The notes beneath the pieces are model-generated. The model was given only the letters and a program-made list of their open reading frames with translations, was not told the origin of the DNA and ran no database searches. The position numbers and the translations under genes were made by a program. A stretch of 32,637 nucleotides of DNA from Candidatus Dormiibacterota bacterium (GTDB taxonomy: Bacteria; Chloroflexota; Dormibacteria; Dormibacterales; Dormibacteraceae). This document shows, piece after piece, positions 1 through 32,637 of the stretch. Position 1 is the first letter of the stretch. Each line of letters opens with the position of its first letter. Location: assembly GCA_036505515.1 (NCBI GenBank), contig DASXTG010000142.1, positions 1-32,637 of the forward strand, given 5' to 3'.

Positions 1-193
1 GGATGGGGACCAGGCCGAAGGCCCGAAGGCCGGCGTCCCAGGCGGCCGGTGCGAAGGCGCGGGTGGCGCAACGACGACCCCATCTGAAGATGGGTGAGGA
101 GGCGCGCCGGGTCCCGCAACGCACGCATCAGAGCCCGCAGGGCTCCCGGCCGTCCGGGGCGGCGGATGGACCTCATTCGGCTGTTACGGTTCA

Positions 194-895
194 CTAGCTC
201 CGTCTGGCGGCGTCGATCGCCCTGTCCATGGCGGACGAAGGCTCACGGAGAGCGTCACCGTGACCGACCGCAAGGAGCGACGGGCGTAGAGCGCGCAGGG
301 CGACGGCTGAAGCCAGGGCGGCCGACTTGCTCCAGGTCGCCAGGGCAGGAAATGGAAATAGAGGACGGAGAACTCCCGAAACTGCGATGCCGCCGCGCGT
401 CTGGAATGCGTCGCCCGCGATCAGGCTACGGTCGCGCAAGTCGAGGAAGGCGACGTGGCCGGGCGTGTGGCCCGGTGACGCGACCACCTCCAGCGATCCG
501 AGCCGGTCGCCGGGCTTCAGCAGCCGGTCGGGCTTCCAGTCGACCTTCACGAAGTAGCCCTTCATCGGCGTCTGCGCCTCATCCGTGCGCAGGGACTTGT
601 CGCCGGCCAGGACTGGCGCGTCGCGCTCGGAGATCGAGACCTCGACCGCAGGAAAGCGCTGCCGCATACCCGCGACTCCGCCCACGTGGTCGGCGTGGGC
701 GTGGGTGAGCGCGATGCGGCGAAGCTCCTGCCCCAGCTCTTTGACGATCGCTGCGACGTCTTCGGCGGGCGACGACATCGTGCTGTCAACCAGCGTGAGC
801 CCGTCGTCCTCCTGCACCAGGTAGCAGTTCATCGGAAACGCCACTGGGAACTTGGTGAGCTGCGTTAGAAGCGCGCCGAGCCGCGTGATTTTCAC
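194..895 (-). CDS. MBL-fold metallo-hydrolase (GTG start)
   Basis: 233-aa ORF with the HxHxDH motif (THAHADHVGG) and later His/Asp ligands (SPGHTPGHV) typical of the metallo-beta-lactamase fold. High GC3. Divergent from ppk2 with only ~38 bp between start codons. Confidence 0.8.
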   Translation of the reverse strand: MKITRLGALLTQLTKFPVAFPMNCYLVQEDDGLTLVDSTMSSPAEDVAAIVKELGQELRRIALTHAHADHVGGVAGMRQRFPAVEVSISERDAPVLAGDKSLRTDEAQTPMKGYFVKVDWKPDRLLKPGDRLGSLEVVASPGHTPGHVAFLDLRDRSLIAGDAFQTRGGIAVSGVLRPLFPFPALATWSKSAALASAVALRALRPSLLAVGHGDALREPSSAMDRAIDAARRS

Positions 896-933
896 TTGTC
901 CTCCATGGCTTCGGGGAGCCTACCATCTGCGCG

Positions 934-1779
934 ATGGCCGTCGACAAGAAGGACAAGAAGCGGAAGAAGAAAGACGGACAGTGGACGCCAAGGAAAGGCG
1001 TTCTGTCGAAGAAGGACTACGAGAAGGAGCTGCGGCGCTTGCAGGTCGAGCTGTTGCGCCTCGAGGAATGGATCCGGCACAGAGGCCTGCGCGTGGTCGT
1101 CCTCTTCGAGGGTCGCGACACCGCCGGTAAGGGTGGCGTCATCAAGCGGATGACTGCGCTGCTGAACCCGCGCTACGTCCGTGTGGTCGCCCTGCCCGCC
1201 CCGACAGAACGGGAGCGGACGCAGTGGTACTTTCAGCGCTACGTGGCGCACCTACCTTCGGCCGGCGAGATGGTGCTGTTCGACCGCAGCTGGTACAACC
1301 GCTCCCTTGTCGAGCACGTCATGGGTTTCTGCACCGACGAGGAATACGACGAGTTCATGCGCACGTGTCCACAGTTCGAGCGCATGCTCGTGCGCTCGGG
1401 GATCATCCTGATCAAGTACTGGCTCTCGGTCAGCGATGATGAGCAGGAGCGGCGCTTCCTGGCCCGCATCAACGATCCGAGCAAGCGCTGGAAGCTGAGC
1501 CCTATGGACCTGCAGGCGCGTGCGAGGTGGGTCGACTACTCAGAGGCCAAGGACCAGATGTTTGCGTTCTGCGACATCAAGGAGGCTCCCTGGCATGTGG
1601 TAGAGACCGACAACAAGCGCGCCGCCCATCTCAACCTGGTCAGCCATTTCCTCTCGCTGATCAAATACAAAGAAGTGCCGCATGACGACATCAAGCTTCC
1701 GCCGCGGCAGAAACGCAATTACAGCCGTCCCCCAAAGAGCTCGCAGCAGATGGTTCCGATCAAGTACGAGGTGAGCTGA
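934..1779 (+). CDS. ppk2: polyphosphate kinase 2 (PPK2 family polyphosphate:nucleotide phosphotransferase)
   Basis: 281 aa. Lys-rich N-terminus. Walker A-like VVVLFEGRDTAGKGG followed by the conserved PPK2 block LFDRSWYNR; lid region WKLSPMD. Confidence 0.85.
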   Translation: MAVDKKDKKRKKKDGQWTPRKGVLSKKDYEKELRRLQVELLRLEEWIRHRGLRVVVLFEGRDTAGKGGVIKRMTALLNPRYVRVVALPAPTERERTQWYFQRYVAHLPSAGEMVLFDRSWYNRSLVEHVMGFCTDEEYDEFMRTCPQFERMLVRSGIILIKYWLSVSDDEQERRFLARINDPSKRWKLSPMDLQARARWVDYSEAKDQMFAFCDIKEAPWHVVETDNKRAAHLNLVSHFLSLIKYKEVPHDDIKLPPRQKRNYSRPPKSSQQMVPIKYEVS

Positions 1780-1782
1780 GCG

Positions 1783-2169
1783 ATGAGAGTGCGGGACCTC
1801 CCGCCGGGACGTCTGATCGCGGTCGATCCAAAGACCCGGCTCGCCGAGGTGGCACGGCGCATGCGCATCGACGATTCCGATTCGGTCGCGGTCATGTCTC
1901 AAGACCGCCTGGTGGGGATCATCACCGAGCGCGACCTGGTGCGTGCCATCGCTGACGGCGTCAACCCCGCTCAGACCGCGGCCGACGTGATCATGTCGGC
2001 AGACCCCGCGACCGTCAGCGCCGACGAGGACGTCGATGTCGTGGCCGTGAAGATGATGCGGTTGGGCATCAGGCACCTGCCCGTCGTGGACGCCAACGGC
2101 TCACCGGTCGGGCTGGTCTCGGCGCGCAACCTGGTAGCGATGCTGGACAGGGGCAAGAAGCAGCTCTAG
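1783..2169 (+). CDS. CBS domain pair protein
   Basis: 128 aa. Two CBS-like repeats (VAVMSQDRLVGIITERDLVRA ... HLPVVDANGSPVGLVSARNLV). Start is 3 nt after the ppk2 stop, so the two genes look operonic and coupled. Confidence 0.75.
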   Translation: MRVRDLPPGRLIAVDPKTRLAEVARRMRIDDSDSVAVMSQDRLVGIITERDLVRAIADGVNPAQTAADVIMSADPATVSADEDVDVVAVKMMRLGIRHLPVVDANGSPVGLVSARNLVAMLDRGKKQL

Positions 2170-2811
2170 GGCCGCTGGCCGTACTCCTCTCGAAGGAACC
2201 GATGCATGCGCTCCACCTCGCCTGCTGGAAGTGGCACCGGCGTGCCCAGCAGGCTCGAGAGGTAGGCGACACGCGCCGCCTGCTCGACGAGAAGCGCCGC
2301 CGTGAACGCGCTCTCCACGCTGTCGCCCACTGCAATCACCCCGTGGTTGGGCAGGAGCACGGCCCGGTGTGCGCCGAGTCCATCAGCCGCCTCCTCTCCC
2401 AAGTCTGGGCTCGCCGGCGGCAGGTAGCTCATCACCGGGACGGCTCCGCCGAGGTACCCGGCCGCCTCGATGAGAAGGGCGGGAATCTCACGGCGCAGGA
2501 CCGCAAAGACGGTCGCGAACGTCGAGTGCGTGTGCACGACCGATGCCACATCGTCACGGTGCCGGTAGATCGCCGCGTGGTTCATGGTGTCGGTAGACGG
2601 TCGGAGCCCGCCCTCGAGGGCGATGCCATCCAATCCGACTTTCACCAACGCTTCAGCGGTGAGCTTGGAAGGATCGACGCCGGAAGGAGTGATCCAGAAG
2701 TGATCGGCGTGCGCTGGGCGAGCGCTGACATTGCCGGCAGTGCCGGCGACCAACCCTGCATCGCGAATGCGGAGTGCCGCTTCGACGACTGCATTGCGAA
2801 TGGAGTGCTCG

Positions 2812-2819
<8 letters not shown>
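2166..2819 (-). CDS. class II aldolase/adducin family protein (MtnB-type dehydratase or Ald2-type 5-(methylthio)/5-deoxy-ribulose-1-P aldolase)
   Basis: 217 aa. GTAGNVSAR metal/phosphate-binding loop and VVHTHS motif of the class II aldolase fold. Its start overlaps the mtnA stop (ATGCATTGA), indicating operonic coupling. Convergent 4-nt overlap with the CBS gene. Confidence 0.75.
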
Positions 2820-3813
<994 letters not shown>

Positions 3814-3822
3814 GAGCCTAGG

Positions 3823-4446
3823 TTATGCGGGATTTCCGCGGTGAGACTGGCGCGGTCGGCCGGTAGCGTTCGGGTCCGTGAGGTAGCGCTGAACTGCGGG
3901 CCCGAGCCAGCCCGCGATGTCTTCTGACCGGGCGGAGGCAAGCGGTTCGAGCTTGATCACGTAACGCAACATCGCGACTCCGATCAGCGTGCTCGCGGCA
4001 AGGCTTGCGCGCAGCTGCGGCTGGTCGACGTTCAGCTCCCTGGCCAGGCGGCCCAGGATCTCGCGGGTCACGAACTCGCGCAGCAGCGCGGCCGCGCTCT
4101 CATTGGCGACCACCGACCGGATCAGGGCGAGCAGCGGGTGCCCCGCGGGCGAGTCCCACGTGTCGAGGAAGAAGTGCACCAACCGCTCCCCCAGTCCGTC
4201 CAGACCGGGAGCCAGTAGACCAGGAAGGAACTCCGCGGGATCGACCGGGAACTGGACTGCAGCCCTGAAGACGCCTTCTTTCGAGCTGAAGTAGTGGAGC
4301 ACGAGCGACGGATCCACGCCGGCCTCGGCGGCGATGCCCCGCACAGTCCCCCCCTCGTAGCCGACGTTCGCGAAGTGAGAGCGGGCGGCGGCCAGGATCT
4401 CCTCGCGCGTGCCGCCCGCTCCCGGACGCCGCCCCGTGCGCGCCAT
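3823..4446 (-). CDS. TetR/AcrR family transcriptional regulator
   Basis: N-terminal HTH REEILAAARSHFANVGYEGGTVRGIAAEAGVDPSLVLHYFSSKEGVF. The in-frame ATG at 4446 (MARTGRRPG...) is preferred over the longer 4545 ORF because the upstream membrane-protein gene ends at 4452. Confidence 0.8.
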   Translation of the reverse strand: MARTGRRPGAGGTREEILAAARSHFANVGYEGGTVRGIAAEAGVDPSLVLHYFSSKEGVFRAAVQFPVDPAEFLPGLLAPGLDGLGERLVHFFLDTWDSPAGHPLLALIRSVVANESAAALLREFVTREILGRLARELNVDQPQLRASLAASTLIGVAMLRYVIKLEPLASARSEDIAGWLGPAVQRYLTDPNATGRPRQSHRGNPA

Positions 4447-4451
4447 CTTCC

Positions 4452-5489
4452 CTACCGTGCGGGCAGGGCTGCAGCCGAGCCCGAGCCCCGGCGAGCCGCG
4501 ACGAGCTCGCCAAGCCCCATGAGCAGCAAGCCCCCGGCCAGCCACGCGCTAAGCACTATCAGGGGATTTTCGAGCCCGGCTCCGTCGAAATACAGGGCGC
4601 CGCGCAGCCCGCTGTAGAGCTGACCGGCCGGCATCCAGGGCGCAAGCCACCGGTAGAAGTCGGGCAGGAGCTGGCTGCCCGCGGGACCTCCCGACGACAC
4701 CAGGTCGAGCAGAACCACGACCAGGGCTGCCAGGCCGAGCCCGGCACGTCCCAGCAGGCGCGCGCTGCCGGCGACAGCCGCGCCCACCGCCGCCGCGGCG
4801 AGCATGACCATGCCGGTTGCAGTCCAGAAACCGGTGCCGTAATCGTCGGCGATCCACGCCGCCGTGCCCATTGCCGTGAGCCCGCCAAGGACGGCAAAGG
4901 CCAGCACCACCACCAGCCGCGGCCCGAATCCTGCGTCGGGCGCCGTGCCGAGGAGCGCCGCCTGCGCCACCAGCGCGGAGACGATGACCGCCACGACGAC
5001 AAAGAAAAGGATCAACCCGTGCGCATCGCCGGCGGCGAAGGGGTGAACCGTCTCCACATCGACGGTCGCGCCCTGGCCCTTGAAGACGTTTGTGAAGGCT
5101 GCCGTGATCACGCCGGTCGCTGCGTCCCCGGCCGCCCCGGCCAGGATCAGCCGTGGGCTGGACCCACCGAGCACAAGCACGCCGTCCACAGCGCGGGAAT
5201 CGACGGCAGCCCTGGCATCCGCTTCTGAGGCGAACGTTGTGAACTCGAATGCGCCCGGCGCGTTGGTCCCAAAGGCGGTCGAGATCTGCTGCAACGCGGG
5301 TGCCGGACCCACCAGGCCGACCGGGATGTCGTGAGGGCGCGGATCGCGGACTGCGGTTCCGATCAACCCCAGCAGCGCGACCAGCAGGGCGAGGCCGCCG
5401 ACCAGCGGCGGAACCAGCATCCTCACCCCGTCGCGCGGCCCCGAATGTCCAACCGCTTCGCTTCGATTCATGGTCCCCGTGCGTGCCAT
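4452..5489 (-). CDS. integral membrane protein (ABC-2/YhgE-Pip-like permease topology: N-terminal TM, large extracytoplasmic loop, 5 C-terminal TMs)
   Basis: The 350-aa ORF is trimmed to the ATG at 5489, which is preceded by GGAGGAG (revcomp of ctcctcc 5498-5504). The hydrophobic segment pattern suggests 6 TMs. It lies upstream of and co-oriented with the TetR gene, a typical TetR-regulated efflux/permease arrangement. Confidence 0.55.
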   Translation of the reverse strand: MARTGTMNRSEAVGHSGPRDGVRMLVPPLVGGLALLVALLGLIGTAVRDPRPHDIPVGLVGPAPALQQISTAFGTNAPGAFEFTTFASEADARAAVDSRAVDGVLVLGGSSPRLILAGAAGDAATGVITAAFTNVFKGQGATVDVETVHPFAAGDAHGLILFFVVVAVIVSALVAQAALLGTAPDAGFGPRLVVVLAFAVLGGLTAMGTAAWIADDYGTGFWTATGMVMLAAAAVGAAVAGSARLLGRAGLGLAALVVVLLDLVSSGGPAGSQLLPDFYRWLAPWMPAGQLYSGLRGALYFDGAGLENPLIVLSAWLAGGLLLMGLGELVAARRGSGSAAALPAR

Positions 5490-5505
5490 TGCCGTCTCCT
5501 CCACT

Positions 5506-5541
5506 AATTCAACGCTGGTTGAATTCTACAGCCGTTGAATT
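5506..5541. promoter_or_regulatory. palindromic operator candidate AATTCAAC-GCTG-GTTGAATT plus a third GTTGAATT half-site
   Basis: Perfect 8-bp inverted repeat with 4-bp spacer at 5506-5525. An additional direct copy of the GTTGAATT half-site sits at 5534-5541. The repeat lies in the 85-bp promoter region of the membrane-protein/TetR operon. Confidence 0.45.
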
Positions 5542-5574
5542 AGCGATGTCAAGGGGCGGGGGCGCGCGGCCTGC

Positions 5575-6726
5575 TTAGAAGAGGCCAGTGAGCCAGCGGC
5601 GCAGCGGCTTCGGTCCAGGGGGCTCGTGGTAGGGCGGCAGCAGCCTCGCCACGGCCTCTGCGCCAAGGCGGTGAATCTCGTCCACCGTCTTCCCGGCGGT
5701 CGGGATCGGCTCGCCGATATACACGCCGATCCTCTTTCCCAGCCACACGTCTTTGGGACCGGAAAGGCCCACGGGGACGACTGGGATCCCGCCCCCGGCC
5801 GCAAAGTGGGCGAAGCCCTTCTTGAAGGGAAGGAGCTCGCCCTCCCGCGGCCCGAAATCGCCTTCCGGGAACAGCGCGAGCGCACCGCCAAGCGAAAAAC
5901 AGCGACCGACGTGCCGAAAGAGAACCTGTGGGTCGCGCACCGCCCGCTCAACGGGGATGATCCCCCCAGTGGCCCGTACGAGCGCCCACTCCAGCTTTCT
6001 CCTCATCATTCCGGTGGGGTCGGCCAGCAGGTGAATCCGCGGCTCGATCGGGAAGACCATCAGCACGGTCATCGCGTCCAGCCAGCCGAGGTGGTTGGCG
6101 ATGACGATGTAGGTGCCCTTACGCGGAATGTGCTCGCGACCGTGGACGTCGAAACGGAAAGCCAGGCGCAGGGCGGGGATGGTGACAAGTCTCACCAGGC
6201 GATAGGTCAGCGTTGCCCGGCGACCCACGGGCAGCAGATCCGCCGGCGGGACGGCACCGCTCGTCCGCCCTGCGGCGGCCGCCTCGGCGTTGGGGCGCCA
6301 GCGCAGCGAGTTCCAGTCATCGCTCAACGACACCTGCGTGACGGCGACCAGACCGGCGGCGTGCAGCACGCCCCAGCCGTGGTCGCGACTGAGGTCGGCG
6401 ACCGGGCCCTGCTTCGGGTTCGGGTAAGCCATCCACAGGACGCCGCCCGGTTTCAATGCGCCAAGCGCGGCGCCGGCATCCCTCTCGAGCTGCGCGCGGT
6501 CGCGGGCGAAGAGCTGGACCACGTCGTTCGGACCGTTGGCTTGTTCATCGGCGACCGCGCCTTCCGGAAGGGGACGCAGATCCTCCAGGTATCCGGGCGG
6601 CGCGTTGAGGATCAGAACCCGCTGGCCGGCCTGGATGAGGAGCTTGCGGCTGAGCGCCGATTCCGCCACGCGGGCATTATCGGCGGTGTTCATTTTCAGG
6701 TCCGCCACATCTAACCTGGCTGCCAT
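5575..6726 (-). CDS. DUF3052-like domain fused to 1-acyl-sn-glycerol-3-phosphate acyltransferase (LPLAT/PlsC family)
   Basis: C-terminal ~230 aa carry the LPLAT acyltransferase motifs HxxxxD (ANHLGWLD), the FPEG block (ALFPEGDFGP) and VPVG. N-terminal ~130 aa (RVLILNAPPGY...DVVQLFARDRAQLER...LKPGGVLWMAYPNPK...DWNSLRWRP) match the DUF3052 pattern. No stop codon separates the two domains. The start is set at ATG 6726 (alternative 6693). The extra 146 R-rich aa of the 7164 ORF are rejected. Confidence 0.65.
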   Translation of the reverse strand: MAARLDVADLKMNTADNARVAESALSRKLLIQAGQRVLILNAPPGYLEDLRPLPEGAVADEQANGPNDVVQLFARDRAQLERDAGAALGALKPGGVLWMAYPNPKQGPVADLSRDHGWGVLHAAGLVAVTQVSLSDDWNSLRWRPNAEAAAAGRTSGAVPPADLLPVGRRATLTYRLVRLVTIPALRLAFRFDVHGREHIPRKGTYIVIANHLGWLDAMTVLMVFPIEPRIHLLADPTGMMRRKLEWALVRATGGIIPVERAVRDPQVLFRHVGRCFSLGGALALFPEGDFGPREGELLPFKKGFAHFAAGGGIPVVPVGLSGPKDVWLGKRIGVYIGEPIPTAGKTVDEIHRLGAEAVARLLPPYHEPPGPKPLRRWLTGLF

Positions 6727-6809
6727 GGGATGGGTACTGAGTGAAAGCGGCGAAACCTGACCGGCGGTCGGTCCTGTCGCCGGACGGCCGGATCGCCGCC
6801 GGCGCCAGG

Positions 6810-7799
6810 CCGATGGACGAGGAAATTGTGCTGGAGGCTCTGCGCTGGATGCTCCTGTCCAGAGCCTACGACGAGAGAGCCACCGCGCTCCAGCGCCAGG
6901 GCGCTTACGGTGTCTTCTCTCCCAGCCTTGGTCAGGAAGCGTCAGTGATCGGGTCGGCCATGGCCCTCGACCCGAGCCGCGACTGGCTCGTCCCTCAGTA
7001 CCGGGAGACCATGGCCGTCGTCCACCACGGATATCCGCTGGAGCGGATCGCCGCCACCTACATGGGCCGCTCGACCGAAGCCGCGCGCATCCCTGACGGC
7101 GTGAACGTGCTCCCCACGCAGATCGCGCTCGCCGCCCAGCTCCCGCACGCGGTCGGCCTCGCATGGGGCCTCAAGCTCCAGGGCCGCGACTCGGTTGTGA
7201 TGACCTACATCGGCGACGGCGGATCGTCGGAGGGCGATTTCCACGAAGCCCTGAACCTGGCCGGCGTGCAGCGAGCGCCGATCGTGTTCTTCATGCAGAA
7301 CAACCAGTGGGCCATCTCCACACCGCGTCGCGCGCAATCAGCGGCGACCAGCTTTGCGCTGCGCGCTGCCGGATATGGTTTTCCAGGCGCGGAGGTCGAT
7401 GGCAACGACCTGATGGCTGTTTACGAAGCGACAGTCGAAGCAATCGGACGCGCGCGTGCCGGCGAAGGTCCGACGCTCATCGAGTCGGTCACGTACCGAA
7501 TGGGTTTCCACAACACGACCGACAACCCGAGCCTCTACGAGGACCCAGCGGGACGGCTCGATGCTCAGCGGCGCGATCCGATCGAAAGGGTCATCAAGTA
7601 CCTCACGTCGCTCGGCCTGTGGAGCGAGGAGCAGGACGAGGAGACTCGGGCGAGCGTCAGGCTCGAGGTCGATGCCGCAATCGAAAAGGGGCTGACGTTT
7701 CCGCCGCTCGAGGCGCGCCACCTTTTCGAGAACGTCTATGCAGACCCGCCGGAGCGGCTGCGCCGGCAGCGCGACTCGCTGCTGTCAGAGGGGCGGTAA
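6810..7799 (+). CDS. TPP-dependent 2-oxoacid/pyruvate/acetoin dehydrogenase E1 component alpha subunit
   Basis: TPP-binding motif YIGDGGSSEGDFHEALNLAGVQRAPIVFFMQNNQWAIST. N-terminus MDEEIVLEALRWMLLSRAYDER fits E1-alpha family starts. A longer in-frame GTG at 6741 is possible. Confidence 0.85.
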   Translation, partial: PMDEEIVLEALRWMLLSRAYDERATALQRQGAYGVFSPSLGQEASVIGSAMALDPSRDWLVPQYRETMAVVHHGYPLERIAATYMGRSTEAARIPDGVNVLPTQIALAAQLPHAVGLAWGLKLQGRDSVVMTYIGDGGSSEGDFHEALNLAGVQRAPIVFFMQNNQWAISTPRRAQSAATSFALRAAGYGFPGAEVDGNDLMAVYEATVEAIGRARAGEGPTLIESVTYRMGFHNTTDNPSLYEDPAGRLDAQRRDPIERVIKYLTSLGLWSEEQDEETRASVRLEVDAAIEKGLTFPPLEARHLFENVYADPPERLRRQRDSLLSEGR

Positions 7800-7801
7800 C
7801 C

Positions 7802-8779
7802 ACGCCGCAGCGAAACATCATCGAAGCGATCAACAACGCTCTCGATGAGGAGATGCAGCGCGACCCCAGGGTGATGATCCTCGGCCTGGACGTGGGCAAG
7901 CTCGGCGGTGTGTTCCGCGCCACCTCTGGCCTCGTGGACAAGTACGGATCGGATCGCGTCGTCGACACGCCGCTGGCCGAGGCGGCCATCATCGGAGCCT
8001 CGCTGGGGCTTGCCATCTCAGGCCTGGTGCCGGTGGCCGAGATCCAGTTCCTTGGCTTCACCGCCCAGGGCTTCCACCAGATCGGCCCGCAGCTGGCGAG
8101 GTATCGGGTGCGCTCACGCGGCCGCTTCCACTGCCAGGTCACGATCCGTGCGCCGTTCGGGGGCGGCATCACGAGCCCAGAGTTTCACTCCGATGCAGTC
8201 GAGGCCCAGTTCGTCCAGTCGCCGGGGATCAAGGTCGTGATGCCTTCCAACGCCTATGACGCCAAAGGGCTGCTGCTCGAAGCCATTCGCGACCCAGATC
8301 CAGTCCTCTTCTGCGAGCCTGACCGGCTCTATCGCCTCGGTCGCATGGAAGTCCCGGATGGGAGCTACACGGTTCCATTCGGCAAGGCTGCGGTCATTCG
8401 TGAAGGCAAGGACGTGACGCTGGTCGCGTGGAGCGCGGCCATCGAGCTGTGCCAGCGGGCCGCGGACCAGCTCGCGGAGAAGGGCGTCTCGGCCGCGCTT
8501 GTCGACCTTAGGACGTTGGTGCCGTTCGACGTCGAGACCGTCGTCAGCGCAGTCGCGAGCACCGGCCGGTGCGTGGTCGTTCATGAGGCGCCGCTGAGCG
8601 CGGGATTCGGCGCCGAGGTGGTGGCCACGCTGGCCACGGAGGCCTTCTACGACCTCGAGGCGCCGATTCAACGCGTGGCAGCCTTCGACGTTCCGTACCC
8701 GAGCTCTCCACTCGAGGGTTATTACCTGCCGACTGTGGAGCGGGTGGTCGCAGCCGCCCTGCAGACGCTCAGCAGCTGA
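7802..8779 (+). CDS. TPP-dependent dehydrogenase E1 component beta subunit (transketolase-like)
   Basis: Conserved E1-beta N-terminus NIIEAINNALDEEMQRDPRVMILGLDVGKLGGVFRATSGL and C-terminal transketolase domain. Starts directly after the alpha stop. No ATG/GTG/TTG lies before the conserved N-terminus; the first canonical ATG is at 7853 (see findings). Confidence 0.8.
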   Translation, partial: TPQRNIIEAINNALDEEMQRDPRVMILGLDVGKLGGVFRATSGLVDKYGSDRVVDTPLAEAAIIGASLGLAISGLVPVAEIQFLGFTAQGFHQIGPQLARYRVRSRGRFHCQVTIRAPFGGGITSPEFHSDAVEAQFVQSPGIKVVMPSNAYDAKGLLLEAIRDPDPVLFCEPDRLYRLGRMEVPDGSYTVPFGKAAVIREGKDVTLVAWSAAIELCQRAADQLAEKGVSAALVDLRTLVPFDVETVVSAVASTGRCVVVHEAPLSAGFGAEVVATLATEAFYDLEAPIQRVAAFDVPYPSSPLEGYYLPTVERVVAAALQTLSS

Positions 8780-9898
8780 CTACCGAGTTTCCGAGGCGAT
8801 GCGTTCGCGCAGCCTATCCACCTGAGCCGAGCCCTCCACCACCCCCCACTCGATCGACGTGGTCACCACCTCACCAGGCTGCAGATGCTGCAGCGTTCCC
8901 CGCCGGCGCTCAGCCGGCCGGCCCTCGACGTGGCAGTTCGCCGGCTCCAGGCCAAGCGCGTTGATCCCAGCGCCGTGGTGCTTCCACTGCACGAGATACG
9001 GCAGTGCTGATCTCCCGTATCGGAGGTAGAAGGCGAGCTCGGTGTCCGGAAGCACATGATCGTTGACAAGGGCCAGGCAGACCTCATCGCTGTCGCGTAC
9101 CGGCTCGTGATAGAAGACCTGCTCGGCCACGCCCGCCATCGGAGCGTCGAACGTGCGCAGCCCATCGAGTGGAGTGCCGGGGTCGCGCGCTTCAGACCGG
9201 CAGGGAGGAAGCACCAAGTTGGCGCTCTCGCTGACGAGTGGGAAGCCGACGTTGAAGTGATACAGCAGCATCAGCGGCGCGATTCCCGTGCCGCGATTCT
9301 CGATTTCGTCACGGATTCGAACCGATGCGGCTGTCAGGCTGGTTTCGATGGTGCGCCGCAGCTCGAGATCGTGGCCGTAAACGGACACTTCGCGCACATT
9401 GCCCGATGCTTTGAGGACATAGTCGTCTCCGACCCAGCCCGCGCCGACGGCGACGTTCGCCGCCGGTATGTTGCTGATCCGTCCGTGCTGGCCGAGCTCC
9501 TCACCGCCGTCGACGGCCGGGGAACCAACCTGGGTCAGTCCACACGTGACCATGAGCCCGCCACCGAACGAGCGCAGCCAGCCGGTGCCTCGAGGTTCGT
9601 AAAACGACGGCGCCACCCATCCCGTGGGTGAGCGCCAGGCCAGCGGGATGCCGCGGTAGTCGGCGCCGGCAAAATCCATGCCACGGTCGGGAAGGACCGC
9701 GAAGCTCAGGCCAGAGCCGGTGCGAAAGCTGAGCTGGCGCATGCCGCGGCCGGGCCCAGAAGCCAGCTCCTCCTGGGACACCGACGCGATCTGGGAGATG
9801 TCGCCGAGGCGCTCCAGAAGCTGCTCCCGCGACCAGTTCCTGCTGAATAAGTCCGGCATCGCCCTTGAGACGTCGAGGATAGCCAAGCTTGAGATCAA
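8780..9898 (-). CDS. aldose 1-epimerase / galactose-mutarotase-like family protein (DUF4432-like)
   Basis: 372 aa with a beta-rich composition. Blocks such as GGGLMVTCGLTQVGSP...GEELGQHGRISNIPA and HFNVGFP resemble mutarotase-fold proteins. Weak, pattern-based assignment; TTG start. Confidence 0.45.
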   Translation of the reverse strand: MISSLAILDVSRAMPDLFSRNWSREQLLERLGDISQIASVSQEELASGPGRGMRQLSFRTGSGLSFAVLPDRGMDFAGADYRGIPLAWRSPTGWVAPSFYEPRGTGWLRSFGGGLMVTCGLTQVGSPAVDGGEELGQHGRISNIPAANVAVGAGWVGDDYVLKASGNVREVSVYGHDLELRRTIETSLTAASVRIRDEIENRGTGIAPLMLLYHFNVGFPLVSESANLVLPPCRSEARDPGTPLDGLRTFDAPMAGVAEQVFYHEPVRDSDEVCLALVNDHVLPDTELAFYLRYGRSALPYLVQWKHHGAGINALGLEPANCHVEGRPAERRRGTLQHLQPGEVVTTSIEWGVVEGSAQVDRLRERIASETR

Positions 9899-9914
9899 GG
9901 ACGATTAGGCGGGC

Positions 9915-10832
9915 ATGAAGGCGATGGTCGCCGAGCGGCTGGGTGGACCCGAAGTCCTGCAGATGCACGACGTTCCGGACCCAAAGCCAGATGCGGGCGA
10001 GGTCCTGATCGATGTCGTTCGCGCAGGGGTCAACTTTGCCGACCTCCTGGCCCTGAGCGGCCGCTACGCGGCTGCGCCGCAGCCGCCGTTCACGCCGGGA
10101 CTGGAGGTCTCGGGTATGCAAGCCGACAACGGCCAGCCTGTGCTGGCGATCGTCAGGTCCGGGGGATTCGCTGAGCGCGTCGTCGCCGACAAGAGATTCG
10201 TCTTCGATGCCTACAACATCGATTTGATGCGGGCCGGCGGCTGGCCGCTGGTCACGGTGACCGCCCACTACGCCCTGGTCGAGATGGCCAGGCTGCGCGC
10301 GGGCGAACGGTTGCTGGTGACGGGTGCAGCCGGCGGGCTGGGAACCGCCATCATCCAGGTCGCCAAGGCGCTCGGGGCCGGTCTGGTCGTGGCTATGGCA
10401 TCGACGCCGGAGAAGCGGGAGTTCGCGTTGCGCCAGGGCGCGGACGAGGCGATCGGTTACGACGACCCAATTCCGCCAGTGGACGTGGTGGCCGACGGCG
10501 TTGGAGGCACCGTTTTCGAGCGTGCCCTGGAAGCAGTACGGCCGCTCGGTCGAATGGTGCTGCTCGGCGCGTCTTCTGGCAACATCCCGACAGTACCGTC
10601 CTTCGACGCTCTCCGGCGGCGCAACGTGGGCATCCTCGCGTTCTCGCTCGGCATGCTGCGCATCACCGACCCTGAGCGCGCAGCCACGCTGGCGAGGCCG
10701 GCTATAGAGCTTTTGCGGTCGGGGCTTGTAGCGCCGCCGATTGGTCGCACGCTTCCTCTGGAAGACGCTGCAGAGGCGCTGCGCATGCTGGGTGCCCGCG
10801 AGTCGATGGGGAAGCTGCTGCTCGCGCCATAG
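9915..10832 (+). CDS. NADPH:quinone oxidoreductase / zinc-binding alcohol dehydrogenase family (MDR superfamily)
   Basis: 305 aa. GroES-like N-terminal domain. Rossmann motif VTGAAGGLGTAIIQVAKALGA. C-terminal GKLLL motif typical of Qor-type MDR enzymes. Confidence 0.8.
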   Translation: MKAMVAERLGGPEVLQMHDVPDPKPDAGEVLIDVVRAGVNFADLLALSGRYAAAPQPPFTPGLEVSGMQADNGQPVLAIVRSGGFAERVVADKRFVFDAYNIDLMRAGGWPLVTVTAHYALVEMARLRAGERLLVTGAAGGLGTAIIQVAKALGAGLVVAMASTPEKREFALRQGADEAIGYDDPIPPVDVVADGVGGTVFERALEAVRPLGRMVLLGASSGNIPTVPSFDALRRRNVGILAFSLGMLRITDPERAATLARPAIELLRSGLVAPPIGRTLPLEDAAEALRMLGARESMGKLLLAP

Positions 10833-10856
10833 GCTCGTTGACGGCGAGGTAGTTTT

Positions 10857-10889
10857 GGGCCGGAGGGCGTGCCGCCGCTCCTCCGGCCC
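10857..10889. terminator. GC-rich hairpin between convergent qor-like and flotillin genes (bidirectional terminator candidate)
   Basis: GGGCCGGAGG (10857-10866) pairs perfectly with CCTCCGGCCC (10880-10889), with a 13-nt loop. No U-tract follows, as is usual for high-GC actinobacterial terminators. Confidence 0.35.
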
Positions 10890-10916
10890 TGACTGGCGCC
10901 GAAATCAGTTGGCCCG

Positions 10917-12878
10917 TCAGCTCTTGGCTTTGGCCTCGCCGCTGCCGTTGAGGGACCGCATGAACGCAGCGGCCAGCCCCTCTATGGCGCCGCCGCCGGT
11001 GACGAGCACCTCCGGCATGACGTCTATGTTGCCCTCCGAGACCGCATTGGCGATGGCGACCGCCGCCGTCGGCCCGGAGCCGAGCGCCTGCACCTGCGCC
11101 TCGTATCCCCTCGCCCGAGCCAGGCCGAGCGCTTCGACCGCCGCGGCGTCGCCCAGGCCGATGTTGCGCCGACGCGAACCCTCGGCCGCACCTGTGAGCT
11201 CAACGAACGCTGCCTCGCCACCGGCCTCTGCCTTGCGGGCGTCGGCTCGAGCGCGGTTGATGTCGACGGACACCTGCGCCTTGGCAAGCTCGGCCTGCAT
11301 ATCGGCTGTGCCGCGCTGCTTCTCGAGGTCGATACGGACGGTCTGAGCGTCCTTCTGCTGCTCGTAGGTCGCCTTCTCCTGGTTGGCGATCTCGCGTCGC
11401 GTGAGCACGCTGACGAGCTCCTCGGGGAACTCCACGTCCTGGATGTACACGCCTCGCGTCTCCACTTCATAGGCGCCCAGGTAGCGTGAGATCGCGTCGA
11501 AAGCCGCGGCCTGAACCGCATCGCGCGTCTCGATGAAGCGCACCGCCTCCAAACCCTGGAGCGTGTTGCGGAAGTGGTTGCCGACCGCCGCCTGCAGCAC
11601 CTCGTTGACCAGGTTCTGCATCGAGCCGACCATTGATATGACCTTTGGGGCCTTGGTGTCAGGCACGTGGATCTGGACCTGCAGGTCGATCTTGAAGATG
11701 AACCCCTCGCGGCTCTTGCCCTCGATGGGACTCAGCTGTGCGTCAAGGTTGTGCGCGACCGAGCTCGCCTCCGCCCAGTTGAGGGTGAGGATGAATGTGG
11801 GCACCCTCTCCGCGGCGTAGATGCGCGGGTTGAGCGGGTATTTGCCGGTGCGCAGCGCCTCGCGCCAGATGCCGCGATGGCCGGGCTGAACGATAGAACC
11901 GAACTTGAATTCGGGCCCGGACGTGTCCAGCGTGGGCAGACCCACGTAGCTCTTGATGACGGCGACCTCGCCCTGATTTACGACCAGCATCGACGCCAGC
12001 TCGACCCGCACGAGGAACGGGTTCAACAGGTAGGCGCCGTAGAGCAGCGGGTCGTGTTGCAAGCCGATCCGGCCGCCGCTGTCCATGAAGGCCTGGAAGT
12101 CCTGGTAGTTGTTGTGAAGCTGGTTCTTGGCTCCCAACAGAGCCTCGATCAGCTCCGAATCGGTGATGTGCTGCTGCGCCTCCAGCACCTCGATGTCGCT
12201 GAAGCCGCCGATACGGCCGGCGATGTCGGCCGGCGGGAGCGGATCGCCTTCGAGCGTGGTGACGATGCCAACCACGTCCTGGTCGCCATCCGGCGCGATG
12301 ACAGTGACCTGGAGCTGCTCAGGCTTGAGGCCGAACGAAGCCGGTGCCAGCGGTCCGCGCAACAGGACGTGCGGATCGATGGGCAGGCCGTAGGCCTTGG
12401 TGGCCGTGATGACCAGGAACGCAACCGGGTGAATGGGGGCGAGCGTGCCGGGCGGCAGCACCGGGCGCTGCACGCCCTTCTGGCCGTGACCGCGCACGAA
12501 GCCGTGGAGATCGGTGAAGTTGCCGAACTCTTGCCGGTAGGCGGCGGACTTGGCGCCAGTCGGAAGCGGATCGCCGATCTGTGAGATGACCACGCCTATC
12601 TCGCCGGCCGGGACCTGGACCCAGGGGTACTTCACGACCGAATAGACCGGCCAGAGCTTGAAGCGGAGCCCGGGCATCAGGAGCTCGGACTGGTAGCCTG
12701 CTTCGCCGTCGAATGCGATCGGAGTGTCGGTGGTGTTGTGCTTGGACGACACTCGCTTGATCACGAGCCCGACCTGGGCGGGCCCGATCGCCACGATCGA
12801 CCTGGCGATCACGATGAACGCCGCAAAGACGACGAGTGCGGCGAGAAGGGACAGCAGCAACGTAAGCAGATCGCCCAT
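10917..12878 (-). CDS. flotillin-like SPFH/Band-7 family protein
   Basis: 653 aa. N-terminal TM/hairpin (LLTLLLSLLAALVVFAAFIVIA). An SPFH-like domain follows. A long Ala/Glu/Arg-rich predicted coiled coil (ELAKAQVSVDINRARADARKAEAGGEAA...) follows, then a C-terminal VTGGG region resembling the FloT/YqiK terminus. Confidence 0.65.
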   Translation of the reverse strand: MGDLLTLLLSLLAALVVFAAFIVIARSIVAIGPAQVGLVIKRVSSKHNTTDTPIAFDGEAGYQSELLMPGLRFKLWPVYSVVKYPWVQVPAGEIGVVISQIGDPLPTGAKSAAYRQEFGNFTDLHGFVRGHGQKGVQRPVLPPGTLAPIHPVAFLVITATKAYGLPIDPHVLLRGPLAPASFGLKPEQLQVTVIAPDGDQDVVGIVTTLEGDPLPPADIAGRIGGFSDIEVLEAQQHITDSELIEALLGAKNQLHNNYQDFQAFMDSGGRIGLQHDPLLYGAYLLNPFLVRVELASMLVVNQGEVAVIKSYVGLPTLDTSGPEFKFGSIVQPGHRGIWREALRTGKYPLNPRIYAAERVPTFILTLNWAEASSVAHNLDAQLSPIEGKSREGFIFKIDLQVQIHVPDTKAPKVISMVGSMQNLVNEVLQAAVGNHFRNTLQGLEAVRFIETRDAVQAAAFDAISRYLGAYEVETRGVYIQDVEFPEELVSVLTRREIANQEKATYEQQKDAQTVRIDLEKQRGTADMQAELAKAQVSVDINRARADARKAEAGGEAAFVELTGAAEGSRRRNIGLGDAAAVEALGLARARGYEAQVQALGSGPTAAVAIANAVSEGNIDVMPEVLVTGGGAIEGLAAAFMRSLNGSGEAKAKS

Positions 12879-13070
12879 GTTCCTGCCTCGAGGGCTCGAA
12901 CCTTGCCCTTGAACTTACGGGGTTCGCCCTATTCGAGCGATTGCTTATTTCTTACCCATTTTCGGCCCAAACCATGTCTGAAAACGCCTGTTGCTCGGAA
13001 CAGAGGGACGCATTCCGGTGGTTCTAATTCGCCTACGCATCCGGTTTCGTATGCCTGTTTTGGGAGAGCT

Positions 13071-14009
13071 TTGAAGCGCGCTGATCTCGTCAAGGTGGCT
13101 GTGGCGTTGCCCGTGGTGTGGGTGACCATCGGCTCGGCGTTCGTCGCCCTGAAGATGGGCGTCGCCAACGTCCCACCCTTCCTCTTCTCAGGGTCTCGCT
13201 TCCTGATCGTCGGCGCGCTCCTGCTCGCGTGGTGCGCATGGCGCGTGCAGGGCCGCCTGGCTTTGCGGCGTGTCGACCTGTTGATCGCGGCGGCAACCGG
13301 CGCCGGCATGATCATGGCCGGTCAGGGCGGCGCATCCTGGGCATCGCAGTACCTCGACCCTGGAATCGTGGCCGTGCTCAGCTCCACGATGCCGATCTGG
13401 GCGGTTGTGCTTTCGGTCGCGCTTGTGCACGCGCGTCCGGCACCACTCGCGATGATCGGGCTCGTTGCGGGCTTTGGCGGGGTGGCGCTGCTCGCCTGGC
13501 CCACGGGCGGTTCGGGAATCGCATTCCTACCTGCCCTGGTGACAGCTATCGGGGCCGTCGGCTGGGGTGCCGGCTCTCTGCTGGTCAGCCGATCGGAGCT
13601 GACACGACGGCCTGTTCTGATGACCGCCCTCCAAATGCTCGTCGGAGGGGGCCTCCAGTTTGCCCTCGGCCTGGTTGGAGGCGAAGCCGGTGCCTTGAGC
13701 GCGCCACACCTAGCGGCGGCCCTGCCCGTGTTCGCCTACCTCATCGTCGTCCCGGGCCTGGTCGGCTTTCCGCTGCTGACGTGGCTGTTCTCCAAGGTCG
13801 AGCTGCAGATCGTGAACACGACCGCCTACGTAGTCCCGGTAGTTGCTCTGCTGCTCGGCTGGTTGATCCTGGGCGACGCCATCACGCTGCGCACGCTTGT
13901 ATGCGTGGTGGTCACCCTGGTCGGGGTCAGCTTGATCGTGTTCAGCTCTCGCCGCCGGACCACGCAGCCGCGAACTCAGGCGGCTGAGCTGGCGGAAGAA
14001 GCCGCCTGA
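13071..14009 (+). CDS. DMT-superfamily EamA-like transporter
   Basis: 10 predicted TMs in two EamA-like halves. Start is set at TTG 13071, preceded by GGGAGAG (13062-13068). The longer 12738 ORF extends into AT-richer intergenic DNA and is rejected. Confidence 0.75.
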   Translation: MKRADLVKVAVALPVVWVTIGSAFVALKMGVANVPPFLFSGSRFLIVGALLLAWCAWRVQGRLALRRVDLLIAAATGAGMIMAGQGGASWASQYLDPGIVAVLSSTMPIWAVVLSVALVHARPAPLAMIGLVAGFGGVALLAWPTGGSGIAFLPALVTAIGAVGWGAGSLLVSRSELTRRPVLMTALQMLVGGGLQFALGLVGGEAGALSAPHLAAALPVFAYLIVVPGLVGFPLLTWLFSKVELQIVNTTAYVVPVVALLLGWLILGDAITLRTLVCVVVTLVGVSLIVFSSRRRTTQPRTQAAELAEEAA

Positions 14010-14016
14010 GCTTCGG

Positions 14017-15318
14017 TCAGTCGCGCCAGAGCTGCTGGGCGCGCACGCCCAGGCCGTGCACGACGGCGGTGAAGGCGTCGCGCGCCACCAGGCGCTCGGC
14101 GCCGAACATCTCGGCGAGATCGCGACGAAAAGCCGGAATGTAGGCGGAGCCGCCGGTCGTGAGGACCCGATCGACGTCACCCGGCTCCACACCTGCTCCA
14201 TGCAGCCCTCGCTCGATCGCGTCGCGGACAAGATCGAGCTCCGGGCGAATCATCGATTCGAATGCTGAGCGGCGCACGGTGACCTGGAGCTTGAGCGGAA
14301 CGTACTCGAGCTCGGTCGCGTCCGAGACCGAAAGCGCAATCTTGGCCGCCTCTATCGACTTGTAGAAGTTGTACGCGTGGCCCTCGTAGAGAAGGGAGCT
14401 CACCAGCTGAGCCGCTTGACCGCCGATGCGAGCAAGGATCGCCGGAATGCCCGGGTCGGCCATCAGCAGCCGGACAGAGCTCGCGGTGCGCAGCTCGTTG
14501 AAAAGCCAGCTGGGCAGAACATCCAGCCCCAGGCCCGGGCCGACGACGGTTTCGAATATCACGCCATCCAGGAGCTCGCCTCCGACGGCGACACCGGACA
14601 TGGCGGCGATACGCGACGCGCCGTCGCGCGAGTCCATGACAGCGACGTCGAATGTCCCGCCGCCAAAGTCCACGGCCACTTCGACGCCGTGGTGCTCGGG
14701 CTCACCTATGACTGCCGCGGTGGGCTCCGGAAGGAATGCGATCTCGTCGAAGCCCGACTCCAACGCTGCCTGCTCCAGGCGCCGCAGAGCTTCCGACTGC
14801 GACTTCGCGAGATGCTGAACGTCCGCCCCCGCGAAGTTGACCGGGTGCCCGAGCACGACCCGGGTCGAGGCCCTGTCGACTGCGGCGTCAGCTTCGTCCT
14901 TCAGGCGCTTGAGCACCACTCCGACCAGCGATCCCACGCTGAAGTCGGTCGCCCACGAATTGGTGCCGGCGAATCCAAGCTTTGCCAGCTCGTACTTGAC
15001 ACCGGACAAGAGCCGAGCGTCGTTGCAGCCGCCACCCTTTCGATACTGGCGGCAGTCGGTGTCCCACCCGTACGGCGCCAGCGGGCATTTCCAGCAGTCG
15101 GTTTTCTCGTGTCCTGACTGGAGGAACGTCCTGACGGCCTCCTCGCCGGCTCTTCGCCGGCCCTGCCGGTGCAGGTACACGAAGGACGGCAGCGTCGTGG
15201 AGATGCGCGACCGTCCGATCGGGACCACTTCCACGCGATCGGGATACGCAATGGAGACCGCGCTGTTGCTCGTCCCGAAGTCGATGCCGTAGCCGAGCGG
15301 AACGGTCCGTGATGTCAC
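14017..15318 (-). CDS. Hsp70-family nucleotide-binding-domain protein (YegD-like, no substrate-binding domain) with Cys4 insertion
   Basis: Phosphate-1 motif IDFGTSNSAVS, phosphate-2 motif VDFGGGTFDVAV and adenosine motif LTTGGSAYIPAFRR of actin/Hsp70 ATPases. Its 433 aa cover the NBD only. Insert CWKCPLAPYGWDTDCRQYRKGGGC carries 4 Cys. Confidence 0.75.
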   Translation of the reverse strand: MTSRTVPLGYGIDFGTSNSAVSIAYPDRVEVVPIGRSRISTTLPSFVYLHRQGRRRAGEEAVRTFLQSGHEKTDCWKCPLAPYGWDTDCRQYRKGGGCNDARLLSGVKYELAKLGFAGTNSWATDFSVGSLVGVVLKRLKDEADAAVDRASTRVVLGHPVNFAGADVQHLAKSQSEALRRLEQAALESGFDEIAFLPEPTAAVIGEPEHHGVEVAVDFGGGTFDVAVMDSRDGASRIAAMSGVAVGGELLDGVIFETVVGPGLGLDVLPSWLFNELRTASSVRLLMADPGIPAILARIGGQAAQLVSSLLYEGHAYNFYKSIEAAKIALSVSDATELEYVPLKLQVTVRRSAFESMIRPELDLVRDAIERGLHGAGVEPGDVDRVLTTGGSAYIPAFRRDLAEMFGAERLVARDAFTAVVHGLGVRAQQLWRD

Positions 15319-15323
15319 CAGCG

Positions 15324-16010
15324 TTAGCTCTTTGGGGATGGGAACCGAGGCGCCAGGCTCGGGTCATCACGGCCGAACGACCTGCGGCCCCAGATGCCCA
15401 TCAGGACGATGGCGAGGATGAATGCGCCCGCAGCTGTCAGGACCACCCCCAAGGGTGGCGTCGCAAGAGCCACCGCGGCCAGGGCCCCGATGGCGCCGGC
15501 GACAGCCGCGACGATCACCGACAGCATGCCCGGCAGGGTCTGAAGAACGTGGAGAGTCGAGCCCAGCCCGGCACTGGCTCTGATATCGACGCCAAGCGTT
15601 CGGAGTGCGCCGGGCATGTCGTCGTATGGGCTCGAAACGAAGTTGGGCTCCAGCTCGGGATGCAGCTCGAGGTACGCGTGTCGGAGCCGGTTCATTCCGA
15701 TCACCAAGCGGTAGTCGTCGCGGTTGAGGCTCATCAGCCGGCCGATGGTGGCAATCCCGGCGAAGAGCACGACGAAGAGGGTGAGGATGGCGATAGAGAT
15801 GAAGGTCGGGCCGAAGTGGTCAGCCTGCGCGACGAGTGCGAGGGCGATCACGGCGCCGGACAGGATGGCCAGGAACATGCTCACGCGGCCCAGGGACTCG
15901 GTGTAGGTCAGCGAACGAGTCGCGAGCAGGCTCCAGTGTTCAGTCGCGAGTATCTGCAGCTTGGTGGCCGCCCCAGGCTCGCCGCGAGCAGGCGGAATAT
16001 CGATCGACAT
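15324..16010 (-). CDS. hypothetical integral membrane protein (4 predicted TMs)
   Basis: 228 aa with high GC3 and four hydrophobic helices. It ends 6 nt before the Hsp70-like gene starts, which suggests an operon. No recognisable family. Confidence 0.5.
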   Translation of the reverse strand: MSIDIPPARGEPGAATKLQILATEHWSLLATRSLTYTESLGRVSMFLAILSGAVIALALVAQADHFGPTFISIAILTLFVVLFAGIATIGRLMSLNRDDYRLVIGMNRLRHAYLELHPELEPNFVSSPYDDMPGALRTLGVDIRASAGLGSTLHVLQTLPGMLSVIVAAVAGAIGALAAVALATPPLGVVLTAAGAFILAIVLMGIWGRRSFGRDDPSLAPRFPSPKS

Positions 16011-16037
16011 CGCTCACCTCCCATGACAAACGAGCCC

Positions 16038-16544
16038 TCATTGCCCCTCGATCAAGCATGTCGTGGTGCCATGCGCCAGTATCTTGCCGGTCCGCTCCGC
16101 GATGAGCCGGCCGTCAGCGGTGGCGACCCTGCGGCCGCGGTGGATGACGGTGGCTTCGCAGCGGACGGGCCCCGTATCGGCGGTCACCGGGCGGACAAAA
16201 TTCACCTTCGTCTCGAGGGTGGTGTAGCGCTCGCCATGGGCCAGGGTGGTGTGGACTGCGCAGCCCAGGGCGGAATCGAGCAACGTCATCGCGAACCCGC
16301 CGTGCACGACACCGAGCGGGTTGTACAGAAACTCGCCGGCCTCCCCGACGAAGACGGCCCTACCTTCCTCAGCCTCGCTGCCGGTGAATCCCATGGTCAC
16401 TGTGATCGGCGGCGGCGGCACCCGGCCATCGAACATGGCGCGGATGAACTCGAGGCCGCTCATCTCCGCAGCCATTGCGAGCCCGCGCGCGGGGTCCTCC
16501 CAGCTCACGGTTCGAGTTCGAGTGCTGGCCCTTGTTTCCGTCAT
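16038..16544 (-). CDS. PaaI-family (hotdog-fold) thioesterase
   Basis: 168 aa. Block LYNPLGVVHGGFAMTLLDSALGCAV...ATVIHRGRRVA is typical of the PaaI/YbgC 'uncharacterized domain 1' thioesterases. Confidence 0.8.
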   Translation of the reverse strand: MTETRASTRTRTVSWEDPARGLAMAAEMSGLEFIRAMFDGRVPPPPITVTMGFTGSEAEEGRAVFVGEAGEFLYNPLGVVHGGFAMTLLDSALGCAVHTTLAHGERYTTLETKVNFVRPVTADTGPVRCEATVIHRGRRVATADGRLIAERTGKILAHGTTTCLIEGQ

Positions 16545-16590
16545 GCCTTTCTACCGTTCGCGTGCAGAAGGAGAATTATCGACTGCAGCC

Positions 16591-17040
16591 GTGCCGCAAC
16601 GCCTGACTATTCGCCCCGCAACCGAAGCGGACCAGCAGACGATCCGGCGCCTCATCAGGGAGGCAAACCTCAACCCCATGAGCCTGAACTGGCCGCATTT
16701 CGTGGTCGCCGAGGATGACGGTGCGATCGTCGGGGTGGGCCAGGTCAAGCCTCACGGCGACGGCAGCCGCGAGCTGGCATCGATCGCGGTCGTACCCGCG
16801 CGCCGGGGCCAGGGCATCGGGCGTGCAGTGATTGAGGCGCTTCTCGCGCGTGAGCGCGGCGGCGTCCTTTTTCTGACCTGCCGGCGTGAGCTCGAGGGTT
16901 ACTACGATAGCTTCGGGTTCCGGCGCCTCGAACGGGCTGAGTATCCGCCCTACTTTCGGCGCCTCATGCCGCTGGTCAACCTCGTAGCTCGGACTTTCGG
17001 GGAGAGGATCCTGGTGATGCGGCGGGAGGCTGCGCTCTAG
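16591..17040 (+). CDS. GNAT family N-acetyltransferase
   Basis: Acetyl-CoA-binding motif AVVPARRGQGIGRAVIEALL. GTG start at 16591 with AAGGAGAA upstream, though the spacer is long. Longer ORF from 16246 is rejected. Confidence 0.7.
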   Translation: MPQRLTIRPATEADQQTIRRLIREANLNPMSLNWPHFVVAEDDGAIVGVGQVKPHGDGSRELASIAVVPARRGQGIGRAVIEALLARERGGVLFLTCRRELEGYYDSFGFRRLERAEYPPYFRRLMPLVNLVARTFGERILVMRREAAL

Positions 17041-17049
17041 AGAGCCGGC

Positions 17050-18054
17050 TCAGGCGGGCTTGAGTTCGTATCGCAATCCGAGGCGAGGAAATACCTCTTC
17101 GGCGAAGCGGCTGATCACGCCGCCTTCGAATGCGTTCGGAACGTTGACGATAACGTATTCAATCCCGGCCTCGACGTACTCGCCAATGATCTCCGCAATG
17201 CGCTCGGCATCGCCGAACCACGGGTACCAGCCGCGGACGAAATCCTCGTCTTTGCCCGTCCGGCGCGCAGTCTCTGTGACGACGCGGTCGACCTCACGCC
17301 GATCGCCAAGGACGGTGTAGAACTCGATCGTTTTCAGCACCGAGTCGTAGTCGCGCCCGACTGCATCGCAGTGCGCGCGCAGCACGTCCAGCTTGTGACG
17401 CACGGTCGCCACGTCAGCGTTGAAGTTGCAGGCGTCGCCGTATTGAGCAACCAGCTTCAGGGTCACTTTCTCGCCGGCGCCACCGATCCAGATCGGTGGA
17501 TGCGGCTTCTGCACCGGCTTGGGTTCATTGATGGCACCGCGAAGGTGGTAGTAGCGGCCATCGAACTCGGCCTGCTCTTGTGTCCACATCGCCTTGAAGA
17601 CCTGCAACGCCTCTCGCAGCATGCGCAGGCGTTCGGGCGTCTCCGGGTATTCGTAGCCGTAGGCCTCCCACTCATGCTGATACCAGCCGGCGCCGATGCC
17701 GAAGATCAATCGCCCATGGCTCATGACATCGACGCAGCTCGCCATCTTGGCGAGGAGTGACGGCGGCCGGTAGCCATTGCATGTGACCATCTGACCGAGC
17801 CGAATCGTGCTCGTGTCGCGAGCCAGGGCCGCCATCGACGTCCAGCACTCGAAAGTGGTCTCCAACCGAGGCGCGGGCACCGTGTGAAAGTGGTCGAAGA
17901 CCCAGATCGCGTCGAACCCGGCCTTCTCGGCCTCCACGGCGCAGCGGCTCATGGTCTCGAACTTTTCGGTCGGATCGGGCACATCGGCCAGGTCCATCCG
18001 CCAGCCCTGAGGTACGAAGACTCCGAGCTTCAGGTCTGCCAAGCTGTCCCCCAC
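17050..18054 (-). CDS. LLM-class F420-dependent oxidoreductase (luciferase-like monooxygenase family)
   Basis: 334 aa. TIM-barrel LLM signature (FDAIWVFDHFH ... RLIFGIGAGW ... PIWIGG) typical of F420-dependent LLM enzymes of Actinobacteria. Confidence 0.85.
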   Translation of the reverse strand: MGDSLADLKLGVFVPQGWRMDLADVPDPTEKFETMSRCAVEAEKAGFDAIWVFDHFHTVPAPRLETTFECWTSMAALARDTSTIRLGQMVTCNGYRPPSLLAKMASCVDVMSHGRLIFGIGAGWYQHEWEAYGYEYPETPERLRMLREALQVFKAMWTQEQAEFDGRYYHLRGAINEPKPVQKPHPPIWIGGAGEKVTLKLVAQYGDACNFNADVATVRHKLDVLRAHCDAVGRDYDSVLKTIEFYTVLGDRREVDRVVTETARRTGKDEDFVRGWYPWFGDAERIAEIIGEYVEAGIEYVIVNVPNAFEGGVISRFAEEVFPRLGLRYELKPA

Positions 18055-18124
18055 CTTAGCCGAACCGATGCAGAACGTTACGGCGGCCCGCCGGCCAAGA
18101 CGCCATCAGCGCCTGTAGAGTTGA

Positions 18125-18316
18125 TTGGACACTCAAATGCCCTTTGGACTTCACCCACTCTGGGCCGTGGCGCTGATCGTCATCGTGTTGATCCTGTTCG
18201 GCGTTGGCAGACTGCCCAGCGTCGGCGGGGCGCTCGGCCGCGGCATCACCGAGCTCCGGAGATCGCTTCGGGGCGAAGACTCGGATCAGCCCCCGGCGGA
18301 CTCGACCAAAGACTGA
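18125..18316 (+). CDS. tatA: twin-arginine translocase subunit TatA/E
   Basis: 63 aa. N-terminal TM, then LILFGVGRLPSVGGALGRGITELRRSL, matching the TatA hinge and amphipathic helix (FG..kLP..g..G). Confidence 0.85.
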   Translation: MDTQMPFGLHPLWAVALIVIVLILFGVGRLPSVGGALGRGITELRRSLRGEDSDQPPADSTKD

Positions 18317-18396
18317 GTTTCTACAGCGCGTCGCGGGCTCGCCAGCTTGGCGACGAGAACGCGCAAAGGATTGCGATCTCGGATCGCGGCGGTGGG

Positions 18397-18822
18397 TCAG
18401 ATCCCGGGCTCAGACCACATGGGCAGCACAACCCCGATCTGGTGCAGCACCGTGAGCAGGTCGTCGACCGCCCAGCGCTCGACCATCTTCCCGTTCTCGG
18501 CTCGCCAGAGCTCGTGTGTCACCCATTCCAGGCGATTGCCAGTCGGCGGAACGCCGAAGAACTCGCCGATGTGGCGGCCGGTCAGCGTGATTCGGGTGAA
18601 GGCCTTGTCCCCGGTCGCGACGATGTCGTCGATGCGCGCCACCATCTCGGTGGCCGCGATTACGGCAGCCAGGTTGCGCTTATATGCATCCAGCCGGGCG
18701 ACGTCGACCAGGCCGGGGTGATGGTCGACAAAGTCGGCGCTCATCACACCGTCCAGGCCGTCGTAGTCGCGCCGGTTGAAGATCTCCGCAAATCGCCGGT
18801 AGAGAGCTTCGGTTTCTTGCAT
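18397..18822 (-). CDS. SnoaL-like polyketide cyclase / ester cyclase family protein (NTF2 fold)
   Basis: 141 aa from internal ATG 18822 (MQETEALYRRFAEIFNRRDYDGLDGVMSADFVDHH...). The R-rich 72-aa upstream extension is rejected because the GMC gene ends at 18834. Starts 11 nt after the GMC stop. Confidence 0.65.
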   Translation of the reverse strand: MQETEALYRRFAEIFNRRDYDGLDGVMSADFVDHHPGLVDVARLDAYKRNLAAVIAATEMVARIDDIVATGDKAFTRITLTGRHIGEFFGVPPTGNRLEWVTHELWRAENGKMVERWAVDDLLTVLHQIGVVLPMWSEPGI

Positions 18823-18833
18823 GGGCTGTGGGC

Positions 18834-20417
18834 TCAGGCGGCCCCGAGCGCGGCGGTCACCAGGTCCGCAGCGCGCTCTCCAATCATGATGGTGGCGGCG
18901 TTGGTGTTGCCCGCGACGATCAAAGGCATGATCGAGGCGTCGGCGACGCGGAGGCGAGCAACACCTTTGACTCGAAGCTGGGCGTCGACAACGCCGTCGG
19001 GCCCCGGCGCCATCCTGCAGGTCCCGGTCGGATGCCAAAGCGTGCCCGAGTAGGCGCGGACGTAGTCTGCAAGCGCCTGACGCCCGGTAACGCTCGCGCC
19101 TGGAGCCAGCTCCTCGCCTCGGAAGTCGTCCAACGCCCGGTCGTGAGCGAGCTCTCGAACCAGCTCGACTGCCGCGACGAGCGCGTCTACGTCGGCTTGC
19201 GCTGAGAGGTAATCCGGATCGAGCAGCGCCGTTACGCTGGGATCGGCGGAACGGAGCCTGATCGCGCCGGAGCTCCGCGGCTGAATCAGAACAGGAGCGA
19301 ACGTGAAGCCGGGACCATCTCGGTCTTTGTCCGGCGGGACGAACTTGAGGCCGCCGAATTTGATCTGGATGTCTGGCGGGCCGTCGGCGGCGGCACCGGC
19401 GGTCCGCAGGAAAAGACCAGTCTCCGCGATGAGAGTCGGCAGCTCGGGTTGAGGCTGCCGGTTCATGTAGCCGACCCCCAGGATCAGGTGGTCTTGAAGG
19501 CCTTTACCCACCGCCGGGGCGTCGACTAACACCTTCAGGCCGTGCTCGCCCAGTTCGGCGGCGCCGCCGACTCCCGACAACATCAGCAGCTTGGGGGACT
19601 CGAAGGTCCCAGCGCAGATCACTACCTCGTGGTCCGCCCGTGCCCGCGCTGCGTGACCGTCCTGCATGTATTCGACCCCGACTGCGCGGCCGGCCTCGAT
19701 CAAGACCCGGCTGACGACGGCGTAGCTCTCTAGCGCCAGCTGTGGCGAATCGAGGATCGGACGGAGATAGGCTTCTGCGGTGCTCGCGCGCCGGTGGTGG
19801 CGGGTCTTGGTCGCCTGGTAGTAGAAGACAGCCCCCTCCTGGCGCTCGGCGTTGTAATCGAAGCCGGAGCCCAGGTCGTCGAACCCGTTCGCTGCGGCGG
19901 CTGGAAACAAGCGCTCGGAGACCGGGGTGGGTGTGTCGTGGACGATGACGCTCAGCGGGCCGCCACTCCCGCGATAATCGGATGCGCCGCCGTCGAAGTC
20001 CTCCATCCGCCGGAAGAGCGGCAGCACATCCGCATAGGCCCAGCCGGGGTTGCCGGCCGCCGCCCAGCGGTCGTAGTCACGGCGGTTGCCGCGCACGTGC
20101 ACCATCGCGTTGACCGAGCTGCAGCCGCCCCAGACCTTGCCACGCATGACCGCGATGGTGCGGCCTCCCATTCCTCGCTGCGGCTCGCTCACGTAGCCCC
20201 AGTCGAGCTCACCTGGAGCCCACAGCGAGAGCGTGTCGAGCAGCTGCTCGCTGTGGATCTGGGGCTTGTCGTCGGGACCGCCCGCCTCAAGCAGCAGGAC
20301 GCGAACGCCCGCATTCACCAGCCGGTGTGTCAGCGCGCAGCCTGCGGAGCCGGCGCCGACGACGATTACGTCGTAGGTCTTGGCCAGAATTACCCACCCG
20401 CCTGCTCGGTCGCCCAC
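18834..20417 (-). CDS. GMC family oxidoreductase (choline dehydrogenase-like) #1
   Basis: N-terminal FAD Rossmann YDVIVVGAGSAGCALTHRL and the GMC signature regions. C-terminal His active-site region (LWHPTGTCRMAP). GTG start, overlapping the 3' end of GMC #2 by 28 nt. Confidence 0.85.
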   Translation of the reverse strand: MGDRAGGWVILAKTYDVIVVGAGSAGCALTHRLVNAGVRVLLLEAGGPDDKPQIHSEQLLDTLSLWAPGELDWGYVSEPQRGMGGRTIAVMRGKVWGGCSSVNAMVHVRGNRRDYDRWAAAGNPGWAYADVLPLFRRMEDFDGGASDYRGSGGPLSVIVHDTPTPVSERLFPAAAANGFDDLGSGFDYNAERQEGAVFYYQATKTRHHRRASTAEAYLRPILDSPQLALESYAVVSRVLIEAGRAVGVEYMQDGHAARARADHEVVICAGTFESPKLLMLSGVGGAAELGEHGLKVLVDAPAVGKGLQDHLILGVGYMNRQPQPELPTLIAETGLFLRTAGAAADGPPDIQIKFGGLKFVPPDKDRDGPGFTFAPVLIQPRSSGAIRLRSADPSVTALLDPDYLSAQADVDALVAAVELVRELAHDRALDDFRGEELAPGASVTGRQALADYVRAYSGTLWHPTGTCRMAPGPDGVVDAQLRVKGVARLRVADASIMPLIVAGNTNAATIMIGERAADLVTAALGAA

Positions 20418-21895
20418 GCCGCCGCACGCTCCGCGACCATCACGATCGCGGCATGGCAGTTGCCCGACGGCAGCGTGGGGAGCACAGAGCCGTCGGCGAT
20501 TCGAAGCCCCTCGACGCCGCGAACCCGCAGCTGTGGATCGACAACAGCGAGGTCGTCGATGCCCATCTTGCAGGACCCCGCGTAATGCCAGTACGAGTCG
20601 ACGCTGCCGCGAAGGAACGTCCGCAGCTCGTCGTCGCTCTTGGCCTGTGCGTCAGGATAGACCTCGCCATAGGTGGCCTCCTGCATGGTTTTCGTGGCGA
20701 TGATCCCGCGTGCGACGTGCACACCCTCCACCATCCGGTCCAGGTCGCTGGTCTCAGAAAAATAGTTGGCATCGATCAGCGCCTGGTCTTGGGGATTGGG
20801 GCTCGCCAGCCGAACCGATCCCCGCGACAGCGGGCGGACCAGGCCGGTGATGATCGCAGCCAGGCTCCAGTCCTGCAGCGTGGGCACGATGTCGGAGGGC
20901 GCGTGGACGAACGCTAGCTGCAGGTCAGGGCCAGGCCACCCAGCGCTCGACTTCGCGAACAGGCACGCCTCGGAGAGGTTGATCTGGCCGCGCGGCAACT
21001 CCTGCCGGAACTTGACCACCGGTCCGACGACCAGGGCGTGGTCGTGGAAGTTGGCGCCGACGCCAGGCAGGTCCACCCGTACATCGACGCCGACATCGCG
21101 GAGGTGCCCGGCGGACCCGATGCCCGAAAGCATCAGCAGCTTCGGCGATCCGACTCCGCCTGCGGTGACGAAGACCTCGCGCTCGGCGCGGGCCTCTTCC
21201 ACCTTGCCATCGCGAACGAACGCGACCCCGATGCAGCGTCCTCGCTCCAGCAGTAACTTGGTCGCAGTCGCCCTTGTCTGCAGGGTGACGCCTGGGCGTG
21301 CGGCAGCAGGCTCCAGGTAGGCGCGGCGGCAGCTGTAGCGCTTGCCGTCCCTCATGTTGAGGTGGTGCCAGCCGGCGCCGATCATGTTGGGACCGTTGAA
21401 GTCGTCGGTGGCCGGATGGCCGGCCTCCCGGCAGGCTTCGAGAAAGACCTGTGATGCCGGATTGACCGGCATCGTCTGCGCGCTGACAACGTCGAGCGGA
21501 CCGTCTTTGCCGGCGGTGGGATTGGACTCGTCCTGCTGGTTCTCGAGCTTCTGGAACCAGGGCAGCACCTCCGCGTACGACCAACCGAGGGCTCCGTCAT
21601 ATGCCCAGTTGTCGAAATCGGAGGCGTGCCCGCGGATGTGAATCGTGTGGTAGAGGTTGCTCGACCCGCCGATCAGGCGCCCGCTCGGGTGCTTGATCCT
21701 GCGATTGCCGATGTGGGCTTGGGGAACGCTCTCGTACTTCCAGTCGATGTCGGAGCCGAGCAAGGTCGGCCACTTATACGCGATGTCGACATTGGCGGGA
21801 ACTTCGCCGGTGCCTGCCTCCAGGACCAGGACATTGGACCCGCCTTCGGAAAGGCGGTACGCGAGGGTGGAGCCGGCCGATCCGGCCCCGACCAC
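20390..21895 (-). CDS. GMC family oxidoreductase #2
   Basis: GAGSAGSTLAYRL Rossmann motif. GMC signature. C-terminal YWHYAGSCKMG active-site block. The annotated GTG start truncates the usual YDFIVVGAG N-terminus (see findings). Confidence 0.85.
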   Translation of the reverse strand: MVGAGSAGSTLAYRLSEGGSNVLVLEAGTGEVPANVDIAYKWPTLLGSDIDWKYESVPQAHIGNRRIKHPSGRLIGGSSNLYHTIHIRGHASDFDNWAYDGALGWSYAEVLPWFQKLENQQDESNPTAGKDGPLDVVSAQTMPVNPASQVFLEACREAGHPATDDFNGPNMIGAGWHHLNMRDGKRYSCRRAYLEPAAARPGVTLQTRATATKLLLERGRCIGVAFVRDGKVEEARAEREVFVTAGGVGSPKLLMLSGIGSAGHLRDVGVDVRVDLPGVGANFHDHALVVGPVVKFRQELPRGQINLSEACLFAKSSAGWPGPDLQLAFVHAPSDIVPTLQDWSLAAIITGLVRPLSRGSVRLASPNPQDQALIDANYFSETSDLDRMVEGVHVARGIIATKTMQEATYGEVYPDAQAKSDDELRTFLRGSVDSYWHYAGSCKMGIDDLAVVDPQLRVRGVEGLRIADGSVLPTLPSGNCHAAIVMVAERAAAWATEQAGG

Positions 21896-22089
21896 GATGA
21901 AGTCGTAGGTCAGCTTTGCCGCCCTCCCACCAGACCCACGAGCCGAGAAGATAGCACCTGCAAACTCGGTTTCCTCGTGAGCTGCACCACTCCTTCGCTA
22001 ACACAGCTGATCGCGGCGGAATCGGTGTCACAATCCTCGGCACCACGAAGTACGGGCCTAATGCACTGGGATCGCTGGTTCGATTTGGG

Positions 22090-23493
22090 TTGCTCGCCCT
22101 GGTGCCCGTGGTGGCCCTTGGCGCTGTGTTGGCCTACGAGTTGAATGCCGATGTCCAGCAGCGGTACCTGGAGACTGCACGGAGCAGCGCGTCTCTCATC
22201 ACCCAGGTCGGGATCCAGCCGCTTCTCAACTCCCAGCAGGTGACCGGCGGACTGAGTCAGGCTGAAGTCGCGCAGATAGATGACAAGCTGCAGGGCGCGG
22301 CTGTCAGCCAGGAGGTTCGGCGGCTAAAAATCTGGAACCGCGGCGGCACCGTCGTCTATTCGGACAACCACGCGCTGATCGGAAGAACGTTTCCGATCGG
22401 TGAAGACCTGGGTGAGGCGCTCGAGGGACACTCGAGCGCAAGCATCACCTATGGCGAAAACACGGAGAATGCCGGCGACGATCTCAGCGGCCACGGCCCG
22501 CTCATCGAGGTATATGTGCCATTGGTTTTCAAGGGCACATCCTCGCCCAGCGGAGCCTTCGAGCTGTATCTGCCGTACGCACCGGTACAGGCTGCGATCG
22601 ATCGCGAGTCAAACCAGCTCTATGGCTTCCTGGCGGCTGGCCTGGCGCTCTTTTACCTTTCCATGTTTCCGGTTGTCCTTCTCGCGGACCGCTGGCGACG
22701 GCGTCTGCTGCACGAAGCTCAGGCGACCGCCCTGGCCAACCTGGCCGTGCTCGAGCGCCTGAACAGGCTCAAAAGCGAATTCCTCACTCGAATCAGTCAT
22801 CAGTTCCGCACGGCGCTGGTCGGCATTCAGGGCTTTAGCGAGGTGATCCGAGATTCAGAGCAGCTCGACCTGGGTGAAGTGAAGGCGTTCGCGAGCGACA
22901 TCTACAAGGACGCCGAACGATTAGACCGGGCTTTCAGTGAGATGGTGGAGCTGGATCGAATCGAAACCGGTCGCGCGATTCTCAAAATTGCTCGGGTCGA
23001 CATCAATCAGCTCATCGACGGCGTCGTTGAAGCCACTCGCAGCCAAAGTCCTGAACATTCTGTTGCCACGAGGCTCGAATCTTCAGTCCCGGCCGTGTCC
23101 TGCGACAGGGACAAAGTTTCGCAAGTCCTGACGATCCTGCTCAGCAACGCTGTGAAGTATTCGCCCGCCGGCAGTGAGATCACGGTGACCAGCCGGGTGA
23201 ATGCCGACAGCGTCGAGGTGACCGTGAAAGACCGCGGGCCAGGCATGCCGCCCGACTTCGATGACGGGTTATTCGTCGGATATCAGCGCCAGCCCTTGAA
23301 CGGTGACAATCGCCTGAATCGAGGCGGTGCAACCGGTGTCGGGTTGCCAATCGCCCGCCAGATCGTCGATATGCACGGCGGTCGCATCTGGTTCGACAGC
23401 ACAGTCGGGCAGGGAACTCAATTCCACTTCACGCTGCCGCTGCAAATCAGCCAAACAGGGGAGCTGCAGGCGGCCTTGGCAGGAAATCCCTAG
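22090..23493 (+). CDS. sensor histidine kinase (two-TM periplasmic-sensing type)
   Basis: TM1, a ~150-aa extracytoplasmic domain and TM2 (LYGFLAAGLALFYLSMFPVVLL). HisKA H-box LKSEFLTRISHQFRTAL. HATPase_c N/G boxes (LLSNAVKYS ... DRGPGMP ... GGATGVGLPIARQIVDMHGG). TTG start. No response regulator gene is adjacent. Confidence 0.85.
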   Translation: MLALVPVVALGAVLAYELNADVQQRYLETARSSASLITQVGIQPLLNSQQVTGGLSQAEVAQIDDKLQGAAVSQEVRRLKIWNRGGTVVYSDNHALIGRTFPIGEDLGEALEGHSSASITYGENTENAGDDLSGHGPLIEVYVPLVFKGTSSPSGAFELYLPYAPVQAAIDRESNQLYGFLAAGLALFYLSMFPVVLLADRWRRRLLHEAQATALANLAVLERLNRLKSEFLTRISHQFRTALVGIQGFSEVIRDSEQLDLGEVKAFASDIYKDAERLDRAFSEMVELDRIETGRAILKIARVDINQLIDGVVEATRSQSPEHSVATRLESSVPAVSCDRDKVSQVLTILLSNAVKYSPAGSEITVTSRVNADSVEVTVKDRGPGMPPDFDDGLFVGYQRQPLNGDNRLNRGGATGVGLPIARQIVDMHGGRIWFDSTVGQGTQFHFTLPLQISQTGELQAALAGNP

Positions 23494-23529
23494 CCGGCAA
23501 ACCAGCTCGGAGATCGCGCACGCGTTCGG

Positions 23530-23703
23530 CTAGCTGGCTCGCCTCTTCGTTGTGCGTGATCGAGCCTTCTCGAGCGGGACCATCGCCACCGGCCTGAGCA
23601 CGATCGCGCTGCCTTGCTGATGGACCTCGAAAAAGGATTCCCCTTCGAGTCCCAGGGCGCGCCTGGTTTCGGCAGGCAGCGTCACCCGCCCGTTTGGGCT
23701 CAT
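23530..23703 (-). CDS. AbrB/MazE/SpoVT-family DNA-binding (swapped-hairpin) protein
   Basis: 57 aa from ATG 23703 (MSPNGRVTLPAETRRALGLEGESFFEVHQQGSAIVLRPV). This is the looped-hinge helix / swapped-hairpin antitoxin-type fold. The longer GTG ORF from 23817 would run through the promoter of the divergent unit. No cognate toxin gene is present. Confidence 0.5.
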   Translation of the reverse strand: MSPNGRVTLPAETRRALGLEGESFFEVHQQGSAIVLRPVAMVPLEKARSRTTKRRAS

Positions 23704-23769
23704 GGAAACTATGCTTCGCACGCAGCGGGCAGTATACCAGGCCTTATGCCACACGGTCAAACGGCCACC

Positions 23770-23822
23770 GTGGCAAATTGCCACTTGACCACTTGACCAA
23801 TGATCGACTAAGCTCACCAGGT
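23770..23822 (+). promoter_or_regulatory. operator palindrome GTGGCAA-A-TTGCCAC plus sigma70-like promoter (-35 TTGACC, -10 TAAGCT) for the leaderless small ORF
   Basis: Perfect 7-1-7 inverted repeat at 23770-23784, directly abutting a tandem ACTTGACC ACTTGACC. -35 TTGACC (23785-90), 18-nt spacer, -10 TAAGCT (23809-14). ATG at 23824, so the predicted TSS lies 0-3 nt upstream of the start codon. Confidence 0.4.
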
Positions 23823-23823
23823 C

Positions 23824-23991
23824 ATGGGCAAATCAGTGCTCACCAAGAACTTTGCGATTGCCGCCGAGGTGGCTGTGGTCGGCTTGTGCCTGGGGTCCGA
23901 ACCCCGTATGGGCCAAGCAGCCGATCACGCCTATCAGAAGGCGCAGAGCCAGACCCCGTGGACCGCTGTGAGGTTCAAGCCTCAGAGCTGA
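23824..23991 (+). CDS. small hypothetical protein (55 aa, one hydrophobic helix), probably leaderless
   Basis: MGKSVLTKNFAIAAEVAVVGLCLGSEPRMGQAADHAYQKAQSQTPWTAVRFKPQS. Flanked by its own promoter and a textbook intrinsic terminator. Not in the supplied ORF track because it is under 60 aa. Confidence 0.35.
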   Translation: MGKSVLTKNFAIAAEVAVVGLCLGSEPRMGQAADHAYQKAQSQTPWTAVRFKPQS

Positions 23992-24008
23992 CAAGAGCAA
24001 CCACACAA

Positions 24009-24041
24009 GGGGCCTGGCGAGCGCCAGGCCCTTTTTCTTTT
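24009..24041 (+). terminator. Rho-independent terminator
   Basis: GGGGCCTGGCG-ag-CGCCAGGCCC stem (about 9-10 bp, GC-rich, small loop) immediately followed by TTTTTCTTTTG. Lies 18 nt after the small ORF stop and upstream of the tRNA cluster. Confidence 0.7.
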
Positions 24042-24109
24042 GTCCGCGAATCGAGAGCACTTTGAAAACCGAATAGGCATGGCAATTTCAAAAGCTGGTT
24101 GCTGCCGGC

Positions 24110-24182
24110 GTGGTCGTAGCTCAACGGCAGAGCGCTCGGTTGTGGCCCGAGAGTTGTCGGTTCGACTCCGACCGATCACTCC
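24110..24182 (+). tRNA. tRNA-His (anticodon GTG)
   Basis: Hand-folded cloverleaf: acceptor GTGGTCG/CGATCAC (one G-U), U8-A9, D-stem GCTC/GAGC, anticodon stem CTCGG/CCGAG, loop TTGTGGC (U33, anticodon GTG), T-arm GTCGG-TTCGACT-CCGAC. Position -1 is C rather than the usual encoded G-1. CCA not fully encoded. Confidence 0.75.
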
Positions 24183-24210
24183 GGCAGCTACATCACGCGG
24201 GGGAACCAGC

Positions 24211-24288
24211 GGGTCGGGAGCTCGATCTGGGATGAGCGACTGCTTCGCACGCAGAAGGCTGGGAGTTCGAATCTCCCCCGATCCACCA
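24211..24288 (+). tRNA. tRNA-Ala (anticodon CGC)
   Basis: Acceptor GGGTCGG/CCGATCC containing the Ala identity pair G3:U70. D-stem GCTC/GAGC. Anticodon arm ACTGC-TTCGCAC-GCAGA (anticodon CGC). T-arm GGGAG-TTCGAAT-CTCCC. Discriminator A and encoded CCA. Position 8 is G, which is unusual. Confidence 0.8.
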
Positions 24289-24291
24289 AAC

Positions 24292-24365
24292 AGGGCCGTC
24301 ATCTAACGGAAGGACGCCTCGCCCTCAGCGAGAGGACGCCGGTTCGAGTCCGGCCGGCCCTACCA
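24292..24365 (+). tRNA. tRNA-Glu (anticodon CTC) with atypical C33
   Basis: Acceptor AGGGCCG/CGGCCCT (7 perfect bp). Glu-type short D-arm (TC ATC TAACGGA AGGAC). Anticodon arm CCTCG-CCCTCAG-CGAGA gives anticodon CTC with A37, but C at position 33. T-arm GCCGG-TTCGAGT-CCGGC. Discriminator A and encoded CCA. Confidence 0.6.
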
Positions 24366-24439
24366 ACGATCGGTAATTGAGCTCAGAGTGCACCGCGGCC
24401 CATCAACTCATCGGAATTTCAACAAAAGGAGGTCAAGAC

Positions 24440-25657
24440 GTGGAGCTGATCGACGGCATCGCGGTTTTCGGCGACCCGATCGAGACCAGTGCGCTGGATC
24501 AGATGCGACGCACCAAGGCTCATCCGGCCGTCCGCGCAGCGGCCCTGATGGCCGACCACCACAAGGGTTACGCAGTTCCAATCGGAGGCGTCGTCGCATA
24601 CGACGGAGCCATCTCTCCCGCGGGCGTCGGCTACGACATCGCCTGCGGCAACAAGGCCGTTCTCACGGACATGTCGGGCGCGGACGCACGCGCCGGCATC
24701 ACGAAGATCATGGACGACATCGCGGCCAAGATCAGCTTCGGCGTCGGCCGCAAGAACGTCGAGCGCGTCGACCACGAGCTGTTCGATGACCCGGCATGGT
24801 CGGTCATAAAGCACCTGCAGCTGCGCGACAAGGCCGCGGCCCAGTTGGGCACAGTCGGCTCGGGCAACCACTACGTCGACGTCTTCACCGACGAGCAGGA
24901 TCGAGTTTGGGTCGGCGTCCACTTCGGCAGCCGAGGCTTCGGCCACGGTATCGCCACGTGGGCGCTGAAGGCGGGAGGCGCCGGCGACGGCATGGATGTC
25001 GCACCGCTGGTCCTTTCGGCGGATTCGGATCTCGGCGCCGGGTACATCGCGGCCATGAACCTGGCGGGTCGCTACGCATACGCAGGCCGTGACTGGGTGT
25101 GTGATCGGGTGGTGAAGATCCTCGGAGCGCGCAAGCTCGACGAGGTCCACAACCACCACAACTTCGCATGGCAGGAGCAGCACAGCGGCCAGGACCTCTG
25201 GGTGGTTCGAAAGGGAGCCACTCCGGCGTTCCCGGGCCAGCGCGGATTCGTCGGTGGAAGCATGGGCGATGACGCGGTGATCCTCGAGGGCGTCGATCCC
25301 TCGGGCAACCCGATGGCGGCGGCGGTCAACCAGGAGGCTGCTCTCTTCTCGACAGTGCATGGAGCCGGCCGTGTGATGAGTCGCACTGCGGCTCGCGGCC
25401 GGCGCAGGAAGGTCGGCGGTAGGTGGGAGGACGACCCGCAACACCCGGGTCGAATCTCGCGCGACGACATGCATCGTTGGATCGCAAAGCGAGGCGTCGT
25501 GCTGCGTGGAGCGGACACCGACGAGGCGCCGCAGGCCTACAAGCGACTGCCGGATGTGCTCCGGCACCACCGCGGAACGGTCCGCATCCTGCACACTCTC
25601 TCGCCCATCGGCGTCGCGATGGCGGGGGCCGGTGAATTCGACCCCTACAAGGACTGA
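24440..25657 (+). CDS. rtcB: RtcB-family RNA 3'-phosphate/2',3'-cyclic phosphate - 5'-OH ligase
   Basis: Metal-ligand and active-site blocks LMADHHKGYAVPIGGV, GYDIACGN, GSGNHYVDVF, HNFAW and FSTVHGAGRVMSR (the His that is guanylylated). Start is set at GTG 24440, 7 nt after AAAGGAGGT. ~405 aa. Lies 75 nt after the tRNA cluster. Confidence 0.85.
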   Translation: MELIDGIAVFGDPIETSALDQMRRTKAHPAVRAAALMADHHKGYAVPIGGVVAYDGAISPAGVGYDIACGNKAVLTDMSGADARAGITKIMDDIAAKISFGVGRKNVERVDHELFDDPAWSVIKHLQLRDKAAAQLGTVGSGNHYVDVFTDEQDRVWVGVHFGSRGFGHGIATWALKAGGAGDGMDVAPLVLSADSDLGAGYIAAMNLAGRYAYAGRDWVCDRVVKILGARKLDEVHNHHNFAWQEQHSGQDLWVVRKGATPAFPGQRGFVGGSMGDDAVILEGVDPSGNPMAAAVNQEAALFSTVHGAGRVMSRTAARGRRRKVGGRWEDDPQHPGRISRDDMHRWIAKRGVVLRGADTDEAPQAYKRLPDVLRHHRGTVRILHTLSPIGVAMAGAGEFDPYKD

Positions 25658-25665
25658 CGTTTTAA

Positions 25666-25695
25666 GGGAGGCTGGGCGCGTGGACCCGGCCTCCC
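25666..25695. terminator. hairpin between convergent rtcB and membrane-protein gene
   Basis: GGGAGGC (25666-72) pairs with GCCTCCC (25689-95), with a 16-nt loop. No U-tract. Confidence 0.25.
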
Positions 25696-25753
25696 CGTCG
25701 GCGGGAGTTTGCCGAGGATGTGGCGGTATAGCCCCACCGGTCCCGATCACGAT

Positions 25754-26137
25754 CTAGAACGCGATCAGCCACACAAGCACGAGCGCACAAGCCACGGAGA
25801 CCATCACGCCGAGGACGGGCAGCACGTACCGATATATCAGCATTCCTCTCTCGGCCGGATCTTTGCTGAGGCGCATGGCTCCGACCGCGAAAGCAATGCC
25901 AAGCGCCGGTCCGGCCAGGTCCAACCAGTCCAGGGGTTGGACATTCAATGGGTTGTCGACTGGAGGGCAACCAAGGGGGGCGAATTCACACGAAGTTGCT
26001 GCCGGCCAGGCGTGCGTGGACGTGAACCACGCGATCGCCAGTAATGGAAGTGCAACACCCCCAAGGGCGAGGACGAGGCGGACCGGCAAGCCCAGGATGG
26101 ACCTTGGCTCGAGGGGCTCGTCCGGATCTGAGCTCAT
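25754..26137 (-). CDS. small hypothetical membrane protein (127 aa, 3 predicted TMs)
   Basis: Start ATG 26137 overlaps the HNH gene stop in an ATGA arrangement, indicating translational coupling. Hydrophobic helices LPVRLVLALGGVALPLLAIAWF, LAGPALGIAFAVGAM and VLPVLGVMVSVACALVLVWLIAF. Confidence 0.5.
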   Translation of the reverse strand: MSSDPDEPLEPRSILGLPVRLVLALGGVALPLLAIAWFTSTHAWPAATSCEFAPLGCPPVDNPLNVQPLDWLDLAGPALGIAFAVGAMRLSKDPAERGMLIYRYVLPVLGVMVSVACALVLVWLIAF

Positions 26138-26790
26138 ACCGATTCTTGGGCTGCTCGGGCTTTGATCAGGGATAGCGGTTCGTAATCGGGCTTCCATTGT
26201 CTGACGAAGCCGGGAAATCGAGCCTTGATCTCGTCCCACGTCGCCCCTGGCATCAGCTGCTCAAGCGCCGCACGCATCTGGCAGTTGCGGCAGATCCCCA
26301 ATCTCTTGTTCGCCCACGCCCCGCAGCCGCTGATACACGGTTGAAGGTGGTGGTGGCAGGCAAAACAGAGGACCTGCAGGTTCGCGTCGCTGTCGTCGCC
26401 GCCCTGAAGCACCGCCAGCCGGTGATGGACTTGCAGCACTCGGTCCGCGGCCGACGCCCCGCAGACCTCGCAGGCGCCGCCGCGGGCCGCGATCAACGCT
26501 CGCCGGCGCGAGGCCGTCAAAGGCTCGACGCCGGCCCGCCGGTTGTTGGCGGTGAGGACGCGATCGCGGGTGCTGCGGATCCCGACAAATTGCGCAAATT
26601 CGCCGTCCCGGCCGCTCGAGCATCTGCCGCAGAGAACGAGCAGATTGCCTGCCGCGCAGCTCGAATTGTCATCAAGGCGAAATACGTAGAGGCCCCAGCG
26701 CCACTCAAGCCCGCACTCCTCGCACGCCCCCGAGCACCTGCGCTCAAGCGCAACACGAACGCTCGGAGCGAGCCGCAGTCCCCCAAACAT
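26134..26790 (-). CDS. HNH endonuclease with tandem (degenerate + intact) HNH motifs and C-terminal Cys-rich module
   Basis: Second module: CEVCG ... LQVHHRLAVLQGGDDSDANLQVLCFACHHHL, i.e. the full CxxC...HH...N...CxxCH HNH signature. First module: CEECG ... DDNSS...NLLVLCGRC lacks the His pair. A third Cys cluster CISGCG...CRNC follows. Confidence 0.7.
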   Translation of the reverse strand: MFGGLRLAPSVRVALERRCSGACEECGLEWRWGLYVFRLDDNSSCAAGNLLVLCGRCSSGRDGEFAQFVGIRSTRDRVLTANNRRAGVEPLTASRRRALIAARGGACEVCGASAADRVLQVHHRLAVLQGGDDSDANLQVLCFACHHHLQPCISGCGAWANKRLGICRNCQMRAALEQLMPGATWDEIKARFPGFVRQWKPDYEPLSLIKARAAQESV

Positions 26791-26865
26791 GCGTTTGGCT
26801 CGAGACCATGGTAGCGCCGATTGGCGGGTGATGCCGCTTACGATTCAGTGCCGAAAAGCAAAGAG

Positions 26866-27795
26866 ATGCCGAACGCAATCTGGACCGGCTCGCTGTCGCT
26901 CGGCCTGGTGGTGGTGCCGGTGCGCCTCTACCCGGCCATTCACAAGAAGACCGTGCGCTTCCACGAGCTCGATCAGGTCGGCCGCCGGGTGCGGCATGTG
27001 CGCGTCTCCGAGCCTGAGGTTGAGTTCGAACCTGCGAGTCGTGGTCCTGAGCTGCTCTTGCCGGAATCGGGGCAGGCTTCCCAACGTGAATCGTCTGGTC
27101 GACCTACGCCAATCTATGAGGCGCCCACCTCAGAAGTCTCATTTGAGGAAATTCGCAAGGGCTACGAGGTCGCGCCCGGAGAGTACGTGAGCATGGCGCG
27201 CGATGAAGTAGCCGCGTTGGCGCCCGAGCGCAGCCGAGTCATCGATGTCCAGCAGTTTGTGGACGTGTCCGCGGTGGATCCGATCTACTTCGAGTCGCGC
27301 TACTACGTGGTGCCGGATCGGGAGTGGTCTTCACCATTCCGAGTGCTCCGTCAGGCGATGGCTGCCGCGAACCGGATGGCGCTTGCGTGGTTCACGCTGC
27401 GTTCACGGCGCTACCTGGGCGCGGTTCGTCCCCTTGGCGATGTGATGTTGCTGACCACCATGGTCCATGCCGATGAGGTCGTGGCCGCCGATTTCTGGAT
27501 TCCTGATGCGGATGCGGCTCCGACCGACAAGGAACTGAACATGGCGCGACTGCTCATCGACACCCTGTCAGGCCCGTTCGAGCCCGAGCGCTTCCCGGAC
27601 GAGCATCGGCAGCGTCTGCTGCACGCGATCGAGGCGAAAACCAAGACGATGCCTGCAGAGCCGGCATCTCCATCACCGACACGCGTGCTCGACCTGATGG
27701 CGGCGCTGGAAGCCAGCGTCACGGCTGCCAAGGCCGCGCGCGCCGAGCAAGATCGGCGATCGAAAACTCAACGCCGGCGATCAAGCGGCGCATAA
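26866..27795 (+). CDS. ku: Ku protein (bacterial NHEJ DNA-end-binding protein)
   Basis: N-terminus MPNAIWTGSLSLGLVVVPVRLYPA. Core blocks SRVIDVQQFVDVSAVDPIYFESRYYVVPD and ANRMALAWFTLRSRRYLGAVRP. Basic C-terminal tail. Clear similarity to mycobacterial Ku. The region corresponding to the Mtb Ku Cys-containing loop (CEAC) is replaced here by a ~65-aa Cys-less Glu/Pro/Ser-rich insertion. Confidence 0.9.
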   Translation: MPNAIWTGSLSLGLVVVPVRLYPAIHKKTVRFHELDQVGRRVRHVRVSEPEVEFEPASRGPELLLPESGQASQRESSGRPTPIYEAPTSEVSFEEIRKGYEVAPGEYVSMARDEVAALAPERSRVIDVQQFVDVSAVDPIYFESRYYVVPDREWSSPFRVLRQAMAAANRMALAWFTLRSRRYLGAVRPLGDVMLLTTMVHADEVVAADFWIPDADAAPTDKELNMARLLIDTLSGPFEPERFPDEHRQRLLHAIEAKTKTMPAEPASPSPTRVLDLMAALEASVTAAKAARAEQDRRSKTQRRRSSGA

Positions 27796-27807
27796 CCAGA
27801 CGCGGCG

Positions 27808-28050
27808 ATGTTCGAGATTACCGAGAGCGAATTAGCGTTGATACTGGAGGCTCTCGACGACGCCGCGTTCTATCGCGACACTCGCTCTCGGGTGCTCAAG
27901 AGCGCGGTGAACAAGAGAAACCGCCGCTCGTCATCGTCTGAAAACCAGTTGACAAACGCAACGAATCAAGAGGCCGCTGGCGCCGACATACATCGAGGCA
28001 AGGCGCAAGCCTATGAGGCGCTGGGCATCAAGCTGAGGCGCGGGCGATAG
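27808..28050 (+). CDS. hypothetical 80-aa protein coupled to ku
   Basis: Starts 12 nt after the ku stop with no own SD. N-terminal helix (ITESELALILEALDDAAFYRD) then a basic/Ser-rich tail. Sits in a ~275-bp segment with visibly lower GC (about 55%). Confidence 0.45.
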   Translation: MFEITESELALILEALDDAAFYRDTRSRVLKSAVNKRNRRSSSSENQLTNATNQEAAGADIHRGKAQAYEALGIKLRRGR

Positions 28051-28070
28051 TACGCACAGAGGAATAGGCG

Positions 28071-28562
28071 ATGAGTCCAATTGTTCTCTTTGGAATTCAA
28101 TTCACGCTGAGCCTGGCCGCCTACGCGCTCATAGCGTGGTGGTATGTCGTGCCCCGCCTTTCGAGACTTCCGCGCGAGGTGGCGCTGGTGCCGCTCCTGT
28201 GGGTCCACGCCTTTCGCATAGTCGGCGGCACGATCCTGGCTCCCGGCGCCGTCGATGCCGCGGTACCCGCCGAATTCCGCATGATGATCGGATATGGCGA
28301 CATCGTCACCGCACTAATCGCCCTGGTTGCCTTGGTCGCCCTTCGCCTTCGTCTGTCTGCTGCCATCCCACTCGTCTGGCTTTTCCTCACGGTCGGGTCG
28401 CTCGACACCGTGAACGCGATCATTCAGTCGATGCGGTTCAGCGTCTTCACGCACGGGCTTGGCGTGAACTGGGTGATTGTCACGATCTACGTGCCGGCGC
28501 TTGTGGTGAGCAGCGTTCTGATCTTCATCCAGCTTCGTAGGCCAAGCAACTCCAAGATCTAG
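28071..28562 (+). CDS. hypothetical integral membrane protein (4-5 TMs)
   Basis: 163 aa. ATG preceded by GAGGAA with good spacing. Several hydrophobic helices. No recognisable family. Confidence 0.6.
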   Translation: MSPIVLFGIQFTLSLAAYALIAWWYVVPRLSRLPREVALVPLLWVHAFRIVGGTILAPGAVDAAVPAEFRMMIGYGDIVTALIALVALVALRLRLSAAIPLVWLFLTVGSLDTVNAIIQSMRFSVFTHGLGVNWVIVTIYVPALVVSSVLIFIQLRRPSNSKI

Positions 28563-28610
28563 ATCGGCTGGACGACTCCGACATCCCAGTGGTCGGGGCG
28601 CGGGGATGGA

Positions 28611-29717
28611 CTATGTGGCTTTGGTCACGATCTCGATGATCTCGGTGACCGCTTTGAAGTCCTGCGTCAGCCGGTTTTTGGTCAGTCCGAAGGCGATGCC
28701 GTTCGCGGTGTCCCCGAAGGCGAAGCTGCCACCGGCGCCGCCCACGCCGAAGGCGGTAGGGGATTCCTGAGGGGTGGAGCCGGGGCGGCCGATCGCGTAG
28801 CCGAGCGCCCAGGCCGACGGCATGCCGAAGACCGCGTCCACGCCACTCATCGAAAGCGCGGTGGCTTCGCGCAGCCGACCTGGCGTGATGAGCCGGACAC
28901 CGTCCACCTCGCCGATCAAGGCGGCGTACATGCGCGCGATCGCTCGGGCCGATGTCTTGCCTCCGGCTGGAATGTCGGCAGCCAGTATGTCGGCGCGGTT
29001 CCCAAGCTCGGCGGTCGGGTACAGCGACATCGGGCCCGCCTTGAACATCGGAAGGTCGGGCGGCAGCTCAGGCATCTGCCCGGAGCTGTTCTCCGCGTCC
29101 TCCAATCGCGCCAACCGGTGCTGCTCCGATGCCGGCATGCCGAAATAGAGCTCGTCCGCTACCCCGAGCGGACCGGAAACGTCGTCGCGAAGGACCAGCG
29201 AGATCGGCTTGCCGGTGGTGCGGCGAACGATCTCTCCGACGATGTAGCCGAACGTGTAGGCGTGGTAGCCGACCTGGGTGCCCGGTTCCCACCAGAGCTC
29301 CTCGTCGGCGATGGACGCACACATCTTGTCCCAGTCGCAGAGATCTTCCACCGTCGTCTGCAGCGGGATGCCCGGCACGCCGGCAGAGTGGTTCAGAACG
29401 TGTCGCAGAGTCACGGTCTGTTTGCCGTGCGCGCCGAACTCTGACCATAGATCTGCGACTGCCGTGTCGTATGTGAAGAGGCCGCGATCGGCAAGCACGT
29501 GGATGATCGTGGCAGCAGCACCCTTTACGATCGAGAAGTTGTAGAACGGCGTGTCCGCAGTAACCGCCCGACCCGATTCAGGGTCCGCCTGGCCCGCGAC
29601 GGCGTCGACGACCAGCTCGCCGCGCCTGTATACCGCGACCTGCATACCGCGTTCGGCCCCAGAGTCGACCATGCGGTCGATTGCGGACTGGACCTGCTGA
29701 TGAACATCGGCTGACAT
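28611..29717 (-). CDS. serine hydrolase, beta-lactamase/transpeptidase-like family (class C / EstB-type esterase)
   Basis: SxxK active-site motif (FSIVKGAAAT), the YxN-like region and an HxG-type box. Start is set at ATG 29717, preceded by AGGAGAAG. Confidence 0.8.
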   Translation of the reverse strand: MSADVHQQVQSAIDRMVDSGAERGMQVAVYRRGELVVDAVAGQADPESGRAVTADTPFYNFSIVKGAAATIIHVLADRGLFTYDTAVADLWSEFGAHGKQTVTLRHVLNHSAGVPGIPLQTTVEDLCDWDKMCASIADEELWWEPGTQVGYHAYTFGYIVGEIVRRTTGKPISLVLRDDVSGPLGVADELYFGMPASEQHRLARLEDAENSSGQMPELPPDLPMFKAGPMSLYPTAELGNRADILAADIPAGGKTSARAIARMYAALIGEVDGVRLITPGRLREATALSMSGVDAVFGMPSAWALGYAIGRPGSTPQESPTAFGVGGAGGSFAFGDTANGIAFGLTKNRLTQDFKAVTEIIEIVTKAT

Positions 29718-29744
29718 GTGTTCTTCTCCTGTCCGCAAGCCTGG

Positions 29745-31181
29745 CTAGGCCGCGGCCTCGCATTCGATGCAGGCCGCCGGCATCTCAGCGGACTCTCGTG
29801 TCCGCAACAGCCACACCGCCAGGGCGGTGGTGGCGACCACGACGCACGCTCCAACCAGCCAGGCGAGGTGATACCCGCCGGCCAACGCGCTCGGGATGGC
29901 GGAGCCGTTGTGGATCAGCTCGACGCTGCGAGCACCGGCCAGCGTGGTGAGCACGGCCAGTCCAAAGGCACCACCGACTTGACCTGTCGTGTTCAGCAGG
30001 CCCGACGCGAGTCCTGAATCCATCGGATGCACGCCGGCCATTGCGATCATTGTCAGTGCTGGGAACGACAGCCCGCCGCCCAGCCCGAGCAAGGCCATCG
30101 GGACCAGCAGGTGAGTCATGTAGTTGGGGCTGGTGGGTCCGAATCCAACCATGGCCAGGGCAGCGGCCACCACCACCTGGCCGGCGATGAGCATCGCCCA
30201 GGCGCCGAATCGCCCGATCAGCTGCGCCGAAAGCCGGATCGAGAACAGCGCCATTACCACCGCGACCGGGAGAAAGGCGAGACCGATCGCCATCGGCCCA
30301 TAGCCGAGAACCTGCTCGAGGTCCAGTGAACCGAGGAAGAAGAACCCGAAGAACGCTGTCGTCATCAAGGCCTGGACGAGGTTGGTGCCCACGACCTGCC
30401 GCGAGCGGAAGATGCGCAGCGGCAGGATCGGGTTGTGCGCAGCAGCCTGGCGGGCCACGAATCCCACCAGCAGTCCGGCACTGGCGGCACCGAGGACCAA
30501 TGTGCGTGGCGAGCCGAGTCCGAACTCGGAGGTCTGGACGATCGTGTACACGCCGAGCATCAGCCCGGCCGTGACCATCACGGCGCCCAGAACGTCAGCC
30601 CCCTTGCCGAGTCCGATTCCCTCGTCTGACTCGAGGAGTCGCGCGGCCAGCACGGCCGTGGCGATGCCGATCGGCAGGTTGACGAAGAAGATCCAGTGCC
30701 AGCTGACCGCGGCTGTGATCAAGCCGCCCACCAGCAACCCCACCGCCGCGCCGGCTGATGCGACGAAGCTGAAGATGCCGAAGGCCTTGGCCCGTTCGAC
30801 GGGCTCGGGGAACAGGGTCACGATCATGGCCAGGATGACCGCCGAGCTAGCAGCGCCGCCGATTCCCTGGAGGAATCGGGCAGCGATCAGGATCGGCTGG
30901 GCGAACGACAGGCCGCAGAGAAGGGATGCGCCGGTGAAGACGACGAGGCCGATAAGAAAGATGCGCTTGCGCCCGACCAGATCCCCCAGGCGTCCGGCGA
31001 GCAGAAGGAGGCCGCCGAAAGCGATCAGGTAAGCGTTTACGACCCAGGCCAGCCCCGACTGCGAGAACCCGAGGTCGTTCTGGATCGAGGGCAGGGCAAC
31101 GTTGACGATGGTCATATCGACCACGATCAAGAGGAAACCAGTGCACAGGACTAGCAGCGAGAGCCACCGTGAGGTCTTCAT
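29745..31181 (-). CDS. MFS transporter, DHA2 (EmrB/QacA-like, 14-TMS) family
   Basis: 478 aa. MFS motif A-like GRLGDLVGRKR between TM2 and TM3. 14 hydrophobic segments. N-terminus LLVLCTGFLLIVVDMTIVNVALPSIQNDL typical of DHA2 drug:H+ antiporters. Confidence 0.85.
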   Translation of the reverse strand: MKTSRWLSLLVLCTGFLLIVVDMTIVNVALPSIQNDLGFSQSGLAWVVNAYLIAFGGLLLLAGRLGDLVGRKRIFLIGLVVFTGASLLCGLSFAQPILIAARFLQGIGGAASSAVILAMIVTLFPEPVERAKAFGIFSFVASAGAAVGLLVGGLITAAVSWHWIFFVNLPIGIATAVLAARLLESDEGIGLGKGADVLGAVMVTAGLMLGVYTIVQTSEFGLGSPRTLVLGAASAGLLVGFVARQAAAHNPILPLRIFRSRQVVGTNLVQALMTTAFFGFFFLGSLDLEQVLGYGPMAIGLAFLPVAVVMALFSIRLSAQLIGRFGAWAMLIAGQVVVAAALAMVGFGPTSPNYMTHLLVPMALLGLGGGLSFPALTMIAMAGVHPMDSGLASGLLNTTGQVGGAFGLAVLTTLAGARSVELIHNGSAIPSALAGGYHLAWLVGACVVVATTALAVWLLRTRESAEMPAACIECEAAA

Positions 31182-31465
31182 GCCCGATTAGACGACCGAC
31201 CATGGGCAGACTCATCGCACTCAAGCTGCGCCGCGGTCGAATCTGCCTCGACCGATGAGTTTCGGGCGTTCGATTCGTCTAACCATCGATGGCGAGCCGT
31301 CCGATGATCTGCGACTGCGCGCGGATCACAGACCCGGAGCTGGCGACTATCGACGCTCTGGCCCGGCTCAACCTCGCTGTGCGGCAACGCGGAGGCGAGC
31401 TCGTCCTCAGGCACGCCAACGCCGAGCTGCTGGACCTGATCTGGTTGGCCGGGTTGGCAGACGTC

Positions 31466-32446
31466 CTAGGCGTCGAGATGGAGCGGAAGGTCGAACAGCG
31501 GGAACAGCCGGGCAGTGTCGAGGAAGAAGGTGAGCTCGGCGATCTCACCATCTGAAAGCTCAAGCACCTGGAGCGCCCAGGGCTCGTAGCCCCCGTTCGG
31601 GTCAGGCTTGTACTGACCGAAGGTTGGCTGCCCGTTGGCGCTGACCGTCGGGATCACCCTGGAGCCGCGGCACCCGATGCCGGGTCCAAACCACCAGGTG
31701 AGGATGTCGTCACGGCCCTTGAGCCACATGTCGTAGGGCGGCATTGATTGCCTGGCGTCCTTCTGAATCAGGGCTGTCAGCGCGCTGATGTCATATCGCT
31801 CGAACGCAGCGACGTAACGCTCCAGCAATGCGTTGTCCGCGGCGCTCAACTGCCGGGCTGTGTCTGTCGAGCTGACGTTGCTCCGGGCAAGCGTGGCGCG
31901 GGCGCGCTGGAGGGCGCTGTTCACAGAGGGCACCGACATGTCCAGGAGCTCGCCGACTTCCGTGGCGTGCCAGCTGAGCACGTCACGCAGGATGAGGACC
32001 GCCCGCTGGCGGGCTGGAAGGTGCTGCAGCGCGGCCACAAACGCCAGCCGGATCGACTCGTTCGCGATCACCACATCTGCAGGATCGCGCTCAAACGCGA
32101 CGAGCGGCTGCGGGATCGGTTCAAGCCAGGACACCTCCGCGGGCACGTTGAGGTTGGCTTCGATGGGTTCGCAAGAAGGTCCGACGTCCATCGGCCTGAT
32201 ACGCCGCTCTTTGCTTTTCAGCATGTCCAGGCAGACGTTGGTTGCGATCCGGTAGAGCCATGAGCGCATCGCCGCGCGGCCCTCGAAACTTTCGCGGCGC
32301 CGCCAGGCGCGCGCGAACGCTTCTTGAACGGCATCCTCGGCATCGAACGGCGATCCGAGCATGCGGTAGCAGTAAGCGGTCAGCTGCCGGCGATGCTGCT
32401 CGAGCTCCCCGAAGTCCTGCGCAACGGAAACTGTGGGCGACTCCAC
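31466..32446 (-). CDS. ECF-type sigma-70 family factor with C-terminal SnoaL-like/NTF2 extension (SigJ / ECF41-56-like)
   Basis: Sigma2 region (DAEDAVQEAFARAWRRRESF ... WLYRIATNVCLDMLK). Sigma4 HTH (LPARQRAVLILRDVLSWHATEVGELLDMSVPSVNSALQRAR). A ~130-aa C-terminal SnoaL_2-like domain follows (RYVAAFERYDISALTALIQKD...). GTG start. Confidence 0.85.
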   Translation of the reverse strand: MESPTVSVAQDFGELEQHRRQLTAYCYRMLGSPFDAEDAVQEAFARAWRRRESFEGRAAMRSWLYRIATNVCLDMLKSKERRIRPMDVGPSCEPIEANLNVPAEVSWLEPIPQPLVAFERDPADVVIANESIRLAFVAALQHLPARQRAVLILRDVLSWHATEVGELLDMSVPSVNSALQRARATLARSNVSSTDTARQLSAADNALLERYVAAFERYDISALTALIQKDARQSMPPYDMWLKGRDDILTWWFGPGIGCRGSRVIPTVSANGQPTFGQYKPDPNGGYEPWALQVLELSDGEIAELTFFLDTARLFPLFDLPLHLDA

Positions 32447-32524
32447 AATGGTGATTCTAGATAGCCAACTGTCGAGCCCGGATCACCCGTCCCTTGATCT
32501 GTGAACCAACTGTTCGATTCGCGA

Positions 32525-32637
32525 TCATGCGAGCACCGCACGACCCTTGTGCCGGTAGGTGAGTGCGATCACGCCGGTGCCGAACGTCTCCGTCTCGGCC
32601 AGGGAGAGCAGCGTCGGATCCACGCCATCCTTGAAGA
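32525..32637 (-). CDS. 3' end of an unidentified gene running off the window (…FKDGVDPTLLSLAETETFGTGVIALTYRHKGRAVLA*)
   Basis: Open frame with high GC3 ending in TGA about 78 nt upstream of the sigma factor gene, on the same strand. Identity cannot be determined from 36 aa. Confidence 0.3.
   Translation of the reverse strand, partial: FKDGVDPTLLSLAETETFGTGVIALTYRHKGRAVLA

Follow-up and report, generated by a model that had tools for sequence, protein, structure and literature searches.

The window analysed here, a 32,637-nt stretch of DNA from Candidatus Dormiibacterota, contains three co-directional genes that encode a hotdog-fold thioesterase-like protein, an unclassified membrane protein, and a stand-alone Hsp70-like protein predicted to be an ATPase, and we consider it likely that these genes, each of them conserved independently in Dormibacterota, came to lie side by side recently and in this lineage only, rather than forming a functional module. 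An initial annotation of the sequence, which implied an actinobacterial host where the organism is in fact a member of Dormibacterota, had put the three genes forward as an undescribed module linking a thioesterase, a membrane protein, and an ATPase; discounting this module removes a false lead. The locus itself offers little beyond one member of a large and strictly conserved subfamily of Hsp70-like proteins that carry a four-cysteine (Cys4) insert, and it is relatives of this protein outside the window, encoded next to SNF2 helicases, that provide a lead to function. A Cys4 subfamily with SNF2-linked sister clades yields a testable hypothesis, namely that the protein docks through a knuckle stabilised by a metal, and that its partner is a nucleic-acid motor.

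Organization of the locus

The ORF list for the window places three genes on the minus strand at positions 14017 to 16544, i.e., the 168-aa hotdog gene (16038 to 16544), which is the first of the trio, the gene for the 228-aa membrane protein TM228 (15324 to 16010), and the gene for the 433-aa Hsp70-like protein (14017 to 15318). Of the two intergenic gaps initially annotated as 27 and 6 nt, the former, between the hotdog gene and TM228, was recovered as given, while the latter, which separates TM228 from the Hsp70-like gene, measures 5 nt; the Hsp70-like gene starts with a GTG codon 5 nt past the TAA stop codon of TM228. All three genes show the coding signature GC3 > GC1 > GC2, with GC3 values of 0.81 to 0.83, a signature that the opposite-strand ORFs overlapping the trio lack. 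The 27-nt spacer between the hotdog gene and TM228 includes a Shine-Dalgarno-like element, GGGAGGTGA (16014 to 16022, minus strand), read from the sequence and located 3 nt 5' of the TM228 ATG. The short gaps and this strong putative ribosome binding site suggest that the three genes are co-transcribed in this strain. A promoter and terminator scan of positions 13800 to 17200 identified no promoter-like sites and a lone terminator-like site, which falls within the hotdog gene and represents a number within chance expectation. Same-strand neighbours separated by short gaps are frequent in bacteria, and the adjacency of the trio by itself is thus not above chance.

The hotdog and membrane protein genes

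The 168-aa protein can be assigned to the hotdog-fold acyl-CoA thioesterase-like proteins of the 4HBT/TIGR00369 type, as supported by its matches to PF03061 (3e-15, 56.7 bits; cutoff 20.6) and TIGR00369 (73.2 bits; cutoff 36.6). Its nearest solved chains are 3nwz, 2pim, and 1zki, and its NPLGVVHGG...LLDSALG core (HGG...D) aligns with 3nwz and 2pim. While the protein thus shares the TIGR00369 domain and the HGG...D core with PaaI/TIGR00369 hotdog thioesterases (2pim, 1zki, 3nwz), the initial designation "PaaI thioesterase" was correct as to the thioesterase fold and too specific as to PaaI; the protein scored 26.3 bits against the PaaI equivalog TIGR02286 (cutoff 118.9), and no paa or other phenylacetate-pathway genes were found among the scanned neighbours of the gene, which include a GNAT, a luciferase-like monooxygenase, and GMC oxidoreductases.

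With regard to TM228, hydropathy identified four segments (approximately residues 43-62, 68-91, 158-183, and 186-208) that form two hydrophobic hairpins, in addition to a conserved N-terminal amphipathic helix. The description of this protein as an unclassified 4-TM protein was borne out, as searches of Pfam, NCBIfam, and PADLOC yielded no family assignment; Pfam at E ≤ 5 returned only sub-threshold hydrophobic noise (e.g., Holin-X and 8xMP). An AlphaFold2 model of TM228 was all-helical and of low confidence (pLDDT 62, pTM 0.49). The family is large, with 4539 matches, the best 120 of which are 75-99% identical, and includes many invariant positions. TM228 homologues with 76-84% identity adjoin PALP, glyoxalase, response-regulator/LuxR, MFS, or unknown genes, i.e., genes unrelated to those found in the window.

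Conservation of the gene order

The putative Hsp70-like ATPase is conserved, and usually stands alone, in at least 55 species-level Dormibacterota genomes. We used 55 species-level Dormibacterota loci encoding an Hsp70-like protein with 60-80% identity, 47 of which included at least 1.5 kb of upstream sequence, for synteny comparisons; this sample is biased, since the locus scan used one genome per species and peptide patterns drawn from the query. TM228, the hotdog protein, and six further window neighbours were used as tblastn queries against these loci. Neither TM228 nor the hotdog protein was found near the Hsp70-like gene in any of the 55 loci, with nothing credible at E<1, and the sole matches were two weak and distant ones to other window neighbours. 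Upstream of the Hsp70-like gene, 19 of the 47 loci carried MarR/YceI and 15 carried a cNMP-binding protein gene 3-59 nt away; the upstream genes of the remaining loci differed. Shared gene order in independent, diverged genomes, the absence of which the initial annotation had itself named as grounds for abandoning the module, was therefore found in 0/55 loci. The trio is restricted to contigs that are approximately 85% identical in DNA, with its order repeated in three contigs of close relatives. As the three genes are neighbours only in this one narrow lineage of soil Dormibacterota, the trio does not appear to be a functional module.

The fate of the hotdog gene in related contigs is consistent with this interpretation. 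This gene is intact in contigs L057 and L059 and complete up to the contig end in L058, while in contig L056, which encodes an identical Hsp70-like protein, it is a pseudogene with residues 54-116 deleted and the frame shifted. TM228 and the Hsp70-like gene, by contrast, are retained as a pair in 4/4 related contigs, including the one with the decayed hotdog gene. A functional link between these two genes that is specific to the lineage may thus exist, as the 5-nt gap would be compatible with translational coupling; under this explanation, the ATPase, a soluble protein, would be brought to the membrane by TM228, and coupled translation would hold the stoichiometry of the two proteins. We regard such a pair as improbable, however, as each of the two families is highly conserved and widespread alone, the two genes never adjoin outside this clade, and the spacing of 24 nt in relatives at the 92% level, as compared to 5 nt in the window, indicates that conservation does not extend to the junction. 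Less probable still is a single module of all three genes (e.g., for an ATP-driven, membrane-associated acyl or lipid process), which would account for the co-directional genes with their short gaps and for the order shared by close relatives, but which is contradicted by the 55 loci, by the unrelated neighbours of TM228 homologues, by the hotdog pseudogene, and by the lack of co-occurrence beyond approximately 85% DNA identity. A convergent EamA transporter gene was also considered as a conserved partner and was rejected, as the downstream EamA genes of the window and of genomes with the MarR context were not detectably similar.

The Hsp70-like protein is an NBD-only member of the Hsp70/actin fold

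The initial characterization of the 433-aa protein as NBD-only, YegD-like, and equipped with all three Hsp70 motifs was confirmed by a match to PF00012 (5e-22) that ends at approximately model position 372 of 599, and by the positions of the motifs DFGTSNS (13), LPEPTAA (196), DFGGGTFD (217), and TGGSAYIP (388). The protein thus contains phosphate-1, phosphate-2, and adenosine motifs as well as the catalytic Lys and Glu, and the catalytic-site residues D13, K108, E198, D217, T222, and D224 were invariant in 37 sequences. The AlphaFold2 model (pLDDT 92.4, pTM 0.90) shows a two-lobed actin-like fold, and Foldseek, which had been proposed as a check on the assignment, returned only Hsp70/DnaK/BiP NBDs among its top 50 PDB matches (prob 1.0), with TM values of 0.6-0.75 and approximately 20% identity for the best matches. 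The protein stops at residue 433, right after the C-terminal helix of the NBD. These data show an NBD fold with an intact ATP site and no SBD. Because both the linker and the peptide-binding domain are absent, a canonical peptide-clamping chaperone role is impossible.

Comparisons with DnaK and other Hsp70 NBDs (PF00012; 7rax, 2v7y, 5obw) identified the same fold, the same phosphate-1, phosphate-2, and adenosine motifs, and equivalents of the catalytic Asp, Lys, and Glu; the 433-aa protein differs from these proteins in its lack of a linker, beta-basket, and lid, in sharing approximately 20% identity, and in an extra Cys4 insert that cannot be aligned. Assignment as a canonical Hsp70 chaperone (DnaK/HscA/HscC) was rejected on the basis of the missing linker, beta-basket, and lid as well as scores of 80-90 bits against the DnaK and HscA equivalogs (cutoffs 620-820 bits). 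E. coli YegD (NF008673/PRK11678) is more similar in architecture. Like the 433-aa protein, YegD is NBD-only, without linker or SBD, and ends with the same C-terminal helix; the two proteins align end to end (YegD residues 4-450 versus residues 11-432, E 6e-21) with inserts at the same columns, i.e., at the same position in lobe IB, between the helix that follows strand 3 and the strand with the conserved Lys. By contrast, identity between the two proteins is only 24%, the YegD insert is longer and Cys-free, and the gene neighbourhoods differ; orthology with YegD was also rejected by the score against NF008673 (106 bits; cutoff 331). No function is known for YegD (PMC13580251, PMC13232886). Searches with defence-system models (PADLOC-DB 2.0, E ≤ 0.01) found no match for the trio proteins or for an SPFH neighbour, and the Hsp70-like protein had only generic matches of 26-29% in a plasmid collection and none in a phage collection.

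A conserved four-cysteine insert in lobe IB

The Cys4 insert (codons 71-100; positions 15019 to 15108, minus strand) has the pattern C75-x2-C78-x10-C89-x8-C98 and lies in lobe IB, directly ahead of the strand bearing the catalytic-type Lys108. These four cysteines are the only ones in the protein and fall within 24 residues; for four random positions, clustering of this degree has a probability of approximately 6e-4. Among 120 orthologues, C75, C78, and C98 were conserved in 120/120 and C89 in 119/120 sequences, and the region of residues 71-125 showed a conservation of 0.957 as compared to a mean of 0.857 for the protein. The four cysteines were also conserved in approximately 40 divergent clusters. 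Among 37 sequences with identities down to 28%, C75, C78, and C89 were invariant and C98 was conserved in at least 90%. In relatives, the spacing between the first Cys pair and the third Cys ranged from approximately 5 to 26 residues. The Cys cluster initially noted is thus real and conserved rather than variable. Its designation as a possible zinc ribbon was not established; a zinc ribbon has two CxxC-type knuckles that sit on beta-hairpins and coordinate a single Zn, and the putative site here consists of one CxxC knuckle (75-78) and one C-x8-C pair (C89-x8-C98).

DnaK lacks the insert (profile positions 62-122 remained unaligned). The Cys4 form is new among YegD-type NBD-only Hsp70s and is not a YegD orthologue, and the Cys4 subfamily is large and strictly conserved.

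Possible functions of the Cys4 subfamily

The features described above suggest a mechanism in which the four cysteines would hold a metal, most likely Zn2+ or possibly an Fe-S cluster, that would rigidify a protruding knuckle and thereby form a surface for docking of a partner. ATP binding and hydrolysis would open and close the cleft of the actin fold and could thus gate the interaction with this partner. While any identification of the partner is speculative, the translational coupling of paralogous Cys4 clades to SNF2-family helicases makes a motor that acts on nucleic acid, or a complex bound to nucleic acid, somewhat likelier in this role than either a membrane protein or a pathway of acyl-CoA metabolism.

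The main alternative is that the Hsp70-like protein could act as a DnaK co-chaperone, enhancing nucleotide exchange or disaggregation by contacts between the two NBDs, in the way that Hsp110 assists Hsp70. NBD-only DnaK derivatives as a whole have been suggested to work in this manner (PMC13580251), which would suit a single, conserved gene of the housekeeping type whose ATP site is intact. However, linkage to dnaK, dnaJ, or grpE is absent from all contexts examined, the proposal extends to YegD-type proteins only by analogy, and neither the Cys4 knuckle nor the SNF2 coupling of the sister clades would be explained by it. We thus consider a co-chaperone role unlikely.

The proposal of a nucleic-acid partner draws on five independent Cys4 relatives, in each of which the stop codon of an SNF2 helicase gene overlaps the start codon of the Hsp70-like gene. 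The best PADLOC matches of the coupled SNF2 helicases were BrxHI and DrmD, and the Hsp70-like relatives encoded with them had no PADLOC match. In these cassettes, the SNF2 gene and the Hsp70-NBD gene overlap by 4 nt, and genes for a small, disordered protein and for a helicase-nuclease of the SF1 or UvrD-PD-(D/E)xK type often come next; in one case the cassette is part of a defence island. That of the relative P0456, present in two contigs, is surrounded by GmrSD, BrxL, a group II intron, and transposases. The Dormibacterota clade nests within the Cys4 radiation in a neighbour-joining tree that was not bootstrapped. A metagenome scan with the Cys4 alignment used generic patterns (DFGGGTFD etc.), and 75/80 loci it identified were Hsp70-like genes with 24-33% identity; informative loci were limited to L073-L076 and L103.

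The arrangement of these cassettes raises the possibility that the Hsp70-like gene in the window is a stand-alone descendant of an SNF2-coupled conflict or genome-maintenance cassette, and that its product acts on a motor encoded elsewhere. The stop-start overlaps, the setting of the P0456 cassette, and the position of the Dormibacterota clade would all be consistent with such a descent. On the other hand, no SNF2 helicase was found in the window, no helicase was found in the contexts of the Dormibacterota clade with stand-alone genes or in those of the relatives at the 60% and 53% levels, the window proteins had no PADLOC match, and the tree has the limits stated above; descent from such a cassette hence remains doubtful. 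Given that the window and the stand-alone contexts are free of helicases, the nucleic-acid link represents an extrapolation from paralogues with 40-50% identity. Equally tentative is the broader proposal that the Cys4 Hsp70-NBD family could serve an undescribed SNF2-helicase cassette as its dedicated ATPase or adaptor subunit; Dormibacterota would then have fixed a helicase-uncoupled copy as a core gene, and the metal-binding knuckle on lobe IB would contact the motor or nucleic acid. If true, this reading would offer a first mechanistic entry point to NBD-only Hsp70s.

Among previously described systems, the SNF2-coupled sister clades are comparable to CnuD of the CoCoNuT Type III restriction systems, an Hsp70-like ATPase encoded in helicase/nuclease defence operons (PMC11090510). 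CnuD has been described as retaining the NBD/SBD unit, as having degenerate Walker-like motifs, and as associated with McrBC-type GTPases (PMC11090510); this description sets it apart from the family studied here, which is NBD-only, with intact motifs, a Cys4 insert, and no McrBC nearby. We found no literature connecting Hsp70-like proteins with either SNF2 cassettes or Dormibacterota; a paper on HEPN mentions Hsp70 once, in an unrelated context.

Finally, some members of the family are longer than the 433-aa protein. Pfam searches of their C-terminal tails for fused domains returned only HSP70, MreB, and FtsA. Inspected by eye, these tails are mostly of low complexity, with occasional Cys-rich or HTH-like segments.

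Gene organization and coding signal

Three minus-strand ORFs were confirmed, by ORF listing, at exactly the coordinates proposed in the initial annotation, encoding a 168-aa hotdog protein (16544..16038), a 228-aa membrane protein, here termed TM228 (16010..15324), and, from a GTG start, a 433-aa Hsp70-like protein (15318..14017). As read from the sequence, the hotdog/TM228 junction consists of TGA, 27 nt with GGGAGGTGA inside, and ATG, and the TM228/Hsp70-like junction of TAA-cgctg-GTG; the 27-nt gap reported initially stands, whereas the second gap is 5 rather than 6 nt. GC3 is 0.81-0.83 in all three ORFs, exceeding GC1 and GC2; the GC pattern is reversed in the long opposite-strand ORFs, which are shadow ORFs. 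As a consensus scan of the trio region identified neither promoter-like sites nor an intergenic terminator, co-transcription of the trio appears plausible in the window strain. When longest ORFs are assumed, almost no spacer remains between the hotdog start (16544) and a divergent GNAT ORF (end 17040) in the region 16540-16600; the true start of the hotdog and/or GNAT gene is probably internal (e.g., hotdog Met24).

Matches to PF03061 (3e-15) and TIGR00369 (73 bits; cutoff 36.6) support the assignment of the 168-aa protein as a hotdog-fold thioesterase domain protein, but not its PaaI label, as it scored 26 bits against a PaaI equivalog cutoff of 119. Its nearest solved structures are the uncharacterised PaaI-like proteins 3nwz, 2pim, and 1zki, with which the HGG...D core aligns.

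Gene context in relatives

The MAGs that yielded relatives of the Hsp70-like protein and of TM228 belong to Candidatus Dormiibacterota/Dormibacteraeota (AD3), with older "Chloroflexi bacterium CF_" bins and a few short, seemingly mis-binned, contigs among them, and not to actinobacteria, as had been assumed. Synteny was assessed in 55 species-level genome loci with a 60-80% identical Hsp70-like protein (upstream sequence of at least 1.5 kb in 47/55), which were queried with TM228, the hotdog protein, and six further window neighbours; the genomes, one for each species, were scanned with peptide patterns derived from the query, and all data are metagenomic. Neither TM228 nor the hotdog protein was detected in any of the 55 loci at E <= 1e-5, with nothing credible at E < 1; the only two matches, both weak and distant, were from other window neighbours.

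The Hsp70-like gene was instead found in several other contexts. YceI and MarR genes are located upstream in 19 loci, with MarR mostly about 450-650 nt from the Hsp70-like gene (range 48-649 nt). In 15 loci, each from a different species, a 132-aa stand-alone cNMP-binding protein is encoded upstream on the same strand (L026:5558-5956, as well as L027, L029-L032, L034-L036, L039, L044, L045, L049, L053, and L055), with a gap of 3-59 nt in 12/15; this protein, which is absent from the window, may be a true operon partner of the Hsp70-like gene in that sublineage. The upstream genes in other loci are different again. An EamA transporter gene, mostly convergent, lies just downstream in 21 loci, usually followed by an adenylate/guanylate cyclase gene (16 loci). 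A convergent EamA gene is likewise found just downstream in the window (13071-14009, plus strand), as in approximately 21 MarR-context genomes (e.g., L005:4012-5262, minus strand); similarity between the window and MarR-context EamA proteins is not significant, and their shared position is probably a coincidence because the EamA family is common.

TM228, described initially as an unclassified 4-TM protein, does contain two hydrophobic hairpins, predicting four TM helices, and had no matches in Pfam, NCBIfam, or PADLOC; its all-helical AlphaFold2 model is unreliable (pLDDT 62). The TM228 family is large and strongly conserved (4539 matches, the best 120 of which show 75-99% identity). In genomes with a 76-84% identical TM228, no Hsp70-like or hotdog gene lies beside it; neighbours include genes for a PALP enzyme, glyoxalase-like proteins, a response regulator with a LuxR-type ATPase, an MFS transporter, and unknown genes. 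A polytopic membrane protein of 332-340 aa is repeatedly encoded near TM228 homologues, either upstream or downstream (L153:2420-3439; L064:2903-3925; L065:297-1319; L156:3002-4000); pairwise identity among these proteins is 75-80%, and they belong to no Pfam family and have no homologue within the window.

The trio was found only in four contigs with approximately 85% DNA identity to the window and a 92% identical Hsp70-like protein, in a syntenic block (hotdog, TM228, and Hsp70-like genes, then convergent EamA) with breakpoints at approximately window positions 16577 and 12996. In one of these (L056, a single metagenomic contig), the hotdog gene (848-1190, corresponding to window 16198-16577) is frameshifted and has lost residues 54-116; the Hsp70-like protein is identical to that of the other three contigs. 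The place that the GNAT gene occupies in the window, upstream of the hotdog gene, is taken in L056 by a Fic-domain gene together with small ORFs. The three genes hence do not co-occur in relatives, an outcome that the initial annotation itself had regarded as decisive against its proposed three-gene module, and the trio operon is not a real feature as a functional module.

The Hsp70-like protein and its Cys4 insert

The 433-aa protein is an Hsp70 nucleotide-binding domain (NBD) alone, with the peptide-binding domain absent, in agreement with the initial annotation; the Pfam HSP70 match extends only to around position 372 of the 599-position model, DFGTSNS, LPEPTAA, DFGGGTFD, and TGGSAYIP motifs are present, and the chain terminates directly after the NBD C-terminal helix. 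Its AlphaFold2 model is confident (pLDDT 92.4, pTM 0.90), and its top matches in the PDB are, without exception, NBDs of Hsp70, DnaK, or BiP (~20% identity). With D13, K108, E198, D217, T222, and D224 invariant in a 37-sequence alignment, the actin/Hsp70-fold ATP site is intact.

E. coli YegD, an NBD-only Hsp70 homologue, can be aligned end to end with the 433-aa protein (24% identity, E 6e-21) and carries an insert at the same site, although this insert is longer and Cys-free; both features indicate the YegD-like architecture suggested initially. YegD orthology was ruled out by a score of 106 bits against the NF008673 (YegD) cutoff of 331. YegD has itself been described no more firmly than as "presumably an HSP70 chaperone" (PMC13232886). 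Judged by sequence, the Hsp70-like gene adds a new, Cys4-bearing variant to the YegD-type NBD-only Hsp70s, proteins that are already known but whose function is obscure.

The protein contains only four cysteines, C75, C78, C89, and C98, which form one CxxC knuckle and one C-x8-C pair; the probability of four random positions falling inside 24 residues is about 6e-4. The zinc ribbon suggested initially is only a candidate for this arrangement; the predicted ligand is most likely Zn, with an Fe-S cluster as an alternative. The insert follows the helix after strand 3 and precedes the strand with Lys108, the counterpart, by alignment, of the DnaK catalytic Lys, which places it in lobe IB. Among Dormibacterota cluster representatives, C75, C78, and C98 are each present in 120/120 and C89 in 119/120, and conservation of region 71-125 (0.957 vs. 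a protein mean of 0.857) is level with that of the ATP-binding motifs. Among 1.84 billion cluster representatives (50% identity), searched exhaustively, 164 relatives were found (E <= 1e-30); the pattern C-x2-C, variable loop, C-x8-10-C is kept in ~40 of 107 full-length representatives, down to roughly 30% identity, and others have either no insert or a Cys-free insert. In the 37-sequence alignment, no variation was seen at C75, C78, or C89, and conservation of C98 is at least 90%. The Cys cluster is thus real and conserved, rather than absent or variable as the initial annotation had allowed it might prove. Some longer members of the wider family (P0259, P0283, P0298, P0325) have low-complexity C-terminal tails beyond the NBD; no Pfam domains were found in these tails, some of which show, by eye, extra Cys-rich (CxxC...HxC, CPFC...C) or helix-turn-helix-like segments.

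A helicase-linked cassette in distant relatives and possible function

Distant Cys4 members that share 40-50% identity with the window protein (P0244, P0246, P0250, the L073 protein, and P0456) were examined for context; in all five, the gene immediately upstream encodes a ~1000-aa SNF2-family helicase, and there is a 4-nt overlap between its stop and the Hsp70-like start. Such pairs are located at L067:7-6747, L069:326-4683, L068:1-4998, L070:2-2082, L073:2-2040, L157:3975-12310, and L158:3975-12520. The helicases, mutually 38-52% identical, contain ResIII, SNF2-rel, and Helicase_C domains with a weak RapA_C match and, in PADLOC, match BrxHI and DrmD best; PADLOC has no model for the Hsp70-like and small proteins of the cassette. 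Downstream of the pair, L067 and L068 encode a disordered Pro/Ala-rich protein of 155-175 aa and a UvrD-PD-(D/E)xK helicase-nuclease, and L157 and L158 a convergent SF1 helicase. In the latter two, the pair is surrounded by GmrSD, BrxL, a protein kinase, a group II intron RT, and transposases, a setting that is a defence island. We found no paper describing this cassette; CnuD, the defence-associated Hsp70-like protein of CoCoNuT systems, is set apart by its description as an NBD/SBD unit with degenerate motifs and McrBC partners (PMC11090510). The pair is a candidate for an undescribed defence or genome-maintenance cassette; it lies outside the window and is of more interest than the window locus, which is of modest interest.

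In a rough neighbour-joining tree, constructed without support values, the Dormibacterota clade and the 60% and 53% relatives form one subclade of solo genes within the Cys4 radiation, and SNF2-linked members are placed elsewhere, with a few insert-less members nested among them. The 60% and 53% relatives have no helicase neighbours, and the window contains no SNF2 homologue.

The conserved Cys4 protrusion on lobe IB could act as a metal-stabilised docking knuckle, with partner binding possibly gated by ATP. Because paralogues are coupled to SNF2, a nucleic-acid motor is our best, albeit speculative, lead for the partner. The main alternative is that the NBD-only protein would serve as a DnaK co-chaperone, as has been proposed, by analogy with Hsp110, for NBD-only DnaK derivatives (PMC13580251). 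A lineage-specific pairing of TM228 with the Hsp70-like protein is only weakly suggested by their 5-nt junction in the window, since the two genes are 24 nt apart in the 92% identical relatives.

Other features of the window

A minus-strand gene for a 653-aa SPFH/Band_7 (flotillin-like) protein (10917-12878) lies on a 2.16-kb segment (10833-12995) that is missing from 3/3 related (~85%) contigs spanning this point, where EamA directly adjoins an ADH_zinc_N gene; the segment was either gained by insertion in the window strain alone or deleted from the relatives. Two tandem minus-strand genes for GMC-family FAD oxidoreductases (18834-20417 and 20390-21895) overlap by 28 nt as longest ORFs and are adjoined by a luciferase-like monooxygenase gene (17050-18054).

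Follow-up and report, generated by a model that had tools for sequence, protein, structure and literature searches.

The window analysed here is an entire contig of 32,637 bp from a metagenome-assembled genome (MAG) of a soil bacterium, Candidatus Dormibacterota. A block of about 5 kb within it contains genes for an AbrB-type regulator, tRNA-His, tRNA-Ala and an aberrant tRNA-like gene, followed by RtcB, a 127-aa membrane protein (TM127), an HNH nuclease, Ku, an 80-aa protein (ORF80), and a 163-aa membrane protein (TM163; Table 1). Functions are assigned by family membership and gene context, and the locus counts given below are drawn from MAG and metagenome contigs. RtcB, HNH, and Ku are where an initial annotation of this DNA had placed them, as confirmed by Pfam and TIGR profile matches, but two gene starts, the third tRNA, and a coupling of Ku to ORF80 are not borne out. 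The proposed beginning of the block, at 23530, is the 3′ end of the AbrB/SpoVT-type gene, which had been omitted; RtcB starts not at 24377 but at GTG 24440, 7 nt past a GGAGG sequence (24428-24432), a position backed by relatives that start MELIDG.

Table 1. Features of the 5-kb block and their positions in the window.
Feature	Position	Strand	Details
AbrB/SpoVT (MazE-like) DNA-binding protein	23530..23721	-	63 aa from GTG 23721; open frame up to 23817
Intrinsic terminator	24007..24034	+	12-bp stem, 8 GC pairs, then TTCTTTTG
Conserved non-coding block GCACTTTGAAAACCGAATAGGCATGGCAAT	24057..24086	+	directly past terminator
tRNA-His (GTG)	24110..24182	+	ARAGORN; Rfam 63.6 bits
tRNA-Ala (CGC)	24211..24288	+	ARAGORN; Rfam 49.8 bits; G3:U70 pair, enlarged D-loop
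Aberrant tRNA-like gene, Glu(CUC)-like	24292..24365	+	Rfam tRNA 42.1 bits; ARAGORN: no call
RtcB 3′-phosphate/5′-OH RNA ligase, 405 aa	24440..25657	+	PF01139, 210 bits, 7e-62
TM127, 127-aa membrane protein	25754..26137	-	overlaps HNH stop by ATGA
HNH nuclease, 218 aa	26134..26790	-	PF01844
Divergent promoter region, 75 bp	26791..26865		Ku-side box CTTACGATTC; HNH-side box TACCAT, then CAAACGC immediately before ATG
Ku, bacterial NHEJ end-binding protein, 309 aa	26866..27795	+	TIGR02772, 234 bits vs. cut-off 150; PF02735
ORF80, 80 aa	27808..28050	+	33 homologues at 47-66% identity
TM163, 163-aa membrane protein	28071..28562	+	no Pfam family

Two members of the claimed tRNA-His/Ala/Glu cluster stand. 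The “tRNA-Glu” does not: it is recognized by Rfam only and rejected by ARAGORN, and its anticodon arm is predicted to fold either with a CUC loop carrying C for U33, or with a 5-bp stem and 5-nt loop. A decayed tRNA-like copy is found at the position of tRNA-Ala (CGC) in locus L048 and its relatives. On the other side of the terminator, the AbrB gene is a borderline match to PF04014 (24.8 bits vs. a cut-off of 24.7), with a TIGR01439 match below cut-off, and a promoter-like TTGACC-18-TATACT is found on its side at 23760-23731. Orthologues of 63 aa are at an equal distance upstream of RtcB in L048, L049, L050, and L081, where the AbrB-RtcB module has other flanks; the AbrB-type protein may regulate the tRNA-RtcB unit locally. 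The terminator reported upstream of the tRNA genes is present, with stem and T-run invariant across four related RtcB loci, and closes a short plus-strand transcript beginning between AbrB and the tRNAs. The GCACTTTGAAAACCGAATAGGCATGGCAAT block is near-invariant between the window and the same four AbrB-RtcB loci, with the sequence downstream diverging, and by this conservation may serve the tRNA-RtcB unit as promoter or operator.

RtcB is predicted to be catalytically intact: alignment with the structure of Pyrococcus horikoshii RtcB shows its motifs GYDIACG, GSGNH, HFGSRGFGH, HNHHN, and HGAGR, and, as in the Escherichia coli rtcBA-rtcR operon, all metal-binding residues and the nucleophilic histidine are present. 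The expected chemistry is likewise the sealing of RNA 3′-phosphate or 2′,3′-cyclic phosphate to 5′-OH ends. Unlike the E. coli operon, and as the initial annotation had it, Pfam scans of the window show no RtcA cyclase, RtcR sigma-54 activator, or archease. No protein neighbor recurs in more than five loci; since no protein partner recurs across 80 RtcB relatives, standing alone is normal for this subfamily. The neighbors it does have are tRNA genes. Among 65 metagenomic relatives, 11 are preceded by a tRNA at no more than 500 nt, nine of them within arrays of 13-33 tRNA genes, and tRNAs accompany 30 of 80 viral RtcB loci. The cultured jumbo phage Tunturi_5 of Tunturiibacter carries an RtcB 58% identical to the window's within an array of 16 tRNAs, those immediately upstream being His-Ala-Ala(CGC)-Ala-Phe.

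The association of tRNAs with RtcB is a conserved sub-unit, already known from cyanobacterial tRNA arrays: proximity and co-regulation of rtcB with long arrays of this kind have been published (2021, PMC8421152). The window resembles such cyanobacterial and phage arrays in that RtcB directly follows same-strand tRNA genes, its relatives at 56-62% identity are inside the arrays of 13-33 tRNA genes, a small DNA-binding regulator (here the AbrB-type candidate) is close by, and the module is accessory, having been lost from a close relative. It differs in that its tRNA genes, two good and a third aberrant, amount to a remnant and not to an array, and in that its HNH belongs to another family, with motif-only kinship, linked to Ku rather than to tRNAs. 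The 23.5-25.7 kb segment (AbrB-type regulator, terminator, conserved leader, tRNA-His, tRNA-Ala, tRNA-like gene, and RtcB) is best explained as an accessory tRNA-supply and RNA-repair cassette, plausibly a module for repair of tRNA or ribotoxin damage. RtcB would reseal cut RNA, chiefly tRNA, bearing 2′,3′-cyclic or 3′-phosphate and 5′-OH ends, and the tRNA genes are probably the remains of the array setting that often accompanies this RtcB subfamily, phages included.

Four parts make up the HNH protein: a degenerate HNH-like Cys4 module at the N-terminus, the active HNH itself, a Cys4 ribbon, and, at the C-terminus, a conserved helical tail. In a 25-sequence alignment the CxxC pairs, H122, H123, N137, H146, and all catalytic residues are invariant. 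Its AlphaFold model (pLDDT 88) matches PDB entries over the ~75-residue HNH core only: it shares a beta-beta-alpha-metal core of ~70-80 residues with CBASS Cap5, the Geobacter Gme HNH nicking endonuclease, and EcoKMcrA, but none of these matches spans the full protein (Foldseek: best E-value 0.013, TM-score ~0.25). Specific to the window's family are the degenerate and active modules in tandem, the ribbon, and the tail; the family also has none of the SAVED, CARF, or DNA-modification-reader domains. The overlap of its stop with the start of TM127 is as described (TCAT at 26134-26137) and is also present in L135, a locus with 96% nucleotide identity to the window. The suggested conservation of this pair across genomes does not extend as far: TM127 is absent beside HNH at every locus outside this lineage. 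It is a real lineage-restricted family (11 cluster representatives among 1.84 billion proteins; dN/dS 0.30 vs. L135), linked to HNH in this lineage only.

Ku starts at ATG 26866. It can be aligned to experimental structures of bacterial Ku, among them 8v53; an insert of ~35 aa is of low complexity, and the C-terminal tail is basic. Its proposed coupling to ORF80 is in fact a 12-nt gap with no obvious ribosome-binding site, and conservation of the pair is likewise contradicted, ORF80 homologues outside this lineage being found near F420H2 reductase, efp-nusB, or a kinase, without Ku. Although no conserved partner of Ku, ORF80 does represent a genuine family of small proteins in Dormibacterota. 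TM163 has one homologue, 80% identical and 3 kb from Ku in L014; like TM127 and ORF80, it is a real lineage-restricted gene flanking the HNH-Ku unit in this lineage only. The low-GC stretches that had been pointed out here are real but mild: GC at 27796-28070 is 0.589, compared with 0.656 on average for the contig, and falls at the 4th percentile of its 275-nt windows, with equal or deeper dips at 12.8 kb and within a histidine kinase gene. Pfam scans of the contig's genes found no mobile-element genes.

As noted previously, the window has no ATP-dependent ligase, by tblastn with four LigD or ligase queries and by Pfam scans of the remaining genes. A Ku gene with no LigD beside it is no oddity of this window, however, but the norm: LigD adjoins Ku neither here nor in any of ~25 Dormibacterota Ku loci, while acidobacterial loci from the same search, a positive control, show the canonical Ku-LigD arrangement. 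In L005 and L003, both Dormibacterota, ligases with DNA_ligase_A_N, A_M, and A_C domains are 2.1 and 6.2 kb from Ku, respectively; with such relatives, there is no need for RtcB to do the sealing. Compared to the ku-ligD operons of Mycobacterium, Bacillus, and Pseudomonas, then, Ku itself is conventional (above the bacterial equivalog cut-off, alignable with solved structures, with a basic tail), but the ligases near it in Dormibacterota have only the three domains, without polymerase or phosphoesterase modules, and its recurrent neighbor is a divergently transcribed HNH nuclease.

This divergence, mentioned only in passing before, turns out to be a genuinely conserved pair. HNH and Ku are head-to-head in 12 of 15 HNH contexts, the other three having no Ku, and in 7-8 of 16 Ku contexts, with almost all outer neighbors differing between loci (~8 different on the Ku side, ~7 on the HNH side). 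The Ku-side CTTACGATTC and HNH-side boxes of the spacer (the latter TACGAT in relatives) are conserved among related loci, and each persists at loci that lack the partner gene; a shared operator was not found. In a neighbor-joining Ku tree without support values, the linked state fills the basal and most other clades, with one whole Ku clade unlinked. Both genes have low dN/dS (HNH 0.25, Ku 0.28), and in L007 HNH is cleanly missing between the same flanks. The arrangement, of which no description was found in the literature, looks ancestral in this Dormibacterota clade, with at least three losses.

The initial annotation combined nuclease, membrane protein, Ku, and RtcB into one possible repair or abortive-infection defense system. 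In such an end-healing and sealing system, HNH would cut, Ku would hold the ends, RtcB would replace LigD by sealing 3′-phosphate/5′-OH DNA ends, and the membrane protein would be a sensor or anchor. In its favor, the genes lie side by side and are all intact, an ATP-dependent ligase is missing from the contig, and E. coli RtcB can join DNA 3′-phosphate to 5′-OH ends in vitro. Against this, RtcB is absent from 20 Dormibacterota Ku loci, and neither Ku nor HNH is found in 80 metagenomic and 80 viral RtcB loci: no co-occurrence in 160 RtcB and ~35 Ku or HNH loci, or ~195 in all. L135 lacks the equivalent of 23586-25559 (AbrB, tRNAs, and most of RtcB), leaving an inverted 106-nt scrap with 2-3 nt microhomology at the junctions, yet keeps TM127-HNH and Ku-ORF80-TM163 intact, with purifying selection acting on HNH, Ku, TM127, and ORF80. 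Elsewhere neither TM127 nor ORF80 is linked to HNH or Ku, ligases are near Ku in the two relatives mentioned, and RtcB is convergent with TM127-HNH and transcribed with the tRNAs. PADLOC returned generic HNH matches but no system. L135 largely refutes the single-system reading, to which we give next to no credence. Co-occurrence of homologues in other genomes was the test originally suggested for it; since the full set does not co-occur elsewhere, the block fails as one system. What survives of the five-gene proposal is its two parts: RtcB goes with the neighboring tRNA genes, and only the HNH-Ku pair recurs in related genomes. We consider the 5-kb block a lineage-specific juxtaposition of separately inherited units, with a probability of roughly three in four.

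Whether the HNH-Ku adjacency itself has functional meaning is a separate matter. The two could be unrelated housekeeping genes that most clade members have simply not yet separated. The splits just described, including L007, are what this would predict, as are the separate promoter-like boxes kept without the partner, HNH homologues of 56-74% identity adjoining ftsEX, prfB, or other genes, and restriction of the pair to one phylum. It accounts less well for persistence of the pair down to 59-63% protein identity while both outer flanks were replaced ~7-8 times; no other adjacency near either gene is kept to such an extent, and pairing a DNA-end binder with a nuclease is functionally sensible. 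Inherited synteny is a possible but less likely explanation. A free-standing, homing-type selfish endonuclease targeting the region upstream of ku would account for the adjacency as well as for the clean presence/absence polymorphism: relatives of 88-89% identity differ by a 683-nt indel that takes in precisely the HNH gene with its promoter. HNH homing endonucleases do occur beside the tRNA array and RtcB of phage Tunturi_5 and near cyanobacterial arrays. The phage HNH, however, is matched through the generic motif only, and the window's family is missing from both viral contigs and plasmids. It is also long-lived (56-95% identity, with the invariant catalytic residues and low dN/dS given above), its divergence tracks that of Ku across loci, and in deeper branches it occupies other stable chromosomal sites, all of which make a homing origin very improbable.

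For the HNH-Ku unit (26.1-27.8 kb), a role in end joining is the reading we prefer. A conceptual precedent is the PolX exonucleases, free-standing enzymes suggested to assist NHEJ in cases where LigD has no nuclease domain (PMC9226535): there too a separate nuclease provides end-processing for Ku-dependent joining, although the fold here is HNH rather than PolX/PHP, and the PolX study used genome co-occurrence and biochemistry whereas the HNH-Ku case is known from gene adjacency. The two genes are transcribed head-to-head, probably from overlapping promoters in the 75-bp spacer. Ku rings would likely thread onto the ends of a double-strand break, the HNH enzyme would trim blocked or damaged termini, and an unlinked ATP-dependent DNA ligase, for which the three-domain enzymes encoded 2-6 kb from Ku in L005 and L003 are the candidate type, would seal the break.

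The neighbourhoods of these genes elsewhere argue against a common system. The initial annotation grouped RtcB, HNH, Ku, a membrane protein and a small ORF as a possible five-gene repair or defence island, but these are accidental neighbours, with one modestly interesting conserved sub-pair, the head-to-head HNH and Ku genes (HNH|Ku). RtcB, TM127 (the 127-aa membrane ORF) and ORF80 (the 80-aa ORF) are found in none of 20 Dormibacterota Ku loci, for which up to 10 kb of flanking sequence was fetched; Ku, HNH and the other block proteins are absent from loci for relatives of RtcB (53-85% identity; 80 from metagenomes, 80 viral), except for AbrB in the four closest. A natural deletion variant provides a direct demonstration. 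In L135, a contig with 96% nucleotide identity to the window, the histidine kinase runs directly into TM127-HNH|Ku-ORF80-TM163. Window positions 23586-25559 are missing, comprising AbrB, the terminator, all three tRNAs, and most of rtcB, of which a 106-nt inverted fragment is left, with 2-3 nt of microhomology at the junctions. The rearrangement amounts to a 1.8-kb deletion plus a 106-nt inversion (positions 1084-1187 on the reverse complement of L135, compared to window 23585, 25394-25499, and 25560), and is taken as real because a 127-mer assembler cannot create joins sharing just 2-3 nt. The genes kept in L135 are under purifying selection (dN/dS 0.19-0.30), with too few changes in ORF80 to judge. 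With its parts not co-occurring in related loci and RtcB deleted in L135, a single system of RtcB, HNH, Ku, and the membrane ORF or ORF80 is extremely improbable. The L135 scar is of end-joining type, and lies ~1.3 kb from ku.

Features of the block, with candidate ligases from two related Dormibacterota Ku loci (window coordinates unless a locus is named)
Feature	Position	Strand	Remarks
AbrB/SpoVT-type gene	23530-23721	-	good promoter-like site; domain match borderline
Terminator, strong	24007-24034	+	
tRNA-His(GTG)	upstream of RtcB	+	
tRNA-Ala(CGC)	upstream of RtcB	+	G3:U70 pair
tRNA-like gene, aberrant, Glu(CUC)-like	24292-24365	+	Rfam 42 bits only
RtcB	24440-25657	+	GTG start, 7 nt past GGAGG
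TM127, membrane ORF, 127 aa	25754-26137	-	its ATG overlaps HNH stop (ATGA)
HNH gene, 218-aa frame	26134-26790	-	PF01844
HNH-Ku spacer	between 26790 and 26866		75 bp
Ku	26866-27795	+	TIGR02772, PF02735
ORF80	27808-28050	+	start 12 nt past Ku stop
TM163, membrane ORF, 163 aa	28071-28562	+	
Three-domain ATP-dependent ligase	L005 6104-7885	-	2.1 kb from Ku
Three-domain ATP-dependent ligase	L003 17159-18898	-	6.2 kb from Ku

The module of AbrB, terminator, leader, and RtcB recurs in four other loci (L048, L049, L050, L081) among quite different flanking genes. The kinase preceding AbrB in the window is matched in the related locus L036 by a 68%-identical orthologue, which lies two genes away from HNH, and the RtcB cassette therefore looks, by gene order, like an insertion into an older kinase...HNH neighbourhood. 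By domain content and composition, an integrated mobile element or genomic island at the tRNA genes is not supported: there are no integrase or transposase domains in the window, and its GC deviations, at 3-7 points, are unexceptional for the contig. The lower-GC stretches initially read as signs of acquisition do exist, but they are small and matched elsewhere in the contig. The window spans a whole contig (32,637 bp) from a Candidatus Dormibacterota MAG. By domain scans, the rest of the contig has ordinary metabolic, transport, and regulatory protein genes, and encodes no integrase, transposase, or DNA ligase. The nearest Ku loci are all from Dormibacterota or “Chloroflexi CF_” soil MAGs. 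A PPK2-CBS gene pair at window 934-2169 is 24 kb from HNH/Ku; in several relatives (L036, L136, L012), such a pair lies just a few kb away from HNH, Ku, or both, in the order PALP-PPK2-CBS-Rieske...HNH|Ku. This ancestral PPK2-CBS neighbourhood is expanded in the window by ~20 kb of metabolic genes. Identity as a defence or abortive-infection system was rejected, since the PADLOC-DB 2.0 check gave only weak, generic HNH matches (REase_II, ZorE; E-values 2e-5 or weaker), with nothing matched by RtcB, Ku, TM127, ORF80, or AbrB.

RtcB, Ku, and HNH are individually ordinary members of known families. For RtcB, whose family chemistry is established, the PF01139 score is 210.5 bits against a gathering score of 27, and the active site is complete: GYDIACG, GSGNH, HFGSRGFGH, HNHHN, and HGAGR align with Pyrococcus horikoshii RtcB (4dwr), and the metal-binding Asp, Cys, and His and the GMP-accepting His (in the HGAGR motif) are all present. 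It does stand alone, as first described: compared to the E. coli rtcBA/rtcR operon, the window is without an adjacent RtcA cyclase or RtcR regulator, and neither domain is found in any window gene. A search for a recurrent protein partner (archease, RtcA, PrfH, etc.) found no neighbour cluster in more than five of the 80 metagenomic RtcB loci. In one RtcB locus, probably not from Dormibacterota, the gene ~2.2 kb upstream of RtcB (L092 1439-1786) is homologous to the 3'-phosphoesterase domain of LigD, with 40% identity over 126 aa.

What does recur beside this RtcB is tRNA. Two or three tRNAs precede it on the same strand in the window, ending 75 nt before it, and a tRNA is found within 500 nt upstream in 11 of the 65 metagenomic loci with enough upstream sequence. 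Nine metagenomic RtcB genes are inside arrays of 13-33 tRNA genes (L074, L078, L095, L101, L102, L103, L109, L116, L125). Among viral loci, 30 of 80 carry tRNAs, six of them five or more; array-embedded examples from IMG/VR are L150, L151, L159, L174, L200, and L210. The cultured Tunturiibacter jumbo phage Tunturi_5 has an RtcB 58% identical to the window's in a 16-tRNA array (locus L227, phage positions 238768-249940), with His-Ala-Ala(CGC)-Ala-Phe tRNAs just upstream; the array also holds an HNH gene, unrelated to the window HNH. Overall, the array-embedded genes, from soil and peat metagenomes, viral contigs, and the acidobacterial jumbo phage, are 54-62% identical to the window RtcB. In the typical layout, a tRNA ends 1-60 nt before the RtcB start, and the next begins 4-200 nt past its stop. 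The window locus itself is no long array (at least 10 tRNA genes), having just His, Ala, and one aberrant tRNA-like gene, and its tRNAs have no specific nucleotide-level relatedness to array or phage tRNAs of the same anticodon. In cyanobacteria, long tRNA arrays have rtcB and an HNH endonuclease in their neighbourhood, and under translational stress arrays and rtcB are regulated together (PMC8421152). The tRNA-RtcB linkage of the window subfamily agrees with this published association, such linkage being already described.

The tRNA cluster was originally listed as His/Ala/Glu. The His(GTG) and Ala(CGC) genes are sound; the third, “tRNA-Glu,” is aberrant, being detected by Rfam but rejected by ARAGORN. 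Its acceptor and T arms are good, while its anticodon arm has either a CUC (Glu) loop with C for the near-universal U33, or a 5-bp stem and 5-nt loop; a pseudogene is possible, as is a tRNA whose anticodon loop has been altered. At the loci of the closest RtcB relatives, where neither ARAGORN nor Rfam finds a tRNA, alignment and folding show that ~330 nt replace the tRNAs, ending in a decayed tRNA-Ala-like element. This tRNA-derived element, at the position of the window tRNA-Ala(CGC) just upstream of RtcB (~5890-5965 in L048; also in L049, L050, and L081), has a perfect 7-bp acceptor stem, with A3:U70 for G3:U70, and the same UUCGCAC anticodon loop as in the window, but a non-canonical D loop and T-loop (CUAAACC). 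Folding gives a cloverleaf (-36 kcal/mol, z = -2.4), and the element could be either a tRNA in decay or a leader of the rtcB mRNA that resembles a tRNA.

Further upstream, a short plus-strand transcription unit is contained within 23722-24034, between AbrB and the strong terminator that ends it. Its product may be a small RNA, or else a peptide that evolves fast: a 55-aa ORF there (23824-23991, +, divergent from AbrB) belongs to no family, and its frame is not conserved in relatives, although the DNA partly is; Rfam gives sub-threshold, terminator-driven matches alone (BjrC68, 23 bits). A type II toxin-antitoxin system with a MazE/AbrB antitoxin is not supported, the AbrB domain match being borderline and no toxin-family ORF adjacent. 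The AbrB-type protein and a conserved block at 24057-24086 are candidate regulatory parts of the RtcB cassette.

From the recurrence of tRNAs, the agreement with the cyanobacterial arrays, and the decayed tRNA-Ala-like elements, the stretch from AbrB to RtcB is read as an accessory tRNA-supply and tRNA-repair cassette, probably at different stages of decay in different strains. RtcB, co-transcribed with or sited beside spare tRNA genes, would reseal RNAs, tRNAs or others, whose cleavage has left 2',3'-cyclic or 3'-phosphate and 5'-OH ends, these being its presumed targets. An RtcB subfamily travelling with tRNA genes and arrays in soil bacteria and their phages extends the cyanobacterial observation to other phyla and to a cultured acidobacterial jumbo phage, and favours a joint role of additional tRNA copies and RtcB against tRNA-cleaving toxins.

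The two small partners initially assigned to HNH and Ku have a restricted distribution. The overlap of the HNH stop and the TM127 start is as described, but neither the HNH-membrane pair nor the Ku-ORF80 pair is found beyond the window and L135: by tblastn at relaxed E-values, repeated with diverse homologues, TM127 and ORF80 are next to HNH/Ku in these two contigs only. TM127 has 11 cluster representatives. ORF80 has 33 homologues, in contexts unrelated to Ku (F420H2-dependent reductase, efp-nusB, kinase); one shares a MAG, but not a contig, with an unlinked Ku.

The HNH protein (PF01844, 34.7 bits against 21.4) belongs to a well-conserved family of 210-220 aa, in which a degenerate HNH-like Cys4 module is followed by an active HNH, then by a Cys4 ribbon, and finally by a conserved C-terminal tail of the pattern W..IK.R.P...W...YEP; H122, H123, N137, H146, and four CxxC pairs are invariant across 25 sequences. 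In the NCBI annotation of the contig it is given as just 120 aa long (P0106), but alignment of the family shows conservation of the full 218-aa frame, N-terminal degenerate HNH/Cys4 module included. In a structure model (pLDDT 88), the HNH core alone resembles solved Cap5, Gme HNH, and McrA; there is no full-length structural relative in the PDB. Ku scores 234.1 bits against 150 for the TIGR02772 equivalog and 5e-35 for PF02735, and aligns with solved bacterial Ku. Compared to these, it has a low-complexity insert of ~35 aa at residues ~50-85 (window 27013-27120), the region where the window and L135 proteins differ most.

No LigD is beside Ku, as the initial annotation had remarked; tblastn with four LigD or ligase queries found no match anywhere in the window. 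The genome search that gave the Dormibacterota Ku loci also yielded Acidobacteriaceae loci with the canonical Ku-LigD NHEJ operon, in which Ku is followed at once by a LigD of ~900 aa; with these LigDs as tblastn queries, the positive control succeeded on L022-L034, and the window had no match. In two Dormibacterota Ku loci (L003 and L005), neither with HNH adjoining Ku, there is a ligase of 580-593 aa composed of DNA_ligase_A_N, A_M, and A_C domains, and this three-domain enzyme is a candidate NHEJ ligase for Dormibacterota. Ku without an adjacent LigD is thus the norm for the lineage. Since the lineage has ATP-dependent ligases, nothing requires RtcB as a DNA sealer, the substitute for LigD once suggested for it.

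Of 16 loci sampled by way of Ku, 7 have a divergent HNH gene immediately upstream, and in another (L014) one gene intervenes; of 15 distinct contexts sampled by way of HNH, 12 show linkage to Ku. The outer neighbours differ nearly every time: ORF80, alpha/beta hydrolase, AtuA, DUF2269 or amidase, cupin, adenosine deaminase, or RND pump beyond Ku, and TM127, FGGY kinase, purine/cytosine permease, glutaredoxin-like protein, or a Rieske oxygenase neighbourhood beyond HNH. In a neighbour-joining Ku tree (without support values), the linked state is found in the basal and most other clades, which implies an ancestral pair, apparently broken at least three times. The pairing is not obligatory. One locus (L007) has the FGGY and Ku genes of its 88-89%-identical relative L004, but between them is without exactly 683 nt, HNH together with its promoter, and HNH homologues at 56-74% identity are found beside ftsEX, prfB, or CoA-transferase.

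No shared operator is found in the HNH-Ku spacer, only separate -10-like boxes, each kept when the partner is absent. The HNH start codon is covered by an inverted repeat (CAAAC..GTTTG), which L036 has too, although HNH is unlinked there. The start codon is in the middle of this repeat (mRNA CCAAAC-GCAU-GUUUGG, window 26785-26800), without a Shine-Dalgarno sequence, and the same arrangement is found in L001, L004, L013, L015, L019, L036, L128, L135, and L136; a TACGAT-type -10 box is ~20 nt upstream of the HNH start. This suggests an HNH mRNA with a very short leader, possibly with structure-controlled translation.

The linkage could have several explanations. HNH may be a dedicated partner of Ku, the two forming a divergent module that would bind and process double-strand break ends in Dormibacterota, taking over the accessory roles of nuclease and polymerase that LigD otherwise fills, while sealing would fall to an unlinked three-domain ATP-dependent ligase; this undescribed NHEJ architecture is tentatively given about three chances in ten. 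The adjacency could equally well be neutral synteny, a possible if doubtful reading: the repeated losses of the pair and the separate -10-like boxes speak for it, the persistence of the pair amid changing outer neighbours against. HNH as a homing-type selfish gene is improbable: the precise 683-nt difference between L004 and L007 speaks for it, the unlinked homologues and the absence of the family from viral contigs and plasmids against.

If HNH is a true Ku partner, Ku would bind the break ends, the divergently transcribed HNH nuclease would plausibly trim those that are blocked, and the unlinked ATP-dependent ligase would then seal them. A literature search found nothing relevant on HNH-Ku association or on Dormibacterota DNA repair; no description of the head-to-head pair was found, and it would, if functional, be a new variant of bacterial end-joining. 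Dormibacterota are uncultured and abound in dry soils poor in nutrients, where cells that are not dividing rely on end-joining. They keep Ku beside an uncharacterised HNH nuclease rather than LigD, and should the pairing prove functional, it would supply a new end-processing factor for bacterial NHEJ, and a family that is biochemically testable.
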